The notes under the pieces were generated by a model. It was not told the DNA's origin. It was given only the letters and a program-made list of their open reading frames with translations, and did no database searches. Of a stretch of DNA of 64,000 nucleotides, positions 1 to 64,000 are shown in pieces. Position 1 is the first letter of the stretch; each line of letters opens with the position of its first letter. The position numbers and the translations under genes are program-made. Origin of the DNA: Candidatus Bathyarchaeia archaeon (lineage in GTDB: Archaea > Thermoproteota > Bathyarchaeia > Bathyarchaeales > Bathycorpusculaceae); contig JAVZLM010000005.1 in assembly GCA_038883775.1 (NCBI GenBank), positions 96,001-160,000 of the forward strand. Direction: 5' to 3'.

Positions 1-3
1 GAT

Positions 4-1911
4 GTGTTGGGGGTTTGGGCTGACCCGATAGCGTGTATGGATGTTTTGGGTTTTGGTCCGTTAGATTTTGATTATGAAAGGCTTCCGCCCGGCGTTAAAC
101 ATCCAAAGTATGTTTTCATGGGGGTTGTTGCTGGCATAGGAAGTTATGGCAATAATATGGGTATTCCAACTGTTAACGGCGCCATATACTTTGATGAAAA
201 CTATGTGGGGAATGTGGTTGTTTATTGTGGATGTGTTGGATTGCTTCCATTGAAAAAGTTTAGGAGAAACGCTAAGCCAAATGACGTTATAGTTTTGGCT
301 GGAGGGAGAACCGGTCGGGATGGCATTCACGGCGTAACCTTTGCATCAGCCGTATTAACAGAAAAGTCAGAAGAGGTTTCGAGACCAGCAGTTCAAATTG
401 CAAATCCTATTGAAGAGGAAAAGCTGAAAAGGGCTATCATTAGAGTTCGAGATTTGGAGTTGGCTTCAGCAATAACGGATTTGGGTGGAGGAGGCTTATC
501 ATCGGCTGTTGGCGAAACAGCAAAGCGGTTTGGTTGCGGCGCTTTTGTTGAGTTGGATAAAGTTCCATTAAAGTATTCTGGTTTGGCGCCTTGGGAAATT
601 TACGTTTCCGAATCCCAAGAGAGGATGCTTTTGGCTGTGCCTCCTGAAAATTTGGAGAAAGTTTTGGAAGTTTTTAAGGGCGAGGATGTGGAGGCTAATG
701 CTATTGGAAAATATACGGCGGATGAAGTTTTAAGAATTTATTATGAAGGCGAAAAAGTTGCTGAAATAGATATTTCATTCCTTTTCGAACCACCCAGGGT
801 CATAAGAACCGCCCATTATAAGCCAAAAATTTTTGAGGAACCATCCTTTCAAGAACCAGGAAACTTGACTGAAACGCTTATGCAACTTTTGTCATCGCCC
901 AACATTGCAAGTAAGGAAAGCGTAATACGCACTTATGACCATGAGGTGAAAGGAAACACTTTGCTTAAGCCCTTGCATGGCGAGTTTGCTGGACCTAACG
1001 ATGCTGCTGTTCTTAAGCCATTGGAGGATTCGTGGAAAGGCTTAGCCATCTCATGTGGGATGAATCCAAATTATGGGAGGATTGATGTTTATTGGATGGC
1101 TGCCTCAGCCATAGACGAGGCTATAAGGAACAATGTGGCTGTTGGCGGCAGAAGAATTGCCTTGCTTGACAATTTCACTTGGGGCGACCCTGAAAAGCCA
1201 GAAATTCTTGGCAGTCTTGTCAGGGCTTGTGAGGCGTGTTATGATTTTGCAACTGCCTTTAAGGCGCCGTTCATTTCTGGAAAGGACAGCCTCTATAATG
1301 AGTCGCCGCTTGGAACGGTTACGCCAACGCTTTTAATAACGGCTTTAGGCATCGTTCCCGATGTTCGTTTGGTTGTTTCTATAGATGTTAAGGATGCTGG
1401 CGACTTAATCTACATTGTTGGGCAAACCTATAAAGAGTTGGGCGGTTCGGAATATTATAGGCTTAAGGGTTTTGTTGGAAATACTGTGCCAAAAGTGCGG
1501 GCAAAACAAGCCAAGAAAACTTTTAGGGCAATTACTAAAGCTGTGGATTTGGGTTTAGTTAAGGCTTGCCATGATTTATCAGAAGGCGGTTTAGGCGTGG
1601 CGGCGGCGGAAATGGCTTTTGCTGGTGGATATGGAATGGAATTACATTTGCAGAAGGTTCCAAGAGAAAATTTGAATCGTGATGATTTCATTTTGTTTTC
1701 TGAGTCTAACAGCCGCTTTTTGGTGGAAGTTTCGCAAAAGGCTAAGGAAGAGTTTGAAGCATTGCTTAGAGGCGTAGTGTATGCTGAAATAGGAAAGGTC
1801 ACAAAAGTTCCAAGGTTATGCGTTTACGGACTAAGCGATAAAGTTGTTGTGGAGGCTTCGTTGAATGATTTGTTGGCAAGTTGGAAAAGAACTCTAAGTA
1901 GCTGGGTTTAG
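4..1911 (+). CDS. purL: Phosphoribosylformylglycinamidine synthase subunit PurL (5' end lies outside the window)
   Basis: DLGGGGL, SESQERM, FISGKDSLYN, HDLSEGG and LFSES motifs; ORF runs from the window edge. Confidence 0.96.
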   Translation: MLGVWADPIACMDVLGFGPLDFDYERLPPGVKHPKYVFMGVVAGIGSYGNNMGIPTVNGAIYFDENYVGNVVVYCGCVGLLPLKKFRRNAKPNDVIVLAGGRTGRDGIHGVTFASAVLTEKSEEVSRPAVQIANPIEEEKLKRAIIRVRDLELASAITDLGGGGLSSAVGETAKRFGCGAFVELDKVPLKYSGLAPWEIYVSESQERMLLAVPPENLEKVLEVFKGEDVEANAIGKYTADEVLRIYYEGEKVAEIDISFLFEPPRVIRTAHYKPKIFEEPSFQEPGNLTETLMQLLSSPNIASKESVIRTYDHEVKGNTLLKPLHGEFAGPNDAAVLKPLEDSWKGLAISCGMNPNYGRIDVYWMAASAIDEAIRNNVAVGGRRIALLDNFTWGDPEKPEILGSLVRACEACYDFATAFKAPFISGKDSLYNESPLGTVTPTLLITALGIVPDVRLVVSIDVKDAGDLIYIVGQTYKELGGSEYYRLKGFVGNTVPKVRAKQAKKTFRAITKAVDLGLVKACHDLSEGGLGVAAAEMAFAGGYGMELHLQKVPRENLNRDDFILFSESNSRFLVEVSQKAKEEFEALLRGVVYAEIGKVTKVPRLCVYGLSDKVVVEASLNDLLASWKRTLSSWV

Positions 1912-1913
1912 AC

Positions 1914-2732
1914 ATGAAGCGGGAAGAGATTAAAGTCTGCGTTTTAAGGGTAGGCGGAACAAACTGCGATGCAGAAACAAAACGGGCTTTTGAAGAGTTA
2001 GGCGTTCAAGCAGAGGTCGTACATGCAAATGAGCTGGTTAAACGCAGAAACCTTTTGGAATATCATGTTCTGGTTTTTCCAGGGGGTTTCTCTTATGGGG
2101 ATTATGTGCGGGCTGGCGCCATATGGGCGAAGTGGATAATGGCAAAATTGGGCAAGGAGCTTAAAGCCTTCGTAGACGAAAACCGCTTAATCCTTGGTAT
2201 TTGTAATGGCTTTCAAGTGCTTGTTGAGGCTGGTTTTCTTCCGGGATTTGATGGAATAAGCCCATATCCAGAAGCGGTTTTGGCAACCAATTTTCCACCA
2301 GGATATAATTGCCGTTGGATTTACATTAAGCACGAAAATAAGGGAAAATGTGCATTTACTTGGAACATTCCACATGAAAAAGTTTTGCGGATTCCCGTTG
2401 CCCATTCAGAGGGCAGATTTATGTTTGCAAAAGAAAAGGAAAAAGAGTTTCTGGAAAGACTTTACGAAAATGACCAGCTGGTCTTTCGCTATTGTGATAA
2501 AAGTGGCGAATATGCTGATGGACGTTTTCCAACAAACCCAAACGGTTCTTTCCATGATATAGCTGGATTATGCAACCTAGAAGGGACTATTTTTGGTTTG
2601 ATGCCGCATCCAGAAAGAGCCTTTTATTGGTGGCAACAGCCAGACTGGACAAGACAAAAGCAAATGCCCCAATACGGCGATGGAAAACTAATTTTCGAAA
2701 GCTTAATTGAATATTTAACGAAGAAGTTTTAA
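1914..2732 (+). CDS. purQ: FGAM synthase glutaminase subunit PurQ
   Basis: GTNCD, PGGFSYGDY, GICNGFQ and MPHPER motifs. Confidence 0.97.
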   Translation: MKREEIKVCVLRVGGTNCDAETKRAFEELGVQAEVVHANELVKRRNLLEYHVLVFPGGFSYGDYVRAGAIWAKWIMAKLGKELKAFVDENRLILGICNGFQVLVEAGFLPGFDGISPYPEAVLATNFPPGYNCRWIYIKHENKGKCAFTWNIPHEKVLRIPVAHSEGRFMFAKEKEKEFLERLYENDQLVFRYCDKSGEYADGRFPTNPNGSFHDIAGLCNLEGTIFGLMPHPERAFYWWQQPDWTRQKQMPQYGDGKLIFESLIEYLTKKF

Positions 2733-3629
2733 ATCCTCCACATGCGGAAGCCCTGTTCTGGCACCCATTTTCATTATACACTTTGAAGCTACAAAATTGC
2801 CAAGTCTTCCGCATTCATACAAACTTTTACCATTAATAAGACCATATAGGAAACCTGCACAGAAAGCATCACCAGCGCCCGTTGTATCTACAACTTTTAC
2901 GTTAAAGCGGTTTATTTGGTGACTTTCCCGTCCATCAGTAACATAACAGCCCTTATTGCCAAGTTTTACGGCAACTATTTTAACGCCTTTTTCAAGCAGA
3001 AACTTTGCGCCTTTCTTGTAATCTTTAACTTTGGTTAGGAGTTCAAGTTCCCTTTGATTTGGCATCAAAACAAAAGCACGCCTTATTATGGGCTCTAATG
3101 CAGCTAATCCTTTTCTGGCGTATAATTCGCCTGGGTCAAGGCTAACCTTAACATTTTCTGGCAACATCTCAACAAGCCTTAGCTGGGTTTGGAAGGATTT
3201 TTCTCCAACAAAAGAGGTTAAATGCAAAAATTGCGCGTTGAAGGCGTAATCCTTGTTTATTTCGTTAAACTCTATTGCGTCGTTCACACCTGGGTCCACA
3301 TATAATGCTCTTTCGCCATTTTGGTCTACGAAACCCATAACTGTCCCGCTTCTGCCATCTTTTGCGTAGATTATGCCCTTTGTGTCGACGCCTTCCCTTC
3401 GAAAATCTTCAATTAGCATTTTTCCTTCCCTATCGTTGGCTACCTTTCCTATAAAACCCACTTTGCAGCCGAGCCTTGCCAAGCCCACAGTGGTGTTTGC
3501 TGCCGAGCCTCCGCACCATTCTTCACAGTTTATAATGAAGCCTTCTTCTTCAGCCCCAGCTATTTTGTTCACTCTGAACAGCTTATCTACATTCAAGGCA
3601 CCGAATCCTACTACGTCAAAGGTGCTCAT
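2715..3629 (-). CDS. PfkB/ribokinase-family carbohydrate or nucleoside kinase
   Basis: [15 protein letters not shown] and DTTGAGDAF PfkB signatures; start overlaps the stop of the ftr-like gene by 4 bp. Confidence 0.93.
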
Positions 3630-4537
3630 GAAAACAGCTCACGCAAATAAATCTTATAATCGCCAAGTTTTCCGTCATAATTTCCAGCGGAAACCTTCAC
3701 CACGCCATCCACTTCTAATACTGCTTCTATGCCAGCCCGCATAGCCCTTTTTATAGCTTCAAGCGAAACGCCATTAATCACGATTTCTGGAATATAATTG
3801 ACGCCTTCTGGAACCTTTGATTCCTTGTCTAACTTCTTTTTTAGGGATGGGCAGTAGGGATGGTTTGTTGTCGGTCCAATCCATGGAAAACTTGTTTCAG
3901 GCTTGGAACCAGCACTGCAAACGTCAAAAGGCGTTATTACACCATCAATTTTGTGTATTGCCTCTAAGGCTTTTTCTCCAGCCTTTTTTAGGGCTTCTTT
4001 TGTTTTGCACATGACCCAAAAGTTTGCACCCATAACGCCACGAGCATAGCCTAGATAGCGTTCGATAATGAAGTCTGGAACCATTATGGGAACAACGATA
4101 ACCTCACGCCCAAAGCGTTTTTCAACCCACTCATAGCCATCTCCACAGTGTCCAACACGCTCCATCATGTCAATTTTACCCTCAGCATTTGACGTTGCAT
4201 CAAAAACCGCCGTAAAAGGCTTAACAAGAATGTCTTGACGAATTCGATAAGAAAGCTCAACTTCAAACTTCTTTAGGGAATCTGAAAAGGGCTTTTTAGG
4301 GTCTATTCCACCCCAAAACTGGAGCAAAGCACCTTCACGCTTGTCTGGAGTTTCCCTTTCGCTTAACCATTTTTCTATTCCACCTTCAACTCTACCAATG
4401 ACTATGGACGGCGTTGCCGTGGCATCTTCAGCAGCCCTTCGCAATGTTTCTCCATCATCAGCCGTAACAATTATTCTGGAGAAGATTCCCTCGAAAGCCT
4501 CGGCGTAAGTGTCTTCTACAAGTTCTTTACCAATCAA
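3626..4537 (-). CDS. ftr: Formylmethanofuran:tetrahydromethanopterin formyltransferase-like protein (Ftr paralog)
   Basis: EDTYAEAF N-terminus, [35 protein letters not shown] and [10 protein letters not shown] match Ftr family motifs. Confidence 0.88.
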
Positions 4538-4569
4538 CTTTTAATCTCCTAAAGCGGTCGTCTAGCGGA

Positions 4570-5547
4570 TTATTTTATTTTGGCGATTTCAGTTATTAAA
4601 TCTTCAACTCTAATATACGCCAAAGATAACTGGAAACGGGCTTGTACCAGAGGCGTTTGATAAATATGATAAAGTGTGTTGTTAACGATTAGGTTTGTGG
4701 AGCCTGATGGCAGTTCGCTGTAGTTTTCGTCTTGGAAAAAGTTCTTTTTTGCAATATCCCAGTATTTGAGGTCGCCTGAAGAGTATAGGTCATAGCCTGT
4801 TCCATTCCATATTCCTAGCATCATGTACCATTTTGAATCCAAATAGAACAGTGTTGGGTTTTCAAGGATTCCAGTAACAGCTATTTTTGTGTAATTCCAT
4901 TGCATTCCAAGGCTTTTGGCAGTTGCCAAGTGCACTCCATATTTTGCGGCTGATATCAGCATGTAATAGGTGTCTTCCAATTTCAGTATGTAAGGGTCCC
5001 AGCCTAGATTCGGTGCGAGGGGTTCTGGCATATCTTCCACTGTTAAATAGCCATGGTCAGTGAAAGTTGAGGGGTTTTTAATGTCTATTCCAACAGCTAA
5101 TCCAAGTCTTGAAAAGTTAATGTCTTTTTCAACGATGTTTTTCCAGTCGCTATAGTAAAGGTAGAATTTTCCATCGTCTGGGTTGTATATGCAGTAAGGC
5201 GCTATTTTCCCATCCATTTGTATGGGCGTGAAGCCAACAAAATTGTAGGTATGCAAATCCCTGGTCCTTATGACGCCGGTAAGCCATCTGCCGTCTGTTT
5301 TATTAACTGACAATACAATGTAATAGAAGCCTTCGTTATCTCTGAAAGCTGTGTGGTTTGGGTACCGCACAAACTCTGGGTCTTTCACGCTGTGCATGTT
5401 CGGTATGTTTATGGTTATGGCGCCACAGTAAACCCACTTTGTTGGCTGTTTTCTAATTATTAGGTAAAATGCTGTGAGAGTCGCTGCGAGAGCAATGATT
5501 ATGATGGCTGCCACAATAATCCATTCACGTTTACCCGACGAGACCAA
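4570..5547 (-). CDS. Membrane-anchored glycoside hydrolase-like protein (five-bladed beta-propeller, GH43/GH32/GH130-like)
   Basis: N-terminal TM helix; repeated KDP / APY / WDPY / ENPT blade motifs, DGKFYLYYS, SGDLKYW. Confidence 0.6.
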   Translation of the reverse strand: MVSSGKREWIIVAAIIIIALAATLTAFYLIIRKQPTKWVYCGAITINIPNMHSVKDPEFVRYPNHTAFRDNEGFYYIVLSVNKTDGRWLTGVIRTRDLHTYNFVGFTPIQMDGKIAPYCIYNPDDGKFYLYYSDWKNIVEKDINFSRLGLAVGIDIKNPSTFTDHGYLTVEDMPEPLAPNLGWDPYILKLEDTYYMLISAAKYGVHLATAKSLGMQWNYTKIAVTGILENPTLFYLDSKWYMMLGIWNGTGYDLYSSGDLKYWDIAKKNFFQDENYSELPSGSTNLIVNNTLYHIYQTPLVQARFQLSLAYIRVEDLITEIAKIK

Positions 5548-5550
5548 CTT

Positions 5551-6633
5551 TTATCCAAGCCTTCCTATGGCCTCGCCTCTTACCGTTTTACGAAAGGTTG
5601 TGCTTTCCCTTATCAGCCTTTCCATATTATCAGCTTTCACAATCTCAACTGAGGGCAATTTGCCACCATGCATGTTGAAAAACATGGTTTTGAGTTTGGC
5701 GTTTACATCGGCGCTTCCAAGCGTGGAAGTACTCCAATTTTCCACAAGCTCAATAACTCCTCTTTTGCCGTATTTGCAGAAAACCTCCGCCAGCACCGCA
5801 GTTACAAGTGCATTGGCAGATATGACGGCTATTTCCGCCTCTTTTACAGCATATTCGTTGCCGTTGAAGGATATGGTTAAGCCCCCAGCATGGCGAACTG
5901 TTTTGAAGGCTTCCATGTCCGTTATGCTGTCGCCAACATAAATAACATCCGCCAGTTCTGCACTAACTTTTTTAGCTGCATCTTTTACTGCTTCGGCTTT
6001 TTCGCTTCCTCCAACTGGATTGACTTCAGAGAAAATTTTGCCAATCTCCATTTTAGCGATAACTTCCCAGAAAATTTCGTCTAGCCGACCAATTAGTTCT
6101 TGGTCTCTTTTAGAAAAGTCGCTTAGAGCTTTTGCATCGGGAGGAATCTCGATTAAAGGCATCTTAACAATTTCCTCTGCCAATTCTTTCAGTTCGCTTC
6201 TTTCCTTCTCCGTTATGGAGTATTTGTCGAGGCATAGCCTTGTGGAGTAGGTGTTTTCGTATGGAAAATTCAGGGCTTGACATAAGGCTTCTATGTAATG
6301 CTGATAGCTCGTGCTAACAATAAAGGCATTGGTTATATTTCTTATATAAGACAGCATGTCCTTCACATTGGCAATTAAAAGTAGGCTCTTGGCAGAAAAA
6401 GTTCGCATTTTAGCGTCGGTAACATCATAAGCCTTTAAGAAGGGCAAAATAAGCTTTAAGGTGTCTCCAGCCTTATAGTTTGGTCTTTTTAGGATTTCTG
6501 CCAAAACATCATCATATTTGCTTATAACCGTGAAGAGTTTGCCTCCGTTTGGAACATAGTGAAATGTTATTTCGAAGGCATTATCATTTTTTGAGATTGG
6601 CCCTTCACAGTCTGATATGAAAACTCTTTTCAC
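5551..6633 (-). CDS. HAD-superfamily predicted phosphatase (COG4030 / EhaR-like)
   Basis: FISDCEGP (motif I variant), VSTSY, conserved K in GSEKA, YVGDSITD; 4-bp overlap with the purD stop. Confidence 0.8.
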   Translation of the reverse strand: MKRVFISDCEGPISKNDNAFEITFHYVPNGGKLFTVISKYDDVLAEILKRPNYKAGDTLKLILPFLKAYDVTDAKMRTFSAKSLLLIANVKDMLSYIRNITNAFIVSTSYQHYIEALCQALNFPYENTYSTRLCLDKYSITEKERSELKELAEEIVKMPLIEIPPDAKALSDFSKRDQELIGRLDEIFWEVIAKMEIGKIFSEVNPVGGSEKAEAVKDAAKKVSAELADVIYVGDSITDMEAFKTVRHAGGLTISFNGNEYAVKEAEIAVISANALVTAVLAEVFCKYGKRGVIELVENWSTSTLGSADVNAKLKTMFFNMHGGKLPSVEIVKADNMERLIRESTTFRKTVRGEAIGRLG

Positions 6634-8036
6634 TTTCGAAGCCTCAACTTCTCCATATGCCTAACGCTTTTTCCTATATGCTTTTTAGAGGCTATGTCTT
6701 TTCTATGCCACAAAGCTCCGCCTTTAATGGCTTTTATGCCTTCCAAAGAAATTTTTCTAGCAGTTTCTATGTCGTCGCCTATGCCCACAACGCCCACGGC
6801 TCTTGATTTAAGGGCGTAAGTTTCGTTGTTGCGGAATTCCATGGAGGCGGGATAGATGCGGATTTTTTCGCCATGCTTTTTGGATAGTTCGTAAGCCTTT
6901 GTTAGGTCGACTGGTGTGCCAATTTCATTTTTGTCGACAAGTTTTGGAAAAGCGTCTATGTATCCGCCGTAGTTTGGCGGAACCTTGTAGGTGACAACAG
7001 TTGCAGCATTTTCTAATTCAATCTTTGTCAAATTTCCTTCCAAAATTTTGAAGCACACGTCCACAAAATCATCTTTTAAAACCGGTAGAATGTTGATTAT
7101 TTCTGGGTCGCCTGGTCTGCTGTTGTTTTCAAGAATTTTCGGTTCCTTGCCCGTGTGCATAAAAGCCACATAGAACGGAATACCTCTTAGGCTGTCGCCA
7201 TCTTTAACCTCCCACTTTTCAAAAATTCGCCTAACAATTTCAACTTCCTTAGCCCTATCAGCATGAGTCATAAAAGGCAAAACATCGCCAACATCCTTAT
7301 AAGAACCCATACCGCCAGTGTTAGGACCCTTGTCATCGTCGAAGGCTCGCTTATAATCCCTCGTTTCTGGCAACGGCACCAAGTGTTTGCCGTCACAGAA
7401 GGCTTGAAAACTTGATTCTTCTCCCTCAATTTTCTCTTCAATTATTACTGCACCATGCTGAAAATTTGCCATAAAATGCTCAAACAATTGTTCTCGCGTG
7501 GTAAAGTGGTCTCCCCATACGCCCACGCCTTTTCCAGCTGCTGGTTGGTCTGGTTTAACCACAGCCCTATTTTCAAGCTCGTCCAACCATTCGTAAACAG
7601 CTTTTTTCACTTCTCGGGTTTTGTAATTTTTTGGGTTGAAAATTTTGAAGCGAGGGTTTACTTCTGGCGCAATTTTTTGGAATAGTAGGCGCTGCTGCAC
7701 TTTGCTTGCTTCTATGGCATATTCCTTTTTTGGGCAGATGATGGGTATGCCAGTGTGCTTTTCTACAAGGTCGCGGACGCCATCAATTATGGGTTTTTCT
7801 GGTCCAACAATGCCAAAGTCAATTTCGTCCCTATTGTTTTCTGCGAATTTGCAAATTTCCTCCACGTTTAAGTCTGGAATAACCATGTGCTTTGCTGCCT
7901 TTTTGACGTTAAAGGGATTGCGTTGTTTATCAACAACAAAAACCTTCACCTCATAATTTGTGCTTCGTGTGAAAGCGTCTATCATGGCAGATTCTCTTGC
8001 ACCGTAAGAAACAACGAGGATGCCAACTTTCTCCAT
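6630..8036 (-). CDS. purD: Phosphoribosylamine--glycine ligase
   Basis: GARE, VGPE, AAGKGV, IEEKIEGEE, DYKRAFDDDKGPNTGGMG, RPGDPE. Confidence 0.93.
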   Translation of the reverse strand: MEKVGILVVSYGARESAMIDAFTRSTNYEVKVFVVDKQRNPFNVKKAAKHMVIPDLNVEEICKFAENNRDEIDFGIVGPEKPIIDGVRDLVEKHTGIPIICPKKEYAIEASKVQQRLLFQKIAPEVNPRFKIFNPKNYKTREVKKAVYEWLDELENRAVVKPDQPAAGKGVGVWGDHFTTREQLFEHFMANFQHGAVIIEEKIEGEESSFQAFCDGKHLVPLPETRDYKRAFDDDKGPNTGGMGSYKDVGDVLPFMTHADRAKEVEIVRRIFEKWEVKDGDSLRGIPFYVAFMHTGKEPKILENNSRPGDPEIINILPVLKDDFVDVCFKILEGNLTKIELENAATVVTYKVPPNYGGYIDAFPKLVDKNEIGTPVDLTKAYELSKKHGEKIRIYPASMEFRNNETYALKSRAVGVVGIGDDIETARKISLEGIKAIKGGALWHRKDIASKKHIGKSVRHMEKLRLRK

Positions 8037-8092
8037 TTCATGCTCCCGCTAGTTTAACGAAAATGAGTTTGAAGCCTATTTTATTTTTGGCT

Positions 8093-9580
8093 TTAGGCTT
8101 TTTGGATGGCTTCAGATATCTCGTAAAGCCTTCCCTGTTCCTCGTAGCCTTCAAGGAATTTCTTCTTCATCTCATCCGCAATTTTTTGCGCTAATGGTGT
8201 GGGATATTTGCCCGTTACACATGCCAAACAAAGTTGGTCACGACGGAACCCTGTGGCTTTTACGAAACCTTCTATTGACTGGTAGCAGACGGCATCAGCG
8301 CCTATTATTTTTGCTATTTCTTCCGCCGTATGCCTTGAGCCTATTAATTGCCCATAAGTTGCCATGTCTATTCCATAGAAGCATGGTCCAATGATGCGGG
8401 GAAAAGTTACAAACATGTAAACTTTCTTTGCGCCCATTCTGCGAAGTTTCTCTATAACAATTTTTGTTGTGTCGCCGCGCACTATGCTATCTTCTGTCAC
8501 TATGACACGTTTTCCTTTAACTTTAGAGGCTATAATGTTAATTTTTCTGTCTATGGTTGCATAACGCTCCCTATTTAGCAGTATAAAGGCTCTTTCTGTT
8601 ACAAAACGATGCCTCCGTGAAGCCCTCTCCCACTTTAGCCCAGACTCTTCGTGAACTCCGAAGGCTGCATCATCGCCCGTTTCTGGAATGGATATGACTA
8701 TGTCTGCGTTTTTGGCTATTTCTGGATTTTCTCTAACAAGGTTTCTTCCAAACTCTTCTCGAACTTCGTAAACATATTTGTTATCAAAGCATGAGTCGGG
8801 TCTAGCGAAATATGCAAATTCGAAAGCGCAGAAAGCCCTGCATCCGCCATTCACCAATTTTTCTCTTTCAAGTCCATTTTTTGAAACTGTTACGAGTTCG
8901 CCTGGCTCAATTTCAAAAGCTTTCTTAAAGCCGTTTATGTCTAAACCTACGGTTTCTGAAGAGAAAGCGTAAGTTGTCTTGTCTTCGCTTTGTCCAGCGC
9001 ATAATGGTCTAATGCCATTTTGGTCTTTGAAGGCGAAGAACTCACCGTTTTTTGTGATGCAAGCTACAGAAAAGGCGCCTTCAATTTCTTCCATGCACGT
9101 TTTTACTGCTGATGTAACATCCTTATTCTTCACCAACTCAATTAAAAGCTTGTGAGAAATGAGGTCTGCATCGCATTCGTAAGAAAATTTTGGAAAATAT
9201 TTGCTTATTTCCTTTTTAAGTTGAAATATGTTAACAACATTACCATTAAAAGAAACAGCCACAGCAAACCCATTTTTTAAAGCGGTAACTGGTTGAGTGC
9301 CCTTTATAAGGGATTTTTCGTCGCATTTTCCAGAAGTCGTATATCTAACGTTTGCTATGCCCACACTTCCAGGTAAACGTCCAAACCATTCTTGGATGGC
9401 GCTTGTCTTTATTTTTGGTATTAAGTCTAAGCTTCGGTGAACATGAAATTTTCCATGATCAAATGTTAAGAAGCCATGAGATTGGTGTCCTCTGTGGTTT
9501 TGAGCGCGCATTCCCCAGTAGATGTATGGGAATATGGGCTGTTCTTCAAAGTTTATTGCTCCAAATACGCCACAACCCAT
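8093..9580 (-). CDS. purF: Amidophosphoribosyltransferase (divergent)
   Basis: CGVFG near the N-terminus, CAFEFAYFARPDS, EDSIVRGDT PRPP loop, PCFYGID, CLAC Fe-S cysteines. Confidence 0.9.
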   Translation of the reverse strand: MGCGVFGAINFEEQPIFPYIYWGMRAQNHRGHQSHGFLTFDHGKFHVHRSLDLIPKIKTSAIQEWFGRLPGSVGIANVRYTTSGKCDEKSLIKGTQPVTALKNGFAVAVSFNGNVVNIFQLKKEISKYFPKFSYECDADLISHKLLIELVKNKDVTSAVKTCMEEIEGAFSVACITKNGEFFAFKDQNGIRPLCAGQSEDKTTYAFSSETVGLDINGFKKAFEIEPGELVTVSKNGLEREKLVNGGCRAFCAFEFAYFARPDSCFDNKYVYEVREEFGRNLVRENPEIAKNADIVISIPETGDDAAFGVHEESGLKWERASRRHRFVTERAFILLNRERYATIDRKINIIASKVKGKRVIVTEDSIVRGDTTKIVIEKLRRMGAKKVYMFVTFPRIIGPCFYGIDMATYGQLIGSRHTAEEIAKIIGADAVCYQSIEGFVKATGFRRDQLCLACVTGKYPTPLAQKIADEMKKKFLEGYEEQGRLYEISEAIQKA

Positions 9581-9692
9581 TTTGGCCTTTCGCCCCTTGT
9601 TGCGAATAAAGAAGTTGGTGTTTATCAGTTTTTATGACATTTTTAACTAAAAAATATGTTAAATTTTACAGAACGAATGCCAACTGCCGCTT

Positions 9693-10127
9693 TTATTTTA
9701 CCGTGCTTGAGGTTATTGTTAGCTCTGCTCCTGAAATGACGTGAATCCACCAGCTCAGCGCAGTAAAAGAGTCATTGTAATAGACTATTAAGCGTGCTAT
9801 GGAGTTTATTGGAGCATCGCATGGAACGGTGCCATTCCATGTTAAAGTTTTTGTCTTGCATGGTTTAAGGGTTAAAGTTTGCGGCGTTCCACTCCAAGTC
9901 CAAGTTTCGCCTTCAAAGGCTATGTTAACAGACCATGTTCCTTCGCATTTTCCAGTATTCTTGAAAACTATTTTCACGGTGAAAGCCTCACATGGCGTTT
10001 TGTCAACAACGCCGCCGTCTTCACATGCAAAACAAAGCCATTGCGTTTCTTCTGAACGTATAGTTGAAAGGCTAAGTGTAAGAAGCAAAGCAGCTATAGC
10101 AAAAGATAGAAGATAATATCTTTTCAT
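9693..10127 (-). CDS. Secreted protein with Ig-like (CARDB-like) beta-sandwich
   Basis: Signal peptide MKRYYLLSFAIAALLLTLSLS from an internal ATG at 10127 preceded by GGAG; pattern VKIVFKNTG...LTLKP.KTKTLTW. Confidence 0.55.
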   Translation of the reverse strand: MKRYYLLSFAIAALLLTLSLSTIRSEETQWLCFACEDGGVVDKTPCEAFTVKIVFKNTGKCEGTWSVNIAFEGETWTWSGTPQTLTLKPCKTKTLTWNGTVPCDAPINSIARLIVYYNDSFTALSWWIHVISGAELTITSSTVK

Positions 10128-10268
10128 GTTTCTCTCCTTTCCTCCACAATAATAATTTGCAAGCTCCTCTTTATCCATTCTGTAATATACCTCTATAAAA
10201 TAAAACAAGAAAAATCCTAGAGAGGGTAGGCGCTATTGCAATGGAAAAGCGCCAAAAATATGAAGAAT

Positions 10269-11597
10269 TTATGGAGTTACTCTAAACTTGTCTCGTGGAT
10301 AAAGCGTCACTTCCCTAATGTTCCTTTTACCCGTCAACATCATCGTCAACCGTTCCAAACCAATGGCCCAACCAGCATGCGGAGGCATCCCAAAATCAAA
10401 AGCCTGCAGATGAAATTTGAAGGCTTCGGGGTTTAAGCCCTTCTCTTGCAGACGTTTTATTAAAAGCTCTTTTGTTGCAATTCTTGTTCCGCCAGAAACA
10501 AGCTCAAGCCAACGCCACATTAAATCGAAGCCTTCGCAAATTTCTGGTTTGTCATCCCGCGGTTTTATGTAAAAAGCTTTGGAATGAGTAGGCCAGTCGG
10601 TTATGAAATAGAAGTAGGGATGAATTTTTCCAAGAGTTCTCAGGGCTGGGGTTGGAATGTCTTCTCCCCATGGAACATTTACGCCTTCCCTTTCCAATTC
10701 TTTGAGAACCTCATCGTAAGTTAACCGTTTAAACGGAACCTTAGGCACATCAATTTTGTGTTTTAGCAAACCTAACTCTTTTTGGCATTTTTCATTCACA
10801 ACTTTGCAAACATGCTGCATTAACCTTTCAAGCAACTGCATCACATCTTCAGCGTCCGCAAAGGCTTGCTCAATATCGATGGAAACAAACTCGCTGGTGT
10901 GAAAGCGTGTATGCGATTCTTCAGCCCTAAAAAAGGGACCCACCTCGAAAACTTTTTCGAGGCTCATGACAAGCTGCTCTTTATACAATTGTGGACTTTG
11001 GGCGAGAAAGGCTTTCCTTCCAAAATAGTCTACGGGAAATAGTGCTGCTCCGCCTTCAGTGGCGGAAGCAATAATCCTTGGCGTGTGCACTTCTATGAAG
11101 CCTCTTTCGAAGAGGAAGTCTCGAATGGCTTCTACGGCTGTGTGTTGAATTTTGAAAACTGCTATGTTTTTGTCTTGGCAGAGGTCTAAGGCTCTTGCAT
11201 CCAACCGCGTTTCCAAACTTGCAGGAGTTTTTCCTGTAATGTCTATGGGCAGTTGGGGAGCCGCTGTGCCAAAAATTTTAATTTCCTTCGGTATGACTTC
11301 GACCCCTCTGGGGGTTACTTCTGTTTTCTTCACTGTTCCCTTCACGCCGATACTATACCTTTTCTGCAAAACATCAGACCTCGACAAAACTTCGTTTGGA
11401 ACTTTCTTTCGTGGTATAGTGATTTGGATGGTGCCTTCTCTGTCTTGCAATATTATAAATCGAATTCCACCTAAATCTCTGATTTCTTGAATCCAACCGA
11501 AAAGCGTAACTTCTGAACCATCCATTTCAGGCTTTACGTTAACCGAATAATGGGTTCTACGCCAATCACCAATGGAATCCAATTTCATATACTGCAC
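10269..11597 (-). CDS. aspS: Aspartate--tRNA ligase (archaeal type, probably non-discriminating)
   Basis: LAQSPQLYK, FRAE, GMPPHAGWAIGLERL; Pro in the anticodon-domain loop (VTPRG). Confidence 0.96.
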   Translation of the reverse strand: MQYMKLDSIGDWRRTHYSVNVKPEMDGSEVTLFGWIQEIRDLGGIRFIILQDREGTIQITIPRKKVPNEVLSRSDVLQKRYSIGVKGTVKKTEVTPRGVEVIPKEIKIFGTAAPQLPIDITGKTPASLETRLDARALDLCQDKNIAVFKIQHTAVEAIRDFLFERGFIEVHTPRIIASATEGGAALFPVDYFGRKAFLAQSPQLYKEQLVMSLEKVFEVGPFFRAEESHTRFHTSEFVSIDIEQAFADAEDVMQLLERLMQHVCKVVNEKCQKELGLLKHKIDVPKVPFKRLTYDEVLKELEREGVNVPWGEDIPTPALRTLGKIHPYFYFITDWPTHSKAFYIKPRDDKPEICEGFDLMWRWLELVSGGTRIATKELLIKRLQEKGLNPEAFKFHLQAFDFGMPPHAGWAIGLERLTMMLTGKRNIREVTLYPRDKFRVTP

Positions 11598-11607
11598 CCA
11601 TCAAACC

Positions 11608-12117
11608 CTAATCTGCAAACTCAACCCGCAAAGTCATGTTGCGAACTTTACGAGCAATCTCCTTTAAAGCTTTTACATCAAAAGGAGGCTGCGAACCGCG
11701 CCTCTTCTTTAGGATTACTCTGGTCTCGGTGGTTCCATCTGGAAGCCAAATAGTGTTAATGGTAATTATGCTCAGAGGAGCAAACAAGTCTTCCAAAAAT
11801 TTTCTGTCATCCACTCCATGCTCCAAAACACGAATACTCTTACCAACTTCTTCGCCCAAAGTCTTTATTATTTTGCCGCCATAACCCAAAAGACGCGGAA
11901 CATCGCCGGGTCCAACAATCACTGCCAAAGTTTTGCCAGCATCAACCGCCTTACGAAAATAAACGTTCTGAAGGGAAGGAAATTTCTCTTCCAAGGATAA
12001 GAGTAAACGGGCAATTTTCAAGTCTAATTCTGTTATTTCGCCAGACTTAACTTTAGCTAAACACTTTTGGCACAGTATACCACTTTTTAAACAGAAGCTG
12101 CATAATTCTGTTTTCAC
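11608..12117 (-). CDS. NusA-like KH-domain protein with N-terminal Zn-binding Cys cluster
   Basis: CSFCLKSGILCQKC and LLGYGGKIIK KH loop. Confidence 0.85.
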   Translation of the reverse strand: MKTELCSFCLKSGILCQKCLAKVKSGEITELDLKIARLLLSLEEKFPSLQNVYFRKAVDAGKTLAVIVGPGDVPRLLGYGGKIIKTLGEEVGKSIRVLEHGVDDRKFLEDLFAPLSIITINTIWLPDGTTETRVILKKRRGSQPPFDVKALKEIARKVRNMTLRVEFAD

Positions 12118-12190
12118 CTAGAAAGGCGCCCTCCACAAATAAAGGAGGGGCGGCGGAGCATTGCAAACTTTGCTTTGAGAGTTGCTGAAT

Positions 12191-12484
12191 TTAGCGCTCT
12201 AGCGTTATTTCGATGGTGCTAACGTTTGTGGGCGTGCCACCCTCTTCTCTGGGTGCCACCTGCTCTGTTCCCACACCAACTTTCTTGATTTTCACATCTG
12301 GTAGGAATCGGCGTCTGACAACTTCAACGACATCAACCGCTCGGCTTATGGCTCTTCCTCTTGCTTTAATATTCACTTCTTTTGCTCCGCCGTGAAAGAG
12401 GGTTATGCAAGCCAGTACATAGTTCATTACTGGCTTTCTCCCGATCAGCACTGAGTTGCTTTCTGACATTTTGTACCGCCTCAC
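12191..12484 (-). CDS. albA: DNA/RNA-binding protein Alba
   Basis: [31 protein letters not shown]. Confidence 0.96.
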
Positions 12485-12677
12485 TCCTAGTTTTCACGTT
12501 TTCTATGGCTTCATAACCTTTTTTATCGATAAATAAATACATTACGGTTTTTACTTCTATTCAAAAACAAAAACTCAAAAAATAATGTAGTTTAACGCTT
12601 TATCTTTGCTAAACTTTTAAATAAGCGGTACTAATGTAAAACCTAAACTTAACAAAAAGTTCAAAAAGGGAAACGCT

Positions 12678-13136
12678 TTGGAAGCACTTACAAGACGTTC
12701 GATCCAATTGTTGCGAATGCTCTATGAAAAAGGAAAATCCACCAGCACCTATACACTTCATGTGAAACAGGATGAGCTGGCAAAACAGCTTGGAATAAGC
12801 AGGCAAGCCTTAAACATTCACCTTCGAAAACTCAGAGACCTAAATTATATACGCACTGGAAGAGGGTTCATAGACGTAACCGAAAAAGGATTAGAAGCGC
12901 TTGGCGTATCAGCAAATCCCGCCTTTGTATTCCTCAAGGTTTCGCCTCACAAGCGAATGTACGCTTACGAGAAAGTTAAAGAACTCGCCCTCCAAAGGGC
13001 CTTCAGAATAGCAGGCGATGTAGACGCCTTATTAATAGTCGATAGGGGTAAGCTTGACGAAGTTTTAAAAAGGTTAGCTTCTATTGATGGTATACAAGAC
13101 ACAAAATCCTACGTCACAATAGAAGCCATAAAATGA
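12678..13136 (+). CDS. Lrp/AsnC-family transcriptional regulator
   Basis: HTH QDELAKQLGISRQAL plus C-terminal RAM-like domain (IAGDVD, IDGIQDTKS). Confidence 0.85.
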   Translation: MEALTRRSIQLLRMLYEKGKSTSTYTLHVKQDELAKQLGISRQALNIHLRKLRDLNYIRTGRGFIDVTEKGLEALGVSANPAFVFLKVSPHKRMYAYEKVKELALQRAFRIAGDVDALLIVDRGKLDEVLKRLASIDGIQDTKSYVTIEAIK

Positions 13137-14296
13137 GGGAATGCAAGATGAAGCTTTTCGAATATGAAGCAAAAAACATACTCGCAAAATACGGAATACC
13201 AATACCAAAAGGAGGATTAGCCACAACCCCGAACCAAGCCAAGGAAGTGGCAAGCCAAATAAAACCGCCCTTCGCCGTTAAAGCCCAAGTGCTGGTTGCT
13301 GGAAGGGGCAAAGCTGGCGGAATCCTCTTCCCAGATACTATTGAAGGAGTTGAGGAAGTCGCTGAGAAATTGCTTAACATGCAAATAAAAGGGATACCAG
13401 TAAAGAGCCTATGGATTGAGGAACAAATACGGATAAAAAGGGAATTGTATTTTGGCATAACAACGGACAGATTCCATCAAAGCTATATCGCAATAGCCTC
13501 ATCAGTTGGCGGAATGGAAATTGAAGAAGTAGCCCAAAAATCTCCAGAAAAAGTCATAAAATTTCCAATAAATCCTCAATTGGGCTTTCGTTCTTTCCAT
13601 GCCAGAGAAATAGCAAGAAAAATGGGGTATGCTGGCGGTCAACTTTCAGAAATTGCAAGAATCTTTGAAACACTGTATAAAATTGGAATGGATCACGATG
13701 CTGAATTAATTGAAATGAACCCGCTGGTGGAAACCGTTGATGGAAAATTTGTAGCAGCAGACGCCCGCATAATAATTGATGATAACGCTTTATTCCGCCA
13801 CCAAGAATACAAAAAGAGACTTTTAGAAGGCGAAAGCGAACTAACCCCAGAAGAAATAGAAGCCATAAAAAACGACCTAGCCTACGTCAAACTAGACGGA
13901 AACATAGGCGTTATAGGCAACGGAGCAGGTCTTGTAATGGCAACCTTGGACACAATTCAATATTATGGCGGAAAACCAGCCAACTTCTTAGATGTGGGCG
14001 GAGGAGCACCAGCAGAAAAAATCGCCACAGCCCTAAAAATAGTGCTTTTAGACCCAAATGTTAAGACGCTTTTCATAAACATTTTAGGCGGAATAACAAG
14101 ATGCGACGAAGTTGCAAAGGGAATACTAGAGGCGAAAATAAAAGTTGGCGTAACAAAACCCATGGTTATTAGGCTTGTAGGCACAAATGAGGAAGAAGGA
14201 AAAAGGATACTGAAAGAAGCTGGAATCCACGTTTTAGAAAGCATGGAAGAAGCCGCACAAAAAGCAGTCGAAATCTCAAAGCATGGAGGAGAATAA
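13133..14296 (+). CDS. sucC: Succinate--CoA ligase beta subunit
   Basis: [40 protein letters not shown]; true start probably the internal Met at 13148. Confidence 0.95.
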
Positions 14297-15158
14297 TTTG
14301 GGAATAATAATAGGAAAAGATACACGCGCCATAGTTCAAGGAATAACAGGAGCCCAAGGAAGCTTTCACACAAAACTCATGCTTGAATATGGAACAAAAA
14401 TAGTGGCGGGAGTAACTCCTGGAAAAGGTGGAACCCAAGTTCATGGAATTCCAGTTTATGATACTGTGAAAGAAGCCCAAGAAAAGCATTCAGCCAACGC
14501 CTCAATAATTTTTGTTCCAGCCCCCTTCGCTGCAGATGCAGCCCTAGAAGCGCTTGAAAATGGGATAAGAACTATTGTGATAATAACGGAGCACATCCCA
14601 ATAAAAGACGCAATAAACCTAATGGCAGCCGCAAAACAACTAAAAGCAACAATAATCGGACCAAACACGCCTGGCATAATCACGCCAGAAGAAAGCAAAC
14701 TTGGAATAATGCCAGCCCACATTTTCAAAAAAGGTAGCATAGGGATGGTTTCAAGAAGCGGAACCCTAACATACGAAATAGCAGCAAGCCTAACAAAGAA
14801 AGGTTTGGGACAATCCACATGCCTAGGCTTGGGAGGAGACCCAATAACGGGTTTAAACTTCATAGATGCATTAAAAATGTTTAAAGAAGACCCTCAAACA
14901 AATGCTGTGGTCTTGATTGGAGAGATAGGCGGAAACCTCGAAGAACTCGCCGCAGAATATATACAAAAAGAAAGATATTCAAAGCCAGTTGTAGCCTTCA
15001 TAGCTGGCCGCTCCGCTCCCCCTGGGAAACGCATGGGGCATGCTGGAGCAATAGTGATGGGAAAAGCTGGAACTGCGGAAAGCAAAATAGATGCCTTCAA
15101 AAAAGCCGGTGTGAAAGTGGCTGAAAAACCAAGCGACGTAGCAGAATTGCTGAAATGA
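14283..15158 (+). CDS. sucD: Succinate--CoA ligase alpha subunit
   Basis: [36 protein letters not shown]. Confidence 0.96.
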
Positions 15159-15261
15159 ATTCGCAGTCGGAAAAACTGTAATGAGGCACTCATTAAAAAT
15201 GCAAAAAGTATATTTTCCAGTATAATATCTCACTTTTAGCAATTCATTAGAGGAAAACAAA

Positions 15262-15423
15262 ATGCCAATAATGGATCCGCTTAAAAAAACTCTCGCCCAG
15301 AAACACAGATTATATATGAAAATATGCAGAGAATGCGGCGCCAGAAATGCTGCAACCGCAGTTAAATGCAGAAAATGCCGAAGCAAAAACCTACGTTGGA
15401 AGAAAAGAGAACTCGTAAAGTAA
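15262..15423 (+). CDS. rpl40e: 50S ribosomal protein L40e (not in the ORF track)
   Basis: Read directly: MPIMDPLKKTLAQKHRLYMKICRECGARNAATAVKCRKCRSKNLRWKKRELVK. Confidence 0.95.
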   Translation: MPIMDPLKKTLAQKHRLYMKICRECGARNAATAVKCRKCRSKNLRWKKRELVK

Positions 15424-15497
15424 TTTTCCTCTAACTTCTCTACTCAGTTGATTGGTTATTGAATGCGAAAATTACATATATGATAAATTCCATATTT

Positions 15498-15503
15498 ATA
15501 AAA
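15498..15503. repeat. Left target-site duplication ATAAAA
   Basis: Same hexamer at 26832-26837, immediately outside each TIR. Confidence 0.75.
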
Positions 15504-15522
15504 TAGGCTGTTCGAAGATTAA
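15504..15522 (+). repeat. Left terminal inverted repeat TAGGCTGTTCGAAGATTAA
   Basis: Exact reverse complement of 26813-26831. Confidence 0.93.
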
Positions 15523-15535
15523 AAACTTTTATATA
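15523..15535 (+). promoter_or_regulatory. Putative inward-facing BRE/TATA for the transposase
   Basis: AAACTTTTATATA just inside the left TIR; a similar motif mirrors it at the right end. Confidence 0.45.
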
Positions 15536-15627
15536 TAACTGTCATATTACTATTATTTGGTTGCCATATGGCTATTATATAATCCCAGAAGGATGGAAAA
15601 CCACCCCTCTGGAGGAGTTGACAACCC

Positions 15628-16632
15628 GTGGTAGCGAGCCTCAACTCCAATATGCCCAGTCATATTCAGAGTGATAAATGTCTTTCGTTAGAGTTTTTGT
15701 TTGACAATGTGGATTTTTTGTTTGTTTGGAAGATTGTTATGAAAAAGTATCATTTGCGTGGGAGACCTCATGACCCTATTGCTATGTTTAAGGCTTTGCT
15801 TTTGAAGGAGATGAGGCAGTTTTCTTCTCGTCGGAAATTGGTGGAGTTTCTTAGGCGTGATTCTTTTTGGTTGAGAAAGTGTGGTTTTGAGCAGCCGCCG
15901 AGCCATAATAGTTTTTCTGATTTTGTTGATAGGGTTGGGGCAGATGCTACTGAGCAGCTTTTCTATCATTTGGTCAATGAAATAAGGAAACTTAAGAAGA
16001 TTGGGGAAATCGTCTCAATAGACTCCACACCTTTGAAAGCATATGCACATTTTTGGAAGAATAGGGAATGCTCTGACCCTGATGCCAAGTGGGGATATAG
16101 TCCTACGGCGGAGTGGGTTTTCGGTTATAAAGTTCACTTAGCCGTTGATGCAGATTCAGAACTTCCTTTGGCATTTATTGTTACACCAGCCAATATTTAT
16201 GATAGTGTAGAATATCCTGAACTTTTAAACAAACTGATTCAGATGGGAATACAGCCAAAAATAGTTCTTGCGGACGCAGGATACGACTCCAAGAAAAACT
16301 ATCTGCTAACTCTAAAATGTGGAGCTACTCCAATCATTGCACTTAACAAGCGAAAAATGAAGAGAAGGAAAACAAGGGATTTCGAACGTATCTTGCCGAT
16401 AAAACGAAAAAGTGAACGTTGGAAGTCTCTTTACAGAAAGAGAAGCAGTGCTGAAAGAGTCATTTCACGGCTGAAAGAAGAGTTAGCTTTGAGAGACGTA
16501 AAAGTGAGAGGATTGAACAATGTGCGAATTCACGTAGCATTCTCTTTAATAGCAATGTTAACCGTAGCCCTCGTTGCCTTAAAAACCGGAAATGGACACA
16601 AAGCGACAAGTGTAAACTCATTTAGATTCTAA
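15628..16632 (+). CDS. DDE transposase, IS4 superfamily (IS5/IS1182-like)
   Basis: IDST (D1), DPDAKWG, FGYKVHL, ADAGYDS (D2), YRKRSSAERVISRLK = Y-2-R-3-E-6-K; N-terminal DUF772-like helical domain; GGAGGAG upstream of GTG. Confidence 0.92.
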   Translation: MVASLNSNMPSHIQSDKCLSLEFLFDNVDFLFVWKIVMKKYHLRGRPHDPIAMFKALLLKEMRQFSSRRKLVEFLRRDSFWLRKCGFEQPPSHNSFSDFVDRVGADATEQLFYHLVNEIRKLKKIGEIVSIDSTPLKAYAHFWKNRECSDPDAKWGYSPTAEWVFGYKVHLAVDADSELPLAFIVTPANIYDSVEYPELLNKLIQMGIQPKIVLADAGYDSKKNYLLTLKCGATPIIALNKRKMKRRKTRDFERILPIKRKSERWKSLYRKRSSAERVISRLKEELALRDVKVRGLNNVRIHVAFSLIAMLTVALVALKTGNGHKATSVNSFRF

Positions 16633-16940
16633 TCGGTATTCATAGTTACTCATGCACGAGGAGCTGCCAGTATTTTACTCATTGTTTGGAGTGTGCAAGA
16701 AAACCAGAGAAAAACATTATTGAAGGTGTGGGCACACATTAGATATTCGATTGGTTAATGCAAAGGCGAAAAGCAATTCGCTTACTTTAAATTCTACTAA
16801 ATATTACTTGTAACAGGTGTTTTATGCTCTATTACACTATCCTATTTTGAGAAAGCTTAAAATCCTTTTTTGAGATAACTTTATAAGCAACTCTGTATCT
16901 TATTTTAGGATGTAAATAAGCATAACAACGTAAGTAGGAG

Positions 16941-17618
16941 GTGAAAATCTTGCCGAAGTTAGGAAATATGGTGTATCCATATATTAAACTTAGCCGTGCT
17001 ATTGAAATCGCCAGACGTATTTGTGAGAGTCCATACAAAGGAGAAATCAGCGTTAGTGGTCTTGCTCAAGAACTTAAAATGTCAGAGAAAGGCGGAGGTT
17101 TCCTTTATCTCGTAGCTTCCTTGCGAGACTATGGATTAGTTGAGGGGACGGGCACTCTTAGAGCGACGGAAATAGCTAAGAAAATCGTAGCAGGAACTCC
17201 TGAAGAAATGAGTAAGAGTCGAGTAGAAAGCTTCCTAAAAGTTGAGCTTTTTAAGAGTCTTAAAGAGAAAATAGGCACAGAGGTTCCAGAAATAGAGCAG
17301 TTTTCTGTCATTTTAAGAGATTTAACGAAAGCAGACCCGCTTAAAGTAAAAAATGTCGCAGAAACAATCCGTAATCTTTATTTAGACGGAGTTCCTTACA
17401 TTAAAGCACTTGAAGAGGCTAAAAAAGAGGAGATTAAAATGACCAAAGAAACTGCAACAGCCCAAGTTGACATATCTACGGCAAAACCGCCTATGCTTGA
17501 AGAACTGAAGTTTGGAGAAAATGTTAGAATATGGCTTCCCAAAGAGAACATCAAAGAGGAATGGAAAAAAGCCAAAAAGATGGTTGATATCTATCTCGGT
17601 ATTGAAGAGGGGAGATAA
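16941..17618 (+). CDS. Hypothetical winged-helix protein (DUF5343-like architecture)
   Basis: wHTH pattern ISVSGLAQELKMS...LVASLRDYGLVEG...LRATEIAK; GGAGGTG overlaps the first GTG, so the start is probably slightly downstream. Confidence 0.6.
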   Translation: MKILPKLGNMVYPYIKLSRAIEIARRICESPYKGEISVSGLAQELKMSEKGGGFLYLVASLRDYGLVEGTGTLRATEIAKKIVAGTPEEMSKSRVESFLKVELFKSLKEKIGTEVPEIEQFSVILRDLTKADPLKVKNVAETIRNLYLDGVPYIKALEEAKKEEIKMTKETATAQVDISTAKPPMLEELKFGENVRIWLPKENIKEEWKKAKKMVDIYLGIEEGR

Positions 17619-17733
17619 TTCCTCTTTTCCCTTAATTTTTTGTAGAGGCATACCTCTTGAAAATTTAAAGCCCATTTTTAGAGTGAACGAATTTTCAATC
17701 TTAGTTTGGATGCAAAAGCAGGAAAAAGAGAGA

Positions 17734-18009
17734 TTAATAAATTTTGAGTTTTCCTTTAATCTGATTAACAGTGTCTCTAATCTCTTTTAGGTCCTTTTGG
17801 ATTTCATCTACATCTTTTGAAACCAGTGATACTTTCATGTATAAAGCACCTGCTCCAAAGGCGACTGAAATCCAAGGCACATTAGCCAAAATATCCTCAA
17901 ATGGAGGGTCTAATCTCAACAACATTTTGATAATCCATATAACGAGTATAGCAAAAGCTATAAGGAAAATCAAATTACTAAGCGATTCTTGCTTTTTTCT
18001 TCTCGCCAT
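17734..18009 (-). CDS. Small two-TM membrane protein with C-terminal coiled coil
   Basis: Two hydrophobic segments, then VSKDVDEIQKDLKEIRDTVNQIKGKL heptads; AGGTGA RBS upstream. Confidence 0.7.
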   Translation of the reverse strand: MARRKKQESLSNLIFLIAFAILVIWIIKMLLRLDPPFEDILANVPWISVAFGAGALYMKVSLVSKDVDEIQKDLKEIRDTVNQIKGKLKIY

Positions 18010-18098
18010 TTTATCACCTAAATCTATTCACTCTATTTTAACAATTAACATTTTCTGAAAATCATAAAATATCTTAACATTGCCTATGAAAAACCAGT

Positions 18099-18359
18099 TC
18101 AAGTATCTCCCAGAGCAATTTCTTCTACAATATCTTGTGGGGATTTTAATTGGTAGGTTCTTTTTCTGGCATCGTTGGGGTCTAAAAATGTTTTAAGCCA
18201 TCCGTGCTTTCTTAAATCAGACAAAATCACACTGACAGTCTTATCGTCTTTCTCTTTTAGCAGACGCCTTGCCTCGTCAAAATCGAAATTTTGATTCTTT
18301 TTCTCTTTCCAAAGCTTGGCATAGCGAAGAAATAACCATTTAGGAAGGGGGTTAGTCAT
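18099..18359 (-). CDS. Small MarR-like winged-helix regulator
   Basis: VSVILSDLRKHGWL...DPNDARKRTYQL wing motif. Confidence 0.75.
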   Translation of the reverse strand: MTNPLPKWLFLRYAKLWKEKKNQNFDFDEARRLLKEKDDKTVSVILSDLRKHGWLKTFLDPNDARKRTYQLKSPQDIVEEIALGDT

Positions 18360-18411
18360 GTTTATCCCAGTCCTTTAGTTATCTGTTAAGCGCTATATTT
18401 ATATACTACGT

Positions 18412-18435
18412 AAGCTATTAGCTTGTATGACAAGC
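18412..18435. promoter_or_regulatory. Overlapping palindromes (putative operator) in a divergent promoter
   Basis: AAGCTA-T-TAGCTT (18412-18424) and GCTTGT-ATG-ACAAGC (18421-18435), just downstream of TTTATATA. Confidence 0.4.
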
Positions 18436-18453
18436 AAACAACAAACCATATGA

Positions 18454-19617
18454 GTGAAATTAATGAGCGTTGAAAGATGTCCTGTTTGCGGAGGCTTTCC
18501 AAGTCGATATTTAATTAATGATGCGAATCTGAAGTTTCTGAAGGATTGCGCAACTAAGGGTCAACTGGATGAAGCCATCTCTGTTGCTCGAATCCTTTGG
18601 AGCAAGTTTCCAGAACTGCGGTTAAACGCTGATTCAAAGATAATTATAGAGGGTGTATCAGCTAATATGCTCAGAGCACTACAAGCCCAAATAAACGAAA
18701 CATTGGAACCAGCAAAAATGTTTGCTGAGAAGCTTCCTGAACTTGTTTACAAGCTACCAGTGGAAATGGATAAGACCATGGATGAGAAGATTGAAGAAAT
18801 GAGAACTTTATTAGCTAAGGAGTTTAAGGAGACACTTAACAACATGGGATTTCCCGAACCCGAGCAACTCAAGTTACTGAGCCAACTTATGCCTGCTGTT
18901 TTACCTCTTCTACAAGAATTATTGATGCTTCAAAAAGTTCCAAGCGAAAAAGGGAAAACTGGAGAATTAGAACTACTAAAGGAATTGAAAGACGTTTTCC
19001 CAGAAGATGACTACAAACATGTTGGCGGTCCAGGAGCAACGGATATCATCGCCACCCCCGTATATGGTGGTTTTCAACTCAGTCAAAGAGTGCTCATCGA
19101 ATCAAAGAAAAACAACAGCGGTTGGAGCAGAGACTTTGTAGATGAAGTCAGAAGGCATATGCAAGCCTATTCAAATCGTTTCGCTATACTCGCTGTAGAA
19201 GTTATGCCAAAAGGAGCAAGAGGTTTTCTCATCGAACATTTCAATGAAGGTGCCATTTTGGTCACAAGTAGAAAAGATGTTTGCATAGCCTATGGAGCTC
19301 TTAGGGCTGTTTTCATCGCTACGTATCCTTTCGAAGTTAGTGCTGGAGACCTTCGGAAACTTTTTGAAGAAAAAAGAATCGAAGAAGCTATAAAAGACGC
19401 TTTGAATTATCAAGAATATCTAAAAAAGATTAAAACAAAATCAGCAAGCATAATTTTAAATGCAAAAAATATTGTTGAGCTTTCTGACGACCTGAACACT
19501 CATTTAAGATTTTGCCTCACCGAACTTCAGAAAAGAATAAGAAATGCAGTTCAAGAAATCGTAGAAGCTCGACCAACTACTAAAGGTGGTTCACCAAACA
19601 TATTAAAAAGGAGTTAA
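18454..19617 (+). CDS. Coiled-coil PD-(D/E)xK nuclease-like protein (DUF2130/RmuC-like)
   Basis: KGKTGELEL...FPED...ATDII...VLIESKK...W pattern; N-terminal CPVC; long helical regions. Confidence 0.7.
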   Translation: MKLMSVERCPVCGGFPSRYLINDANLKFLKDCATKGQLDEAISVARILWSKFPELRLNADSKIIIEGVSANMLRALQAQINETLEPAKMFAEKLPELVYKLPVEMDKTMDEKIEEMRTLLAKEFKETLNNMGFPEPEQLKLLSQLMPAVLPLLQELLMLQKVPSEKGKTGELELLKELKDVFPEDDYKHVGGPGATDIIATPVYGGFQLSQRVLIESKKNNSGWSRDFVDEVRRHMQAYSNRFAILAVEVMPKGARGFLIEHFNEGAILVTSRKDVCIAYGALRAVFIATYPFEVSAGDLRKLFEEKRIEEAIKDALNYQEYLKKIKTKSASIILNAKNIVELSDDLNTHLRFCLTELQKRIRNAVQEIVEARPTTKGGSPNILKRS

Positions 19618-19658
19618 CGTTACCTTAGTAAGTGTAAGAAGGAGGATTTAGAAAAACA

Positions 19659-20903
19659 TTGCTTGAGGCTCCAAGGTCTATGGCTGAGCCGATTCTTGAC
19701 TGGATTCTGAACGGCATACCTGTGCGTGTTGACGTGAAACTTTTTGATGATGTTAGTCTTATTTATGAAGCCCAACTCGCCAAAATGGAGCTATCAAAAT
19801 GGTGGGACGACCTTGAAAGTTTTAGAAAGAGAACAGCATATTTCGAAGAAGTTAACGGGAAAAAGTCCTACCACTATTATATTTCAGACATCAAAGGGAA
19901 GGGGCAGATAGGGAGAACATGTCAATATCTTACTCATTGGTATTATCCTTATAAAGCAAAGTTTCATCCTCAAATGATTAAAGCAATAATTAACTGGATG
20001 GGTCTAAAGAGACCTCAAAAACTGCTTGACCCATTCGTGGGAAGTGGAACTGCTTTGGTTGAAGCCAAAACAATGGGTGTAGACAGCATAGGAATAGACA
20101 TCAATCCCGTTTGCACTTTGATGTCCAGAGTTAAATGCGACCTTCTGGACTTATCTCCAGAGGATTTAAATTCTGTTCCAAGGGAAAAAGCTTTCCATTT
20201 CTTTGACAGAAAAAGAAAAAAACTCGGGCACACAAGCCTTGAAAAATTTGTAGAACATAATACAGAGCAAATTATTCAGCTTTCATCAGATGAAAGAGTG
20301 GCTCGATTCTACGAACTATCCTATCTTTATGCATTATCTGATTTCACCTATGTAAAGAGAGACTTATGGAAAGGGTTTAACGAAAATATTGATGCCGTTA
20401 TTGACACCGTGGAAAGGTTCAGTAAATTGAAAGAGGAGCTGAATCTTGAGTTAGGGAATGTTGATGTAAGGGAAGGAGACGCAAGAAAGCTACCTTTTAG
20501 AGATGAGGAAATAGATGGAATTGTTACTTCCCCACCTTACAGTATTGCTGTCGATTACATTAAACAAGATTTACACGCTTTGGACTATCTAAACATTGAT
20601 ATCGCTCAACTTGTCAATAACATGATAGGGCTCAGAGGAAAGGGCGAAGAAAGAATCGTCAACTACTTCGTGGACATGCTTGCTGCATTTAGAGAGATGT
20701 ATCGAGTTTTAAAGAAAGGAGCATTTTGCGTGATTCTAATAGGAGACGTGACATATAATGGGAAACGGTTACCTATACATAAAAAGTATATTGAATTTGC
20801 TGAAACCGTTGGTTTCTCTCATATTGGAATAATAAAGCGACCTATACTTGGCGGTTACGCCAGACTCAGGTATGAATACATTTTAATGTTCCAAAAATTA
20901 TAG
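19659..20903 (+). CDS. Amino-DNA methyltransferase, probably N4-cytosine
   Basis: HWYYPYKAKFHPQ, SAM motif LDPFVGSGT, catalytic TSPPY, EMYRVLKKG. Confidence 0.9.
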   Translation: MLEAPRSMAEPILDWILNGIPVRVDVKLFDDVSLIYEAQLAKMELSKWWDDLESFRKRTAYFEEVNGKKSYHYYISDIKGKGQIGRTCQYLTHWYYPYKAKFHPQMIKAIINWMGLKRPQKLLDPFVGSGTALVEAKTMGVDSIGIDINPVCTLMSRVKCDLLDLSPEDLNSVPREKAFHFFDRKRKKLGHTSLEKFVEHNTEQIIQLSSDERVARFYELSYLYALSDFTYVKRDLWKGFNENIDAVIDTVERFSKLKEELNLELGNVDVREGDARKLPFRDEEIDGIVTSPPYSIAVDYIKQDLHALDYLNIDIAQLVNNMIGLRGKGEERIVNYFVDMLAAFREMYRVLKKGAFCVILIGDVTYNGKRLPIHKKYIEFAETVGFSHIGIIKRPILGGYARLRYEYILMFQKL

Positions 20904-21974
20904 TCTGCTTAAGCCTTGAACATGAGGATAATAGGAAATAAGTCTTTTTTCTTGTTCTTTCTCGTCCTTCAAAAGATTTCTAACAAATGGTTTTTTTCTT
21001 ACGCAATTGTAGTGATAGTGAAGTTCCTTTTCCTCAGAGGGTTTGAGCACTCCTTTATACGTTATGTAATTGCACTTTCTGAAATTTTTGCATTCTTTTT
21101 TGCAGCTTATTTTTATATCTTCAATCTTCTGAGAGTAGTCAGAAAATCTGTTTATGATTTCGTCGCAATAAAGAATCCATTTTTCGCATATTGGGCAACG
21201 CAACGGAACAGTGTTTGGGACACGAGCTACCACGACCGGAATAGAGGTTCTTGATGAAAAATCGAATATGTGGTCGGGAGTTTTTTGAATGGCTTGCTTC
21301 ACTTCCACTCCAAAAATTCGACCATTTTTGACTATTAGAAAGTCTGGAGCTATAGAATGTGAATCATGAGATAACAATCTTTGATTGAGAAGCATTGGAA
21401 TAACGTATCCAAAATTGTGCCTTATCAGGTAAGCATAAACAATAAGCTCAATGGCTGCGCCAACAGATTTGGGAAGAAGGGAGTCCACAGCATAGTAAAG
21501 CTTCTTTGTTTTCTTATCTTTGTATGACAAGTCCTCCTTGAACTTTTTAGCTTCTTCGTAGATTTTTTCAGCTTCTTCATCTTCGAAAAAGTATGGAATA
21601 TTCTGTTTTTTCATGAAATCCATAAGGCGTTTTCTTATTGAGAAACAAGCATAGGTAGTAACTTGTTCTTGAATTAGAAGCTGGTTAACGACGTATAATA
21701 TCATTTTAAGATACGATTTTCGGTTAGTCTTGTGAAAGCCCCAGATAGAACCTCGAGATACTAAAATATACATAAGGTAGTCGTATAGAATCATTTGTCT
21801 GCCATCTTTACCAACATAAAGCTCTTTAGAGAATTTCTCATAACCTTCAAGTGAATCAATCTTTTTACGCATCATCATGTAATCTTGGTCATGTGTGGCA
21901 AAAAATTGGTCAACAATCAGAAGATGTTTTGCTGTTGATAATGCCCTTTCCAAAACTTTATCCAAAACATTCAC
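20898..21974 (-). CDS. Putative PD-(D/E)xK endonuclease with Cys-rich C-terminus
   Basis: GAAIEL helix, APDFLIVKNGRIFGVEVKQ; CPIC, C, CKKEC...C and HYHYNC ligands. Confidence 0.7.
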   Translation of the reverse strand: MNVLDKVLERALSTAKHLLIVDQFFATHDQDYMMMRKKIDSLEGYEKFSKELYVGKDGRQMILYDYLMYILVSRGSIWGFHKTNRKSYLKMILYVVNQLLIQEQVTTYACFSIRKRLMDFMKKQNIPYFFEDEEAEKIYEEAKKFKEDLSYKDKKTKKLYYAVDSLLPKSVGAAIELIVYAYLIRHNFGYVIPMLLNQRLLSHDSHSIAPDFLIVKNGRIFGVEVKQAIQKTPDHIFDFSSRTSIPVVVARVPNTVPLRCPICEKWILYCDEIINRFSDYSQKIEDIKISCKKECKNFRKCNYITYKGVLKPSEEKELHYHYNCVRKKPFVRNLLKDEKEQEKRLISYYPHVQGLSRL

Positions 21975-22004
21975 CTACAAAGAATTTGTTTGCGGGATAG
22001 TTGC

Positions 22005-22769
22005 CTAAAATAATTTCGTTTGTTGTCCTTTGTCTCTTCTCCATTCATCACTGGCTTTTTTGATTATTCGCAAAATTGCTTCGTAGGTTCCAACTCCTCC
22101 AAGTTTATCCCACATTTCCTTTCCGATTAGCACCTCTTTTTCCATATCCATAATTCGTTTCGTAAAACTCCACCTATACAAATGCCGTTCAACGTAAGGA
22201 TTATATGTCAAACCAAGAAATGCTTGAGCTCTTTTTCCTTCATGAGCTACCAAAAACAATAGCATCTTCCTTTTCGATTCAGCACATTGGTCAAGATTAG
22301 GTAAAGGAGCCTTAATTTCCATGAACAAAGGTCCATCTTCATGGTCACCTACATACAAATCAGCTATTATCCTAACAGAAGTTTTTTCAGAGCTGGAAAC
22401 TGACATTATTTCCCTCATTTCCTCTATGTGATTTGGTCTTCGCATTCCGCTACGAAGGCTATTCACTATAGTGTCAACCATTGTGACTTTTGCACCGTCA
22501 AGGTCAGTTAAAATTTCATATTCCCTGTGAACATCTGAATATCGTCCCTTCGCAACAATCTCCGCCACTGCTGGCAGAAAACGAGTCCCCACAGTTGTCT
22601 CAACTGAACTTACCAAATCTCCATGAAGTATAGCTTCATCGGTCAAAAACGCACTATGAAAAGGTTTAGCCTCCTTAACTTCTTCCAGAGAACGCCGAGC
22701 CTTAATAGAAAGGTCCTCAAGAACTCTCTTAACTAAATCTGAAATTTCCTTTTCCGTTTTCTCGTCCAA
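22005..22769 (-). CDS. Type II restriction endonuclease, TdeIII/MjaII-like
   Basis: ADLYV...FMEIKAPLPNLDQC, YNPY, IGKEMWDKLGG-GTYE are characteristic of the TdeIII family. Confidence 0.8.
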   Translation of the reverse strand: MDEKTEKEISDLVKRVLEDLSIKARRSLEEVKEAKPFHSAFLTDEAILHGDLVSSVETTVGTRFLPAVAEIVAKGRYSDVHREYEILTDLDGAKVTMVDTIVNSLRSGMRRPNHIEEMREIMSVSSSEKTSVRIIADLYVGDHEDGPLFMEIKAPLPNLDQCAESKRKMLLFLVAHEGKRAQAFLGLTYNPYVERHLYRWSFTKRIMDMEKEVLIGKEMWDKLGGVGTYEAILRIIKKASDEWRRDKGQQTKLF

Positions 22770-22894
22770 GTATTTATCACTAATCTAACAAATCGTCTGA
22801 CCAGATTTATAAGAACTATCCCTCGGAATAATAACAACGCTAACTTAGAAAGTTTTATTTGCTGAGTGAAAAAGATTTAGACCTTGTGATTTAT

Positions 22895-23329
22895 ATGACG
22901 TTAAGAATAACTACAAGAAATAGAAACAAGCTTTCACAAGAGTTGCATGATTGGGTTATTGAAATGACTGTGGAGCGTCTTTATGGTAAATTTAGAGAGG
23001 CAGGCAGAAAAATATACACAAATCCAAATCAACAGAAGAACTTTGCTGTAAATGGTTTCTATCCCGACATTGTGGTCTAAAATCCGGAGACGGAAAAAGT
23101 TACATTTATCGATGAAATAGAGACGGAAGTGGGCGAAATCGAGAAAAATCAATGGGAAGATTTCGCCAAACTTGGAATAGGTTTTTCTGTAACAGTTCCA
23201 TTGAATGACGTAGAAAATGCCAAGAAAATTATTAGAGACAACAAAATTAGAGTAACCTCTCTTTGGTCTTATAAAACTGATTACCCGGCAACTAAAAATA
23301 TAACTTTCAAAGAAGAAACTCTTTCATAA
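22895..23329 (+). pseudogene. Small PD-(D/E)xK-fold nuclease interrupted by an in-frame TAA (23078-23080)
   Basis: Both track ORFs are in one frame; read-through gives FYPDIVV*NPETEKVTFIDEIETEV. Confidence 0.75.
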
Positions 23330-23356
23330 ATGGTCACAAAAACAAACAAAAAATGG

Positions 23357-23557
23357 TTATTTCGCTTCTTTCTGAGACCATTTTGCTTTAACTGCAAGCA
23401 ACTCTTGTATATACTCTTCTCTTTTCTTTGCGTATTCTTTGATGGCGTTTGCGAAAGCTTTCCCGATGGTATCTTCTAACCCCAACTTAGTTAATTGTCG
23501 AGCTAAATTGTAAGCCTCTTCTGGAACCGTTACGGATTTATATCCATTTAGAGGCAT
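23357..23557 (-). CDS. Small ribbon-helix-helix / antitoxin-like DNA-binding protein
   Basis: YKSVTVPEEAYNLA beta-alpha pattern; AGGTGG RBS. Confidence 0.65.
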   Translation of the reverse strand: MPLNGYKSVTVPEEAYNLARQLTKLGLEDTIGKAFANAIKEYAKKREEYIQELLAVKAKWSQKEAK

Positions 23558-23644
23558 CTAAACCACCTTTGCTATAAATATGTTGAAAAAGTAAATATAT
23601 GTTATTACCACAAAACCTTAAATCAGTATGGTAAAAATGGTAAG

Positions 23645-23905
23645 GTGCATATCATGGAAACTGAAGGTTCATCAGACTTTATCATAACAAATGGAAAATA
23701 CGCAGAAGGTAATAGAATCCTTGTAATCAATCCAAAGACGAACAAAGGGTTGTATGCAATGCTCAGAAACCTCGAGTTTCTAAGCGAGATTCAACGACCC
23801 GGCGATAAAATAAATGTGCACTGCAGAAGTGGCGTCACCTCAAAGGGCGAATTTGTATTCTGTGACGTTTTCCTAACCAGAGAATTCGCTAACTCTGAGT
23901 TCTGA
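23645..23905 (+). CDS. Hypothetical beta-rich protein
   Basis: ORF divergent from the RHH gene; AGGTG before the ATG at 23654. Confidence 0.55.
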   Translation: MHIMETEGSSDFIITNGKYAEGNRILVINPKTNKGLYAMLRNLEFLSEIQRPGDKINVHCRSGVTSKGEFVFCDVFLTREFANSEF

Positions 23906-23968
23906 TTGAGCGATAGTTGACCGAGTTTTCTATTTGCTCGTCCCTGAATGGCTTTCTAAGCACAAAAT

Positions 23969-24559
23969 TTAGATTGAAATGATGTGAATATCCTCTGGTA
24001 ACTTTGTTATATCGATGAGTGGAGAAACGGTCATTATTGCTTGGATTTTAAGGCGTTTTAGTTCTCTAAAAAGGGAAGGGACCATATTTTTGATAAGCCT
24101 CTCAAAAGGGTCGTCAGCTATCAAGCATTGGTAGCCTCTTGTAAGGTTTTGTAAGTTTCCCGTTATGCTTATGGAATCTTGTTTTGGAAACAGTCTTAGC
24201 GTTATTGTTCCATTGTTAAATACTCTGTTCGTGAAATATCGGTGTCTTATACCGAAAGCAAACAGAATAGCTCTTACTATGGTAGATTTGCCACTTCCGC
24301 ATGTGCCATGAATCAAATTTATCGAGTTTCTGCAAAAATATGCTTCAAAATTATCAAATGGTCCGACTTTAGTCAATTTCAGTGATTCAATTTGGAAAGG
24401 CAAGAAGTATGTTTCTCCGTAAAGGGAGTCTTCACAGCCTACTTCAGCCAACAATTTTCGCAAATGTTCTTTAGCTGTTCTTGGTCTTTTTATCTCTAAA
24501 GCTTGTCTTAGTTCCTTCTTTTGAGGTCTGGAAATACTTGTGTTTTCTGTTTTCTTCAT
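23969..24559 (-). CDS. Miniature or degenerate SMC/OLD-type ABC ATPase
   Basis: IESLKLTKVGPF, Walker A GTCGSGKST, Walker B-like LIADDPF; no coiled coil or signature motif. Confidence 0.65.
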   Translation of the reverse strand: MKKTENTSISRPQKKELRQALEIKRPRTAKEHLRKLLAEVGCEDSLYGETYFLPFQIESLKLTKVGPFDNFEAYFCRNSINLIHGTCGSGKSTIVRAILFAFGIRHRYFTNRVFNNGTITLRLFPKQDSISITGNLQNLTRGYQCLIADDPFERLIKNMVPSLFRELKRLKIQAIMTVSPLIDITKLPEDIHIISI

Positions 24560-24793
24560 GGAATAAAATAAATTTGACCATGTAAATAAGTTCTTCTTAA
24601 GGTTTGATACTATTCACTTCTATGGTTTTTTCTATATTGCCTTGGACATTAGAGTTTAGAAGGAAAAGAGAAAATCTTAGAAAAGAATGTGGCGTTGTCA
24701 TACTAAATGCTCAGATGAATTATTTCAGTTTGGCGAGAGAGTATGGAGATAAATTTTTTAACTATTGATGAGCAAGATTAGTGTGGTAGAAGT

Positions 24794-25498
24794 ATGGAGT
24801 TAATTCTTAAAGAAGCAGCAAAGGCTTTTGGAAAGGAAGTAGCAAAAGAAGTAACGCCAATAATAGTGAAGAAATTTTTAGGGAAAACACAAAAACTATC
24901 TGTAAAGTTCGGGTTAGTGTTGACTTTTTATGAATATCCATTAATGGATGATGCAATAGCCCTTATAGAAAATTGTATACACAAGTTCAAATGTGGCGTA
25001 GGTATGTTGAAGATTGATGACGTAACATTTGATTATTACATTAGCTTTGAACTTGAAGAGTTTGTGAGCCCCGATATTGACATTCTAATTCAAGAAGAGC
25101 CTGAATACGCAATCTCTGACCAATTTATTTCCTTGCTTGAGATTCTGCTCTCTCCTCATCTAAAGAAAGAAGTCCATGACAAGAAAGAAGTTGAAAATGT
25201 CTTCTTTTCCGGGTTTAAGCTGTTAGATGGAATTACAAAGTGTTTAGAAAATGAAGAAATCGCTGCGACAGTATTAAAAATTCGTTCAGCAGTAAAATTG
25301 CTTGGTATTGAATCTGAGTTAAATTTTGCACAGAATATTTTTACGGAGTTGTCTAAAAAAATTGCGAAATTAAAATTGCCTTACAGCCCATACGTCTCTT
25401 TTTCGCCAATTTCAAAAATAGAAGGACAAATTGGGCAAGTTATCGTATCACTCAAAGATGCGGGGGTGTTAATGGCTATAATAGATGCGATAACATGA
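24794..25498 (+). CDS. Hypothetical protein
   Basis: 234-aa ORF in an AT-rich region, 1 bp from the next gene. Confidence 0.7.
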   Translation: MELILKEAAKAFGKEVAKEVTPIIVKKFLGKTQKLSVKFGLVLTFYEYPLMDDAIALIENCIHKFKCGVGMLKIDDVTFDYYISFELEEFVSPDIDILIQEEPEYAISDQFISLLEILLSPHLKKEVHDKKEVENVFFSGFKLLDGITKCLENEEIAATVLKIRSAVKLLGIESELNFAQNIFTELSKKIAKLKLPYSPYVSFSPISKIEGQIGQVIVSLKDAGVLMAIIDAIT

Positions 25499-25499
25499 G

Positions 25500-26267
25500 G
25501 TGAAGATTTTGGTATTTTGGACGTGTAGAGTTTTTAAAATAAATCCCAAATTTGATAGTATTGTAAAGGATGTTATTTTGAAAACGGGAAGTTACCAATA
25601 TGGTAAAGTTGAAAACAAAAATCTTTTCTTATACATTGACAGAATTCAGGAGACTTTTGGTGGATGGGCTAAATTAATTGAGACTTACATCGATAGTCCT
25701 CGCAGGGTATTTAATAGAGAAGAAGGTTATGTTGCCATAAAAGAAACAGTTCCATTTAACATTTGTCTATTTGAAAAATCAAGCATCCCAAATTTCTTGG
25801 CTATTTTTGGTTCAAGTTACAATATTCCAGTTCTGACCTATGCTCTTAAGGTGATAATTTCTGAAAGGGGACGGTCTAAAGGTCAGATTCCAGACTCATT
25901 AATTGTGTTCTCTCCTTTATTTAAACTGAATTTCAGGTTGAAAGGAAAAGAAAATGAATTAAGTAAATATCTCTCTAACATCAGAGAAATTAGCGTTAGA
26001 GAAATTAAAGACATGTATGTCCATGCAGCGAGCCTCAAAGGACTATTATTGGAATTAAGTGAAGAATATCAAAAATATGTCCGTGACAGTGAGATATCTG
26101 GAAGAATAAATTATTTCGGCGTAAACGTTGAAGGCAGAGTTATGATGTTGTCTTCTGAAGGAAAAATATGGACGAGACAGGGAAAAAATAATGTCGAACC
26201 GGAAATTGTTAAAATGATTCTCGAGGTCTTAGATAAATGTGATGCAATTCATGTTGTAGAGCAATGA
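25500..26267 (+). CDS. Hypothetical alpha/beta protein
   Basis: 255-aa ORF, GAGGTG at the start region, coupled to the upstream gene. Confidence 0.7.
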   Translation: MKILVFWTCRVFKINPKFDSIVKDVILKTGSYQYGKVENKNLFLYIDRIQETFGGWAKLIETYIDSPRRVFNREEGYVAIKETVPFNICLFEKSSIPNFLAIFGSSYNIPVLTYALKVIISERGRSKGQIPDSLIVFSPLFKLNFRLKGKENELSKYLSNIREISVREIKDMYVHAASLKGLLLELSEEYQKYVRDSEISGRINYFGVNVEGRVMMLSSEGKIWTRQGKNNVEPEIVKMILEVLDKCDAIHVVEQ

Positions 26268-26304
26268 AAATTGTGCTCATGTTTTAACGGTTGTTAGTGA
26301 GAGT

Positions 26305-26514
26305 TTGATAAGAATGTTTGAGCATGCTGAAAAGGTTGTAAAAAAATTGACGAAAGAAAACATGGAACATTTGAGACGCCAGATAGATGAGTGCTTGAAG
26401 ATGGCAATCAAGTTTGATGAAACGGGTAAAGCAAAATATTTTGTTAAGATGAAGAATTCTTGCCAAACCTTTCTCCAGATGCTAAATGAGTTGGAGAAGA
26501 AAGCTGATTCTTAG
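26305..26514 (+). CDS. Small helical hypothetical protein
   Basis: 69-aa ORF converging on the AbrB-like gene with overlapping stops. Confidence 0.5.
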   Translation: MIRMFEHAEKVVKKLTKENMEHLRRQIDECLKMAIKFDETGKAKYFVKMKNSCQTFLQMLNELEKKADS

Positions 26515-26753
26515 CCTTCCACGATTTTTATTTTCTTTCCTCTAATCACAAAGCCATCCGGCGACACTTTGATTTTCGGCTCTTCTACCGACGTTATTAT
26601 CATTAGCTTGCGATATGGGTCAATAGTAATTTTAACTGTATCTCCAGCCTTAAACGGATAATTAGAATCCTGAACCATAACAGACGGAATAACCAAATAC
26701 TGAGTATGTGCATTCTTACTTTGCACAATCTTAACTTCAGCCTCTAAAACCAT
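26511..26753 (-). CDS. AbrB/MazE-like swapped-hairpin DNA-binding protein
   Basis: TQYLVIPSVMVQDSNYPFKAGDTVKITID pattern; GGTGG RBS. Confidence 0.7.
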   Translation of the reverse strand: MVLEAEVKIVQSKNAHTQYLVIPSVMVQDSNYPFKAGDTVKITIDPYRKLMIITSVEEPKIKVSPDGFVIRGKKIKIVEG

Positions 26754-26812
26754 ACAACAACCACCAACAGACTCCCAAATAACAACTGTATGAAAACTAT
26801 ATAAAAACTTTA

Positions 26813-26831
26813 TTAATCTTCGAACAGCCTA
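26813..26831 (-). repeat. Right terminal inverted repeat
   Basis: TTAATCTTCGAACAGCCTA = reverse complement of 15504-15522. Confidence 0.93.
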
Positions 26832-26837
26832 ATAAAA
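26832..26837. repeat. Right target-site duplication ATAAAA
   Basis: Matches 15498-15503. Confidence 0.75.
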
Positions 26838-26867
26838 TTATAAAATGCAGGTTTTGAGGTGCAAGCA

Positions 26868-26921
26868 GTGGCTTGTAAGACTAAGAAGAAAACCAAGAAA
26901 AAAGCGAAGAAAACGAAATAA
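26868..26921 (+). CDS. Possible 17-aa Lys-rich micropeptide MACKTKKKTKKKAKKTK
   Basis: GAGGTG at 26856-26861, 6 nt before GTG; TTATAAAA upstream; T-rich tract downstream. Confidence 0.35.
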   Translation: MACKTKKKTKKKAKKTK

Positions 26922-26991
26922 AAAATCACATTAATCTCCTCATTTCCCCATTTTTATTTGAAAGAAAAACGTGCGCTCAACTCTCTTATAT

Positions 26992-27627
26992 TTAAAGAAT
27001 TTTTGATAAAGTTTCAAGGTTGAAAATGGTGTTTGCACAGCCATTCTTTATCAGAGGAACGGCTTGACCAGCAATTCCCAAATAGTTTAATGCCTCACCG
27101 CTCAATCTTATTTCTTCGCCACAAGCAACTCCAACAACCCCATCATAATGATTATTTTTCAAAATTTTCTGAACACAAGAACCACCAGGCAATATGTAAA
27201 CGTCATAACCTTTTTTCTCGGCGAGAACCACTGCTCTGTTAATTAGGCAGTCTGGGGAACAATGCGCACAACTGTAAGAGGGAATATGGGGGTCAAAAGT
27301 TGCCTTACAACGATTATCCATATATTTCCTAGAACAATGTGGCAGAAAAAGAGCCCGTTTTCTCGTCTGCTCAAACCGTTTCCTTTCTAAAAGGTTTCTG
27401 GCTTGCATGTCTATAAGGTCTTGAAGAAGAAAAACAGCATCAGACAAGTTGAGACCCGTAATCTCCTGAATCCTAAACTTTTTAATGATATCCTGCATTG
27501 TTTTGCTAACCTTTTTATGAACACCCTTTTGAAATCCAACTCTAGCAACTTCGGTAAAGAAGAAACGAGGAACCCTTGAAAGGTCAAAGGTAAACTTGTA
27601 TGGCATAAAGTATTCTATAAATAACAA
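26992..27627 (-). CDS. DUF116-family Cys-rich protein
   Basis: LFLPHC, CAHCSPDC, YILPGGS, GVAC, GC motifs; start probably the Met at 27606. Confidence 0.85.
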   Translation of the reverse strand: MLFIEYFMPYKFTFDLSRVPRFFFTEVARVGFQKGVHKKVSKTMQDIIKKFRIQEITGLNLSDAVFLLQDLIDMQARNLLERKRFEQTRKRALFLPHCSRKYMDNRCKATFDPHIPSYSCAHCSPDCLINRAVVLAEKKGYDVYILPGGSCVQKILKNNHYDGVVGVACGEEIRLSGEALNYLGIAGQAVPLIKNGCANTIFNLETLSKIL

Positions 27628-27669
27628 ACCTTTAAAATTAACTGTTGCTTATACTCATACTCTAAGACA

Positions 27670-28101
27670 TTGAAACAAAAAGGAGGAAAAACGTTGGGCA
27701 TACTTGACAGATTTAGAAAGAAAAAAGAAGAACAAAAGAAAACGGATACAGAAACTGTAAAGACAATAACTGAACTTGAACAAATCTGCGAAGACGACAA
27801 AGAAACATATGAAGCATTACACAATACCATGTTCCTTGATCCTACAAAGATAACAACATCCATGAAAGAAGCAGCTGAAAACGCCAAAAAATTTGAGAAA
27901 GAAAAAGATTTTGTCAGAGCCAAAGCATGGTATGAGATTGCAGGCGGCTTAGCCATCTATGAAGGAAACGTGAAAAAAGTTGTTGAATATTTTAGTGAAT
28001 GCCAAAAACTCTCTCCAAATACAGAATATCTAATCTTGAAAAATCCGGAGAAGGCTGTAGCTAAGGCTCAAGAATATTATAAAAAATATTTGAAAGCTTA
28101 A
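27670..28101 (+). CDS. Hypothetical helical (TPR-like) protein
   Basis: GGAGG RBS before the internal TTG (LGILDRF); A/Y-rich helical pattern. Confidence 0.7.
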   Translation: MKQKGGKTLGILDRFRKKKEEQKKTDTETVKTITELEQICEDDKETYEALHNTMFLDPTKITTSMKEAAENAKKFEKEKDFVRAKAWYEIAGGLAIYEGNVKKVVEYFSECQKLSPNTEYLILKNPEKAVAKAQEYYKKYLKA

Positions 28102-28114
28102 GCAAGTATCACTG

Positions 28115-28546
28115 TTATTTTTCTGTTTCTTCCGAATAGCCCAAAAGCTCTCTTAGAGATTTTACTTCTTCCCGGAGCATGTGTACTTCACTTTCAAGAG
28201 CGTTAACCCTTGATTCCGCAACCTTCTTTAATTTTTCAATTTCAACCATCAAATTTGCCCGTTCCGTCTCCAGAGTCTTTATTTTTTCACGGAGATTCTT
28301 TAAAGTCTGCATAAGTTCTCCCTTTATACCCTTAATTCTTTCAACCATATTTTTAATACTTACTCTCTCCTCAACCCTTGCCTCAGCGGTTAAAGCAGAC
28401 CTAAATCTGGCTTTACAATTTGGACATTCAAATATTCCTATAACAAGCCCAGTCTCTTCACCCTTCCCCAACGGTTTCTTAGGAGAAACCATCCAAGTTT
28501 TAGTTGGTGCGGCCACTTCAACACCACATCTTGGACACTTAACCAA
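28115..28546 (-). CDS. Cren7-like zinc-ribbon domain fused to a coiled coil
   Basis: KCPRCG...PTKTWMVSPK...VIGIFECPNCKARFR followed by long heptad repeats; GGGGGT RBS before TTG at 28546. Confidence 0.65.
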   Translation of the reverse strand: MVKCPRCGVEVAAPTKTWMVSPKKPLGKGEETGLVIGIFECPNCKARFRSALTAEARVEERVSIKNMVERIKGIKGELMQTLKNLREKIKTLETERANLMVEIEKLKKVAESRVNALESEVHMLREEVKSLRELLGYSEETEK

Positions 28547-28657
28547 CCATAAACCCCCATAATAATTATCATTTAAAGTTAAAATGTGTTTTGCATTCAA
28601 ATGAGGATAAATTATTAATTGCAAACTTGAATAAAATGAAAAAGGGAGTGAAGGGTT

Positions 28658-28951
28658 ATGAAGGCTGTGGAAATGAAAACGAAATTGGAAGAAAGAATTA
28701 GGGCTTTAGAAAAGGAGAAAAGTATGCTTTTGGAGGAGATAGGGCAGCTTAAAGAAATTGTGGAGTTAAGTGAGAAAGCAAAAGAGTTAGAGAACGAAGT
28801 AAACAAACTCAAAAAGGAAGCTAAAGCGTTAAAAGAAAGGATCCCACAAGAATTTCTCCAAGAACTCCGTGAGGTTACATCCCCTTTAGAGGGAGAAAAA
28901 GAAGAGGACAGCGAAGAATGTCCTAGCTGCGAGGAAGAAGAACTTCTTTAG
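28658..28951 (+). CDS. Coiled-coil protein with acidic CPSC tail
   Basis: Heptad repeats; ends in EECPSCEEEELL. Confidence 0.65.
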   Translation: MKAVEMKTKLEERIRALEKEKSMLLEEIGQLKEIVELSEKAKELENEVNKLKKEAKALKERIPQEFLQELREVTSPLEGEKEEDSEECPSCEEEELL

Positions 28952-29003
28952 AAAAGCACTTGCGCAAGAGTTGAGTAGATGCATAGAAAAAAGAAGAGAA
29001 ATT

Positions 29004-29984
29004 TTAGATAGTTATTTGGAACATTAACCTTTCAACGAGTTCCTTGTAGCGGTTTCGAATGGTAACCTCTGTTACTTGCGCTATTTCAGCTATTTCCCTC
29101 TGCGTTTTTCTTTCGCCAGTTAACACAGAAGCGATATAACTTGCAGCAGCAGCAATGCCTGTAGGCCCGCGTCCAGAGGTTAGTTTAAGCTCCTTTGCCG
29201 CAGTTAAAATTTTGTGGGCAATTTCTTCAACCTTCCCCTGCATTGTCAACTGGTTTGAAAACTTTGTTATGTACTGGCTTGGCTTAAGCGGAGGTATGGA
29301 ATAGTCAAGTTCTTTGATTAGAAAGCGATAACTGCGACCAATCTCCTTCTTGTTAACGTTGGATGCTTGGGCTATCTCTTCCAGTGTTCTGGGCAATCCA
29401 CACTGCCTACAAGCCAAATAAATTGCTGCAGCGGTTACGCCTTGAATAGACCTTCCACGAATCAATCTCTCTTTAACGGCTTTTCTATAAATGACGGATG
29501 CTGTTTCAAGAATGTTTTTTGGAAGGCTAAGGTTTGTGGCAAACTTTGTTATTTCAGACAAGGCAAAGGCAAGGTTACGTTCCGTTGCGTCAGAAACCCT
29601 TATGCGACGCTGCCATTTTCTAAGCCTATAAACCTGCGCCTTTTGTCCTGGAGATAAACTTTTTCCATAAATGTCACGGTCATGCCAATCAATCATTGTT
29701 GACAAGCCTTTGTCATGTATTGTATAGGTTAAGGGTGCGCCAACCCTTGTTCTTTTGGCTCTTTGCTCATCGTCGAAAGCTCGCCATTCCGGTCCTCTAT
29801 CCGCTATTTTTGCGGCTACCACAAAACCGCAGTCCATACAAACTATTTCGGCGCATTCATAATCTCGCATAAGCCTTGTGCTTCCACATTCTGGGCAACG
29901 TTGAACCTTCGCTGGCTCAACATGCTGTAGTGGTAATGCAAGGTCAGAATCATCCTGCCCTTCACTATCATGGCTCAATTTCAT
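29004..29984 (-). CDS. tfb: Transcription initiation factor IIB
   Basis: CPECG...CMDCG Zn ribbon, GPEWRAF, cyclin repeats, [12 protein letters not shown]. Confidence 0.97.
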
Positions 29985-30226
29985 CTTCTCCTTTCTCCTC
30001 TTGAGGGGAAAACATACAATATCTTACCTGCCAATTTCTCAGCTTCTCGCAAAGTCGGCTTTACTGCTGCGTAAGGCGAGGAAACTGGACCGAAAATGTC
30101 GAAAACTTTTCCAAGAGGCGTTAAATTTTCGTCAATAACTGTTTCGCCGATTTTGGGAGTGTTTTCAATTTTTACTATAAGGTTTCGGCTTGAACTTAGG
30201 TGAAGAACTCGGCCTATTCTCTGCAA
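29981..30226 (-). CDS. gar1: H/ACA RNP protein Gar1
   Basis: [14 protein letters not shown]; conserved gar1-tfb order. Confidence 0.9.
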
Positions 30227-30459
30227 ACTTTTAAATTCCCCTCACGGAAAAGCAGAATGGTTCAAACGAATCACCGTATTTAAACTTTTCTACAAGGATA
30301 TGCGTGACAGAAGCTATATAAACTGCTCATGTCTAAAACTGACTGCCGAACCGCGTGTCATAAATAACAATTGTTCTCTTCAATTGTCACCGTATACTCA
30401 CATTCATATGTGATAGTGCTATTTAGAATTTGGCGTCGTAAACAAAATTTTCAACGGCA

Positions 30460-31347
30460 TTAAACTGTTACGACTTCGTATTCTTCTTCGCTGTGCGGAC
30501 CAAGGCCCAACTCTACTGCGTGTTTAATTTGCCTTAAATTCCAAACATCTTTGTCTTCTAAACTATTGGCCGGGTAGCTCTGTAATATTTTCACACCTTC
30601 TACGTCTATGGCTACTTGATTGCCAGAAGCCAAAATCAAGTTAGGCTCCCGTAATTCGCCTTTTGCCGGTCCTCCATTGATGAAAACTTTTCTTGCATCC
30701 ATAATAATTAGATCTGGCTTTATTATTAGGCTTAGTTCTGCAAGTTTTTCGTGAAGATGTTTCATGTGAAACGTAATTTGGTCAAAGAAAGGTTTTACAA
30801 ATCCCATGGCAAGTTTTATTGCGCCAGTAAATTCAGCGGCGTGATGAGTTTTTATTAGTGGAGCGTAAACAATCTTCTTTATTTCCAAGGCTTCTTTGGC
30901 AACGGAAACCTTACGCAAAAATTGACCGCCCGGAACTTTAACACGTCTCCATCCGCTTCTGTCAAATAGCACTTGCCAACCATCTTTTCCGAAAACTTTA
31001 ACCTCAGCCCTAGCTTTCTCAGCAACCTTAATAATGCCTGCTTGCTCCAAAACCATGCGGCTGTGGAGAAATGCTGTCCTTTCGCCTACAATGACTTTTC
31101 CAGCCCCAGCCTCATATAGCAGTTCTATAATGGTCTTTAAGAACTCTGGGTCGCTTGAGCCTGGAAACGGATCCGCTGTATTATAGTTTGGTTTTAAAAG
31201 AATTGTGTCGCCTTTCTCAACAAGCTTATCGAGTCCTCCAATAAGTGAAACAGCATGTTCAACAGATTCCTTCAAGTTTCCATCATATGCAACCTCGCTT
31301 ACAAGTGGGCGCCCAGAACGCACAAAAAGGTTTTGTTTCATGAACAT
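30460..31347 (-). CDS. DUF362-family protein
   Basis: LLKPN, KTH...FTGAIK, IMDA, VAID motifs. Confidence 0.85.
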   Translation of the reverse strand: MFMKQNLFVRSGRPLVSEVAYDGNLKESVEHAVSLIGGLDKLVEKGDTILLKPNYNTADPFPGSSDPEFLKTIIELLYEAGAGKVIVGERTAFLHSRMVLEQAGIIKVAEKARAEVKVFGKDGWQVLFDRSGWRRVKVPGGQFLRKVSVAKEALEIKKIVYAPLIKTHHAAEFTGAIKLAMGFVKPFFDQITFHMKHLHEKLAELSLIIKPDLIIMDARKVFINGGPAKGELREPNLILASGNQVAIDVEGVKILQSYPANSLEDKDVWNLRQIKHAVELGLGPHSEEEYEVVTV

Positions 31348-31363
31348 TCACGATTTTCGCCAA

Positions 31364-33283
31364 TCAAAGCAGCCTAAATGTTTCCATTATTGCCGGTGCG
31401 AGCGCTTGGATTCCGCATCTTTTTTGGATGAAGTTGGCTACGCTTAGGCATTTTGCTCTTTCACCGTGGCAAACAATAACTCTTTCGGGTTTGGGCTTTA
31501 GGTTAGTTATGTAGTTGATTATTTGTCTTCGGTCTGAATGTCCAGAAAAGCCTTCAATGGATTCCACACGCAACCTAACCTTTACAACGTCCATTTTGCC
31601 TTCGCTGTTCATCATTGTGACTTCTGTTAAGCCCTTCTGTACACGCCTTCCTAAGGTGCCCTCAATTTGATAGCTAACAAAGATTATCGAGTTATTCTCG
31701 TTTTCAGCTAAGCTTTTGAAATATTCTATTACTGGACCGCCTTCAAGCATGCCAGAAGTTGCCATAATAATGCATGGCTCTCCATCTATAATGTCTTGTC
31801 TAACGTTTGGATGCTCAACGACCGTGAAATAATCTGATTGAAAGGGGTTAACTCCCTCATGTAATATGCTGTAGCGAACTTCCCTTCCCAAATATTCTGG
31901 ATAAGCCGTGTGGATGGCTGTAGCCTCAGAAATCATACCTTCAATAAAAACTGGCGCCTCCTTCATTAAACCTCGACGCATATAACCGTCAATAATAAGC
32001 ATTATTTCCTGAGCCCTTCCAACCGCTGGAACTGGAATCAAAATTTTACCCTTACGCTCCAAAGTTTCATTTATAATGGCTGTTAAACGTTCTTCCGCTT
32101 CAACCCGCGAAGGCATGACATCGTCTGCGCCACCGTAGGTGCTTTCGGTTATTACTGTTTCAACCCTTGGAAATTCTGTTGCTGCCGCTTCCAAAAGCAT
32201 GGTTCTTCCATATTTGTAATCGCCAGTATAGACAATGTTGTGTAAGCCTTCGCCGATGTGTAAATGAGCCATGGAAGAGCCGAGAATGTGACCAGCATTG
32301 TGGAGGGTTAGGCGAATGTCTGGAGCTATATCCGTTACAACGCCATAACGTAAAGGAATTGTATGCAGAACGCATTCGCGCACATCCTTCTGGTCATAAG
32401 GCGCAATAATGCCTTGTTTGCTGGCTACATCCAAATAATCCAACTGAAGCAAAGTCATCAAATTTGAAGTTGGAGAAGAACAGTAAACTGGACCATCATA
32501 ACCATACTTGTAAAGAAAAGGCACAAGACCACAATGGTCAAGATGTGCATGAGTTATAACAACGGCATCCAAAGAATCAAGCTCAAAAACTGGATCATCA
32601 AACCTTGGAAAAGCCTCAAAAGGTCTAGAAGAGCCAGGGTTAATTCCACAATCTAAAAGTACGCTGCTTTCCCTTGTCTGGATAAGAAAGGCTGAGCGCC
32701 CAACCTCTTGGACCCCGCCCAAAGCTGTAATCCTAATATCTCCAACCTCGTAAATTTTTGGTCTAAAAATTCTCTCGCCCACAGCCCGAAGGATTTGCTC
32801 TCTTTCTTTGCTTTCAGAATGTAGATAGTGACGCATGTGGGCAACAATCTTCGATCGCAAAGGAGGGCTTCTCAAAACGTGAGGGCGCCACTTAGTGCGC
32901 CTAATAATTTCTTGCAAAACCGCCCCGTTCTTTCCAATAACAAGCCCAGGCTTTTTTGCTTCAATTATGATTTCTCCGAGACTTGGGTCAAAATTTATGT
33001 CCGTAACTTCAGCTTCGGCTGGTATTATTTCCCTTGCAATTCTTTCAGCCTCATTTTCTGGAAGCCTCACAGAAGGGTCGGAGCGCACAACAATCCTTTT
33101 TCTTATGATGCCGACTATGTCGGCTATGGTGCTGCTTTGTTCGACAAGGATTTCTGGTCTTTTAGTGTAAACTGCAAGGGCTGGTCCTTCATATTCTATT
33201 CTAGTTACTTCAGCTTCTTTTGGCACGTGTTCTAGAATGTAGTGGCTTATTTCTACCTTGTCCTTTTCGATGTTAGGTGTCAC
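31364..33283 (-). CDS. fttA: Beta-CASP ribonuclease aCPSF1 / transcription termination factor FttA
   Basis: Two KH domains, HAHLDH, AGHILGS, GFSGHSD, HGE. Confidence 0.96.
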   Translation of the reverse strand: MTPNIEKDKVEISHYILEHVPKEAEVTRIEYEGPALAVYTKRPEILVEQSSTIADIVGIIRKRIVVRSDPSVRLPENEAERIAREIIPAEAEVTDINFDPSLGEIIIEAKKPGLVIGKNGAVLQEIIRRTKWRPHVLRSPPLRSKIVAHMRHYLHSESKEREQILRAVGERIFRPKIYEVGDIRITALGGVQEVGRSAFLIQTRESSVLLDCGINPGSSRPFEAFPRFDDPVFELDSLDAVVITHAHLDHCGLVPFLYKYGYDGPVYCSSPTSNLMTLLQLDYLDVASKQGIIAPYDQKDVRECVLHTIPLRYGVVTDIAPDIRLTLHNAGHILGSSMAHLHIGEGLHNIVYTGDYKYGRTMLLEAAATEFPRVETVITESTYGGADDVMPSRVEAEERLTAIINETLERKGKILIPVPAVGRAQEIMLIIDGYMRRGLMKEAPVFIEGMISEATAIHTAYPEYLGREVRYSILHEGVNPFQSDYFTVVEHPNVRQDIIDGEPCIIMATSGMLEGGPVIEYFKSLAENENNSIIFVSYQIEGTLGRRVQKGLTEVTMMNSEGKMDVVKVRLRVESIEGFSGHSDRRQIINYITNLKPKPERVIVCHGERAKCLSVANFIQKRCGIQALAPAIMETFRLL

Positions 33284-33297
33284 GATTTTAACTTCCC

Positions 33298-33936
33298 TTA
33301 ATCTGTTAGAAGCTTTTCTTTCTCCTTCTCACCCAATTCACGATAACCCTTTTTGTCTATAATTGCAACATTAAAACTGTCGCCGCTTGCAGCATCCCGT
33401 TTCATGGCAGAATTAATAGCCTTAACAATTATTGGCAAAAGCTCAGCCACAGACATGTCCTCCCTATACTTGTCTTCTAAAACGCCGTAAGCTATCGGTG
33501 AACCAGAACCCGTGGCAACACACTTTTCTTCTGTTAAACTTCCAAATGGATCTAACGAATAAACATGAGGTCCAGTGTCATCCACTCCGCCAACAAGAAC
33601 CTGCGTAAGCAAAGGCGCATATCTTGATGAAAATAGAAGGTTTGCCACCAGTCTCGCAGCAGAACTTACTGGTAAGGGTCTGCCCATACTAATTTTGTAA
33701 AGCTGTGCATTTGCCGTCAGTATGTCCACAGTTCTCTGTGCATCTGCAACGGTTCCAGAGATGGTCATTGCCAAATGATCGTCTATTTTGTACACTTTTT
33801 TCCCATGTTTATGAGCTACATAAAAACCCATGGTTACGCGGGTGTCTGAGGCTAGTATTACGCCGTCTTTGCAGACGACGCCTATGGTTGTTGTTCCCTT
33901 TAGCATTAATTGATTGGCTATATCTTTATGTGCCAT
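33298..33936 (-). CDS. psmB: Proteasome beta subunit
   Basis: KGTTTIG processing site, ATGSGS, RDAASGD. Confidence 0.96.
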   Translation of the reverse strand: MAHKDIANQLMLKGTTTIGVVCKDGVILASDTRVTMGFYVAHKHGKKVYKIDDHLAMTISGTVADAQRTVDILTANAQLYKISMGRPLPVSSAARLVANLLFSSRYAPLLTQVLVGGVDDTGPHVYSLDPFGSLTEEKCVATGSGSPIAYGVLEDKYREDMSVAELLPIIVKAINSAMKRDAASGDSFNVAIIDKKGYRELGEKEKEKLLTD

Positions 33937-34094
33937 TTTAATTTCCCCTAAAACCTAAATACATCGCGGTTTTACTTCGCTAGGAAGTAGCATCATTTAA
34001 TCACAACCATGCCATTTATTAACATTACGGTTTAGAAAAAGCAAGACTTAAACATGAAAGCGAGAAACATAAAGAGAGTTAAAAGCCAATAAAT

Positions 34095-35159
34095 GTGGTT
34101 GGTTTGTCTTTAAAACATCATCGCATGCAACTTCCAAGAGAAGTAATCGTGGGAAAGGGCACCATAGAATGTGCAGCTGACATTTCAAAAAGGTTAGGAT
34201 TCACAAAATCTGCACTAATAATTGCTGGTTCAAAAACATATGAAATTGCAGGAAAAACTATCAAAGAACTACTTGAAAAAGAGGGAATAAAAGTTGACAC
34301 TTTTCTCGTGGAATCAGCTACAGTTAAAGATTTAGAGGCGGTTGAAGAAAGAATAAGGGTTCTCAAGCCTCAAGTTATTTTTGGGGTTGGTGGAGGAACA
34401 AAAATAGATGTTGCAAAATTAAGTTCTGCAAAGCAGAAAATCCCATTCATTAGCGTTCCAACCACGGCGTCTCACGACGGAATTGCAAGTCCCCTATCCT
34501 CTGTGAAAGGGCTAGAAAAGCCATATTCAGTTTTAGCCCAAGCACCAATAGCCATCATAGCCGACACAAACATAATAATGAAGGCTTCTTGGCGCTTCGC
34601 CATAAGCGGCTGCGGAGACGTAATCGCAAAGTTAACAGCCGTAAGGGATTGGAGACTGGCGCACAAAGAAAATAAAGAGTATTATGGAAGTTATGCTGCA
34701 AGCCTCGCCTTAATGAGCGCAAAACTTGTGATGCAAAACGCAGACCTAATAAAGCCAGAGAGCGAGGAAGGCTTACGAATTTTAATAGAAGCACTGATAA
34801 GCTGCGGAGTTTCCATGAGCATTGCCGGAAGTAGTCGCCCTTGCAGTGGTTCAGAACACCTCTTCAGTCACGCTCTTGACATAACCGCTAAAAAGCACGC
34901 CATGCACGGCGAACAATGTGGAGTAGGTACAATAATGATGGCGTATTTGCATAGGACTAACTGGAAAAGCATCAAGAATACGCTGAAAAAGTTGGGGGCG
35001 CCCACAAACGCTGAGGAGCTTGGAGTGGAAAAGGAAGATGTTGTGAAGGCTTTGGAGATGGCTGCATCCATAAGACCAGAAAGATATACAATTTTGAGTA
35101 AGCTGAAATGGAAAAGGGAAAATTTCGAGAATCTTGCCAAAACTACGGAGGTTATATAA
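34095..35159 (+). CDS. egsA: sn-glycerol-1-phosphate dehydrogenase
   Basis: GGGTKIDVAK, PTTASHDGIAS, SRPCSGSEHLFSHALD, HGEQCG. Confidence 0.95.
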   Translation: MVGLSLKHHRMQLPREVIVGKGTIECAADISKRLGFTKSALIIAGSKTYEIAGKTIKELLEKEGIKVDTFLVESATVKDLEAVEERIRVLKPQVIFGVGGGTKIDVAKLSSAKQKIPFISVPTTASHDGIASPLSSVKGLEKPYSVLAQAPIAIIADTNIIMKASWRFAISGCGDVIAKLTAVRDWRLAHKENKEYYGSYAASLALMSAKLVMQNADLIKPESEEGLRILIEALISCGVSMSIAGSSRPCSGSEHLFSHALDITAKKHAMHGEQCGVGTIMMAYLHRTNWKSIKNTLKKLGAPTNAEELGVEKEDVVKALEMAASIRPERYTILSKLKWKRENFENLAKTTEVI

Positions 35160-35163
35160 GCGT

Positions 35164-35880
35164 TTATTGTTCAGCTTCAGTTTTTGGCTGCGCCTTAAAA
35201 GTTTCAGTGAATTTTACCATAGTTATTTTTGGGAAAAACTTTTGTATGTCCATGGCTATGCCCCTTTTTGCCACTTGTATTCCCTCCAAATAGAAGGCTT
35301 CTTCTGGCATTTCTATGCTAACAATTTTCTGCCTAATCGTAAACTTGAACTTTTCCGCTTCCACACCTGGTATTCGCCTATGAATTAGCGCACCAATTTT
35401 ATCGTTTAATGTTTCAAGTTTCTTTTGAACCTTAACCTCATAGACTAACGTTTTTCCAGCCAAAGGCGGGTTAAAATCTAATAGGACTCTTCCAGCGCCA
35501 ACAGCCCTTACAATTGCCATTTTCCCATCATATTCTAAACGCATTCCAAGAGTTGGAGTTATGCCCTTAGCTGTCAAATGCCTCAAGGGAACACGCTTGA
35601 CTTTTTCTGGATCACGAGGTCCAAAGGCTTTTTCTGGCGGAATCTCCACGGAACTTGTTTTTCCAATCTCCATTGTTGTTAGACTTTCATCCAAAGCCTT
35701 GAGAACCCAGCCCTCGCCGATTACTACAAGTTTAGGCTCGTAAATTTCGCTTTCCTTGTATAAGCGTTCTTTTTTAGCCATTTCTTCAATTGTTGTGTCG
35801 AAGACTTCGCCCGTTTCCCTCACTTTTGCAACATAGTCGATTAATATGAAGTCGCCCTTTTGCAAACTCATAGGCATCAT
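35164..35880 (-). CDS. FKBP-type peptidyl-prolyl isomerase (SlyD-like, long archaeal type)
   Basis: VFDTT, PPEKAFG, DFNPPLAGKTL. Confidence 0.92.
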   Translation of the reverse strand: MMPMSLQKGDFILIDYVAKVRETGEVFDTTIEEMAKKERLYKESEIYEPKLVVIGEGWVLKALDESLTTMEIGKTSSVEIPPEKAFGPRDPEKVKRVPLRHLTAKGITPTLGMRLEYDGKMAIVRAVGAGRVLLDFNPPLAGKTLVYEVKVQKKLETLNDKIGALIHRRIPGVEAEKFKFTIRQKIVSIEMPEEAFYLEGIQVAKRGIAMDIQKFFPKITMVKFTETFKAQPKTEAEQ

Positions 35881-35981
35881 CTTTTAAAACATCGCAAACA
35901 TACCTGAAACTTTAATAAAAGCTTTCCCCAAAACACATAAGCTTCCTAAACAAATTCCTTACAAGATTAAGGACGAAGATA

Positions 35982-37166
35982 ATGCAGAAAGAAACGCAGT
36001 CAAAAATTAACAAAACCGCTTACATGGGCATCCTCCTCCTAGGAATAGTCAGCCTCATGGGCGACGTGGTTTACGAAGGCTCCGGAGGAATAATCCCAGA
36101 CTACCTAAAATTTTTAGAAGCAACAGGAGTAATCGCAGGACTAGTTGTAGGATTCGGCGAATTTCTCGGAAACGCCTTTAGGCTTTTCAGCGGACTCTTA
36201 GCCGACACAACCCGCGCTTATTGGCTTTTCATATTTTTAGGTTACGGACTAATAATTTCAGTTCCTCTTTTGGGCGTTTCAACAACCATAGAAATAGCCA
36301 TAATCCTCATCCTTCTTGAAAGGTTAGGCAAAGCCCTTAGATCGCCTTCCAGAGACGCAGTCCTATCCATCGTAAGCAAGGACATAGGCGCAGGAAAAGC
36401 CTTCGGCATCCACGAGTTTTTAGACCAAGTCGGCGCCATTCTTGGACCACTTTTGGTTGCTGTTTTAATGTTTTCAACAAAAAACAATTATAGCTACACC
36501 TTCAGCTTCCTATTCATACCATTCCTAATCCTGTTGACAGTTTTAGTCTACACTTACAAGAGAATAGGCTCAAAAACGATAACTGAAACCTTAAAGGCTC
36601 CAGAGAGAAAAGAGAAACTTCCAAAATTCTTTTACATTTATACGCTTGCTGTTTTAGTGAACACTGTTGGGCTTATGTCGGCTAAACTTATACTTTTTAG
36701 GGCTTCTGAACTTCTTAATCCGATTGGGCAGCAGTGGATTGTGCCTCTCATGTATTTACTAATTCAGGGTGTGGATGCGCCCACAGCTCTTGTGGCGGGA
36801 TATACCTATGACAAGTTTGGAATAAAGATTCTAGTTTTACCGTTCGCACTTTCGATTTTTCCAGCATTATTCGCCATGAGCAACAACGAACTCCCATTCC
36901 TCATAGCCGCTTCGGTTTTTTCAGGCTTAGTTTTGGGAATGCAAGAATCCATTTACCGTGCAGCAGTTTCAGAGCTTACGCCCGTTGCTTCTCGAGGCAC
37001 AGCCTATGGCTTATTTAATGTTGTTTATGGATTTGGCGAACTTGTCAGCGGTGGAATATTCGGCTTATTCATAGACTTGCAAATGTCTCTTGTTATTGTG
37101 ATGTTTTATGCTGTGGCATTCCAGATTATGGCGATAGCCCTTTTGTTAAGGGTTAAAAGGGAATGA
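35982..37166 (+). CDS. MFS transporter
   Basis: About 12 TM segments; ERLGKALRSPSRD, RGTAYG. Confidence 0.9.
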   Translation: MQKETQSKINKTAYMGILLLGIVSLMGDVVYEGSGGIIPDYLKFLEATGVIAGLVVGFGEFLGNAFRLFSGLLADTTRAYWLFIFLGYGLIISVPLLGVSTTIEIAIILILLERLGKALRSPSRDAVLSIVSKDIGAGKAFGIHEFLDQVGAILGPLLVAVLMFSTKNNYSYTFSFLFIPFLILLTVLVYTYKRIGSKTITETLKAPERKEKLPKFFYIYTLAVLVNTVGLMSAKLILFRASELLNPIGQQWIVPLMYLLIQGVDAPTALVAGYTYDKFGIKILVLPFALSIFPALFAMSNNELPFLIAASVFSGLVLGMQESIYRAAVSELTPVASRGTAYGLFNVVYGFGELVSGGIFGLFIDLQMSLVIVMFYAVAFQIMAIALLLRVKRE

Positions 37167-37214
37167 AAAGGCTTTATAGAAGAGACGTTTACATGCAGAA
37201 AGACGGAATACACC

Positions 37215-38024
37215 ATGAACGTTCAAGATTTCTTTGAATATTTAGAGTCTCAAACTTTGTTCGGAGTTAGCCTATCCACTATTATTTGGATAATAGCCAT
37301 AGGCGTTGTGGCGCTCATTTTGGAAAGGGTTATAACGAGATATTTGAGAAAGTTTGCAAGAAAAGCGCATTTGGCGCCTTATGTTGCAAACAGCATGGTT
37401 TTGACTTTTAGAATACTAATATTGATTGGCGCCACGTTCGCCCTATTCAGAGTTGGCGGATTACCCTCCGAATGGATTGTAGCCCTCTCCGCCTTAGGCG
37501 GAACAGCCGTTGGTTTCGCGTCAACTCGGACTATTGGAAACTTTATTGCCGGACTTTACTTGTTCGCTACAAGACCTTTCAGGGTTGGCGATTATGTCCG
37601 CATAGGAACCGTGGAAGGAATAGTTCAAGAAATCACAATCAACTACACAAAAATCCTCACGATTGGAAACAATGTGGTCTCAATAAGCAACCTTCAAATC
37701 ATGGATAGGGATATAACAAATTACTATTACGAAAGCGAAGAACACATAAACCTTTACTGCTACACTTTTGAGATAGGCTTTGACCATAGCGTTTCAAGCA
37801 CAAAAATTGCGGAAATCTTCAACGAAGTTTTTGAAAGATACGTGCATATGCTTCCAGAAAAGCCAAAGTATATGCTCGTTAGGTCAGGTGCTTTCGAAAG
37901 GGTTTACATGGTTTATTTGTATGTGGAGCATCCCGAAGACATTTTTGTTTTGAGACCCCAAATTGTGGAAGAGGTGTTCAAACGCTGGGACATGGAAAGG
38001 GAAAAGGCTAAAGGAAAAGCATAG
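37215..38024 (+). CDS. MscS-family mechanosensitive channel
   Basis: 3 TM segments; NFIAG...RPFRVGDYV, GIVQEITINYT. Confidence 0.88.
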   Translation: MNVQDFFEYLESQTLFGVSLSTIIWIIAIGVVALILERVITRYLRKFARKAHLAPYVANSMVLTFRILILIGATFALFRVGGLPSEWIVALSALGGTAVGFASTRTIGNFIAGLYLFATRPFRVGDYVRIGTVEGIVQEITINYTKILTIGNNVVSISNLQIMDRDITNYYYESEEHINLYCYTFEIGFDHSVSSTKIAEIFNEVFERYVHMLPEKPKYMLVRSGAFERVYMVYLYVEHPEDIFVLRPQIVEEVFKRWDMEREKAKGKA

Positions 38025-38079
38025 TTTATGCATGGACAAATGGTAATAAGGCGCTTTCAGCATTGTTACGAATGGGGTA

Positions 38080-38418
38080 ATGCTAAAAATTATGGACTCA
38101 AGCACCAAACGCATTGCAATGCAACGCATACAAACCCTTTTTCATCTAGCAAAAGAAACTATCAACGAAGACCCTGCCCTAGCACAGCGTTATGTTGACT
38201 TAGCCAGAAAAATAGCCATGGCGGCCAAAGTTCGCCTACCAAGAGAGTATAGGCGTCAAGTTTGTAGGCACTGCAAAAGTTTTATTCTTCCCGGAGTTAA
38301 TTCCCGTGTGCGAATAAAAAAGCGGCGAGAGCCCCACTTGGTGATTACTTGTTTAAACTGTGGCAAACACATGCGCATACCATTAAAAACGAAAAAGGAG
38401 CAGGATAGTTTTGAATAA
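38080..38418 (+). CDS. rnp4: RNase P protein component 4 (Rpp21)
   Basis: IAMQRI, RYV.LA, CRHC...PG...CLNCG. Confidence 0.92.
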   Translation: MLKIMDSSTKRIAMQRIQTLFHLAKETINEDPALAQRYVDLARKIAMAAKVRLPREYRRQVCRHCKSFILPGVNSRVRIKKRREPHLVITCLNCGKHMRIPLKTKKEQDSFE

Positions 38419-38692
38419 ACTAGCTTTTCGAATGAGGCGACGAATTAAGCGTAGATTAAGCGGGGAAAAACCCACCATATGGATTGGCAAGAGCGGAGTT
38501 TCAAAAGAGCTTTTGAAGGAAGTTGAGAAGCAATTGGAAAAGAATGAGATGGTTAAGGTTAAAGTTTTAAAAAGCGCCCTTGAAGGAAATAAGGCGAAGG
38601 AAATAGCTTCAAGAATTGCTGAACAGACGGGAGCATTGTTGGTTGAGATTAGAGGGCACACGTTCATGCTTTATAAGCGCCGCAAAAAGTGA
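38411..38692 (+). CDS. YhbY/CRM RNA-binding protein
   Basis: PTIWIGKSG, EMVKVK, RGHTFMLY. Confidence 0.9.
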   Translation: MNKLAFRMRRRIKRRLSGEKPTIWIGKSGVSKELLKEVEKQLEKNEMVKVKVLKSALEGNKAKEIASRIAEQTGALLVEIRGHTFMLYKRRKK

Positions 38693-38747
38693 AAGCCTTT
38701 ATATTTGGCTTCATGATTTACTGAAGGAAAGCTAAGAGGATAAGCAT

Positions 38748-39212
38748 TTGAAAACGCCCCATGATGTTCCAGCTTCCAAATTCATCGAAAAACTAGCCAA
38801 GTATCTAAAAGAAAATGTTGATGCGGTGAATCCGCCAAGCTGGGCTAATGTTGTAAAGACTGGCGCGCATGTTCAGAGGCAGCCTCAAAACTCGGACTGG
38901 TGGTATGTCCGCTGTGCCTCGTTGCTACGGAAAATTTACATTCACGGACCTATTGGCTTGGAGAAGCTTAGGGCTGAGTATGGCGGGAGGAAAGATTTCG
39001 GCGTTAAACCGGAGCATGTGGTTAAAGCTGGCGGCACAATAATAAGGAAGGCTTTACAACAGTTAGAAGCGGCGGGTTTAATTGAAACTGCTAAGCCTCA
39101 AGGAAGGAGAATGACAAAGGAAGGCAGGAAACTTCTGCATGAAATAGCCGAAGATGTGGGTAAGGAACTGGTGAAGGCGATTCCGGAATTAGAGAAATAC
39201 CAAAAAGGGTGA
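38748..39212 (+). CDS. rps19e: 30S ribosomal protein S19e
   Basis: [30 protein letters not shown]. Confidence 0.96.
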
Positions 39213-39541
39213 GTGAAATGTCTGAGGACGAGAGCGAACTGGAAGAGCTTAGGAGAAGAAAACTCTTAGCCTTACAGCAGAAATTGGCTGAGGAGCAAAG
39301 GCAAGCGCAGATAGAACAGCAAAAACAGGCTTTGCTTAGAAAAATACTAACGCCAGACGCCAGACAAAGGCTCACAAACCTTAAAATGGTTAGACCAGAA
39401 TTTACAGAACAGCTGGAACTTCAGCTAATCCAACTGGCACAGCAGGGAAAACTTCCCATACCCTTAACGGATGCTCAATTAAAGCAAATTCTCATTCAAC
39501 TTCAATCTCAAAGGCGTGAACCACGCATAAGAAGGATATAG
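39209..39541 (+). CDS. PDCD5-family DNA-binding protein
   Basis: [28 protein letters not shown]. Confidence 0.92.
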
Positions 39542-39543
39542 AC

Positions 39544-39699
39544 ATGGCTAGAAACAAACCAACAGCAAAAAAACGGCGACTTGCGAAAGCCGGAAAACAA
39601 AAGAAGGCTGTTCCAACATGGGTTATAGCCAAAACTGCTGGAAAATTTAGGGCTCATCCCAAGAGAAGGATGTGGAGAATCAGAAAAATAAAGGCTTAG
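39544..39699 (+). CDS. rpl39e: 50S ribosomal protein L39e (not in the ORF track)
   Basis: Read directly: [51 protein letters not shown]. Confidence 0.95.
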
Positions 39700-39711
39700 A
39701 AGGAATAGCCT

Positions 39712-40221
39712 ATGAAAGAAGAAAAAGTTGAAGAAGAACCAGTTAAAGAGAAAGAAGAAGAGTTAGCGGAAACGATGGAAAAAGCAAAAACTGAAGAAAT
39801 AGAAGAGGAAGAGAACGAAGAAGTTGAGGAAGCGGATGAAACAGCAATAACAGAAGAAGAAATGCCGCCGCCACCAAAGGAAGAAGAGGTTAAACCACCG
39901 CCACGGGAAGAAAAGCCCGAAGAAGAAATTGTTGAAGAAAGGATTTACACGATTCCCTTAGGCAAAGCGTGGATTGGCCCGCCAAAAAAGAGGGCGCCCC
40001 GAGCCATGCGCATAATTAAGAGTTTTTTGATTAAGCACATGAAACTTGAGAAGAAAGGAGAAGGCGAAGAGGAAGAAGCGCCTAAAAGACTCATTATTAG
40101 TAATGAAGTGAATGAAAAGATTTGGAGCAGAGGGATAGAGAAGCCTCCGAGGAAAGTTAGGGTTAGGGCTGCAAAAGATAAAGAAGGCAATGTAACGGTT
40201 TATTTGGCTGAGGGAGACTAA
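39712..40221 (+). CDS. rpl31e: 50S ribosomal protein L31e with long acidic N-terminal extension
   Basis: ERIYTIPL, KRAPRAM, NEKIWSRGIEKPP. Confidence 0.94.
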   Translation: MKEEKVEEEPVKEKEEELAETMEKAKTEEIEEEENEEVEEADETAITEEEMPPPPKEEEVKPPPREEKPEEEIVEERIYTIPLGKAWIGPPKKRAPRAMRIIKSFLIKHMKLEKKGEGEEEEAPKRLIISNEVNEKIWSRGIEKPPRKVRVRAAKDKEGNVTVYLAEGD

Positions 40222-40224
40222 TAT

Positions 40225-40905
40225 TTGGCGGTTTACCTTTCCAGCCTTTTTGGAAGCCCAAGCATAGGCGTATATTCCCTTTCCACAGACAAGGCGGTAA
40301 TAATTCCAAAGCTAGTTCCAATTAAAAAGGCTGAAAGGATTGAAAATTGGCTTAAAGTAAAACTTATCCACACAACCATTGGCGGTTCAGTTCTTGTTGG
40401 AGCGCTTGCGTGTGCAAACTCTAATGGGATTTTGCTTCCCCATTTTGTTAGGGAAGAGGAGCTTGAAATTATAAAATCTGTTTTTGAAGGAAATATAACG
40501 GTGATGGAGACAAAGAAAACTGCCTATGGAAATATGGTTTTAGCCAACGATTACGGCGCCATCGTAGACCCAAGACTAAAGAGTGCGGAAATTAAGAAAA
40601 TTTCTGAAACCTTAGGCGTTGAAGCTGTACAAGGCGAAATTGCTGGTTTGCCATATGTTGGTTCTTTGGCTTTCGCCACAAACAAGGGTGTTTTGGCTCA
40701 TCCCATGTTGAAGGGTTCTGAAAGGAAACTTTTGGAAGAAGTTTTGAAGGTTCCAGTGGACGTGGGCACTGTTAATTGCGGCATTCCATATGTGGGTACT
40801 GGTTTGATTGGCAACAGATATGCGGCTGTTGCTGGTTCCTTAACCACTGGACCCGAGATGTTTATAATTGGGAATGCCTTGGATGTTATGAAAGAGGATG
40901 ATTAA
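40225..40905 (+). CDS. eif6: Translation initiation factor 6
   Basis: IGVY, ANSNG, NKGVLAHP, GTVNCG, TTGPE. Confidence 0.95.
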   Translation: MAVYLSSLFGSPSIGVYSLSTDKAVIIPKLVPIKKAERIENWLKVKLIHTTIGGSVLVGALACANSNGILLPHFVREEELEIIKSVFEGNITVMETKKTAYGNMVLANDYGAIVDPRLKSAEIKKISETLGVEAVQGEIAGLPYVGSLAFATNKGVLAHPMLKGSERKLLEEVLKVPVDVGTVNCGIPYVGTGLIGNRYAAVAGSLTTGPEMFIIGNALDVMKEDD

Positions 40906-41155
40906 AGTGAAAGTTTTCAGAGTTACCGGCGAAATTCGAAAGCCGAACTTGCAATCGCCTTTTAAGAAAGAAGTCATAGCCGTAAAACCAGAACATGCCA
41001 TAGAAAGGGTTTACGCAGAACTGGGCAGCAAACATAGGGCTAAACGTTTCCAAATAAAAATCCTAAACGTCGAAGAAATTCCAGTTGATGAAATAGAAAA
41101 TCCGCTTTTACGAAAACTTGTTTTGGGAGAAGAAGAAGTTGGCAAGCAAAAGTGA
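40898..41155 (+). CDS. rpl18a: 50S ribosomal protein L18Ae (LX)
   Basis: FKKEV.A.KPEHAIERVYAELGSKH. Confidence 0.92.
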   Translation: MIKVKVFRVTGEIRKPNLQSPFKKEVIAVKPEHAIERVYAELGSKHRAKRFQIKILNVEEIPVDEIENPLLRKLVLGEEEVGKQK

Positions 41156-41585
41156 AGAAGAACTCCGTAAACTAAGCGTTGAAATCCGCTTCTTGGAACA
41201 GACAGCAGAGACCATACAATCCAGAATAAACGCTGTAAACGCCGTCGTAACAGACCTAACCTACGCAAGCATGACATTGGAAGGCTTAGAAAAAGAAAAG
41301 GAAAACACGGAACTCCTAGTTCCAATAGGCGGCAACTCCTACATAAAGGCAAGACTTGAAAACCCAGACAAAGTAATCGTTGGAATGGGGGCTGGCATTT
41401 CCCTAGAAAAAACATTGCAAGAGGCAAAAGAAATCATTAAAAAACGATTAGAAAACCTGGAGAAAACAAGGAATACCCTTCAACAACAGCTCGCTCAAGT
41501 GGCTGAAAGAATTGAAGAAGACAGAGAAAAATTTGAAACCATAATAGCCGAATTAAGGGAGAGGAAAGCTTCAGAAAATGTTTGA
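41139..41585 (+). CDS. pfdA: Prefoldin alpha subunit
   Basis: Coiled coils flanking LVPIGGNSYI...VIVGMGAG; TTG start at 41139 chosen. Confidence 0.93.
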   Translation: MASKSEEELRKLSVEIRFLEQTAETIQSRINAVNAVVTDLTYASMTLEGLEKEKENTELLVPIGGNSYIKARLENPDKVIVGMGAGISLEKTLQEAKEIIKKRLENLEKTRNTLQQQLAQVAERIEEDREKFETIIAELRERKASENV

Positions 41586-42483
41586 AAGGCTTAAATCTGG
41601 ACTGAAAGGACTCGTAAATAAGGTTACGACAACAGAGCTTAAGGCTGAAAACCTCCGCTCGCTTCTTTCAGAATTCAAAATAAACCTTGTAGAAAATGAT
41701 GTCGCCTTTCCAGTGGCTGAAAAAATATGCAATGAAATGGAAAAACGCCTAGACGGCGTCCAAGTAAAAAGATTAGAAGATCGCAGAAAAATAGTGAAAC
41801 AAAATCTTAGAGAAGTCCTCCTGGAAACACTGCTAACAAACAACAAAATCGATTTGTTAAGGACTGTGGAAGAAAAACGCAAGAAAGGCGAACCATTCGT
41901 CATAGTTTTCGTTGGAATAAACGGAACAGGAAAAACAACAACCATAGCCAAAGTCGCCAAATTCCTTAACAAAAAAGGCTATTCGGTTGTGCTTGCATGC
42001 AGCGACACTTACAGGGCTGGCTCAATAGAGCAGTTGGAGGAACATGCAAAACGTTTGGGAATGCGGATGATTAAGCACAAGTATGGTTCAGACCCCGCGG
42101 CTGTTGCCTATGACACCATAAACCACGCAAAAGCCCATGGAATAAATGTGGTTTTAATAGATACTGCTGGAAGAATGCAAACAAACAGAAACTTAATGGA
42201 CGAGTTGGCAAAAATTAAACGCATCGCAAACCCAGACCTAACAATCCTTACAGTGGATTCGTTAACGGGCAATGATGCAGTTATGCAAGCAGAAGAATTC
42301 CATAAAAGCGTTGGAATAGATGCAACAATATTGACAAAGGTTGATGCTGACATTAAGGGAGGTTCAGCCTTAAGCGTAACCTACGTAACCAAAAAACCTA
42401 TCCTCTTCATTGGAACTGGACAAAAATATGATGATTTAGAAGAGTTCAACCCAGAAAAATTTGTGCAGATGATAATTAAATAG
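41578..42483 (+). CDS. ftsY: Signal recognition particle receptor FtsY
   Basis: GINGTGKTTTIAK, DTYRAG, DTAGR, TKVD, GTGQ. Confidence 0.96.
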   Translation: MFERLKSGLKGLVNKVTTTELKAENLRSLLSEFKINLVENDVAFPVAEKICNEMEKRLDGVQVKRLEDRRKIVKQNLREVLLETLLTNNKIDLLRTVEEKRKKGEPFVIVFVGINGTGKTTTIAKVAKFLNKKGYSVVLACSDTYRAGSIEQLEEHAKRLGMRMIKHKYGSDPAAVAYDTINHAKAHGINVVLIDTAGRMQTNRNLMDELAKIKRIANPDLTILTVDSLTGNDAVMQAEEFHKSVGIDATILTKVDADIKGGSALSVTYVTKKPILFIGTGQKYDDLEEFNPEKFVQMIIK

Positions 42484-42498
42484 TTGAGTTTATTCTCT

Positions 42499-43413
42499 CT
42501 AGTATTTTCCCAACAGTTTTAGCAGTATAGCCTTCGCAGAATAAAGCCTATTTTCACTTTGCTCGTAAATTATTGATTTTGGGCTTTCTATAACGTCTGG
42601 GCTTATTTCGTAGCCTCTATGGATTGGCATGTCATGCATTATGTAAGCGCTGCTTTCCTTTAATAGCTCCATGTTTATTTGGTAGGGCATCATAATTTTG
42701 ACGCGCTTCTCCTTTTCCGCAGCATATTTTGGGTCAAGGAAGAATTCCATGTCAACCCAAGTGTCTGTGTAAACAAAATCCGCATCTTTAACAGCCCTTT
42801 TAACGTCTAAGGTTGTTTCCCAAAGCCCAGTTTTCTTCGCATTTTCCAAAAGCTCCTCATCCCTTGATGGCTCGTTAAATATGGGCGTTACAGTGGTTAT
42901 TTTTACGCCAGTTTTTGTGCATCCATCAATGAGCGAATTGCAGACATTGTTGTGGGCTCCTATGTAAACGAGTTTAACGCCTTTTAACTTGCCCTTCTTC
43001 TCTTTCATGGTCATTAAGTCGGCTATGGCTTGACTTGGATGATATTTCTCATCGCATCCGTTAATTACTGGAACACGGGAAGCCTTAGCCATAACTTGCA
43101 AATCAGCATTTCGTAGCAATCTAGCCATTATGCAATCCACATTACGCGACAAATATTGCGTCTCATCGTAAACATCAGCCAAAGTGAAGTTTGATGTCCT
43201 CCAATCAATGTATAGGGCATGTCCACCAAGCTGGGTCATCGCCACTTCAAAAGAAACCCTTGTCCGCGTGGAAGTCTTCTGAAAAATCATAGCCAAAGAC
43301 TTGCCAGCTAAAGCATTTTTATATTTTTCAGGGTTATGCTTAACTTCTATAGCCTTATCGATTATTGCTGTTAATTGTTGACCGGACAATTCTTTAAAAT
43401 TGATTAGGTGCAT
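42499..43413 (-). CDS. argF: Ornithine carbamoyltransferase
   Basis: STRTRVSF, HPSQ, TDTWVDM, HDMP. Confidence 0.9.
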   Translation of the reverse strand: MHLINFKELSGQQLTAIIDKAIEVKHNPEKYKNALAGKSLAMIFQKTSTRTRVSFEVAMTQLGGHALYIDWRTSNFTLADVYDETQYLSRNVDCIMARLLRNADLQVMAKASRVPVINGCDEKYHPSQAIADLMTMKEKKGKLKGVKLVYIGAHNNVCNSLIDGCTKTGVKITTVTPIFNEPSRDEELLENAKKTGLWETTLDVKRAVKDADFVYTDTWVDMEFFLDPKYAAEKEKRVKIMMPYQINMELLKESSAYIMHDMPIHRGYEISPDVIESPKSIIYEQSENRLYSAKAILLKLLGKY

Positions 43414-43516
43414 TTTAGCTGCCTCTTTAAACTTTAAGGCTTCAACTGATTTTAACTGTTATAAGCTTTATGGAAACCTTTTTCTTAACATCCAACATTT
43501 GAATTATAGAAACAGA

Positions 43517-44344
43517 ATGACAATTCTGATAGCAGCCTCAAACAAAGATGTGGCAAGCTTAAACATTAAAAGGCAAATTCTAAACTACTACAATTTTAAT
43601 GAAAGTACTGAAAAATTTCAGCAGAATTCAATTTATATAGCCGAAATAGGTGGCAGAGAAGCCAAACTCGTAACGTTAAATGAAGAATTAGTAAGCGCAC
43701 AAAACATAACTGATTTCTTTAAGGATTTAGAACTTGTGGTTTTCATTTCTAGGCATAGCAGCGAAAGCGGCACCCCAACCCTTTCTGTACACACGCCTGG
43801 CAATTTGGGCGAAGCAGAATTGGGCGGACTTCCAAGAAGGGTTTCTGTTTCTCCGGCAAACGCCATGAGAAACGCTTTAAAGGCTTTAAAACAATTTAGG
43901 GATGAGATGCGTTTGGATTATGAAGTTTGTTATGAATGCACCCATCATGGACCATCATTAAATGTGCCAACCATGTTCGTAGAGCTGGGAAGTTCGCCAA
44001 AACAATGGAGCGATTTGAAGGCGGCTGAAGCCGTTGCCCACGCAGCAATAAAAGCCGTATCCACTTTCGGTGAAGCTGAGGCTAAAGCAGTTTTAGGCAT
44101 TGGTGGACCCCACTATAACTCAAAATTTACAAGAATGGCATTAGAGAGCGCAACAGCTTTTGGTCATATAATTCCAAAATATGCCATTCCATACGTGGAT
44201 GCAGAGATTTTAAGGCAATGTGCAGAGAAAACTTTGGAAAAAGTTGAAAATGTAATCTTAGATTGGAAAGGAATAAAAGGCGAAAACAAAGCCAAACTTG
44301 TCGAAATGCTTCAGGAAATATGCGTTTCAATCCAAAAGGTTTAA
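43517..44344 (+). CDS. dtdA: D-aminoacyl-tRNA deacylase (DTD2/GEK1 type)
   Basis: SRHSS, SVHTPGN, ECTHHGP, FVELGS, GGPHY, GHIIPKY; start at internal Met 43517. Confidence 0.92.
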   Translation: MTILIAASNKDVASLNIKRQILNYYNFNESTEKFQQNSIYIAEIGGREAKLVTLNEELVSAQNITDFFKDLELVVFISRHSSESGTPTLSVHTPGNLGEAELGGLPRRVSVSPANAMRNALKALKQFRDEMRLDYEVCYECTHHGPSLNVPTMFVELGSSPKQWSDLKAAEAVAHAAIKAVSTFGEAEAKAVLGIGGPHYNSKFTRMALESATAFGHIIPKYAIPYVDAEILRQCAEKTLEKVENVILDWKGIKGENKAKLVEMLQEICVSIQKV

Positions 44345-44406
44345 TTCAAAAATTGATCTCTCAAAAACATAAAAACATTTTTCCTTACAATTATAGTGAA
44401 TGGTTG

Positions 44407-45091
44407 ATGACCCAAAGAAAAGACTTCAGCAAGCCATCAAAAATTGCACAGTTTATAACAATATACCTTTATCCCTTAGTCATGACTGGTGCCTTAGTTG
44501 CCGCAGGATTACATTTCGTTAATTATGTAGAATACAGCGGACCATATAGCAGAACATATATGGAAAGACCGATAATCCTAAACAGTAGCCAAACCTTCAC
44601 GTTTCATTTGTAACATACGTGAAAATCAATCTTACCTAGGCACATTATTCTTTGAAGAAAACTATACATTTTGTTATCTGATGAAAACGGTTTCTAAACC
44701 TAAAACATTAACTAAATGGGAGATTGTAAGATTCACGTTATGGTTCGAAGTAAATGAATCTCTTGATGCATGGTTTGCAAGTTATGATCTGCAAGGAAAT
44801 GTTATGGAAAACTTTCAATTTCATTCAGCTCCAGGTGTCTATTATCCCCTAACGGAGTATATTGAAGTCGCTCAGGCTGGAACATACAAGTTTGAACTGA
44901 AAAATTGCAATACACAAGATACACATGTTTTTCTGCACATTTACATAGAAGAGACGGTATTCGAGAAACCATACTTTTACTACGGCGTTTTGGGAATAAC
45001 TATAGCCGTACTTTACCCCACTTTCTTATTTTTAGGGGTTTTGGTGCGAAGTTTAGTTTCGAAATTTAAGCGTAATAACCATTTAAAATAA
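44407..45091 (+). pseudogene. Frameshifted membrane protein (N- and C-terminal TM, extracellular beta domain)
   Basis: First ORF stops at 44613; the frame of the second ORF is open back to about 44600 (FICNIRENQSYLGTLFFEENY), so one extra base near 44602-44604 would join them. Confidence 0.6.
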
Positions 45092-45251
45092 GACTTAACA
45101 GTGGTCGTTTCAGAAAACCATTTGGAAGTTTACACAAAATTTCATTTATTTTTCGTTAGAGGAAAAAGTTAATAGAAAGGGTTTAAACACTTTATCAAAG
45201 TTATAGCAACGTTTATTATGTTAAAGTTGAAATGTTGAGTGTGCGATTAAA

Positions 45252-45440
45252 ATGGGCTTAAGGTCATTCCTATCCCAAGCTGCAAGAACATTAAAGCTTG
45301 CAGTGAAACCAGGAAAAAGTGAGGTTTGGCTATCATTGAAAATATGCTTTTTGGGCATAGGCGCCATTGGAATAATAGGATTCGTCATAAAACTTTTATC
45401 ATCGATTCTGCAACCAGGCGGAACCGCCACAGCCACTTAA
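45252..45440 (+). CDS. secE: Protein translocase subunit SecE (Sec61 gamma)
   Basis: RTLKLAVKP...E...G...IGIIGFVI; upstream of spt5. Confidence 0.92.
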   Translation: MGLRSFLSQAARTLKLAVKPGKSEVWLSLKICFLGIGAIGIIGFVIKLLSSILQPGGTATAT

Positions 45441-45452
45441 GAAGGAAAAATT

Positions 45453-45938
45453 ATGGCAAAAAGCGAAGAGTTTTCCACAAAAATTTTTGCTGTAAAAACA
45501 ACCACTGGGCAAGAGCGGAATGTGGCAAAATTGATTACGGCGAGAATTGAAATGAACAATATACCAATAAAGGCAATTCTTGTCCCAGAAACCCTAAGGG
45601 GTTATGTTTTTGTGGAAGCGGAAGGACCCCACTTTGTAGAACAAGCCATAGCTGGCATAAGGCATGTGCGCTCAAGGGTTCCAGGAGTTGTAAACTTTTC
45701 AGAAATTGAAAGATACATTGTAAGAAAACCAGTGATTGAAGAGTTAAGCGAAAATGACATAGTGGAAGTGACAGGTGGACCCTTTAAGGGAATGCGAGCA
45801 AAAATAACACGCATAGACAAGAGCAAAGCGGAAGTAACCCTTGAACTTTTGGAGGCAACATTCACCTTGCCCATAACCGTGCATTCTGATTACGTTAAGC
45901 TTGTGGAGAAAACAAAAACCGAAGGTGGCGAAAAGTAA
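45453..45938 (+). CDS. spt5: Transcription elongation factor Spt5
   Basis: [19 protein letters not shown] motif [10 protein letters not shown]. Confidence 0.96.
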
Positions 45939-46426
45939 TGGCTGAGAAAAAAGTTGTGGAATTACTTGTAAGCGGCGGACAAGCAACAGCAGGTCCGCCA
46001 CTGGGTCCGGCTTTGGGTCCTTTAGGCGTTAATGTTATGATGATTGTAAACAAGATTAATGAGCTTACAAAGGATTATGCTGGAATGAAGGTTCCAGTGA
46101 AAGTTTCTGTTGACCCAGAAACAAAAGAGTTCGAAGTGACTGTTGGAACACCCACCATGTCCGCCTTAATTGTTAGTGAATTAAAAATAGAGAAGGGTTC
46201 AGGAACGCCAAGCACACAAAAAGTTGGAAACTTAACCATGGAACAGGTTGTACGTATAGCAAAAATTAAACGTCCAGAGCTTTTAGCAAAAACTTTGAAG
46301 GCAGCCGCAAAAGAAGTTTTGGGAAGTTGCGTTAGCATGGGCGTCACAGTGGAAGGCAAAGATCCCCGGGAAGTGCAAAAGGAAATCGATGAAGGCAAAT
46401 ATGACAAACTTTTTAGTCAAGAATAG
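45938..46426 (+). CDS. rpl11: 50S ribosomal protein L11
   Basis: [17 protein letters not shown]. Confidence 0.97.
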
Positions 46427-46483
46427 GAATGAGAATATTTTTATAATCCCATTCTATTCCCTCATTGGCACGAGGCTCAAAAA

Positions 46484-47134
46484 ATGCCACTGGACCAAAA
46501 AACAATACTGAATGCGGTTAAAGAGGCAAAAGAGAAATCCAAAAAAAGAAACTTCAACCAATCCATAGAGCTAGTTCTAAGCTTAAAAGACATTGACATG
46601 AAATCGTCAGAGGGCAAAATCCAAGAAATCATAGAACTACCATATTTGCCTGAGAAAACGAACAAAATATGTGTTATAGCTACTGGAGAATTAGCCCTCA
46701 AAGCCAGAAAAGCTAATGCAGACCTTGTTATTGAAAGGGCTGAGCTTGAGGGGTTGGCTGGAAACAAAAGGGAACTACGGAAAATTGCGAATAATTATGA
46801 TTTCTTCATAGCCGAAGCCCCCCTAATGCCTACTGTGGGCAAAGTTTTGGGTCCAGTTTTGGGTCCGAGGGGTAAAATGCCCATTCCAGTTCCGCCAACA
46901 GCTGATATTGCAAGTCTGATAGAAAAGCATCGAAAAACAGTCATTTTAAGAATGAGAAACCAACCAGTCCTCCAATGCCGTGTTGGAACAGAAAACATGA
47001 AAGAAGAGGAAATAGCCGAAAACATTCAGACAATATTAAGGGTTGTGGAGGCAAAACTTAAAAGAGGAATAAAAAACATCAAGTCCACCTACATTAAAAC
47101 ATCTATGGGTCCACCAGTAAAAATTAAACCATAA
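46484..47134 (+). CDS. rpl1: 50S ribosomal protein L1
   Basis: RNFNQSIEL, LGPRGKMP, KTSMGP. Confidence 0.97.
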   Translation: MPLDQKTILNAVKEAKEKSKKRNFNQSIELVLSLKDIDMKSSEGKIQEIIELPYLPEKTNKICVIATGELALKARKANADLVIERAELEGLAGNKRELRKIANNYDFFIAEAPLMPTVGKVLGPVLGPRGKMPIPVPPTADIASLIEKHRKTVILRMRNQPVLQCRVGTENMKEEEIAENIQTILRVVEAKLKRGIKNIKSTYIKTSMGPPVKIKP

Positions 47135-47149
47135 AAGAGGGGAAGACCA

Positions 47150-48034
47150 ATGCCATCCCAACAGATCTTGCAGCAAAAAATCAGCGAAGTGGAAGAGGTA
47201 ACCCAACTAATAAAGCGACACAGAGCCATAGGAATCGCAAGCCTCCAAAAAGTTAGGGCAAGCCAGCTACAAGAGTTCAAGAAAAATCTTTCAGACAAGG
47301 TTTACATGAGAGTAATAAAGAATACACTGATGAGAAAAGTCATTGAGAAATGCAAAGAAAAGCCGAACCTTGAAAAGCTCATGGAACACTTAGCGGGCTC
47401 AAACATTTTCCTATTCACAAATTTAAACCCGTTCAAATTGGCGTTAATTCTTGAAAAAGGAAAAGTTAGAACTACAGCGAAAGCAGGCGACATAGCCGCC
47501 TTTGACATCATAGTTCCAGCTGGAAACACTGGGCAACCGCCAGGACCAATAATTAGTCAATTGAACGCTGTGGGTTTGCCGACAAGGATTGAGTCTGGAA
47601 GCGTCTGGGTTAGCAAGGATACATTGGTGGCGAGAAAGGGCGACGTAATTGATGAAAGGCTTGCAAGTGTCTTGTCGAAGCTTGGAATAAAACCTGTTGA
47701 GGCCGGATTATCCATTAGGGTTATTTATGATGATGGTTTGATAATAACCCAAGAACAGCTCAGAATAGACATAAAAGAAACCCAGCAAACCATCCAAAAA
47801 GCCCATGCGGATGCCTTTGCTCTTTCAATAAGCTGCGCTTATCCAACACCAGAAAACACTGTAACCCTTTTGCAGGTAGCTCATCAAGAAGCCTATGCGC
47901 TTTCAATTAATGCTGCCATCCCCACAAAGAATACAATAGCAGACTTGATTAGAAGGGCGTATATGGAAATGTTAAATTTAAGTAGTAGACTGCCTAATTT
48001 AGAGGGAAAAGTCGCATCAATTGAAAAAGGTTAA
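47150..48034 (+). CDS. rpl10: 50S ribosomal protein L10 (P0)
   Basis: KNTL, TNLNPFKL, AKAGDIA, GNTGQPPGP. Confidence 0.96.
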   Translation: MPSQQILQQKISEVEEVTQLIKRHRAIGIASLQKVRASQLQEFKKNLSDKVYMRVIKNTLMRKVIEKCKEKPNLEKLMEHLAGSNIFLFTNLNPFKLALILEKGKVRTTAKAGDIAAFDIIVPAGNTGQPPGPIISQLNAVGLPTRIESGSVWVSKDTLVARKGDVIDERLASVLSKLGIKPVEAGLSIRVIYDDGLIITQEQLRIDIKETQQTIQKAHADAFALSISCAYPTPENTVTLLQVAHQEAYALSINAAIPTKNTIADLIRRAYMEMLNLSSRLPNLEGKVASIEKG

Positions 48035-48061
48035 AATATTAGAATGAAGAGGTGAAAAGGT

Positions 48062-48388
48062 ATGGAATACATTTACGCCGCCATGCTCCTTCACAAAGCT
48101 GGAAAAGAAATAAACGAAGAAAACCTTACACAGGTTTTGACAGCAGCAGGCATAAACGTCGATACAATCCGCGTAAAAGCTTTAGTGGCTTCCTTAGCCG
48201 AAGTCAACATTGACGACGCCATCAAAACCGCACCAACAATGATGGCTGCACCAGTTGCCGCTGCGCCCGCATCAGCAACGCCAGCAGCAGAAGCTAAGCC
48301 AAAGGAAGAAGAGAAGAAAAAGAAGGAAGAGGAAGAGAAAGCAAAAGAAGAAGCAGCGTTGGAAGGCTTAGGCGCACTATTCGGTTAG
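48062..48388 (+). CDS. rpl12: 50S ribosomal protein L12 (P1)
   Basis: [11 protein letters not shown], Ala-rich hinge, GLGALFG. Confidence 0.97.
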
Positions 48389-48425
48389 AGAATTGCCCAT
48401 TTCTTTTACCGTCTTAAAAGGCTGT

Positions 48426-49457
48426 TTAACGCTTACGTTTTAGGCTTTTCCATAAAATAAACGGTATCCATCCACAAATAATCATTAAAGTTCCTGGAAA
48501 AGCCCCAGGGCGATAATTTAACAGAAAAGCCTCAAATATAAAGAAGGATGCGCCCATCCCTATGGCGGATAAAACTGCAACTTCTTTCCCAAATTTTTTC
48601 AAAGTTTGCAAAGCTAAGAGCCCAGCGAAGAAGAAGTCGCCCAAACCCAAGGACATGTAAACTTTGCCAAGCTCTGTTGCAATTTCCGGAACAGTCGGCA
48701 AAGTAATCAAAACTGGAAGTCTTAAACCCGAAACATGCGTTGCCGCGGAAACCATGGCGCCGCTAAACAAAACGAGAATTATGTCCATAAAGGTGAGGGC
48801 TCCAGCGAAAAATATGGTTATTTTCCACGTGAAAAGGCTTCCCAAATAAAGTATTATCAAAACTGCAAAGACTATTCCATACAAATTCAGCAAATACGGA
48901 AACCATATAGGGGTTCTGCTGAAAAATATGTATAGGCTTATGAACAAGGCTGGAGGTAAAACGGCCAAATACCATCTCTCCTTTGCACTAACTCGGCTTT
49001 CTTCGTAAAGCAAGGCTAGAAAAGCGAAAGTGAATAGTCCGAAAAAGGTTAAGGCTGCATAAACCGCTATGCTGTTTCCAATGAAAATAAAGAGGCTTGC
49101 CGAGCCTATCCAAAAGGTAACAGTGAGAAATGCTATGCAGAAGAGTTTGGCTCCAAATTTTTGAAAGTTCGAGAAAATGTAGGTAAAAGTAAAGAGAAGC
49201 GTAGAATAGGCGAAAAGGAACACTATCATAACAGCCATTTGAGGAATGAAAACGATAAGCCAAACAGTAACGCTGATTGCGCCTATAAGCAGAAGAGCAT
49301 CCAAAAAACCAAACTTTCTCTCTTCAAAAACGCCTTTTAGTTTTCCCTCAACCTTATCATTTAACAACATTGCTACAAGAGTAACAGCGAAAAGCGTTAA
49401 TGGCATGGCAAAGTCGAAATACATACAAGCACAATAGACGAACAAACATTTAAACAT
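48426..49457 (-). CDS. Presenilin/signal-peptide-peptidase-like intramembrane aspartyl protease
   Basis: Multi-TM; FMDIILV (first Asp), LGLGDF (GxGD), FPGT at the PAL position. Confidence 0.75.
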   Translation of the reverse strand: MFKCLFVYCACMYFDFAMPLTLFAVTLVAMLLNDKVEGKLKGVFEERKFGFLDALLLIGAISVTVWLIVFIPQMAVMIVFLFAYSTLLFTFTYIFSNFQKFGAKLFCIAFLTVTFWIGSASLFIFIGNSIAVYAALTFFGLFTFAFLALLYEESRVSAKERWYLAVLPPALFISLYIFFSRTPIWFPYLLNLYGIVFAVLIILYLGSLFTWKITIFFAGALTFMDIILVLFSGAMVSAATHVSGLRLPVLITLPTVPEIATELGKVYMSLGLGDFFFAGLLALQTLKKFGKEVAVLSAIGMGASFFIFEAFLLNYRPGAFPGTLMIICGWIPFILWKSLKRKR

Positions 49458-50311
49458 TAAAAGCCAAAATGCACATTGAAAACGGCTAAAGAAGCGATAA
49501 GCGCTTCTTCGGTTCGAACGGTTTCCGTTCCCTGCATTGGAATAGTATTAACGACAAAGTCCACAATCGCGTTCAAGTTTAATCCTTCCTTTTTGGCTAT
49601 TTCATACAATCCCTGCGTTGGAGCCCCAAAGGCTAAAAGAATCTTGCCAGCCTTTTTCCATCTTTCAGACAATTTTTCGGCAACCTCCGCCAATGAAGCG
49701 CCATATTTGGATGTGGCGATAGTTAAGTCAAAGCCTCCACGTTTTAAAAGAAAACCGAAAGATTTGGGTTCAACTGTAACCGCGTAACCCCAATACTCTG
49801 CTACTTCATTGCGACTTGTCAGTTCCACCTCAACCTCCTTTTCAATTTTTGCGATTTTTACGGTAACCCGTTTTTGTATGGGTAACTGCTTATTTACTAA
49901 TAATGCTGGCTGCTCCACTCCAATATCAATTAATGTGCCTTCCCTAGTTTTTGATGCGGTTACACCTTCTCTGTATTCGCCGACCTTCAGATTTTCGACT
50001 TTACGATTTAGTGGATGATGGGGGGTTCGAAGGGGTGGAAGAATTCCAGCATAACGCAGTTCTGGTTTAAGTCTGAAAAGGCTTTTTCGAAGATACTGAG
50101 GCGTTTCCATGTAAGAAAGTAATGTAGCAATCAAATTAATTTCGCTTTTCTGGTTAACCTCCGCATCGTCTGGATAAATTATAATTTCATCAACTCTGAA
50201 AATTGCCGCTGCTCGCCCAATCAAACCTATTTTTGCTGTTTTCTCACGTAAGTGGGGCGTGTCTGAAACAACAGAGGCTGGTATGGCTATGGAAACTTTT
50301 TTCTTTGGCAA
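49457..50311 (-). CDS. SPOUT-family RNA methyltransferase (DUF171/COG2106)
   Basis: IGRAAAIFRVDEI, ETPQYLRK, LPPLRTPHH, QGTETVRTEEA. Confidence 0.92.
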   Translation of the reverse strand: MPKKKVSIAIPASVVSDTPHLREKTAKIGLIGRAAAIFRVDEIIIYPDDAEVNQKSEINLIATLLSYMETPQYLRKSLFRLKPELRYAGILPPLRTPHHPLNRKVENLKVGEYREGVTASKTREGTLIDIGVEQPALLVNKQLPIQKRVTVKIAKIEKEVEVELTSRNEVAEYWGYAVTVEPKSFGFLLKRGGFDLTIATSKYGASLAEVAEKLSERWKKAGKILLAFGAPTQGLYEIAKKEGLNLNAIVDFVVNTIPMQGTETVRTEEALIASLAVFNVHFGF

Positions 50312-50396
50312 ATTAACCCTTCGCCTTCGCTTTTCAAAACGCTTTTCGCAAATAAAAGCTTAAAATGCCAAATCAAAAGCATAGTATAGAACTAGT

Positions 50397-51527
50397 GTGT
50401 TAAAATTGTCGAAAACAAACATTTTAGACGATACTGCCAGAATTAGGAAAATCGACAAAAGCAACATGCTATCCTTTTGCGTCGACGCCCCAAAACATTA
50501 TGAAGAAGCTGTAAAAATCGCAAGAAAATCCTCGATTGGCTACTTAAAACCTCAGAAAATTATTGTAGCGGGCATGGGTGGCTCTGCCATTGGTGGAGAA
50601 CTTGTAAAAGATTGGGCGAGGGATAAAGCGCTTGTTCCTATAGAGGTTGAGAGGGAATATTCCCTGCCAGCCTATGCAGACAAAAATACGCTAGTATTTG
50701 TTGTGAGCTATTCTGGAGAAACTGAGGAAACTTTAAGCGTTTTTCTTGACGCAATTAGGCGAGGCTGCATGGTTGTTTGTGTAAGTTCTGGAGGAAAACT
50801 GTTAGAGTTTGCTGAAAAATTTGGCTTGCCATACATTCGCATTCCTTCTGGAATGCCTCCTCGGACAGCCCTCCCTTATCTTTTCATGCCTTTGCTTATA
50901 AGTTTGGAAAAAATTGGTTTAGTTTCAAATGTCAACACAGAAGTTGCTGAGGCTATTAAGGTTCTGGAAAAAGTTAGTAGTGAGAACATGTCTGAAAAAC
51001 CGTTAAGCATTAATTTTTCGAAGGCTTTGGCATTAAAAGTTAACGGGACTGTTCCAGTTGTTTATGGGTTTGGGTTTTATCGGGCTGTTGCTCAACGTTT
51101 CAAACAACAGTTCAATGAAAACAGTAAAATCCCAGCAAAATGGGAGATTTTGCCAGAGCTTAATCACAATGAAATTGTGGGTTGGGAAAGGGCGGGGAAA
51201 ATGGCGAAAAATTTTTCGGCATTTTTCCTTCGAGACAAGGATGAACCTAAAGAAATTCGAGATAGAATTGAAGCCACTAAAGAGTTAATGCGCAAAGTGT
51301 GCAAAGAAAAAGTGAAGATTTTTGAAGTTTGGAGCAGTGGCGAAAGTATGTTGGCAAAAATGTTGTCAACCATCTGCATAGGAGACTTCACAAGTGTTTA
51401 TTTGGCTTTACTGCGAAAAGTAGATCCAACGCCAGTGAAGACCATCGCCATGTTAAAAGAGAAGATGAAGCAGAGCGGAATGAAGGAGAAAATATTAAGG
51501 GAACTGGAAAAAATGGTAGATAAATAA
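50397..51527 (+). CDS. Bifunctional phosphoglucose/phosphomannose isomerase
   Basis: GMGGSAIGG, SYSGETEET, NENSK, PELNHNEI. Confidence 0.92.
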   Translation: MLKLSKTNILDDTARIRKIDKSNMLSFCVDAPKHYEEAVKIARKSSIGYLKPQKIIVAGMGGSAIGGELVKDWARDKALVPIEVEREYSLPAYADKNTLVFVVSYSGETEETLSVFLDAIRRGCMVVCVSSGGKLLEFAEKFGLPYIRIPSGMPPRTALPYLFMPLLISLEKIGLVSNVNTEVAEAIKVLEKVSSENMSEKPLSINFSKALALKVNGTVPVVYGFGFYRAVAQRFKQQFNENSKIPAKWEILPELNHNEIVGWERAGKMAKNFSAFFLRDKDEPKEIRDRIEATKELMRKVCKEKVKIFEVWSSGESMLAKMLSTICIGDFTSVYLALLRKVDPTPVKTIAMLKEKMKQSGMKEKILRELEKMVDK

Positions 51528-51536
51528 ATTCGTCAA

Positions 51537-52595
51537 TTACTTTTTCATGAGGAAGTCTTCGAACATTTTCTCGGCAGTTTCCAAGGAAACCATTTGCGGT
51601 GGGTGTTTGAAGGCATAAGCGCAGATTGGCATTATTGCACCCTTCATTTTATTGTTTAAGGCTATTTTTACAGCTCTTATAACGTCGAGGAGAACAGAAC
51701 CAGCGTTTGGCGCATCCACTGTTGAGAGTTTTAGGTCTATTTGCATGGGTGTTTTGCAGAAGTATAAGCCCCTAATCCAGAAGTAGCTGTCTCGCCTATT
51801 TTGGAGGAAATCAACATAATCCATTGAGCCCGCCACAACCTCAGCCTTATAGGGCAATGCGCCCTCAACAGACCGCGTCTTGACGGTTCTCTTCAAATCC
51901 CTTGTTCTCTCCAAAGTGTCTAAGGATTCGGTGCCTCCGCCCACATCCAACTGATAAGTTTCCGTTATGCGAACACCATGCATAGAAAGCAACTTAAGCA
52001 AGGCTTTGTGCAATGTGGTTGCGCCTACCTGATCCATTAAGTCATCACCCACAAGCGGCAGTCCAGCCTCTTCAAAACGCTTACGCCACTCGCTATCGCT
52101 GGCGATAAAGGTTGGAGTGGCGTTCACAAAGGCGCATTTCGCCTTTAGGGCTTGCTCTGCATACCATTGTGAAGCTTTTGCGGCTCCGCTTGGAAGCAAG
52201 TTTAGGAGCATTTCAGCGCCCGTCTCTTTCAATGTTGCAGAAACATCAACTTCTTGTTCGTCGTTGATTTGGACAACGTTTTTTGTGTATTCGCCAACGC
52301 CGTCTAAAACTGGTCCTTTTTGCACGATAACGTTGGATGGTGGAACATCGACTATTTTTGGGGCGTTGTTTGGCTGTGCGAAAATGGCTTCGGAAAGGTC
52401 TTTTCCAACTTTTCGACTGTCGATGTCGAAGGCTGTAACTATTTGGATATCCCTGGGATGGAAGCCTCCCAAAAATAAATGCCGAAGCCCAATGCTTTCT
52501 TCGGCGTTTTCGCATTGACTATAATATTTTAAGCCTTGGATTAGGGCGGAGGCGCAGTTTCCAACTCCTGTTAAGGCAACTTTTATTTTCGGCAT
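51537..52595 (-). CDS. myo-inositol-1-phosphate synthase family protein
   Basis: GVGNCAS, KVGKDLSEAI, VNATP, GDD..DQVGAT, DAPNAG. Confidence 0.88.
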   Translation of the reverse strand: MPKIKVALTGVGNCASALIQGLKYYSQCENAEESIGLRHLFLGGFHPRDIQIVTAFDIDSRKVGKDLSEAIFAQPNNAPKIVDVPPSNVIVQKGPVLDGVGEYTKNVVQINDEQEVDVSATLKETGAEMLLNLLPSGAAKASQWYAEQALKAKCAFVNATPTFIASDSEWRKRFEEAGLPLVGDDLMDQVGATTLHKALLKLLSMHGVRITETYQLDVGGGTESLDTLERTRDLKRTVKTRSVEGALPYKAEVVAGSMDYVDFLQNRRDSYFWIRGLYFCKTPMQIDLKLSTVDAPNAGSVLLDVIRAVKIALNNKMKGAIMPICAYAFKHPPQMVSLETAEKMFEDFLMKK

Positions 52596-52681
52596 TTTTG
52601 GACACCTTAATTGGCAGTTTCATATTTTGCGACTGGTTTATAAAGTGCTATGGTGTTTATGCCTGAAATGGAGACTATAAA

Positions 52682-52912
52682 ATGAAAACTTGGTTAGATG
52701 TGGCTGTTTTACGCTGTCCAAATTGTGGACGCTATTATGTTGATGCTTCATGGTATGTCATGGAAATAGAATCTGACATTCAATGTGGAAATTGCGGAAA
52801 AGAGTTTAACAGCAAGAAAAACGCAAAAGACCGTATAATGCTCGAATTCCAAATAGATGAAAATGGGAAAATACAAGAAACCAAAATCCTCGAACACTTG
52901 AAGCTAGAATAA
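52682..52912 (+). CDS. Small zinc-ribbon protein
   Basis: CPNCG...CGNCG. Confidence 0.75.
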   Translation: MKTWLDVAVLRCPNCGRYYVDASWYVMEIESDIQCGNCGKEFNSKKNAKDRIMLEFQIDENGKIQETKILEHLKLE

Positions 52913-52924
52913 ACAAGCACTTAC

Positions 52925-54022
52925 CTACTGCCGTTGCAATTTTTCAATGGGCACATATTCTTCCATTATGCCCGACCTTTGAAGAGCATCCTTCCATAAG
53001 TCTAAGCCTTTTTTAGTTCGCCATTTCTCTGGTGATGGCAAACCCAAAACGACAATTTTGTCGCCTTTCTCTATTTTTTCTGCTGTTATGCACTTGCCAG
53101 TTTCCGGATGCACAGGGGTTATGATGTCTGGAGCTATTGCTGCTAGTTTTCCGTTTTTATAGGCTATTAGCACTTCGTTTTTAGCTTTAAATTCAAATGT
53201 GCTGCCAGCATACCCGTGATTTCCCTTAAGTTTTATGTTAACAAATGTGAAGCCAGCTTCAGTTTTTTGTTCAGTGTTTTCCACCACACCTTCGAAGAGT
53301 TTAAACCCACTGGTTTCCTTCAAAACCGCCTTTATGGGCTCAATTGCTGTCCTTAACAATTTTCCAATTTTTATGCATTTTGAAAGGCTAAGCTGTATTG
53401 GTGAAGTTTTTACCTGAGAGCCCGTTAAGATTCTTCTGGCAGTGTAAGCACTTTGGCCCCACTCCGCCGCCAACACCCGTGCGATTCTTTCAGCAGCCTT
53501 TGCATCCATTGTTTCTTTAATGATAACCACGTTTTTTGCATGGATATCTGCAACAACCATTGGAGTTAAGGGGATATTGTCAATTGTGTAAACTTTCAAC
53601 TGGACTTCTGGAACAGCCCTTCCAGCTCCATCGGCATCTACAACGGAAATACCCCTCCTAGCAGCCACATCTACGGCGGCTAATGTGTTAAAACCGCCAA
53701 GTTCCACGGGAATTGTGGCGAAAGCAGAAAAGCCAGCATATTCTTCTAAAACTTTTAGAGTTTTTACAGCTGCATCAGAATCGTATCCGATGGCAGTGGT
53801 AGCCCCCACACATGAAAAATTTACAACTCTTGCTTCATTTGAAACCTCTGAAGGAGCAACAAGCTTAACCGTGTAACCTTGACTAGCCAAGTTATCTGCT
53901 ATTTTATAACCAGTTTCAGGGTCACCTCCGCCTCCAGCGGAAAAAATTGCGGCACCATCAACTAAGTCAAGCAAATCTTGATGGTTAAGGGTTCTCAAAT
54001 CTTGAAGCCTCCATTGTTGCAT
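52925..54022 (-). CDS. DUF917-family protein
   Basis: GAAIFSAGGGG, ELGGFN, DADGAGRAVPE, KNE, PDII. Confidence 0.88.
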   Translation of the reverse strand: MQQWRLQDLRTLNHQDLLDLVDGAAIFSAGGGGDPETGYKIADNLASQGYTVKLVAPSEVSNEARVVNFSCVGATTAIGYDSDAAVKTLKVLEEYAGFSAFATIPVELGGFNTLAAVDVAARRGISVVDADGAGRAVPEVQLKVYTIDNIPLTPMVVADIHAKNVVIIKETMDAKAAERIARVLAAEWGQSAYTARRILTGSQVKTSPIQLSLSKCIKIGKLLRTAIEPIKAVLKETSGFKLFEGVVENTEQKTEAGFTFVNIKLKGNHGYAGSTFEFKAKNEVLIAYKNGKLAAIAPDIITPVHPETGKCITAEKIEKGDKIVVLGLPSPEKWRTKKGLDLWKDALQRSGIMEEYVPIEKLQRQ

Positions 54023-54077
54023 GAAAGTTTATTATTAGTAAGCCTTAAAGTCTTTTAAACGTTTATCCATAAATAGG

Positions 54078-55850
54078 TTGGCAGAATTGACGAATGAAAT
54101 TAAAACCACAGATAAATTTACAGCAATTAACGAATTGGCACGCCGAAGAGGTTTTTTTTGGCCATCCTACGAGATATATGGCGGCGTAAGCGGTTTCATC
54201 ACCTACGGACATTTGGGCGCAAGACTTAAACAAAACATTGAGAAAAAAATAAGGGAATTTTATGTTTACAAGCTTGGCATTATGGAAATTGAGTCACCAA
54301 TAATTGCGCCTGAAAAAGTTTTCGAAGCTTCTGGGCATGTGGAACATTTTAAAGAACCCATGGTTGAATGTCAAAAATGTAAGAAAAAGTTTAGGGCTGA
54401 CCACCTGATCGCAGAAACTACAAAAGTTCCCCAAACAGAAGTTGAAAAACTGAGCCTAATAGAAATAAAAAACATAGTTGAAAGGGAGAAAATTCTCTGT
54501 CCAGAATGTGGCGGACCTTTAAGCGAACCAAGGCAGTTTCTAACGATGTTTAAAACAACTATAGGGCCATATTCAGATGCTGTGGGTTATGCAAGACCAG
54601 AAGCCGCCCAAGGCATATTTGTGGAGTTTAAACGCCTTTATGAAATGGCACGAGAGAAACTTCCCTTCGGCGTAATACAGATCGGACGTGCCTTAAGGAA
54701 CGAGATTTCGCCGAGGCAAGGTCTCTTGAGGCTTCGGGAATTCACTATCGGAGATTTGGAATTTTTCTTCGACCCAGAAGAACCAAACTGTTACTTGCTT
54801 AAGGAAGTGGAAAATGAGACATTGCAATTGGTTTTGGCTGAGAACAGACTAAAAGGCTCAGAAGAACTCACAAAGGTTACTGTGAAAGAGGCTTTGGAGA
54901 AAGGTTACATTAAGGCTGAGTGGCAGGCGGTTTTTATGACAATTTCAAAAAAGCTACTAATAGCCTTAGGGGTGCCTGCCGAAAAGCAACGCTTCATAGA
55001 AAAACTTCCATGGGAAAGAGCGCATTATTCCGCTCAAACCTTTGACCATGAGGTTCTGGTTGAAAGGTGGGGTTGGATTGAAGTTACAGCCACAGCCCAC
55101 AGAACAGATTATGACTTAAAGAGGCATACGGAATTCAGCAATCAAGACATGTACGTCTTCAAAGAATATGAAAGGCCTTTGGAAAAGGAACAAGTCACCG
55201 TAAAGCCAGTTATGGAAAAATTGGGACCAGCCTTTAAGAAGGAAGCCGCAAAAGTTGCTAAAATGCTTTCTAAGGCTGATCTGAAAGAAGTGGAGGCTTC
55301 CCTTAAAAGAAATGGATATTTTATACTTGGGAAATACAAAATCTTGCCAGAACATTTAGAAATTAAACATGAAAAAGTTGTTGAACGAGGAAGACGCTTC
55401 ATACCCCACGTTATAGAACCAACCTTCGGCACAGACCGCCTCCTATACGTAACTTTTGAATACGCCTATCGAGTGAAGGATGATAGAACTGTCATGAGTT
55501 TTCCAAGGGACATCGCCCCCATTCAAGTCGGCGTCTATCCCCTTGTAAGCAAGGATGGATTGCCAGAAAAAGCCATGGAATTACATAAAAATTTAGTTAA
55601 TGAAGGCTTCGTTGTGGAGTATGACGAGGCTGGTTCCATTGGTAGACGTTACGCCAGGGCAGATGAGATTGGCATACCATTGGGCATAACAGTTGACTAT
55701 CAAACGCTTAAGGATAACACGGTTACCATCCGAGACAGAGATTCTTGGAAACAAGTTAGAAGTAAAATTGAAGATATGCCGGAGCTTTTGCATAAATATT
55801 TTAGATGGAAAATCAACTTTGAGGATTTAGGCATGTCATTTAAAGGTTAA
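54078..55850 (+). CDS. glyS: Glycine--tRNA ligase (alpha2 type)
   Basis: ASGH, RPEAAQG, RNEISPRQGLLRLREF, HVIEPTFG, SIGRRYAR.DEIG. Confidence 0.96.
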   Translation: MAELTNEIKTTDKFTAINELARRRGFFWPSYEIYGGVSGFITYGHLGARLKQNIEKKIREFYVYKLGIMEIESPIIAPEKVFEASGHVEHFKEPMVECQKCKKKFRADHLIAETTKVPQTEVEKLSLIEIKNIVEREKILCPECGGPLSEPRQFLTMFKTTIGPYSDAVGYARPEAAQGIFVEFKRLYEMAREKLPFGVIQIGRALRNEISPRQGLLRLREFTIGDLEFFFDPEEPNCYLLKEVENETLQLVLAENRLKGSEELTKVTVKEALEKGYIKAEWQAVFMTISKKLLIALGVPAEKQRFIEKLPWERAHYSAQTFDHEVLVERWGWIEVTATAHRTDYDLKRHTEFSNQDMYVFKEYERPLEKEQVTVKPVMEKLGPAFKKEAAKVAKMLSKADLKEVEASLKRNGYFILGKYKILPEHLEIKHEKVVERGRRFIPHVIEPTFGTDRLLYVTFEYAYRVKDDRTVMSFPRDIAPIQVGVYPLVSKDGLPEKAMELHKNLVNEGFVVEYDEAGSIGRRYARADEIGIPLGITVDYQTLKDNTVTIRDRDSWKQVRSKIEDMPELLHKYFRWKINFEDLGMSFKG

Positions 55851-55927
55851 GGTTTCGTTACCTTTTTTAACACTTCACTCTATTTAATTGTAGAAAGAAA
55901 TAACCTTACTTTGCGGGCGGGAAAAAT

Positions 55928-56587
55928 TTGGTGCTTCCAGCAGAAACCGAAGAACGAGTAAAACGGAGAGCCTTAAGCGTATGCCAAGACCACCTAAGAA
56001 AGGTTCTGGACTTGACAAGGAAGGTTCCCCAGATGGTGGACTGCTTCGTGAAAAATGACAAGGAAAGAGCAAAACAGCTTTTCAACGAAATTAGAAGCGG
56101 CGAAGACGAAGTTGACAACGCAAGAAGACTTGTCTCGCAAGAGCTTGCCGAAATAGGAGCTATCCTCCTCAGCAGAGAAGATTTCTTAAGGTTTACAAAC
56201 CTCACAAGCGAGATTGCAGATTTCTCAGAGGGCATCGCCTTCCGTTTGGTGGAAATTATGGAGCACAACTGGAACGTTCCCATGGACATAAAGAAGGACT
56301 TGCTTAAGCTTTCAGAAACCGTCTTGGAGGCTGTGCTTAAACTTAGAGAAACCACTATGGTTCTCACTTATGGCTCTTCTAAAGCTATGGAAAAAGCCAA
56401 AGAGGTTGAAATCGCAGAGAGGGCGGTGGACGAGTTATACCGCGAACTAGAAATAAAACTGTTAAATAGCAAACTAGAGTTCCCAGCCCTAATCCTTCTA
56501 AGAGACGTTCTACAACTATTGGAGGATTCAGCAGACAAGGCTGAAGATGCAGCTGATGCCGCCAGAATACTCTCTTTCATCATGTAA
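55928..56587 (+). CDS. DUF47/PhoU-like protein
   Basis: EDEVDNARR, SRED, ERAVD, DKAEDAAD. Confidence 0.88.
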   Translation: MVLPAETEERVKRRALSVCQDHLRKVLDLTRKVPQMVDCFVKNDKERAKQLFNEIRSGEDEVDNARRLVSQELAEIGAILLSREDFLRFTNLTSEIADFSEGIAFRLVEIMEHNWNVPMDIKKDLLKLSETVLEAVLKLRETTMVLTYGSSKAMEKAKEVEIAERAVDELYRELEIKLLNSKLEFPALILLRDVLQLLEDSADKAEDAADAARILSFIM

Positions 56588-56603
56588 AAAGGCGAAAACC
56601 CAA

Positions 56604-57161
56604 ATGCCTAAAAAAATTAGCGTCGAATTAATTGAAAACTTCTTAATCGTTTGGAACCCAAAGGAAGGGTCGGAACTTTATAAAAGAGGCTTTTACGGAA
56701 AACCCTTAGGGATTCCAAAACCAAAAATTCCAGAATTTGAAGTCCCACTAATTTTAGATTTGATGGAAGGATTATATCTAGCTGAAAAGGGAATCATAAA
56801 CATTTACGAAGGCTCGGAAAAGAAAAAGGTTGGTCTTAAAAAGTTGCGTCAAAAGGCTAGACAATTATATGAGGAGTTTGATGAGAAATATGCTGTTTAC
56901 CGCGACCTGCGCGATAACGGCTTGATTGTGACACCTGGAATAAAGTTTGGATGCGACTTCGCCGTTTACAAGCATGGACCCGGCATTGAGCATGCGCCTT
57001 ACATGGTTTCTGTTAAAAGTGCTTCTTCAGAAATAACAGCGACTGAAATTGTGAAGGCTGGAAGGCTTGCCACAACCGTTAGGAAAAGGTTCATAATAGC
57101 AGTGCCAGACATGGAAAAAGGGAAAATAAGATACTTAATATTTAAATGGTTTAAAGCCTAA
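56604..57161 (+). CDS. endA: tRNA-intron endonuclease catalytic subunit
   Basis: VYRDLRDNG, GIKFGCDFAVY, EHAP, RLATTVRK; start at internal Met 56604. Confidence 0.93.
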   Translation: MPKKISVELIENFLIVWNPKEGSELYKRGFYGKPLGIPKPKIPEFEVPLILDLMEGLYLAEKGIINIYEGSEKKKVGLKKLRQKARQLYEEFDEKYAVYRDLRDNGLIVTPGIKFGCDFAVYKHGPGIEHAPYMVSVKSASSEITATEIVKAGRLATTVRKRFIIAVPDMEKGKIRYLIFKWFKA

Positions 57162-57166
57162 TTCTT

Positions 57167-57655
57167 TTAGCTCATCCGCTCATGCTTTTTTAAAATAATT
57201 TTCAGCAAATCTTCTTCCAAAGTGGGCTCACGCGGGTTCTCAACTATTCTTCCGATCTCTTTGCCTTCTTTGTCAAATACGATTATCAATGGAATCTTAT
57301 CAACATTAAACGTTTCCACTTCAGGGGGCGAAGGCGGAATCCTCCACTTTCTTTCATAACTTAACGGATCCTTCATTAAACCTCCAAACACCCTAACTTC
57401 TAAACCAGTTTTTTCAGATATTAGAGCTAGGACTGGAATGTTTGCTGCGCAGTCTTTGCACCATTCCGCAGAAAAAACAACTAACAAATGATCACGTGCA
57501 AATTTCTTGAGTTCATCTATAACTTCACGTTTAAGCGTGTATGATTTTTTCCTTTCCTTGAATTTCTCCGCAAACGGCTCCCTTATATTTTTAAGATATT
57601 CACTAACTGAAACTGTTTTATTTACAATTTCTGAAAGGTTAGTGGACATTTCCAT
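57167..57655 (-). CDS. Thioredoxin-family protein
   Basis: WCKDC and cis-Pro loop KIPLII. Confidence 0.85.
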   Translation of the reverse strand: MEMSTNLSEIVNKTVSVSEYLKNIREPFAEKFKERKKSYTLKREVIDELKKFARDHLLVVFSAEWCKDCAANIPVLALISEKTGLEVRVFGGLMKDPLSYERKWRIPPSPPEVETFNVDKIPLIIVFDKEGKEIGRIVENPREPTLEEDLLKIILKKHERMS

Positions 57656-57710
57656 CAGAAATTGCTTTAATTAATATAAGCACTTAAAAGTTTCAGCGAC
57701 AAAACGTAAA

Positions 57711-59594
57711 CTATGGTATCTTCATCTCAAGCACATTATAGACAAAGGCCATCACGTCAGAATATTCTGATATTTTGGTTTTCGGTGTTGCACCTGAATG
57801 CCCACTTTTTGTTTCAACCCTTAACAGGCAAGGGCTTCCCACTTCTTCGATTTTTGCTGCAAACTTGAACGCATGGGCTGGATGAACCCTATCATCATGT
57901 AGACCTGTATAAAGCAGTATTGGCGGATAATTTTTCTTAGTCACGTTATGGTAAGGCGAATATTTGACTAGAAATTCAGCGTCTTTTGGATTGTCTGGAT
58001 TGCCATATTCAGGGACCCAAGCTTCACCTATGTAAAGTTTATGAAATCTAAGCATGTCAAGCACGGGATAACCCATTACAGCGCCGTCAAGTAATTCTGG
58101 GCGTTGCGTCAAAATCGCCCCTACCAATAAACCACCGTTGCTAACGCCCATGGCAACAATTTTAGCATTTTTACGTTTAAAAAATTCTAAAACCGCCATG
58201 AAATCGTCGAAAACATTCTGTTTCTTTTCCCTCATACCATTTCTATGCCATTCCTCGCCAAATTCCTTCCCACCTCTTAAGTTGGCTACAACAAAAGTTC
58301 CACCATCCTCAAGGAACGGGATTATATGTGGATAATATCTTGGAGTAAGAGGTACAGCAAATCCGCCATAACCATAAGCCAAAACTTTCCTGCTTCCTTT
58401 CTTAGCCTTCTCAACTTTAAAGCCATGAATAGACGTCGAATCCTTCGATCTAACCCAGAACTCTTCCAAAGCAAAGTCTCCGTCAATTTCTTTATAATCC
58501 AAAATTTCTAGTCCGTCACTTGCTAGCGCATAAATGCGATATGGAACAAAAAAGGATTCATACTTAAAGACGCATTTGGCACCGTTAGAGTCTAGAGACT
58601 CTATGGTCCCTGAAGGTTTTACTCTGATTTCATTGTTTGCTTTACCATTTAAATAGAACATTTTCAGAACAGATGAGGCGTTCTCAAGATAGTTAGCAAC
58701 CAATTTTTCTTTGTAAATGACAGCTTCCTGCAATGGATATTCCAGCTCACCAACAACTTCGTCTATTTTGCCACTATCAGAAGTTGCAAGTATTCTCCCT
58801 TTTCCGTTCCCATCAAAAGAGGCGATGTAATATTTCCCGCGGATGTAATCTATGGGGTAAGCCATAAAATTGCCTTTTCCGTAAATTAAGTTCCAGCTTT
58901 CAGGGTTTTCAAGCATTCCAGCGTAGACGTCGCTCCTTGTCCATCCATAACTCACAGTTAAAAGCGCTTTAGCTCCTTCGTTGCTCCTTTTTAATGTGAT
59001 GAAATATGATTTAGGTATTCCTTTTCCAAAAACCATCACGTCCTTGCCATTTTCTCTTAAGAAAACTCTTTCAGCTGGAGGTTCAACGCCGTCTGGAGTT
59101 TTCTCAGTGGCATAAAATTTAACATAGAAGTATTCTTCCTCACTCAACCAAGCTATGTCACCAATTCGTCCTTTCAGTTCATCAATAACATCGCCAGAAC
59201 ATGTCTCTACAATTCGTAAAAATCCCTCATCAGAACCACCAACGGAATATGAGAAAACGAAAATTTCTCCATTTTTTGTGGTGTAAAGACGCTGTAAGAC
59301 TACATCTTTACCAATTTTTTTGGAATTCACTAACTCTTTAGAGGATTTTTCATCTGTTATTATTTTAATTTTGAAGGCTTCGGCATCGCGCAAGAGGACG
59401 AAATATCCATTTTCGCTTGCCCTAACTTGAAAGACATATGGAGCAGCATAATAGTATGCAATTCTTGGCCTAAGTGTTATGGAAAGATTTTCGAGCGTTT
59501 TTCTGGCAATTTTATCTTTTTGCCGTGCCCACTTTATCACTTGTGGGTTTTCTAAATTTTCTAACCATTGGTAATTATCTGGATTTTGGGTCAT
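57711..59594 (-). CDS. Prolyl oligopeptidase (S9A)
   Basis: YGYGGF, GVSNGGLL, DDRVHP, SGH. Confidence 0.94.
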   Translation of the reverse strand: MTQNPDNYQWLENLENPQVIKWARQKDKIARKTLENLSITLRPRIAYYYAAPYVFQVRASENGYFVLLRDAEAFKIKIITDEKSSKELVNSKKIGKDVVLQRLYTTKNGEIFVFSYSVGGSDEGFLRIVETCSGDVIDELKGRIGDIAWLSEEEYFYVKFYATEKTPDGVEPPAERVFLRENGKDVMVFGKGIPKSYFITLKRSNEGAKALLTVSYGWTRSDVYAGMLENPESWNLIYGKGNFMAYPIDYIRGKYYIASFDGNGKGRILATSDSGKIDEVVGELEYPLQEAVIYKEKLVANYLENASSVLKMFYLNGKANNEIRVKPSGTIESLDSNGAKCVFKYESFFVPYRIYALASDGLEILDYKEIDGDFALEEFWVRSKDSTSIHGFKVEKAKKGSRKVLAYGYGGFAVPLTPRYYPHIIPFLEDGGTFVVANLRGGKEFGEEWHRNGMREKKQNVFDDFMAVLEFFKRKNAKIVAMGVSNGGLLVGAILTQRPELLDGAVMGYPVLDMLRFHKLYIGEAWVPEYGNPDNPKDAEFLVKYSPYHNVTKKNYPPILLYTGLHDDRVHPAHAFKFAAKIEEVGSPCLLRVETKSGHSGATPKTKISEYSDVMAFVYNVLEMKIP

Positions 59595-59667
59595 GGAGGT
59601 CTTTCTCCATATACTTTGAAAGTTTCCAAATTGATGATTATTGAGATATTTAATCAGTCTTTAAAGT

Positions 59668-60939
59668 TTATGCCGGCATTAGTGTTTGGTTTTCAAATTC
59701 GCCTCTAACGTATTGGTGAGGGTATATTTTTGTCGCCTTTAATTTACATCCTTCTGCGATTACGACATCGTCAGCTATGACTGAAACTGCGCTTATTTTT
59801 GTTGGTTTCTTCGAGTTTGAGAGGATGGTTACATGCCGTCCTATAATGCTTTCTTTTATCTCCGCCTTTTCCTCGATTATAACTCTGTCCATGATGGCGG
59901 AATTTTCTATTACAACGCCTTTGCCAATTTTAGTGTAATTGTCGATGCATGAATTCACTATTCTTGCGCCTTCTTCTATTTGACAGTGCCTTCCAATGAG
60001 AACGGCGCCTTCAACCTCTATTTTCCTTTCCTTAATTTTCTTTATAATTTCCTTTCTCCTCTTCATTGATTCTATGCTTTCGCCTTGAACCCAAATTCTT
60101 TTTTCTTCGCTTATTCTTCCGCCAAAGTCTGTTAATGAAGAAAAACGCCCCTGAAGCATGTCCTGCATTGTTTGTAAGTAACGTTTCGGGTTGCCAACAT
60201 CATACCAACTTCCTTTTAGGGTATAGCCATAAACTGGTCTTCTACTCTTTATTATGTAAGGAATAAAGTCATAGCCGAAATCTAGGCGCTGCTTCTCTTT
60301 AATTATTTTTTTAACGCCTTCTTCTTTGAATATTTTCCTTATTTCTGGCGAAACCATGTACAGGCCCGTGTTTGCAAGGTTGGATGGCGCATCTTTCGGC
60401 GCTGGTTTTTCCACAAACCTTGAGATTCGCATATCTTTGTCTATATCGGCTATTCCATAACCTTCAACATCTTCAACTTCCCTTAGGGCTATGGTCATGA
60501 TGGCGCCCTTTTTCTGGTGAAACTCCATAAGCTCTTTTAGGTTCACGTCAAAAATGTTGTCGCCTTGCACAGCGAAAATTGGATCCCTAACGTTGTAGTA
60601 TTCCATGTTTATTCTGGCTGAGTCTGCGCTTCCCAAATCTTCTATGTTTGGTTGATATTTTATGTGCACGCGGGGTTTTATGCCGTATCTAGCGGAAAAC
60701 CCATAACCCGACTCAAAATAGTCATGTAAATCCCTATAGTTTGTGTAGCCCTTCACTCCGAAAATGAAGTTTCTAATTCCTTGATTGGCGAGGGATAGTA
60801 GGGAAAATTCAATTAGTGGTCTATTCAGTATGCGCAGACAAGCCTTGCTTGTTTCTGCGGTAAGTGGAAGAAGCCTTGTGGCTTTTCCTCCAACGGGAAT
60901 TATCACTCTTAACCTTTCTGGCGCATAGTTAGGGTTCAA
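59668..60939 (-). CDS. NDP-sugar pyrophosphorylase with left-handed beta-helix C-terminus
   Basis: GGKATRLLPLT, QGD, FVEKP, WYDVG, hexapeptide repeats. Confidence 0.9.
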   Translation of the reverse strand: MNPNYAPERLRVIIPVGGKATRLLPLTAETSKACLRILNRPLIEFSLLSLANQGIRNFIFGVKGYTNYRDLHDYFESGYGFSARYGIKPRVHIKYQPNIEDLGSADSARINMEYYNVRDPIFAVQGDNIFDVNLKELMEFHQKKGAIMTIALREVEDVEGYGIADIDKDMRISRFVEKPAPKDAPSNLANTGLYMVSPEIRKIFKEEGVKKIIKEKQRLDFGYDFIPYIIKSRRPVYGYTLKGSWYDVGNPKRYLQTMQDMLQGRFSSLTDFGGRISEEKRIWVQGESIESMKRRKEIIKKIKERKIEVEGAVLIGRHCQIEEGARIVNSCIDNYTKIGKGVVIENSAIMDRVIIEEKAEIKESIIGRHVTILSNSKKPTKISAVSVIADDVVIAEGCKLKATKIYPHQYVRGEFENQTLMPA

Positions 60940-61036
60940 AAGCCTACCACCAACAGATTTAGAAATGGTTTACTTATGCCAAACGTATTAAACTTTCGAA
61001 TTTAATCGTGAATTTTATAACTTTGAAGGAAAGCTA

Positions 61037-61906
61037 ATGTTATGGCAGGATTTAAACATGAGAAAAGTCAGCGGGTATCTGCGTTTAATGCGTCCAATAA
61101 ACTGTTCAATGATGGGCTTTGCTGTCATAGTGGGCGCAGCCCTAGCAAACCCAAAATTTTTAGGCGTCGGTTGGCAAAACCTCACATACGGTTTTATCAC
61201 CGGTTTCGCTTTAACAGCCGCTTCCATGGCTATAAATGACTATTATGATAGAGAAATTGACGCAGTAAACGAGCCAAAGCGTCCAATCCCAAGCGGCTTA
61301 ATCCAGCCTAAAAACGCCCTAATCTTTGCATCAACGCTAACGGCGATAGGTTTCATAAGCGCCTTTCTAACAAACATTCTTTGTTTCTTAATAGCCATAA
61401 TTGCATGGATAATCTTTGTAGCCTACACCACTGTTGGAAAGCGTAGCGGTTTGCCCGGCAACTTTCTCGTCAGCACATGTGTATCCATGCCATTTATTTA
61501 TGGAAGCGTAACCGCAGTTAACACTGTTATGCCGAATGTTTTGATTTTCGTTTTAATGGTTTTTCTTTCAAACACTGGTAGAGAGATAACGAAGGGTATA
61601 GTTGATGTTCAAGGGGATAAACTGCAGAATGTGAGAACTTTGGCTGTTCTTTATGGAGAGAAGAAAGCCGCCATAACTGCAGCATCATTTTATTTTTCTG
61701 CGGTTCTTTTAAGCCCAGTCCCATGGCTTTTGGAAAATGTTTCTTTTTGGTTCCTTCCCTTTGTGGCTATAACTGATTTTGGACTTTTGGCTTCCGCATT
61801 CATGCTTCTTAAAGATTTTTCGAGGAAAAACGCCAGAAAAATCAAAAACACGGTCCTTTTATGGTTTCTCATTGGTTTGTTAGCCTTTATTGCTGGAGCC
61901 TTTTAG
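61037..61906 (+). CDS. UbiA-family prenyltransferase, probably digeranylgeranylglyceryl phosphate synthase
   Basis: RPIN, INDYYDREIDAVNEPKRPIPSG, REITKGIVDVQGD. Confidence 0.88.
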   Translation: MLWQDLNMRKVSGYLRLMRPINCSMMGFAVIVGAALANPKFLGVGWQNLTYGFITGFALTAASMAINDYYDREIDAVNEPKRPIPSGLIQPKNALIFASTLTAIGFISAFLTNILCFLIAIIAWIIFVAYTTVGKRSGLPGNFLVSTCVSMPFIYGSVTAVNTVMPNVLIFVLMVFLSNTGREITKGIVDVQGDKLQNVRTLAVLYGEKKAAITAASFYFSAVLLSPVPWLLENVSFWFLPFVAITDFGLLASAFMLLKDFSRKNARKIKNTVLLWFLIGLLAFIAGAF

Positions 61907-61915
61907 GGTGAAAAC

Positions 61916-62632
61916 TTGATTGGTGATGAAGTGTTTGCAAACGTTCTTTTAATGCTTCTATGCTATTTTTACATACTGCTAATAATTTTTGTTTCTGGCA
62001 GAATGGACAAAATTTTAGACATACAACGAAAGACTTCCAGAAAATTCTTGCACATAATGATTGGAAACTTACCCTTCATAATTCCATTCTTTACATCAAA
62101 CATTTACCCATTTCTTGTTGCAGCCCCCTTCATACCAATAACATTTTTCGCATCAGCCTATTCTCCATTTAAAAATTTAAGCACAAAAATGAAGGGACTT
62201 GCAGACATAACCGAGGAAGGGCATCAGTTAGGACTGGTTTTTTATGCCATATCCTACACTGTTTTGGCTTTGTTTTTCGCTTTTAAACAGTATGTTATGG
62301 TTTTGGCAGCAGGTATTTTGCCTATGGCTTATGGTGATGCAGTAGCCTCTATAGTTGGAGAAAAGTTTGGCAAGAGAAAATATGGAGTTTTTGCAGAAAA
62401 AAGTCTTGAAGGCTCAGCTGCAATGTTCCTTGCCAGCTTCATCGTCTTCACCTTCAGCCTCTTCTATTTTTCTCTAATACTGCCATTCTCATTCGTAGAC
62501 AAACTTTTCTCTGCGGTTACCGTGGCCGCAGTCACAACCTTAGTTGAGGCGTTTACGCCATTAGGCTTTGACAATTTAACTGTGCCAGTCTTCGGCGCTT
62601 TGACCTTCTTCCTTTTGAACGGAGGATTGTAA
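61916..62632 (+). CDS. CTP-dependent polyprenol/diacylglycerol kinase family (dolichol/phytol kinase-like)
   Basis: SRKFLHI, GDAVASIVG, KSLEGS, GFDNL. Confidence 0.85.
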   Translation: MIGDEVFANVLLMLLCYFYILLIIFVSGRMDKILDIQRKTSRKFLHIMIGNLPFIIPFFTSNIYPFLVAAPFIPITFFASAYSPFKNLSTKMKGLADITEEGHQLGLVFYAISYTVLALFFAFKQYVMVLAAGILPMAYGDAVASIVGEKFGKRKYGVFAEKSLEGSAAMFLASFIVFTFSLFYFSLILPFSFVDKLFSAVTVAAVTTLVEAFTPLGFDNLTVPVFGALTFFLLNGGL

Positions 62633-62637
62633 GCTCA

Positions 62638-63201
62638 TTGGTTTTTATAGTAATAGATGGGTTGGATGCTTCTGGAAAAAACACTCAAGCCTTTAGACTT
62701 TACAACTTTCTAAAAAGTAATGGAAAAACAGTCTATTTACGCTTTCACCCGTCAAACGACAATTTTTTTGGAATCAAAGCAAAACAATTTCTTTATTCAA
62801 AGGGTAGAAGCGCCCATTTTGCGGCAGCCCTCTTTTACATGGTTGATGTTATCCGTTCAATTCTGCTCTATTCTTGGAGAAAATTTGACTGCATAATTTT
62901 TGTCCGTTATTTGATGGGAACCGCTTACTTACCATCACCATTACATACAATTGCCTACCACTTTTTCGCTTCAATGGTGCCAACATCAAATTTCATGTTT
63001 TTTCTCGACGTTACCCCCGAGGAAGCATATAAAAGAATACAACAAGTGCGGAAAAAACGGGAAATGTTTGAAAGCTTTGAGGAATTGGAAAAGATTAGGC
63101 GTAAAGCACTATATTTGGCGTTAATCGGCGAATGGAAAATTATAAACGCAAACAGACCAGCAAAGGAGATAGAAAAAGAAATCATTGAGCATTTCTGTTA
63201 A
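62638..63201 (+). CDS. Thymidylate-kinase-fold protein (divergent)
   Basis: FIVIDGLDASGKNTQ P-loop, FLDVTPEEA; FVRY in place of the TMK DRY motif. Confidence 0.75.
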   Translation: MVFIVIDGLDASGKNTQAFRLYNFLKSNGKTVYLRFHPSNDNFFGIKAKQFLYSKGRSAHFAAALFYMVDVIRSILLYSWRKFDCIIFVRYLMGTAYLPSPLHTIAYHFFASMVPTSNFMFFLDVTPEEAYKRIQQVRKKREMFESFEELEKIRRKALYLALIGEWKIINANRPAKEIEKEIIEHFC

Positions 63202-63267
63202 CATGGTTGTTCTTGTTCTAAAAATTGGACTTATAAGCCTCGCATGCTATGGATTTAATTTAGAGAA

Positions 63268-63726
63268 GTGTGGCACCCATTGAGTGAGGAGGATGAAGCC
63301 AAATTTGAATATGCGCTTCGGGGGAAGGACTGGAAAGTTTATTGGCTTCTCTTAAAAAACGGTCGCCCAATGAGTGTACGCGAAGTTCAAAGAGCCCTCC
63401 ATTTCAGCAGTCCAAGCGTGGCGCAGCACCACCTTGAACAATTACGCGAATTAGGCTTGGTGCAGAAACATGACATCGGTGGACACTATTCTTTAGTTAG
63501 CGAAGTCAAAATCGGTGTGCTTAGACATTTCGTCAAGTTGGGCAGAATCTTATTTCCGAGATATTTCTTTTACGCAGTTTTCTCCACAACCTTCTACGTG
63601 GCTTATCTCCTATTTTTAATGCAGGGCTTCACAAGAGAAAACCTTTTCATAATCTTCTTTGGAGCCATAATTTCAGCAATATTTTGGTATGAAGCCATTC
63701 GCATATGGTCTCTGAAACCGTTCTAG
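63268..63726 (+). CDS. Membrane-anchored winged-helix transcriptional regulator
   Basis: SVREVQRALHFSSPSVAQHHLEQL HTH plus two C-terminal TM helices. Confidence 0.8.
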   Translation: MWHPLSEEDEAKFEYALRGKDWKVYWLLLKNGRPMSVREVQRALHFSSPSVAQHHLEQLRELGLVQKHDIGGHYSLVSEVKIGVLRHFVKLGRILFPRYFFYAVFSTTFYVAYLLFLMQGFTRENLFIIFFGAIISAIFWYEAIRIWSLKPF

Positions 63727-63799
63727 TTTCTGTATTAGGTTGTACTAGAGATTAGAATAAAATATGATGAAAATGCTTGTTTAAGTTAGGCGATTGAGA

Positions 63800-64000
63800 A
63801 TGCAGAAGGAAATTAAGAAGCGTGCGTACGTTTATGGTTTTGCCGCTGTTCTCCTAGCAATATTGTTAGGCTCATTATGCTATAATCTTGGAGTTAATCC
63901 ACAATTTGGAGAACCCACCAAGCCAACACCACCCATAGAGCCTTCCCCCGCCCCATCCCTCACAGCCTTAAGGACATTCTCATCCCTAGACGAGCTTAGA
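63800..64000 (+). CDS. N-terminus of a membrane-anchored secreted protein (possibly beta-propeller domain protein), truncated by the window end
   Basis: MQKEIKKRAYVYGFAAVLLAILLGSLC, Pro-rich linker, LRTFSSLDELR; open to the window edge. Confidence 0.6.
   Translation, partial: MQKEIKKRAYVYGFAAVLLAILLGSLCYNLGVNPQFGEPTKPTPPIEPSPAPSLTALRTFSSLDELR

Follow-up and report, generated by a model that had tools for sequence, protein, structure and literature searches.

The described systems closest to the gene trio reported here include the formylmethanofuran:H4MPT formyltransferase (Ftr), the purine enzymes PurN and PurT, and the genes that close the eha operon. In the sections of PMC6926001 cited here, the methanofuran amine attacks the formyl carbon while a protonated glutamate (Glu252 in FhcD) stabilises the oxyanion, and passing the group on from formyl-H4MPT to this amine of the furan costs only +4.4 kJ/mol. 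The absence of PurN and PurT from several H4MPT-using archaea, mentioned in an earlier note on this DNA, is already in print (parts of PMC3261824 and PMC9012536). In the part of PMC3261824 cited, Brown et al. write that formyl-H4MPT is not considered to donate formyl groups, although it was the N10 form that they meant. Where they treat the eha operon, Kaster et al. read the two genes at issue as hydrogenase subunits, with the role left unassigned, and the naming of Eha subunits there rests on co-transcription (excerpts of PMC3087415).

Here we describe a cluster in a stretch of 64,000 nucleotides (the window) from a Bathyarchaeia metagenome-assembled genome of 1.69 Mb and 91.4% completeness. 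A HAD-fold protein, an Ftr paralog (FtrP) and a PfkB-family kinase are encoded among purine genes. The explanation that we favour, and hold to be likely from genome comparison, is that this trio replaces PurN/PurT, with FtrP as the formyl transferase. The literature library searched yielded nothing in print on a purine role for the trio; if the explanation is true, the trio would be the step-3 purine enzyme that, since 2011, has counted as missing from many archaea.

Organization of the locus

According to the ORF calls in the window, purF, purD, the HAD gene, a GH43-like gene, ftrP and pfkB follow one another on the minus strand, and purL–purQ lie opposite in convergent orientation (Table 1). 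The co-orientation, the 4-bp overlaps at purD/HAD (6630-6633) and ftr/pfkB (3626-3629) and the convergence on purL–purQ, all described in the earlier note, are borne out by the ORF coordinates, and the convergent PfkB and purQ ORFs share 18 bp. Window proteins were scored against Pfam and NCBIfam models: PurF matches TIGR01134 over its full length with 312.6 bits (cut-off 350, not reached), and PurD reaches 276.2 bits with TIGR00877 (cut-off 288). The profile scan found neither purN nor purT in the window, again as first described, and PF00551 is matched by none of the cluster proteins.

Table 1. Genes of the purine cluster, with positions counted from the first nucleotide of the window
Feature	Position	Strand	Remarks
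purF, amidophosphoribosyltransferase (step 1)	8093-9580	-	leads co-oriented cluster; TIGR01134 + GATase_7
purD, GAR synthetase (step 2), divergent type	6630-8036	-	GARS_N/A/C domains; TIGR00877
HAD-fold protein, AF1437/EhaR family, putative phosphatase	5551-6633	-	weak HAD matches
GH43-like beta-propeller gene	4570-5547	-	PF04616, below cut-off
FtrP, paralog of formylmethanofuran:H4MPT formyltransferase, EhaS type; proposed step-3 formyl transferase	3626-4537	-	PF01913 + PF02741
PfkB-family kinase, ribokinase-like, EhaT type	2715-3629	-	PF00294
purQ, FGAM synthase glutaminase subunit (step 4)	1914-2732	+	NF002252 319 bits, above cut-off
purL, FGAM synthase subunit (step 4)	1-1911, truncated by window start	+	TIGR01736 576.6 bits, above cut-off

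The GH43-like gene is a strain-specific insert outside the conserved module. Its PF04616 score of 27.6 bits lies below the cut-off of 32.2, its product has only 16 relatives, the named ones being Bathyarchaeia, and tblastn found the gene in none of the related loci fetched. Contigs of three runs (X1, X6 and X7) join position 4516 to position 5551 and skip the gene. The original gene list stands for the HAD, ftr and pfkB genes within the pur cluster, with one correction: the GH gene is no part of the conserved cluster.

Searching 80 fetched loci with the window proteins by tblastn revealed purF-purD-HAD-FtrP-PfkB opposite purQ-purL in about 40 Bathyarchaeia loci, with purF kept upstream of purD in related loci. 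A single locus of the Asgard archaeon Borrarchaeum carries purF-purD-HAD-FtrP-PfkB-purL-purQ on one strand, and the trio is joined in one operon across three phyla. In the same order, HAD-FtrP-PfkB closes the Methanobrevibacter-type eha operon (EhaR-S-T). Orthologs lie at the 3' end of the eha operon in the relatives L057 and L051; in L057, where the EhaR-EhaS-EhaT arrangement named in the earlier note can be seen, they come after two polyferredoxins and genes resembling NuoH, NuoB and NuoD. The Eha names come from the cited part of PMC3087415, and the equation of EhaR with the HAD protein was made here by gene order, not by that paper. The neighbours in the window are pur genes, and no hydrogenase gene occurs among the ten window proteins scanned. 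In ANME-1-type loci, FtrP adjoins FBPase, PFK and aldolase-like genes, and pur genes are absent there.

The position within the eha operon in Methanobacteria (excerpts of PMC3087415), the sugar-phosphate neighbours without pur genes in ANME-1-type loci and the Ftr-like catalytic core of FtrP would all suit a trio unrelated to step 3. FtrP would then be an additional Ftr isoenzyme, or a C1/cofactor protein linked to Eha (methanofuran/H4MPT synthesis or salvage), and its anti-correlation with PurN would do no more than separate folate from H4MPT users. By contrast, the pur-operon setting recurs in Asgard and a canonical Ftr is already present in FtrP genomes; with the distributions given below, this makes an unrelated trio improbable.

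FtrP is an Ftr paralog outside the canonical clade

FtrP has the two lobes of Ftr (PF01913, 148.3 bits; PF02741, 195.4 bits; NF002554, 346 bits) and aligns end to end with the solved chains 1M5S, 1M5H and 1FTR (174-180 bits). The catalytic glutamate, E251, does not vary among 21 FtrP sequences, nor in a set of 16 FtrP and canonical sequences; counted on the alignment, its equivalent in M. kandleri Ftr is Glu245. The SGSK and AGNYGGKLG loops of Ftr are also kept. W75, R100, C131, W174, C177 and G221-P222 are specific to the FtrP clade in 8/8 sequences, as are P250, which adjoins the catalytic glutamate, and the loss of two residues after F204; position 100, Arg in all eight, is Gly in 6/8 canonical Ftr sequences.

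The window copy is not the only ftr of its host, a point raised in the earlier note. The second Ftr is canonical (TIGR03119, 388.3 bits), while FtrP, 38% identical to it, falls below the cut-off of this equivalog model (229.7 against 292.6; the L057 copy scores 195.5). In an unrooted tree from a quick search, the canonical Ftr clade of 47 rows has an SH-aLRT of 100, and every FtrP-type row lies outside it, so that the window copy does not group with canonical Ftr. Profile HMM A3 separates the two, with FtrP at 363 bits or more and canonical Ftr at 290 or less; the score thresholds for FtrP and PfkB were set once the bimodal score lists had been seen.

The HAD and PfkB partners

The HAD protein has weak HAD-model matches only (PF12710, 29.4 bits), and its profile (A4) matches PDB 1Y8A, 'hypothetical protein AF1437', with 195.6 bits. 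In motif I (DCEGP) the nucleophile D8 is invariant, and the +2 position is an invariant Glu as opposed to the general-acid Asp of DxDx(T/V). Also invariant in A4 are S107-T108-S109 (motif II), K212 (motif III) and G234-D235-S236-I237-T238-D239 (motif IV, GDSITD). A DxE motif I occurs in the active enolase-phosphatase E1. We regard the HAD protein as a putative phosphatase.

The kinase matches PF00294 with 191.3 bits and stays under every NCBIfam equivalog cut-off (ribokinase TIGR02152, 173.3 against 299.65), its top NCBIfam scores being with ribokinase and ribose-1-phosphate kinase models. Its alignment contains GGSAANT, NQRE and DTTGAGDA, the PfkB-family motifs GG, NxxE and DTxGAGD, and an N-terminal GALNVD with the N/D pair of the ribokinase-type diol motif. 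G40, G41, D248, T250, G251, A252, G253 and D254 are invariant. A family-specific HMM gives the window kinase 492 bits and the other PfkB paralogs of the host at most 92. With orthologs defined by at least 250 bits with this type of profile (A5), the PfkB of the trio forms its own orthologous group, which tracks FtrP.

In Halobacteriota, HAD occurs in 54/58 FtrP-positive against 6/73 FtrP-negative genomes, and PfkB orthologs in 58/58 against 8/73. Four genomes (G198, G221, G140, G162) retain all three genes though dispersed. Judged by these distributions, HAD and PfkB travel with FtrP whether dispersed or not, and the trio appears to be a unit.

Exceptions bear on how the unit would work. HAD and PfkB are adjacent, with PurN and without FtrP, in four Halobacteriota (G152, G174, G183, G191), from which it can be argued that the pair can work without FtrP; four FtrP-positive Halobacteriota genomes have no HAD match (G139, G150, G161, G172), and the pair is often distant from FtrP. 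These cases favour a route in which FtrP formylates GAR with its 5'-phosphate on, and HAD and PfkB would be linked but separate, serving for instance ribose 5-phosphate/PRPP supply or salvage of dephosphorylated purine intermediates, with no obligatory detour. The best-scoring kinase models point the same way, as does R100, which could bind the phosphate, and formyl transfer is near equilibrium (cited sections of PMC6926001), so that PurL would pull. However, both partners track FtrP tightly and share its operon in three phyla, and if the kinase were a general ribose kinase, its near-complete absence from PurN/PurT genomes would be surprising. We consider this direct route rather unlikely.

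FtrP and PurN/PurT are near-perfectly exclusive

Neither purN nor purT, for which the earlier note had proposed a search of the full genome, was matched in the 91.4%-complete host genome: profile search gave zero matches to PF00551 (PurN), and the best PurT match is a generic ATP-grasp protein on contig C25 with 36-37 bits against a cut-off of 502 (TIGR01142). PurP is found. FwdA, Mch and the canonical Ftr are also encoded by the host, which should therefore have both formyl donors.

PurH has no match in the host genome. It is a folate enzyme, as is PurN, so that an anti-correlation with PurN by itself does not tell one formylation step from the other; FtrP might formylate AICAR (step 9) instead of GAR. 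Against this, PurP, the formate-dependent AICAR formyltransferase, occurs in the host and in 51/53 FtrP-positive Bathyarchaeia, which argues that the role of FtrP is not the AICAR step. In addition, FtrP excludes PurT, a GAR enzyme, and lies near purD, opposite purL–purQ. An AICAR role is extremely improbable.

FtrP and PurN/PurT are near-perfectly exclusive of each other. Among 131 Bathyarchaeia, 51 have FtrP only, 60 a PurN/PurT-like gene only, 2 both and 18 none. The purD-positive genomes (n = 111) divide into 48, 57, 2 and 4, and those lacking purD (n = 20) into 3, 3, 0 and 14. The 131 Halobacteriota comprise 54 with FtrP only, 70 with PurN/PurT only, 4 with both and 3 with neither. Methanobacteria have FtrP in 111/111 genomes, PF00551 in 0/111 and purT in 0/10; PurN occurs in 0/5, and PurT above cut-off in 0/5, of five named FtrP lineages. 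Profiled as the earlier note proposed, FtrP anti-correlates with PurN/PurT in two phyla; in another phylum, which gave no PF00551 match, every genome counted has it. FtrP and a PurN/PurT-like gene occur together in six genomes (G006 and G120, Bathyarchaeia; G142, G153, G164 and G207, Halobacteriota). The genomes counted are related and non-independent, so Fisher p-values of this complementarity overstate the case. Many PF00551 matches in Bathyarchaeia are atypical (~275-aa frames, 60-90 bits, partial model match) and may not be PurN, and every PurT-like match there is below the equivalog cut-off.

The slot beside purD is filled by PurN, PurT or HAD-FtrP-PfkB, an in-place displacement: in 47/53 genomes the distance from purD to FtrP is at most 3.5 kb, while PF00551 is found within 0.7 kb of purD in 16/51 and a PurT-like gene within 0.7 kb in 4/11. 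FtrP is absent from 10/11 PurT-like Bathyarchaeia and from all 14 strong PurT genomes in Halobacteriota, so the pattern is not merely folate versus H4MPT. This weighs against a trio unrelated to step 3, as PurT-type genomes also have canonical Ftr and PurP; so do the shared slot of sister lineages and the way FtrP follows purD, 14/20 purD-negative genomes having none of FtrP, PurN or PurT.

PurD itself scores low in FtrP-positive Bathyarchaeia (220-276 bits, cut-off 288; 300-500 in most PurN/PurT genomes), and purD directly adjoins the module. FtrP could then formylate free glycine, and the divergent PurD would ligate N-formylglycine to phosphoribosylamine, giving FGAR directly. Yet low-scoring PurD also occurs with PF00551 neighbours (G007, G015, G037, G032), a standard PurD (397 bits) stands beside FtrP in G030, and HAD and PfkB would be left without a role. 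We hold this route to be very unlikely.

Proposed route of GAR formylation

Taken together, it is quite probable that the trio supplies the formylation of GAR to FGAR, purine step 3, as a non-orthologous stand-in for PurN/PurT in archaea with H4MPT and methanofuran. The purine role of the genes is read from genome comparison; we infer the formyl transfer by FtrP, its donor and its acceptor. N5-formyl-H4MPT or formyl-methanofuran would be the donor to FtrP, and the primary amine of glycinamide would replace the aminomethyl group of methanofuran as acceptor. The reading of FtrP as an H4MPT- or methanofuran-dependent GAR transformylase, put forward in the earlier note, is supported by these comparisons; all refuting conditions of that note that sequence data can address turned out in its favour.

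In the riboside detour, HAD would take off the 5'-phosphate of GAR, FtrP would formylate the neutral riboside and PfkB would put the phosphate back, yielding FGAR at the price of one ATP. The genome-wide co-occurrence of HAD and PfkB with FtrP and the diol motif of the kinase make the detour consistent with the data, and no other reading would put the three activities to use as economically. Against it, removing and restoring the phosphate looks wasteful, since PurL, driven by ATP, draws FGAR onward in any case. The detour is plausible, and in exactly this form we put it forward tentatively, as somewhat less than an even chance.

Separately, the six genomes with both systems, HAD-PfkB without FtrP, the FtrP genomes that lack a HAD match, the sugar-phosphate loci of ANME-1 type, the eha setting and the view of Brown et al. 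on formyl-H4MPT count against the favoured explanation as a whole.

Comparison with known systems

FtrP resembles Ftr (1FTR, 1M5H, 1M5S; FhcD 6S6Y) in its two-lobe architecture, catalytic glutamate and SGSK and AGNYGGKLG loops. It differs in its sub-equivalog score, its place outside the canonical clade, its clade-specific residues and its setting, which is purine and not C1 metabolism. The HAD protein shares its family, the DxEGP motif I and the GDSIxD motif IV with AF1437 of Archaeoglobus fulgidus (1Y8A, a structural-genomics 'hypothetical protein'). The kinase is like ribokinase and nucleoside kinases (3RY7, 1RKD) in PF00294, GG/NxxE/DTxGAGD and the N-terminal N/D pair; unlike them, it is sub-equivalog and belongs to a separate orthologous group (at least 250 bits, A5) that follows FtrP.

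The trio has the order of, and is orthologous to, EhaR/S/T of the Methanothermobacter/Methanobrevibacter eha operon, whereas in the window it is embedded in pur genes, and the scan of ten proteins there turned up no hydrogenase gene. It has in common with PurN/PurT the slot beside purD, a mutually exclusive distribution and, as proposed, the net conversion of GAR to FGAR, and its detour would cost one ATP, as does PurT. By comparison, it has no sequence or fold relation to PurN/PurT (PF00551 and purT unmatched), comprises three proteins instead of one, and would draw on formyl-H4MPT or formyl-methanofuran, not on formyl-folate or formate. FtrP, a methanogen-type formyl-transfer copy placed among pur genes with its two partners, probably carries out a purine step.

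Organization of the purine locus and the vacant step in its genome

The Ftr paralog of the window (FtrP, EhaS type) lies within a block of six co-oriented minus-strand ORFs at 2715–9580, convergent with purL and purQ on the plus strand. ORF coordinates and Pfam and NCBIfam matches bear out the order purF–purD–HAD–[GH]–ftr–pfkB facing purL–purQ that the earlier note had described, and the 4-bp overlaps at purD/HAD and ftr/pfkB follow from the coordinates. As a list of conserved cluster members, that order stands for purF, purD, HAD, ftr and pfkB, but not for the GH43-like gene, which is missing from related loci. The nearest homologs of the window proteins carry the names Candidatus Bathyarchaeia or Bathycorpusculaceae.

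Genes of the purine locus with the matches that identify them
Gene	Coordinates	Strand	Basis
purL	1–1911, truncated by the window start	+	Pfam/NCBIfam
purQ	1914–2732	+	Pfam/NCBIfam
PfkB kinase	2715–3629	−	Pfam/NCBIfam
Ftr homolog (FtrP)	3626–4537	−	Pfam/NCBIfam
GH43-like gene	4570–5547	−	Pfam/NCBIfam
HAD-fold gene	5551–6633	−	Pfam/NCBIfam
purD	6630–8036	−	Pfam/NCBIfam; 276 bits, below the equivalog cut-off of 288
purF	8093–9580	−	Pfam/NCBIfam; 313 bits, below the equivalog cut-off of 350
171-aa ORF between purF and aspS	9693–10208	−	No Pfam/NCBIfam match; recurs in one related locus only (L058, 45% identity)

A fourth place in the module for the GH43-like gene was weighed and dismissed: it occurs in no related locus, and contigs from three sequencing runs skip it. 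It is of the five-bladed propeller type, is inserted between the HAD gene and FtrP in this strain only, and belongs to a family with 16 members among 5.8 billion proteins, the named members all being from Bathyarchaeia. Contigs from the hot-spring runs X1, X6 and X7 connect 4516 to 5551 without the gene, with 20 other letters, and read depth across 4681–5850 is approximately zero in runs X6, X7 and X2. None of the listed holders of window DNA is an RNA record; two runs labelled metatranscriptomic among them are marked "probably DNA" and entered as contigs only.

The genome containing the window (G000, with the window at C5:96001–160000) comprises 1.69 Mb in 28 contigs and is 91.4% complete and 5.1% contaminated. 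A search of this whole genome (91% complete) found no Formyl_trans_N domain and no PurT, for which the top match reached 36–37 bits against a cut-off of 502, and the lack of purN and purT first seen in the window thus extends to the genome at that completeness. A generic ATP-grasp protein on contig C25, tried as a hidden PurT, was rejected, as it scores 37 bits with the purT model and higher with the CPSase and RimK models. PurH has no match in the same 91% complete genome and PurP is present, so that AICAR formylation (step 9) is covered and GAR formylation (step 3, GAR to FGAR) is the sole unfilled step. Since FwdA (818 bits) and Mch (418 bits) were both found, formyl-methanofuran and formyl-H4MPT should both be available.

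FtrP within the Ftr family

Two Ftr genes are present in the genome. The copy on contig C2, which adjoins an F420 ligase gene, is canonical (TIGR03119, 388 bits against a cut-off of 292.6) and represents the second ftr for which the earlier note had suggested a search; FtrP scores 229.7 bits against the same cut-off and is 38% identical to the C2 protein. A quick IQ-TREE reconstruction covered 103 proteins of the Ftr family, made up of both copies from this genome, 54 full-length representatives of clusters and ORFs of named loci. In it, 47 canonical rows form one clade (SH-aLRT 100, stem 0.45), including the C2 copy and the canonical copies of an Alkanophaga, an Archaeoglobaceae and a Borrarchaeum genome. 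Every FtrP-type row of this unrooted, short-search tree, the window copy among them, falls outside that clade. The FtrP-type rows come from Bathyarchaeia, Methanobrevibacter, Methanophagales (ANME-1), Alkanophaga, Archaeoglobaceae, Hadarchaeota, Pyrohabitans, Hydrothermarchaeota, Promethearchaeota, Odinarchaeota and Borrarchaeum. Because equivalog score and clade placement both fail, FtrP is set outside canonical Ftr. Its sequence puts it in the Ftr fold family and in neither the PurN nor the PurT family, and it would act like a GAR formyltransferase. A third, long-branched Ftr-like group (stem 1.17; tree rows P0187, P0189, P0190, P0217, P0221 and P0239) adjoins the Promethearchaeota FtrP rows.

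FtrP can be aligned over its whole length to the solved Ftr structures, and its E251, counted on the 1FTR alignment, is the counterpart of Glu245 in M. kandleri Ftr; this Glu in Ftr and FhcD is described as protonated and oxyanion-stabilising (PMC6926001). E251, the SGSK loop and the AGNYGGKLG loop are common to the eight FtrP and eight canonical sequences compared. By comparison, W75, R100, C131, W174, C177, G221–P222, P250 and a two-residue deletion after F204 distinguish all eight FtrP sequences from the canonical ones. R100 takes a position occupied by glycine in six of the eight canonical sequences, C131 one occupied by phenylalanine in all eight, and P250 adjoins the catalytic Glu. These features suggest that FtrP has retained Ftr chemistry in a remodelled pocket.

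FtrP of four complete Halobacteriota genomes (G198, G221, G140 and G162; loci L099, L101, L103 and L105) is 75–77% identical to the window copy, and FtrP of L036, a locus labelled Methanomicrobia, nests within the Bathyarchaeia FtrP clade, which suggests that the gene moved between phyla. Single in-frame TAA codons occur within otherwise full-length matches to FtrP in G038 and G245 and to PfkB in G168, and could be sequencing errors, pseudogenes or recoding.

FtrP alternates with PurN and PurT

FtrP was called with A3, an HMM of 21 FtrP sequences on which FtrP scores at least 363 bits (partial frames counted) and canonical Ftr at most 290, the threshold having been chosen after this score gap was visible. 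The counts cover Bathyarchaeia (131 genomes at least 85% complete, the identical set in each search), Halobacteriota and Methanobacteria; Methanococcales, Methanopyrus, Thermococcales and Asgard archaea lie outside the sample. Related genomes are not independent, and Fisher values are given no weight past the raw counts.

Among the 131 Bathyarchaeia, FtrP is present in 53, PF00551 (the PurN-type domain) in 51 and purD in 111, and 11 have full-length PurT-like matches (175–303 bits, all below the equivalog cut-off). The 131 Halobacteriota include 58 genomes with FtrP, 64 with PF00551 and 14 with a strong PurT-like protein, the named FtrP loci including Archaeoglobaceae, Methanophagales/ANME-1 and Alkanophaga. 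All 111 Methanobacteria carry FtrP and none carries PF00551; purT was found in none of the 10 genomes of this group tested. Five FtrP genomes from five named lineages also gave no PurN and no PurT above the cut-off. The anti-correlation with purN and purT that the earlier note had proposed profiling is thus seen in Bathyarchaeia and Halobacteriota, with co-occurrence in two and four genomes, respectively, and FtrP is universal in the sampled Methanobacteria.

Co-occurrence of FtrP with PurN or PurT (PurT-like in Bathyarchaeia)
Genome set	Genomes	FtrP only	PurN/PurT only	Both	None
Bathyarchaeia, all	131	51	60	2 (G006, G120)	18
Bathyarchaeia with purD	111	48	57	2	4
Bathyarchaeia without purD	20	3	3	0	14
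Halobacteriota	131	54	70	4 (G142, G153, G164, G207)	3

This pattern is not a mere contrast between folate and H4MPT, because FtrP is lacking in folate-independent PurT-type genomes (10 of 11 Bathyarchaeia, all 11 with PurP, and 14 of 14 Halobacteriota with a strong PurT-like protein) and because FtrP tracks the presence of purD in the Bathyarchaeia sample. The three solutions alternate inside single Bathyarchaeia families; family f11 has FtrP in two genomes, a PurT-like protein in six and PF00551 in one. In 47 of the 53 FtrP-containing Bathyarchaeia no more than 3.5 kb separates FtrP from purD, the usual gap of about 1.14 kb being the length of the HAD gene, and the PF00551 and PurT-like genes lie within 0.7 kb of purD in 16 of 51 and 4 of 11 Bathyarchaeia genomes, respectively. 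These distances point to one slot that sister lineages fill in three unrelated ways. PurP, profiled in Bathyarchaeia, accompanies FtrP in 51 of 53 genomes, which argues against a role for FtrP at the AICAR step.

The chief exceptions to mutual exclusion are G142, G153 and G164, which combine FtrP of a divergent subgroup (328–329 aa, scoring about 388 bits with A3) with canonical Ftr, HAD, PfkB and a well-matching PurN. In G207 (1.0 Mb), HAD, PfkB and FtrP are contiguous in that order, PurN is present and canonical Ftr has no match. Many Bathyarchaeia, including family f18, encode atypical PF00551 proteins (frames of about 270–340 aa, 42–90 bits, partial domain match) that may be a divergent PurN type; in G007, G015, G037 and G032 the gene directly adjoins purD. 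PurD of FtrP-containing Bathyarchaeia is low-scoring (220–276 bits, compared with 300–500 in most PurN/PurT genomes), with G030 and G078 as exceptions.

Partner proteins and gene context

The HAD protein falls into one family with PDB 1Y8A, "hypothetical protein AF1437" from A. fulgidus (195.6 bits). Its motif I reads D-x-E-G-P, with an invariant nucleophile Asp and a Glu at the second-Asp position of HAD phosphatases, and motifs II–IV are intact; an active enzyme, enolase-phosphatase E1, carries a comparable DxE motif. The closest solved relatives of the kinase are ribokinases, and it carries the GG, NxxE and DTTGAGDA motifs together with N13 and D15, both invariant, a type of pair that presumably grips the ribose cis-diol in ribokinases and nucleoside kinases. 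On the kinase profile A5 the window kinase scores 492 bits and the other PfkB paralogs of its genome at most 92, and orthologs were called at 250 bits or above.

In Halobacteriota, the HAD family is found in 54 of 58 genomes with FtrP compared with 6 of 73 without it, and PfkB orthologs in 57 of 58, plus a partial copy beside HAD in the 58th, compared with 8 of 73. The complete genomes G168, G146, G205, G238 and G181, and by coordinates also G197, carry an adjacent HAD–PfkB pair distant from FtrP, and in G198, G221, G140 and G162 the three genes are scattered and all retained. This co-occurrence, which persists even when the genes are scattered, indicates that the trio of HAD (EhaR type), FtrP and PfkB (EhaT type) behaves as one functional unit. 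In G139, G150, G161 and G172, FtrP is accompanied by a lower-scoring kinase and HAD has no match. G206 and G214 carry HAD and PfkB with none of FtrP, PurN and PurT, a pattern that may reflect assembly gaps.

Gene context was surveyed by tblastn of the window proteins against 80 loci fetched from GTDB species genomes. The order purF–purD–HAD–FtrP–PfkB facing purQ–purL recurs in about 40 Bathyarchaeia loci, and Candidatus Borrarchaeum yapensis (Asgard) has purF–purD–HAD–FtrP–PfkB–purL–purQ on one strand, with FtrP just 43% identical. HAD–FtrP–PfkB also occurs in two Methanobrevibacter-type loci. In L057, genes resembling NuoH, NuoB and NuoD/the NiFe large subunit and two polyferredoxin genes precede the trio and another polyferredoxin gene follows, a layout equal to that of the eha operon. 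The EhaR–EhaS–EhaT trio, named in the earlier note as closing this operon, is confirmed by that layout, with EhaR equated to the HAD protein from the L057 gene order. L057 itself (CAVDAS010000017.1) is filed as 'Bacteroidaceae bacterium', groups with Methanobrevibacter and seems to be a contig of archaeal origin misplaced in a bacterial MAG. ANME-1-type loci (L052, L063, L069 and L050) place FtrP beside class V FBPase, PFK, class II aldolase-like and TPR genes, with the HAD gene 4–5 kb from FtrP and no pur genes; these clusters link FtrP and HAD to sugar-phosphate genes, not to pur genes.

A putative route from GAR to FGAR

Taken together, sequence and distribution make it probable that the trio performs step 3. 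Each in-silico test run supported the earlier proposal that the Ftr paralog is a candidate GAR transformylase, which would move the formyl group of formyl-H4MPT or formyl-methanofuran onto the glycinamide moiety. FtrP might formylate GAR itself, with HAD and PfkB doing a linked job; such a direct route is unlikely in our judgement, and fits the four genomes that have adjacent HAD–PfkB and PurN without FtrP (G152, G174, G183 and G191). Because a phosphatase-like protein and a ribose-type kinase always accompany FtrP, the simplest account is a detour through the riboside, which we infer tentatively in its HAD–FtrP–PfkB form.

In this riboside detour, HAD would convert GAR to glycinamide riboside, a neutral compound that could mimic the aminomethylfuran head of methanofuran. 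FtrP would then yield formylglycinamide riboside, drawing the formyl group from the methanogenic or Wood–Ljungdahl C1 pool, and PfkB would use ATP to produce FGAR. The cost would be one ATP, equal to that of PurT; if the kinase were specific to the formylated riboside, the route would become irreversible. Eha has an anaplerotic role, and in Methanobacteria the position in the eha operon may couple the drain of formyl groups into purines to the hydrogenase replenishing the pool of formyl-methanofuran. It is conceivable, though less likely than not, that a large part of Archaea obtains purine C8 through this bypass from the C1 pool, eha-coupled in Methanobacteria; the reading would cover 111 of 111 Methanobacteria, 58 of 131 Halobacteriota, 53 of 131 sampled Bathyarchaeia and some Asgard archaea.

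Comparison with known systems

Brown et al. 2011 found no GAR formyltransferase in seven archaea with otherwise intact pathways, namely two Archaeoglobi, M. kandleri and four labelled Methanomicrobiales, of which the named species are Methanobacteriales; one of the seven, Methanothermobacter, is a proven purine prototroph (PMC3261824). Chadwick et al. 2022 reported that neither enzyme is present in Archaeoglobales, Methanobacteriales or ANME-1 and invoked an "as yet unidentified enzyme" (PMC9012536). Precisely these groups with the published gap carry FtrP here. The full-text literature searched, with most subscription journals and supplements outside it, yielded no paper in which archaeal purine synthesis is connected with an Ftr paralog, with EhaR/S/T or with a glycinamide-riboside route, and a prior report of the trio's purine role outside that literature is possible.

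Three concrete genes that fit the gap can now be named, one of them with a solved structure (1Y8A), and their distribution matches the gap in three phyla. With three defined proteins and the methanogen genetics already available, a gap named for fifteen years can be put to the test. If the assignment is true, it would explain EhaR, EhaS and EhaT, correct how thousands of genes now called "Ftr" or "ribokinase" are annotated, and close a hole in models of metabolism for methanogens, ANME, Bathyarchaeia and Asgard archaea.

Canonical Ftr transfers formyl between N5 of H4MPT and the primary aminomethyl group of methanofuran, near equilibrium (+4.4 kJ/mol towards the furan amine; PMC6926001). By comparison, GAR has its primary aminomethyl group on a carboxamide that neighbours a five-membered ring containing oxygen. 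By analogy, we infer that formyl transfer to GAR should be about as easy as to methanofuran, with ATP-driven PurL pulling the reaction forward. H4MPT- or methanofuran-bound formate would then feed biosynthesis directly, and, beside the folate-dependent PurN and the formate- and ATP-dependent PurT, the trio would be a third kind of GAR formyltransferase, unrelated to the other two and perhaps following a new route of three steps.

Follow-up and report, generated by a model that had tools for sequence, protein, structure and literature searches.

Inverted ends and flanking duplication

We analyzed an archaeal window of 64,000 nucleotides, which denotes here the whole stretch of DNA under study. 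The archaeal origin, already proposed in a preliminary description of this DNA, agrees with the presence of rpl40e and with a sucD product that shares 93–94% identity with proteins carrying the names Bathyarchaeota or Bathycorpusculaceae. Downstream of rpl40e resides an element of 11,328 bp, which is bounded by the inverted sequence TAGGCTGTTCGAAGATTAA at 15504-15522 (+ strand) and 26813-26831 (− strand), matching at 19 of 19 positions on either side. Allowing up to three mismatches, these are the only two matches to the end sequence in the whole window (0.03 expected), and none of 100 shuffled windows contained two or more. The ungapped inverted repeat extends to 57 nt with 79% identity, giving a left end of 15504-15560 (+) and a right end of 26775-26831 (−). 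The first 36 nt differ by no or a single base in eight of the nine left ends compared. The hexanucleotide ATAAAA lies directly outside both ends (15498-15503 and 26832-26837), a flank match expected by chance with a probability of ~6e-4 at the local base composition. Both the perfect ends and the 6-bp target-site duplication had been called in the preliminary description. The element has a G+C content of 36.7% vs. 41.0–41.7% in the flanks. An inward-facing TTTTATATA in the left end resembles an archaeal TATA-like motif and could serve as such.

A single transposase gene and the putative accessory gene orf80

The left end is followed by a gene for a 334-residue DDE transposase (15628-16632, + strand), which matches DDE_Tnp_1 (PF01609, 1.5e-31) and, in the N-terminal residues 46-114, DUF772 (PF05598, 1.6e-13). 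The presumed catalytic triad, D132, D216, and E276, is invariant among all 33 aligned homologues. Residues Y269, R272, E276, and K283 reproduce the Y-(2)-R-(3)-E-(6)-K signature spacing of IS5/IS1182-type transposases, in line with the intact-looking YREK enzyme described previously. The best NCBIfam models were IS1182 (172.7 bits, cut-off 270) and IS5_4 (101.7 bits, cut-off 140), and all 12 matched transposase models scored below their curated cut-offs. The protein is IS5/IS1182-like, and its mechanism can therefore not be read from a characterized family. With 11,328 bp and 16 further open reading frames (ORFs), the element also departs from the norm of IS5/IS1182 elements, which span ~1–2 kb and encode transposition functions only.

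IS4/IS5-type elements usually carry cargo as composite pairs, and a composite transposon whose right-hand IS copy has worn down to its outer end would account for the passengers here. The interior speaks against such decay. Searching the element by tblastn (E ≤ 10) for a second transposase returned just one 11-residue match (E = 3.9), neither 36-nt end was found inside the element at up to 11 mismatches, and the 1.69-Mb genome (28 contigs) contains one occurrence each of the element DNA, the end sequence, and PF01609, rather than two IS copies flanking the cargo. The lack of a second IS and of an internal right end, reported previously, is borne out, for the IS across the whole genome, and neither a degenerate inner repeat nor an IS remnant, either of which had been named as evidence against a unit transposon, came to light. 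Being present in a single copy, the element leaves no evidence of jumping within its own genome. As for other mobility genes, the ORFs of the element gave no match to known integrase or resolvase families, as first reported; most of the 16 non-transposase ORFs belong to no Pfam family, and a recombinase of a novel type could lie among them. Neither a Tn3-type set (large TnpA with resolvase) nor TnsA/B/C was matched with Pfam, NCBIfam, or PADLOC, a search that covered the 69-residue and 92-residue ORFs incompletely.

The gene reading inward from the right end, orf80 (26511-26753, − strand), encodes 80 residues. Together with the transposase gene on the left, orf80 is all that four complete elements (this one and three relatives described below) have in common, with 66–93% amino acid identity across the four. 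It adjoins the right end in every one of them, intact and free of IS debris, and this architecture recurs with transposases diverged to 69–77% identity. A worn-down composite is, on these grounds, highly improbable. The orf80 product itself has no Pfam match, and PF04014 is matched by 12 of 50 aligned homologues (best 1.2e-5). The top Foldseek rows for its predicted model (pLDDT 87.5) were of the AbrB type (5itj, 2l66, MazE, and VapB), at E-values of 0.11 or worse and TM-scores (query) of 0.39–0.49. We consider it a putative AbrB/SpoVT/MazE-like DNA-binding protein, probably a regulator or an end-binding accessory factor.

Cargo genes between the convergent core genes

The cargo sits between the two convergent core genes. 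The many passengers noted earlier (about 15 genes) are borne out, our count being 16 non-overlapping ORFs of at least 60 residues besides the transposase. A variable segment (16633-18112) starts with the base next to the transposase stop codon, where homology to all relatives ends; it shows low contig depth in metagenome runs X2 and X3. Its 225-residue ORF (16941-17618) and 95-residue ORF (17771-18058) have no match in Pfam, PADLOC, or NCBIfam. An 86-residue putative helix-turn-helix protein (18099-18359, − strand; weak MsvR-like match, 2.1e-6), with homologues in the related loci L030, L032, L033, and L040, is divergent from a gene for a 387-residue DUF2130 protein (18454-19617, + strand; PF09903, 2.9e-8). 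The DUF2130 gene is common to L030, L032, and L033 at 83–88% nucleotide identity, and the family is tabulated under the PD-(D/E)XK nuclease superfamily (PMC3424549).

The center of the cargo encodes a type II DNA methyltransferase of 414 residues (19659-20903, + strand; N6_N4_Mtase 1.6e-15, PADLOC MTase_II 6.8e-29) and a 254-residue TdeIII-type restriction endonuclease (22005-22769, − strand; PF09520 2.3e-49, PADLOC REase_II 1.2e-26). Between them lies the gene of a family-less 358-residue protein (20898-21974, − strand) that travels with the methyltransferase, as its homologues adjoin it in L030 and L033; in Atlas, this protein gave weak nuclease leads (0.84–0.86). Four small ORFs of 73, 66, 66, and 86 residues (22859-23905) have no family match, and two of them have homologues in L032. 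An ORF of 196 residues (23969-24559, − strand; AAA_23, 9e-8) represents an N-terminal fragment of an SMC/ABC-type ATPase, comprising the LmuB/PtuA-like P-loop only: its top PADLOC matches (LmuB and PtuA) align near the N-terminus of profiles of 300–600 positions, and its homologue in L032 is just 64 residues long. Two abutting genes for proteins of 234 and 255 residues (24794-26267, + strand) share 86% nucleotide identity with L032. The model of the 255-residue protein (pLDDT 80.1) resembled RdgC (Z 8.3) and lambda RexA (Z 7.5) in VIA-align and gave no Foldseek match at E ≤ 0.001; the RdgC/RexA-like fold is no more than a lead. A 69-residue ORF (26305-26514, + strand), with a homologue in L032, overlaps the orf80 stop codon. 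The confirmed defense genes are the methyltransferase and the TdeIII endonuclease only. The preliminary description of a "whole defense island" was therefore overstated: beyond this one restriction-modification pair, the ATPase is a fragment, and the DUF2130 protein, like the RdgC/RexA-like one, counts only as a lead.

Empty insertion sites

In four related genomes (G001, G003, G004, and G012), sucD-rpl40e and the DUF116 gene are adjacent without the element, and the gap between sucD and DUF116 measures 248–501 bp compared with 11.8 kb in the window. Cargo retained here in the absence of the ends would speak against a unit transposon; none of the four shows it. The empty site predicted downstream of rpl40e, ...CATATTT-ATAAAA-TTATAAAATGCAG..., was found exactly in a Logan contig of run X2, from another hot-spring metagenome, which joins 15497 to 26832, skips 11,334 bases, contains a single ATAAAA, and covers 94 letters on its shorter side. 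This exact joint occurs in one contig only, with a depth of 3.4. A second joint, from 15493 to 26836, is present in one contig each of X2 and X3 and corresponds to an allele with a single TTATAAAA; G001 and G003 likewise hold one TTATAAA(A) at the site, of which the lineage of the window had a tandem pair. Judging from these alignments, the whole 11,328 bp is an insertion.

Related elements at other sites

Three complete relatives carry the same ends at other sites, as the preliminary description had suggested looking for. L032 comprises 10,244 bp with the duplication TTAAGA, and the element in CAZHWZ010000003.1 (L041/L042) 6,305 bp with TAATAA. The third, L043 (4,582 bp), has AAAGA (5 bp) common to its flanks and is decayed, with one end matching at 18 of 19 positions and a truncated transposase gene with three stops. 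Of the seven relatives' loci checked, five have the flanking sequences of L043 but not the element between them, so that presence and absence of a whole unit at one site is seen both for this element and for that of the window. L035 represents a deletion derivative. The left-end flanks of seven metagenome loci (L030-L036) all differ from each other and from the window. The type II restriction-modification system differs in each of the four complete elements, and a methyltransferase is present in every sufficiently sequenced relative.

Homology between elements breaks off precisely with the transposase stop codon and returns further on in blocks, and such a mosaic with a sharp edge indicates frequent exchange between elements. 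The same pattern could arise if only a small core IS, made of the transposase gene, orf80, and the ends, transposes, the cargo being gained in place or swapped by homologous recombination through the end modules without the 11.3-kb form ever having moved whole. A distant family relative is indeed a plain 1.2-kb IS, and recombination between resident elements could in principle spread shared cargo. However, no short form was found, since loci extending past the transposase stop codon have no right end just after the gene (up to five mismatches to the 19-mer). Moreover, elements at different sites share kilobases of cargo. Between the window and L032, the transposase gene is 88.6% identical at the nucleotide level and the cargo blocks are 88.3%, 86.3%, and 73.5% identical; over 10-kb stretches that end before the right ends, the window shares 4.7 kb with L033 (85.9%) and 3.9 kb with L030 (83.3%). 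Because the shared cargo has diverged about as far as the transposase, it has presumably moved with the element. A 2,830-nt contig of run X2 shows 12 differences from 24438-26837 over 2,400 nt and continues into 430 nt of unlike sequence, i.e., with another right flank. We thus regard a core IS with cargo acquired in place as unlikely.

The plain IS is found in genome G166, where three copies of 1,210 bp contain the transposase gene only, without orf80 or cargo. Its transposase is 38–39% identical to that of the element, its end TAGGCTGTTTAGAAATTAA is the same at 16 of 19 positions, and CGCGCG flanks all three copies. The related transposase with a near-identical end places the ends in this transposase lineage.

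A contig of run X3 follows the window to 26831 and departs into unlike sequence. Together, the X2 and X3 contigs with other right flanks are signs of recent mobility. An element now fixed as an inactive fossil, whose perfect ends reflect a young insertion rather than current activity, would be consistent with one copy per genome and with the decay of L043, as well as with the absence of circular or excision intermediates from the metagenome runs, which were examined as contigs, where rare forms are not visible. Such a fossil appears improbable in view of the intact transposase with its catalytic residues, the ends matching at 19 of 19 and the duplication at 6 of 6 positions, the empty-site alleles coexisting in related populations, and the near-identical copies with other flanks in X2 and X3. 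The element was probably active recently.

Comparison with known transposons and a possible mechanism

The sequence comparisons make it very likely that this locus, on the chromosome of a member of the Bathyarchaeia, holds an autonomous, "transporter-IS"-like unit transposon of 11,328 bp; a unit transposon of this kind was also the interpretation offered in the preliminary description. The empty sites, the relatives with the same ends at other sites, and the lack of composite remnants all argue for it. Transporter IS (tIS, ISfinder/TnCentral) are characterized by terminal inverted repeats, a target duplication, one transposase, and passenger genes (bioRxiv 10.1101/2021.05.26.445724), all of which are found here around or within the whole unit. 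Unlike tIS, the element has an IS5/IS1182-like transposase, belongs to a group with 3–10 kb of cargo (~16 genes here), resides in an archaeal host, and contains orf80 as a second core gene.

A single IS1182-type transposase mobilizing passengers via an inverted repeat beyond the cargo is also known from bacteria: TnSha1 of staphylococci (IS1272, IS1182 family), which carries sh-fabI, inserts at stem-loops without duplicating the target (PMC4923244), and Thermoanaerobacter kivui has the IS1182-like TnCO-1, an 86-kb extrachromosomal circle (PMC12056078). In contrast to both, our element has AT-rich targets that are duplicated cleanly over 6 bp, and it carries restriction-modification genes as well as a putative AbrB-like accessory gene. 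The transposon-like restriction-modification units of Furuta, Abe and Kobayashi (2010) resemble it in having type II genes within inverted repeats, a short duplication, and an empty site in a relative; they are bacterial, lack a transposase, and are thought to be non-autonomous, and no archaeal case passed its filter (PMC2853133), whereas the element here is autonomous and archaeal. Tn7-like transposons carry diverse defense cargo and are reported in archaea (PMC8649781; bioRxiv 10.1101/2025.07.27.667033). Tn7 uses the multi-protein TnsA/B/C/D and specific attachment sites, whereas the element here has a single small DDE transposase and AT-rich targets that are only loosely defined.

We propose that the transposase would bind the conserved 19–36-bp ends, pair two ends 11.3 kb apart, excise or copy the element, and insert it at an AT-rich site via a 6-bp staggered cut. 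The orf80 product would probably act as a DNA-binding regulator or end-binding accessory, and expression of orf80 and of the transposase gene is probably driven by the TATA-like motifs that lie within the two ends. As for the restriction-modification cargo, it probably serves both to defend the host and to penalize loss of the element, which would explain the methyltransferase in every sufficiently sequenced relative. Should the transposase truly handle at least 10 kb between ends of 19 bp, it would become a candidate tool for DNA delivery into archaea.

Together with its relatives, the element forms a small family in which cargo is swapped and the two end modules are kept; two of the complete relatives have clean 6-bp duplications, and the third, decayed copy shares 5 bp. 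It is conceivable, although we put this forward tentatively, that this may be the first described archaeal family of autonomous cargo transposons with a single DDE transposase: an IS5/IS1182-like IS lineage of Bathyarchaeia that would have acquired both an AbrB-like accessory gene and a fixed cargo bay, starting with the base behind the transposase stop codon, and would now shuttle restriction-modification and other defense genes, with a different system in each member.

Exact Ends and a Single Transposase

The 19-mer TAGGCTGTTCGAAGATTAA lies at 15504-15522 (+) and its exact reverse complement at 26813-26831, and both ends of the element are directly bordered by ATAAAA. The perfect 19-bp terminal inverted repeats and the 6-bp repeat outside them, as given in the preliminary description, were thus confirmed with 19/19 positions at either end. 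Within the window, these were the only two matches to the end 19-mer at up to 3 mismatches, with 0.03 expected by chance and at least two matches in 0 of 100 shuffled sequences. A repeat finder extended the inverted pair to 57 nt with 79% complementarity. The G+C content of the element is 36.7%, compared with 41.0-41.7% in its flanks. Both ends also contain an inward-facing TTTTATATA, which probably represents archaeal TATA boxes serving the transposase gene at the left end and orf80 at the right end, an 80-aa AbrB/SpoVT/MazE-like gene (26511-26753, -).

The only transposase of the element is encoded by a 334-aa ORF with DDE_Tnp_1 and DUF772 domains. Residues D132, D216, and E276 are invariant across an alignment of 33 homologues, and Y269/R272/E276/K283 are spaced as in the YREK signature. 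Besides the transposase, the two ends enclose 16 non-overlapping ORFs of at least 60 aa.

Neither a second IS copy nor an internal right end had been noticed on first inspection, and none emerged from pattern searches, repeat searches, tblastn, or searches with the 36-nt ends. The element DNA and its end sequence occur once in the 1.69-Mb genome (28 contigs, 91% complete), where PF01609 has one match genome-wide. A tblastn search for a transposase remnant in the interior returned only an 11-residue match (E = 3.9), and neither 36-nt end recurs inside the element at up to 11 mismatches. The reported lack of a resolvase or integrase also held, in that none of the ORFs of the element matched an integrase, a resolvase, or a protein of Tn7 or Tn3, though most of the 16 fit no Pfam family. 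Rfam and tRNA scans of the element region gave no matches. Elsewhere in the same genome, a lone 19-mer without a partner (G000:C2:99474-99492) differs from the end sequence by 3 mismatches, which is compatible with chance, as we estimate about 0.35 such matches to be expected.

Insertion Site and Empty Sites

The element is an insertion with exact borders, flanked by sucD and rpl40e at the left and a DUF116 gene at the right. The gap between sucD and the DUF116 gene is 248-501 bp in three genomes of the same genus (G001, G003, and G004) and one of the same family (G012), versus 11.8 kb in the window. The site reads CCATACTTATAAATGCAG in G001 and CCATATTTAAAAACGCAA in G003; in the window, CCATATTTATAAAA precedes the element and ATAAAATTATAAAATGCAGG follows it.

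We searched for empty sites by comparing contigs from four hot-spring metagenome runs with window 14800-27600, which revealed three flank-to-flank joints in runs X1-X3, all at low depths; X1 possibly represents the sample from which the window came. The joint 15497->26832, skipping 11,334 bases (one X2 contig with a depth of 3.4 and a shorter side of 94 letters), matches exactly, in this single contig, the empty site with one ATAAAA predicted in the preliminary description. The joint 15493->26836, which leaves out 11,342 bases and occurs in one contig of X2 and one of X3, is an allele with a single TTATAAAA, and the joint 15428->26989 (X1) belongs to a relative without the spacer. Joints that turn back from the right end to the left, as a circular form would produce, were absent from the contigs of all four runs, a kind of data in which such junctions would not show.

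The single TTATAAA(A) in G001 and G003 suggested a different assignment, namely an 8-bp target site duplication plus six extra bases at the right end. We could rule this out because two related elements (L032 and CAZHWZ010000003.1, see below) have clean 6-bp duplications and the X2 contig contains the exact tandem empty site. The same evidence rules out a duplication of "TA" with the repeat beginning at GG.

Without the element, the target of the window lineage (15490-15503, 26832-26850) consists of two tandem units of TTATAAAA, which is single in G001, G003, and the X2/X3 contig allele. The tandem could have arisen by slippage in the AT-rich spacer, or an earlier insertion that made an 8-bp duplication could have left it behind on excision. 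About 30 nt to the right of the insertion, a 17-codon lysine-rich ORF (26868-26921, +) has a GTG start after GAGGTG and is kept in G001 and G003. The TATA-like TTTATAAAA just upstream of this ORF coincides with the position of the element, which may therefore alter its expression.

A Small Family in Bathyarchaeia

Databases contain 231 homologues of the transposase, and the top three are 93, 86, and 80% identical. We looked for related elements in 11 metagenome loci and by an end-pattern scan of species genomes. Three more complete elements, located at other sites and loaded with different restriction-modification systems, bore out the other copies with variable cargo envisaged in the preliminary description. 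The metagenome element L032:1002-11245 (10,244 bp) is flanked by TTAAGA, and the element at CAZHWZ010000003.1:61442-67746 (Bathyarchaeia, 6,305 bp) by TAATAA, both having 19/19 matches at either end. The third, L043:2408-6989 (Bathyarchaeia, 4,582 bp), matches 18/19 at one end, shares the 5-bp AAAGA between its flanks, and encodes a truncated transposase with three stop codons. It is missing between matching flanks at five of seven relatives' loci, the other two stopping short of the far flank. The left flank of the CAZHWZ010000003.1 element is conserved in only one of 20 relatives, and there partly. At all seven metagenome loci with a left end (L030-L036), the left flanks resemble neither that of the window nor one another. 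The scan of genome contigs with the transposase gave no relative, and that of viral contigs with the end pattern gave 0 matches. A Bacteroidia contig (L044) fits a degenerate end pattern but contains a tandem repeat, not an element.

Some loci hold incomplete members. The deletion derivative L035:139-2124 has the left end plus 31 nt fused directly to the equivalent of window 15763, which takes out the start of the transposase gene; its downstream gene is the same as in L033. The near-identical loci L039:6129-10294 and L040:1951-6116 have kept no more of the transposase than its C-terminal third (66% identity), together with a DUF2130 homologue in inverted orientation and a 19-mer that differs from the right end at 4 positions. 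Both loci resemble the rearranged remains of a related element.

As judged from these comparisons, the family is small and belongs to Bathyarchaeia. A transposase homologue at E<=1e-50 was found in 8 of 401 sampled genomes of the class, including that of the window, the best other being 55% identical. In the flank of the window element, rpl40e marks the host as archaeal, and the sucD protein shares 93-94% identity with proteins assigned by name to Bathyarchaeota, Bathyarchaeia, or Bathycorpusculaceae.

The nearest NCBIfam models are IS1182 (172.7 bits, cut-off 270) and IS5_4 (101.7 bits, cut-off 140), and the transposase stays below all curated cut-offs. One genome (G166) carries three copies of a 1,210-bp IS with a 38-39% identical transposase and the end TAGGCTGTTTAGAAATTAA, the same at 16/19 positions, and the lineage therefore started as an ordinary short IS. 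In each of these copies (L050:1479-2689, L052:1300-2508, and L053:1284-2493), CGCGCG(C) lies outside the TAGG...CCTA ends and is either a palindromic end extension or a strict CG-rich target. Such CG-rich borders contrast with the AT-rich sites targeted by the cargo-bearing clade.

Core Genes and Variable Cargo

All-against-all comparison of ORFs revealed only two genes common to the four complete elements: the transposase gene at the left and the inward-read orf80 at the right end, with 66-93% identity for orf80. The representative library contains 133 homologues of orf80, and PF04014 (MazE/SpoVT-AbrB) was matched by 12 of 50 aligned members. The structural model of orf80 (pLDDT 87.5) comes closest to archaeal AbrB-type proteins, MazE, and VapB, although weakly (E of 0.11 or worse). 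At every locus, the transposase stop codon is the exact limit of homology between elements, and the cargo therefore sits between two convergent core genes.

The window cargo comprises a weak helix-turn-helix protein, a DUF2130 protein, a type II methyltransferase, a 358-aa protein (Atlas 0.84-0.86, leads only), a TdeIII endonuclease, four small ORFs, the N-terminal fragment of an SMC/ABC-type ATPase, and a pair of genes for 234 and 255 aa. The DUF2130 protein had no match among PDB sequences at E<=1; its family is tabulated among PD-(D/E)XK nucleases in PMC3424549.

For the 255-aa protein (25500-26267, +), bacteria and archaea contain further unnamed family members (Atlas 0.96-0.97). Its model is nearest in VIA-align to E. 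coli RdgC (Z 8.3) and phage lambda RexA (Z 7.5), values in a range common for unmatched models, and had no Foldseek match at E<=0.001; we regard a possible RdgC/RexA-like fold as a lead only. The upstream 234-aa partner looks unlikely to be a RexB-type membrane protein because no long hydrophobic stretch is obvious by eye. The pair could form a two-gene system not described before.

The restriction-modification system differs from member to member of the family. L032 carries an N6_N4 methyltransferase, a ParE-like toxin, and a 668-aa protein without a family match; the CAZHWZ010000003.1 element carries a BsaWI-like endonuclease, an N6_N4 methyltransferase, and EVE, NYN, and winged-helix proteins; and the L043 element carries a SacI endonuclease and a Dam-type methyltransferase. 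L030 and L033 combine the methyltransferase module of the window with other genes. A methyltransferase is present in all six elements with at least 4 kb of interior sequence and a recognised restriction endonuclease in four of them. The term "defence island" in the preliminary description is therefore overstated for the window, in which only the restriction-modification pair is confirmed as defence genes, but "restriction-modification shuttle" suits the family. In the partial element L031, a ParA/MinD-type ATPase gene (1663-2460, -; AAA_31, 3e-43) adjoins the transposase gene, which is a partition-type function, not defence.

Probable Movement of the Cargo With the Element

The window element and L032, at different sites with different duplications, share 88.6% nucleotide identity in the transposase gene and 88.3, 86.3, and 73.5% in cargo blocks. 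L033 has 4.7 kb of cargo in common with the window (85.9%; transposase gene 89.1%) and L030 has 3.9 kb (83.3%; transposase gene 89.8%). Since divergence of the cargo equals that of the transposase gene although the sites differ, the common ancestor was probably already loaded and moved afterwards. An X2 contig of 2,830 nt fits 24438-26837 with 12 differences and continues with 430 nt of unlike sequence, and the match of an X3 contig to the window ends at 26831; both contigs point to near-identical copies at other sites.

Discussion

The exact ends, empty sites, and related elements uphold the principal reading of the preliminary description: on sequence evidence, the element is a single-transposase unit transposon, and it was probably active recently. 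In their 2019 survey, Krupovic et al. (PMC6563490) stated that passenger-gene transposons were undetected in archaea. As far as we found in the literature, the only archaeal additions since then are Tn7-like elements (a 2025 preprint, bioRxiv 10.1101/2025.07.27.667033) and "aloposons", tRNA-site elements with giant genes, which we considered as a precedent but which are an unrelated, different kind of element. In bacteria, IS1182-type transposases can have passengers, as in TnSha1 (PMC4923244) and TnCO-1 (PMC12056078). The restriction-modification units of Furuta et al. (PMC2853133) have inverted repeats and an 8-bp duplication without a transposase, and those authors found no case in archaea, whereas the window element has its own transposase and an archaeal host. 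Searches of open-access text gave no account of this family, and archaeal cases may appear in the supplementary tables of PMC6563490 and PMC2853133.

In bacteria, DNA transposons with cargo play a central part in gene flow. The family points to a much simpler cargo route in archaea, in which one small DDE transposase moves 3-10 kb. Together with the 334-aa transposase and its 80-aa partner, the 19-36-bp end offers a probe of the maximal end-pairing distance of an IS5/IS1182-type transposase. With a methyltransferase in every sufficiently sequenced member, usually accompanied by a restriction enzyme, the family connects IS biology with the way restriction-modification systems spread through a class of uncultured archaea.
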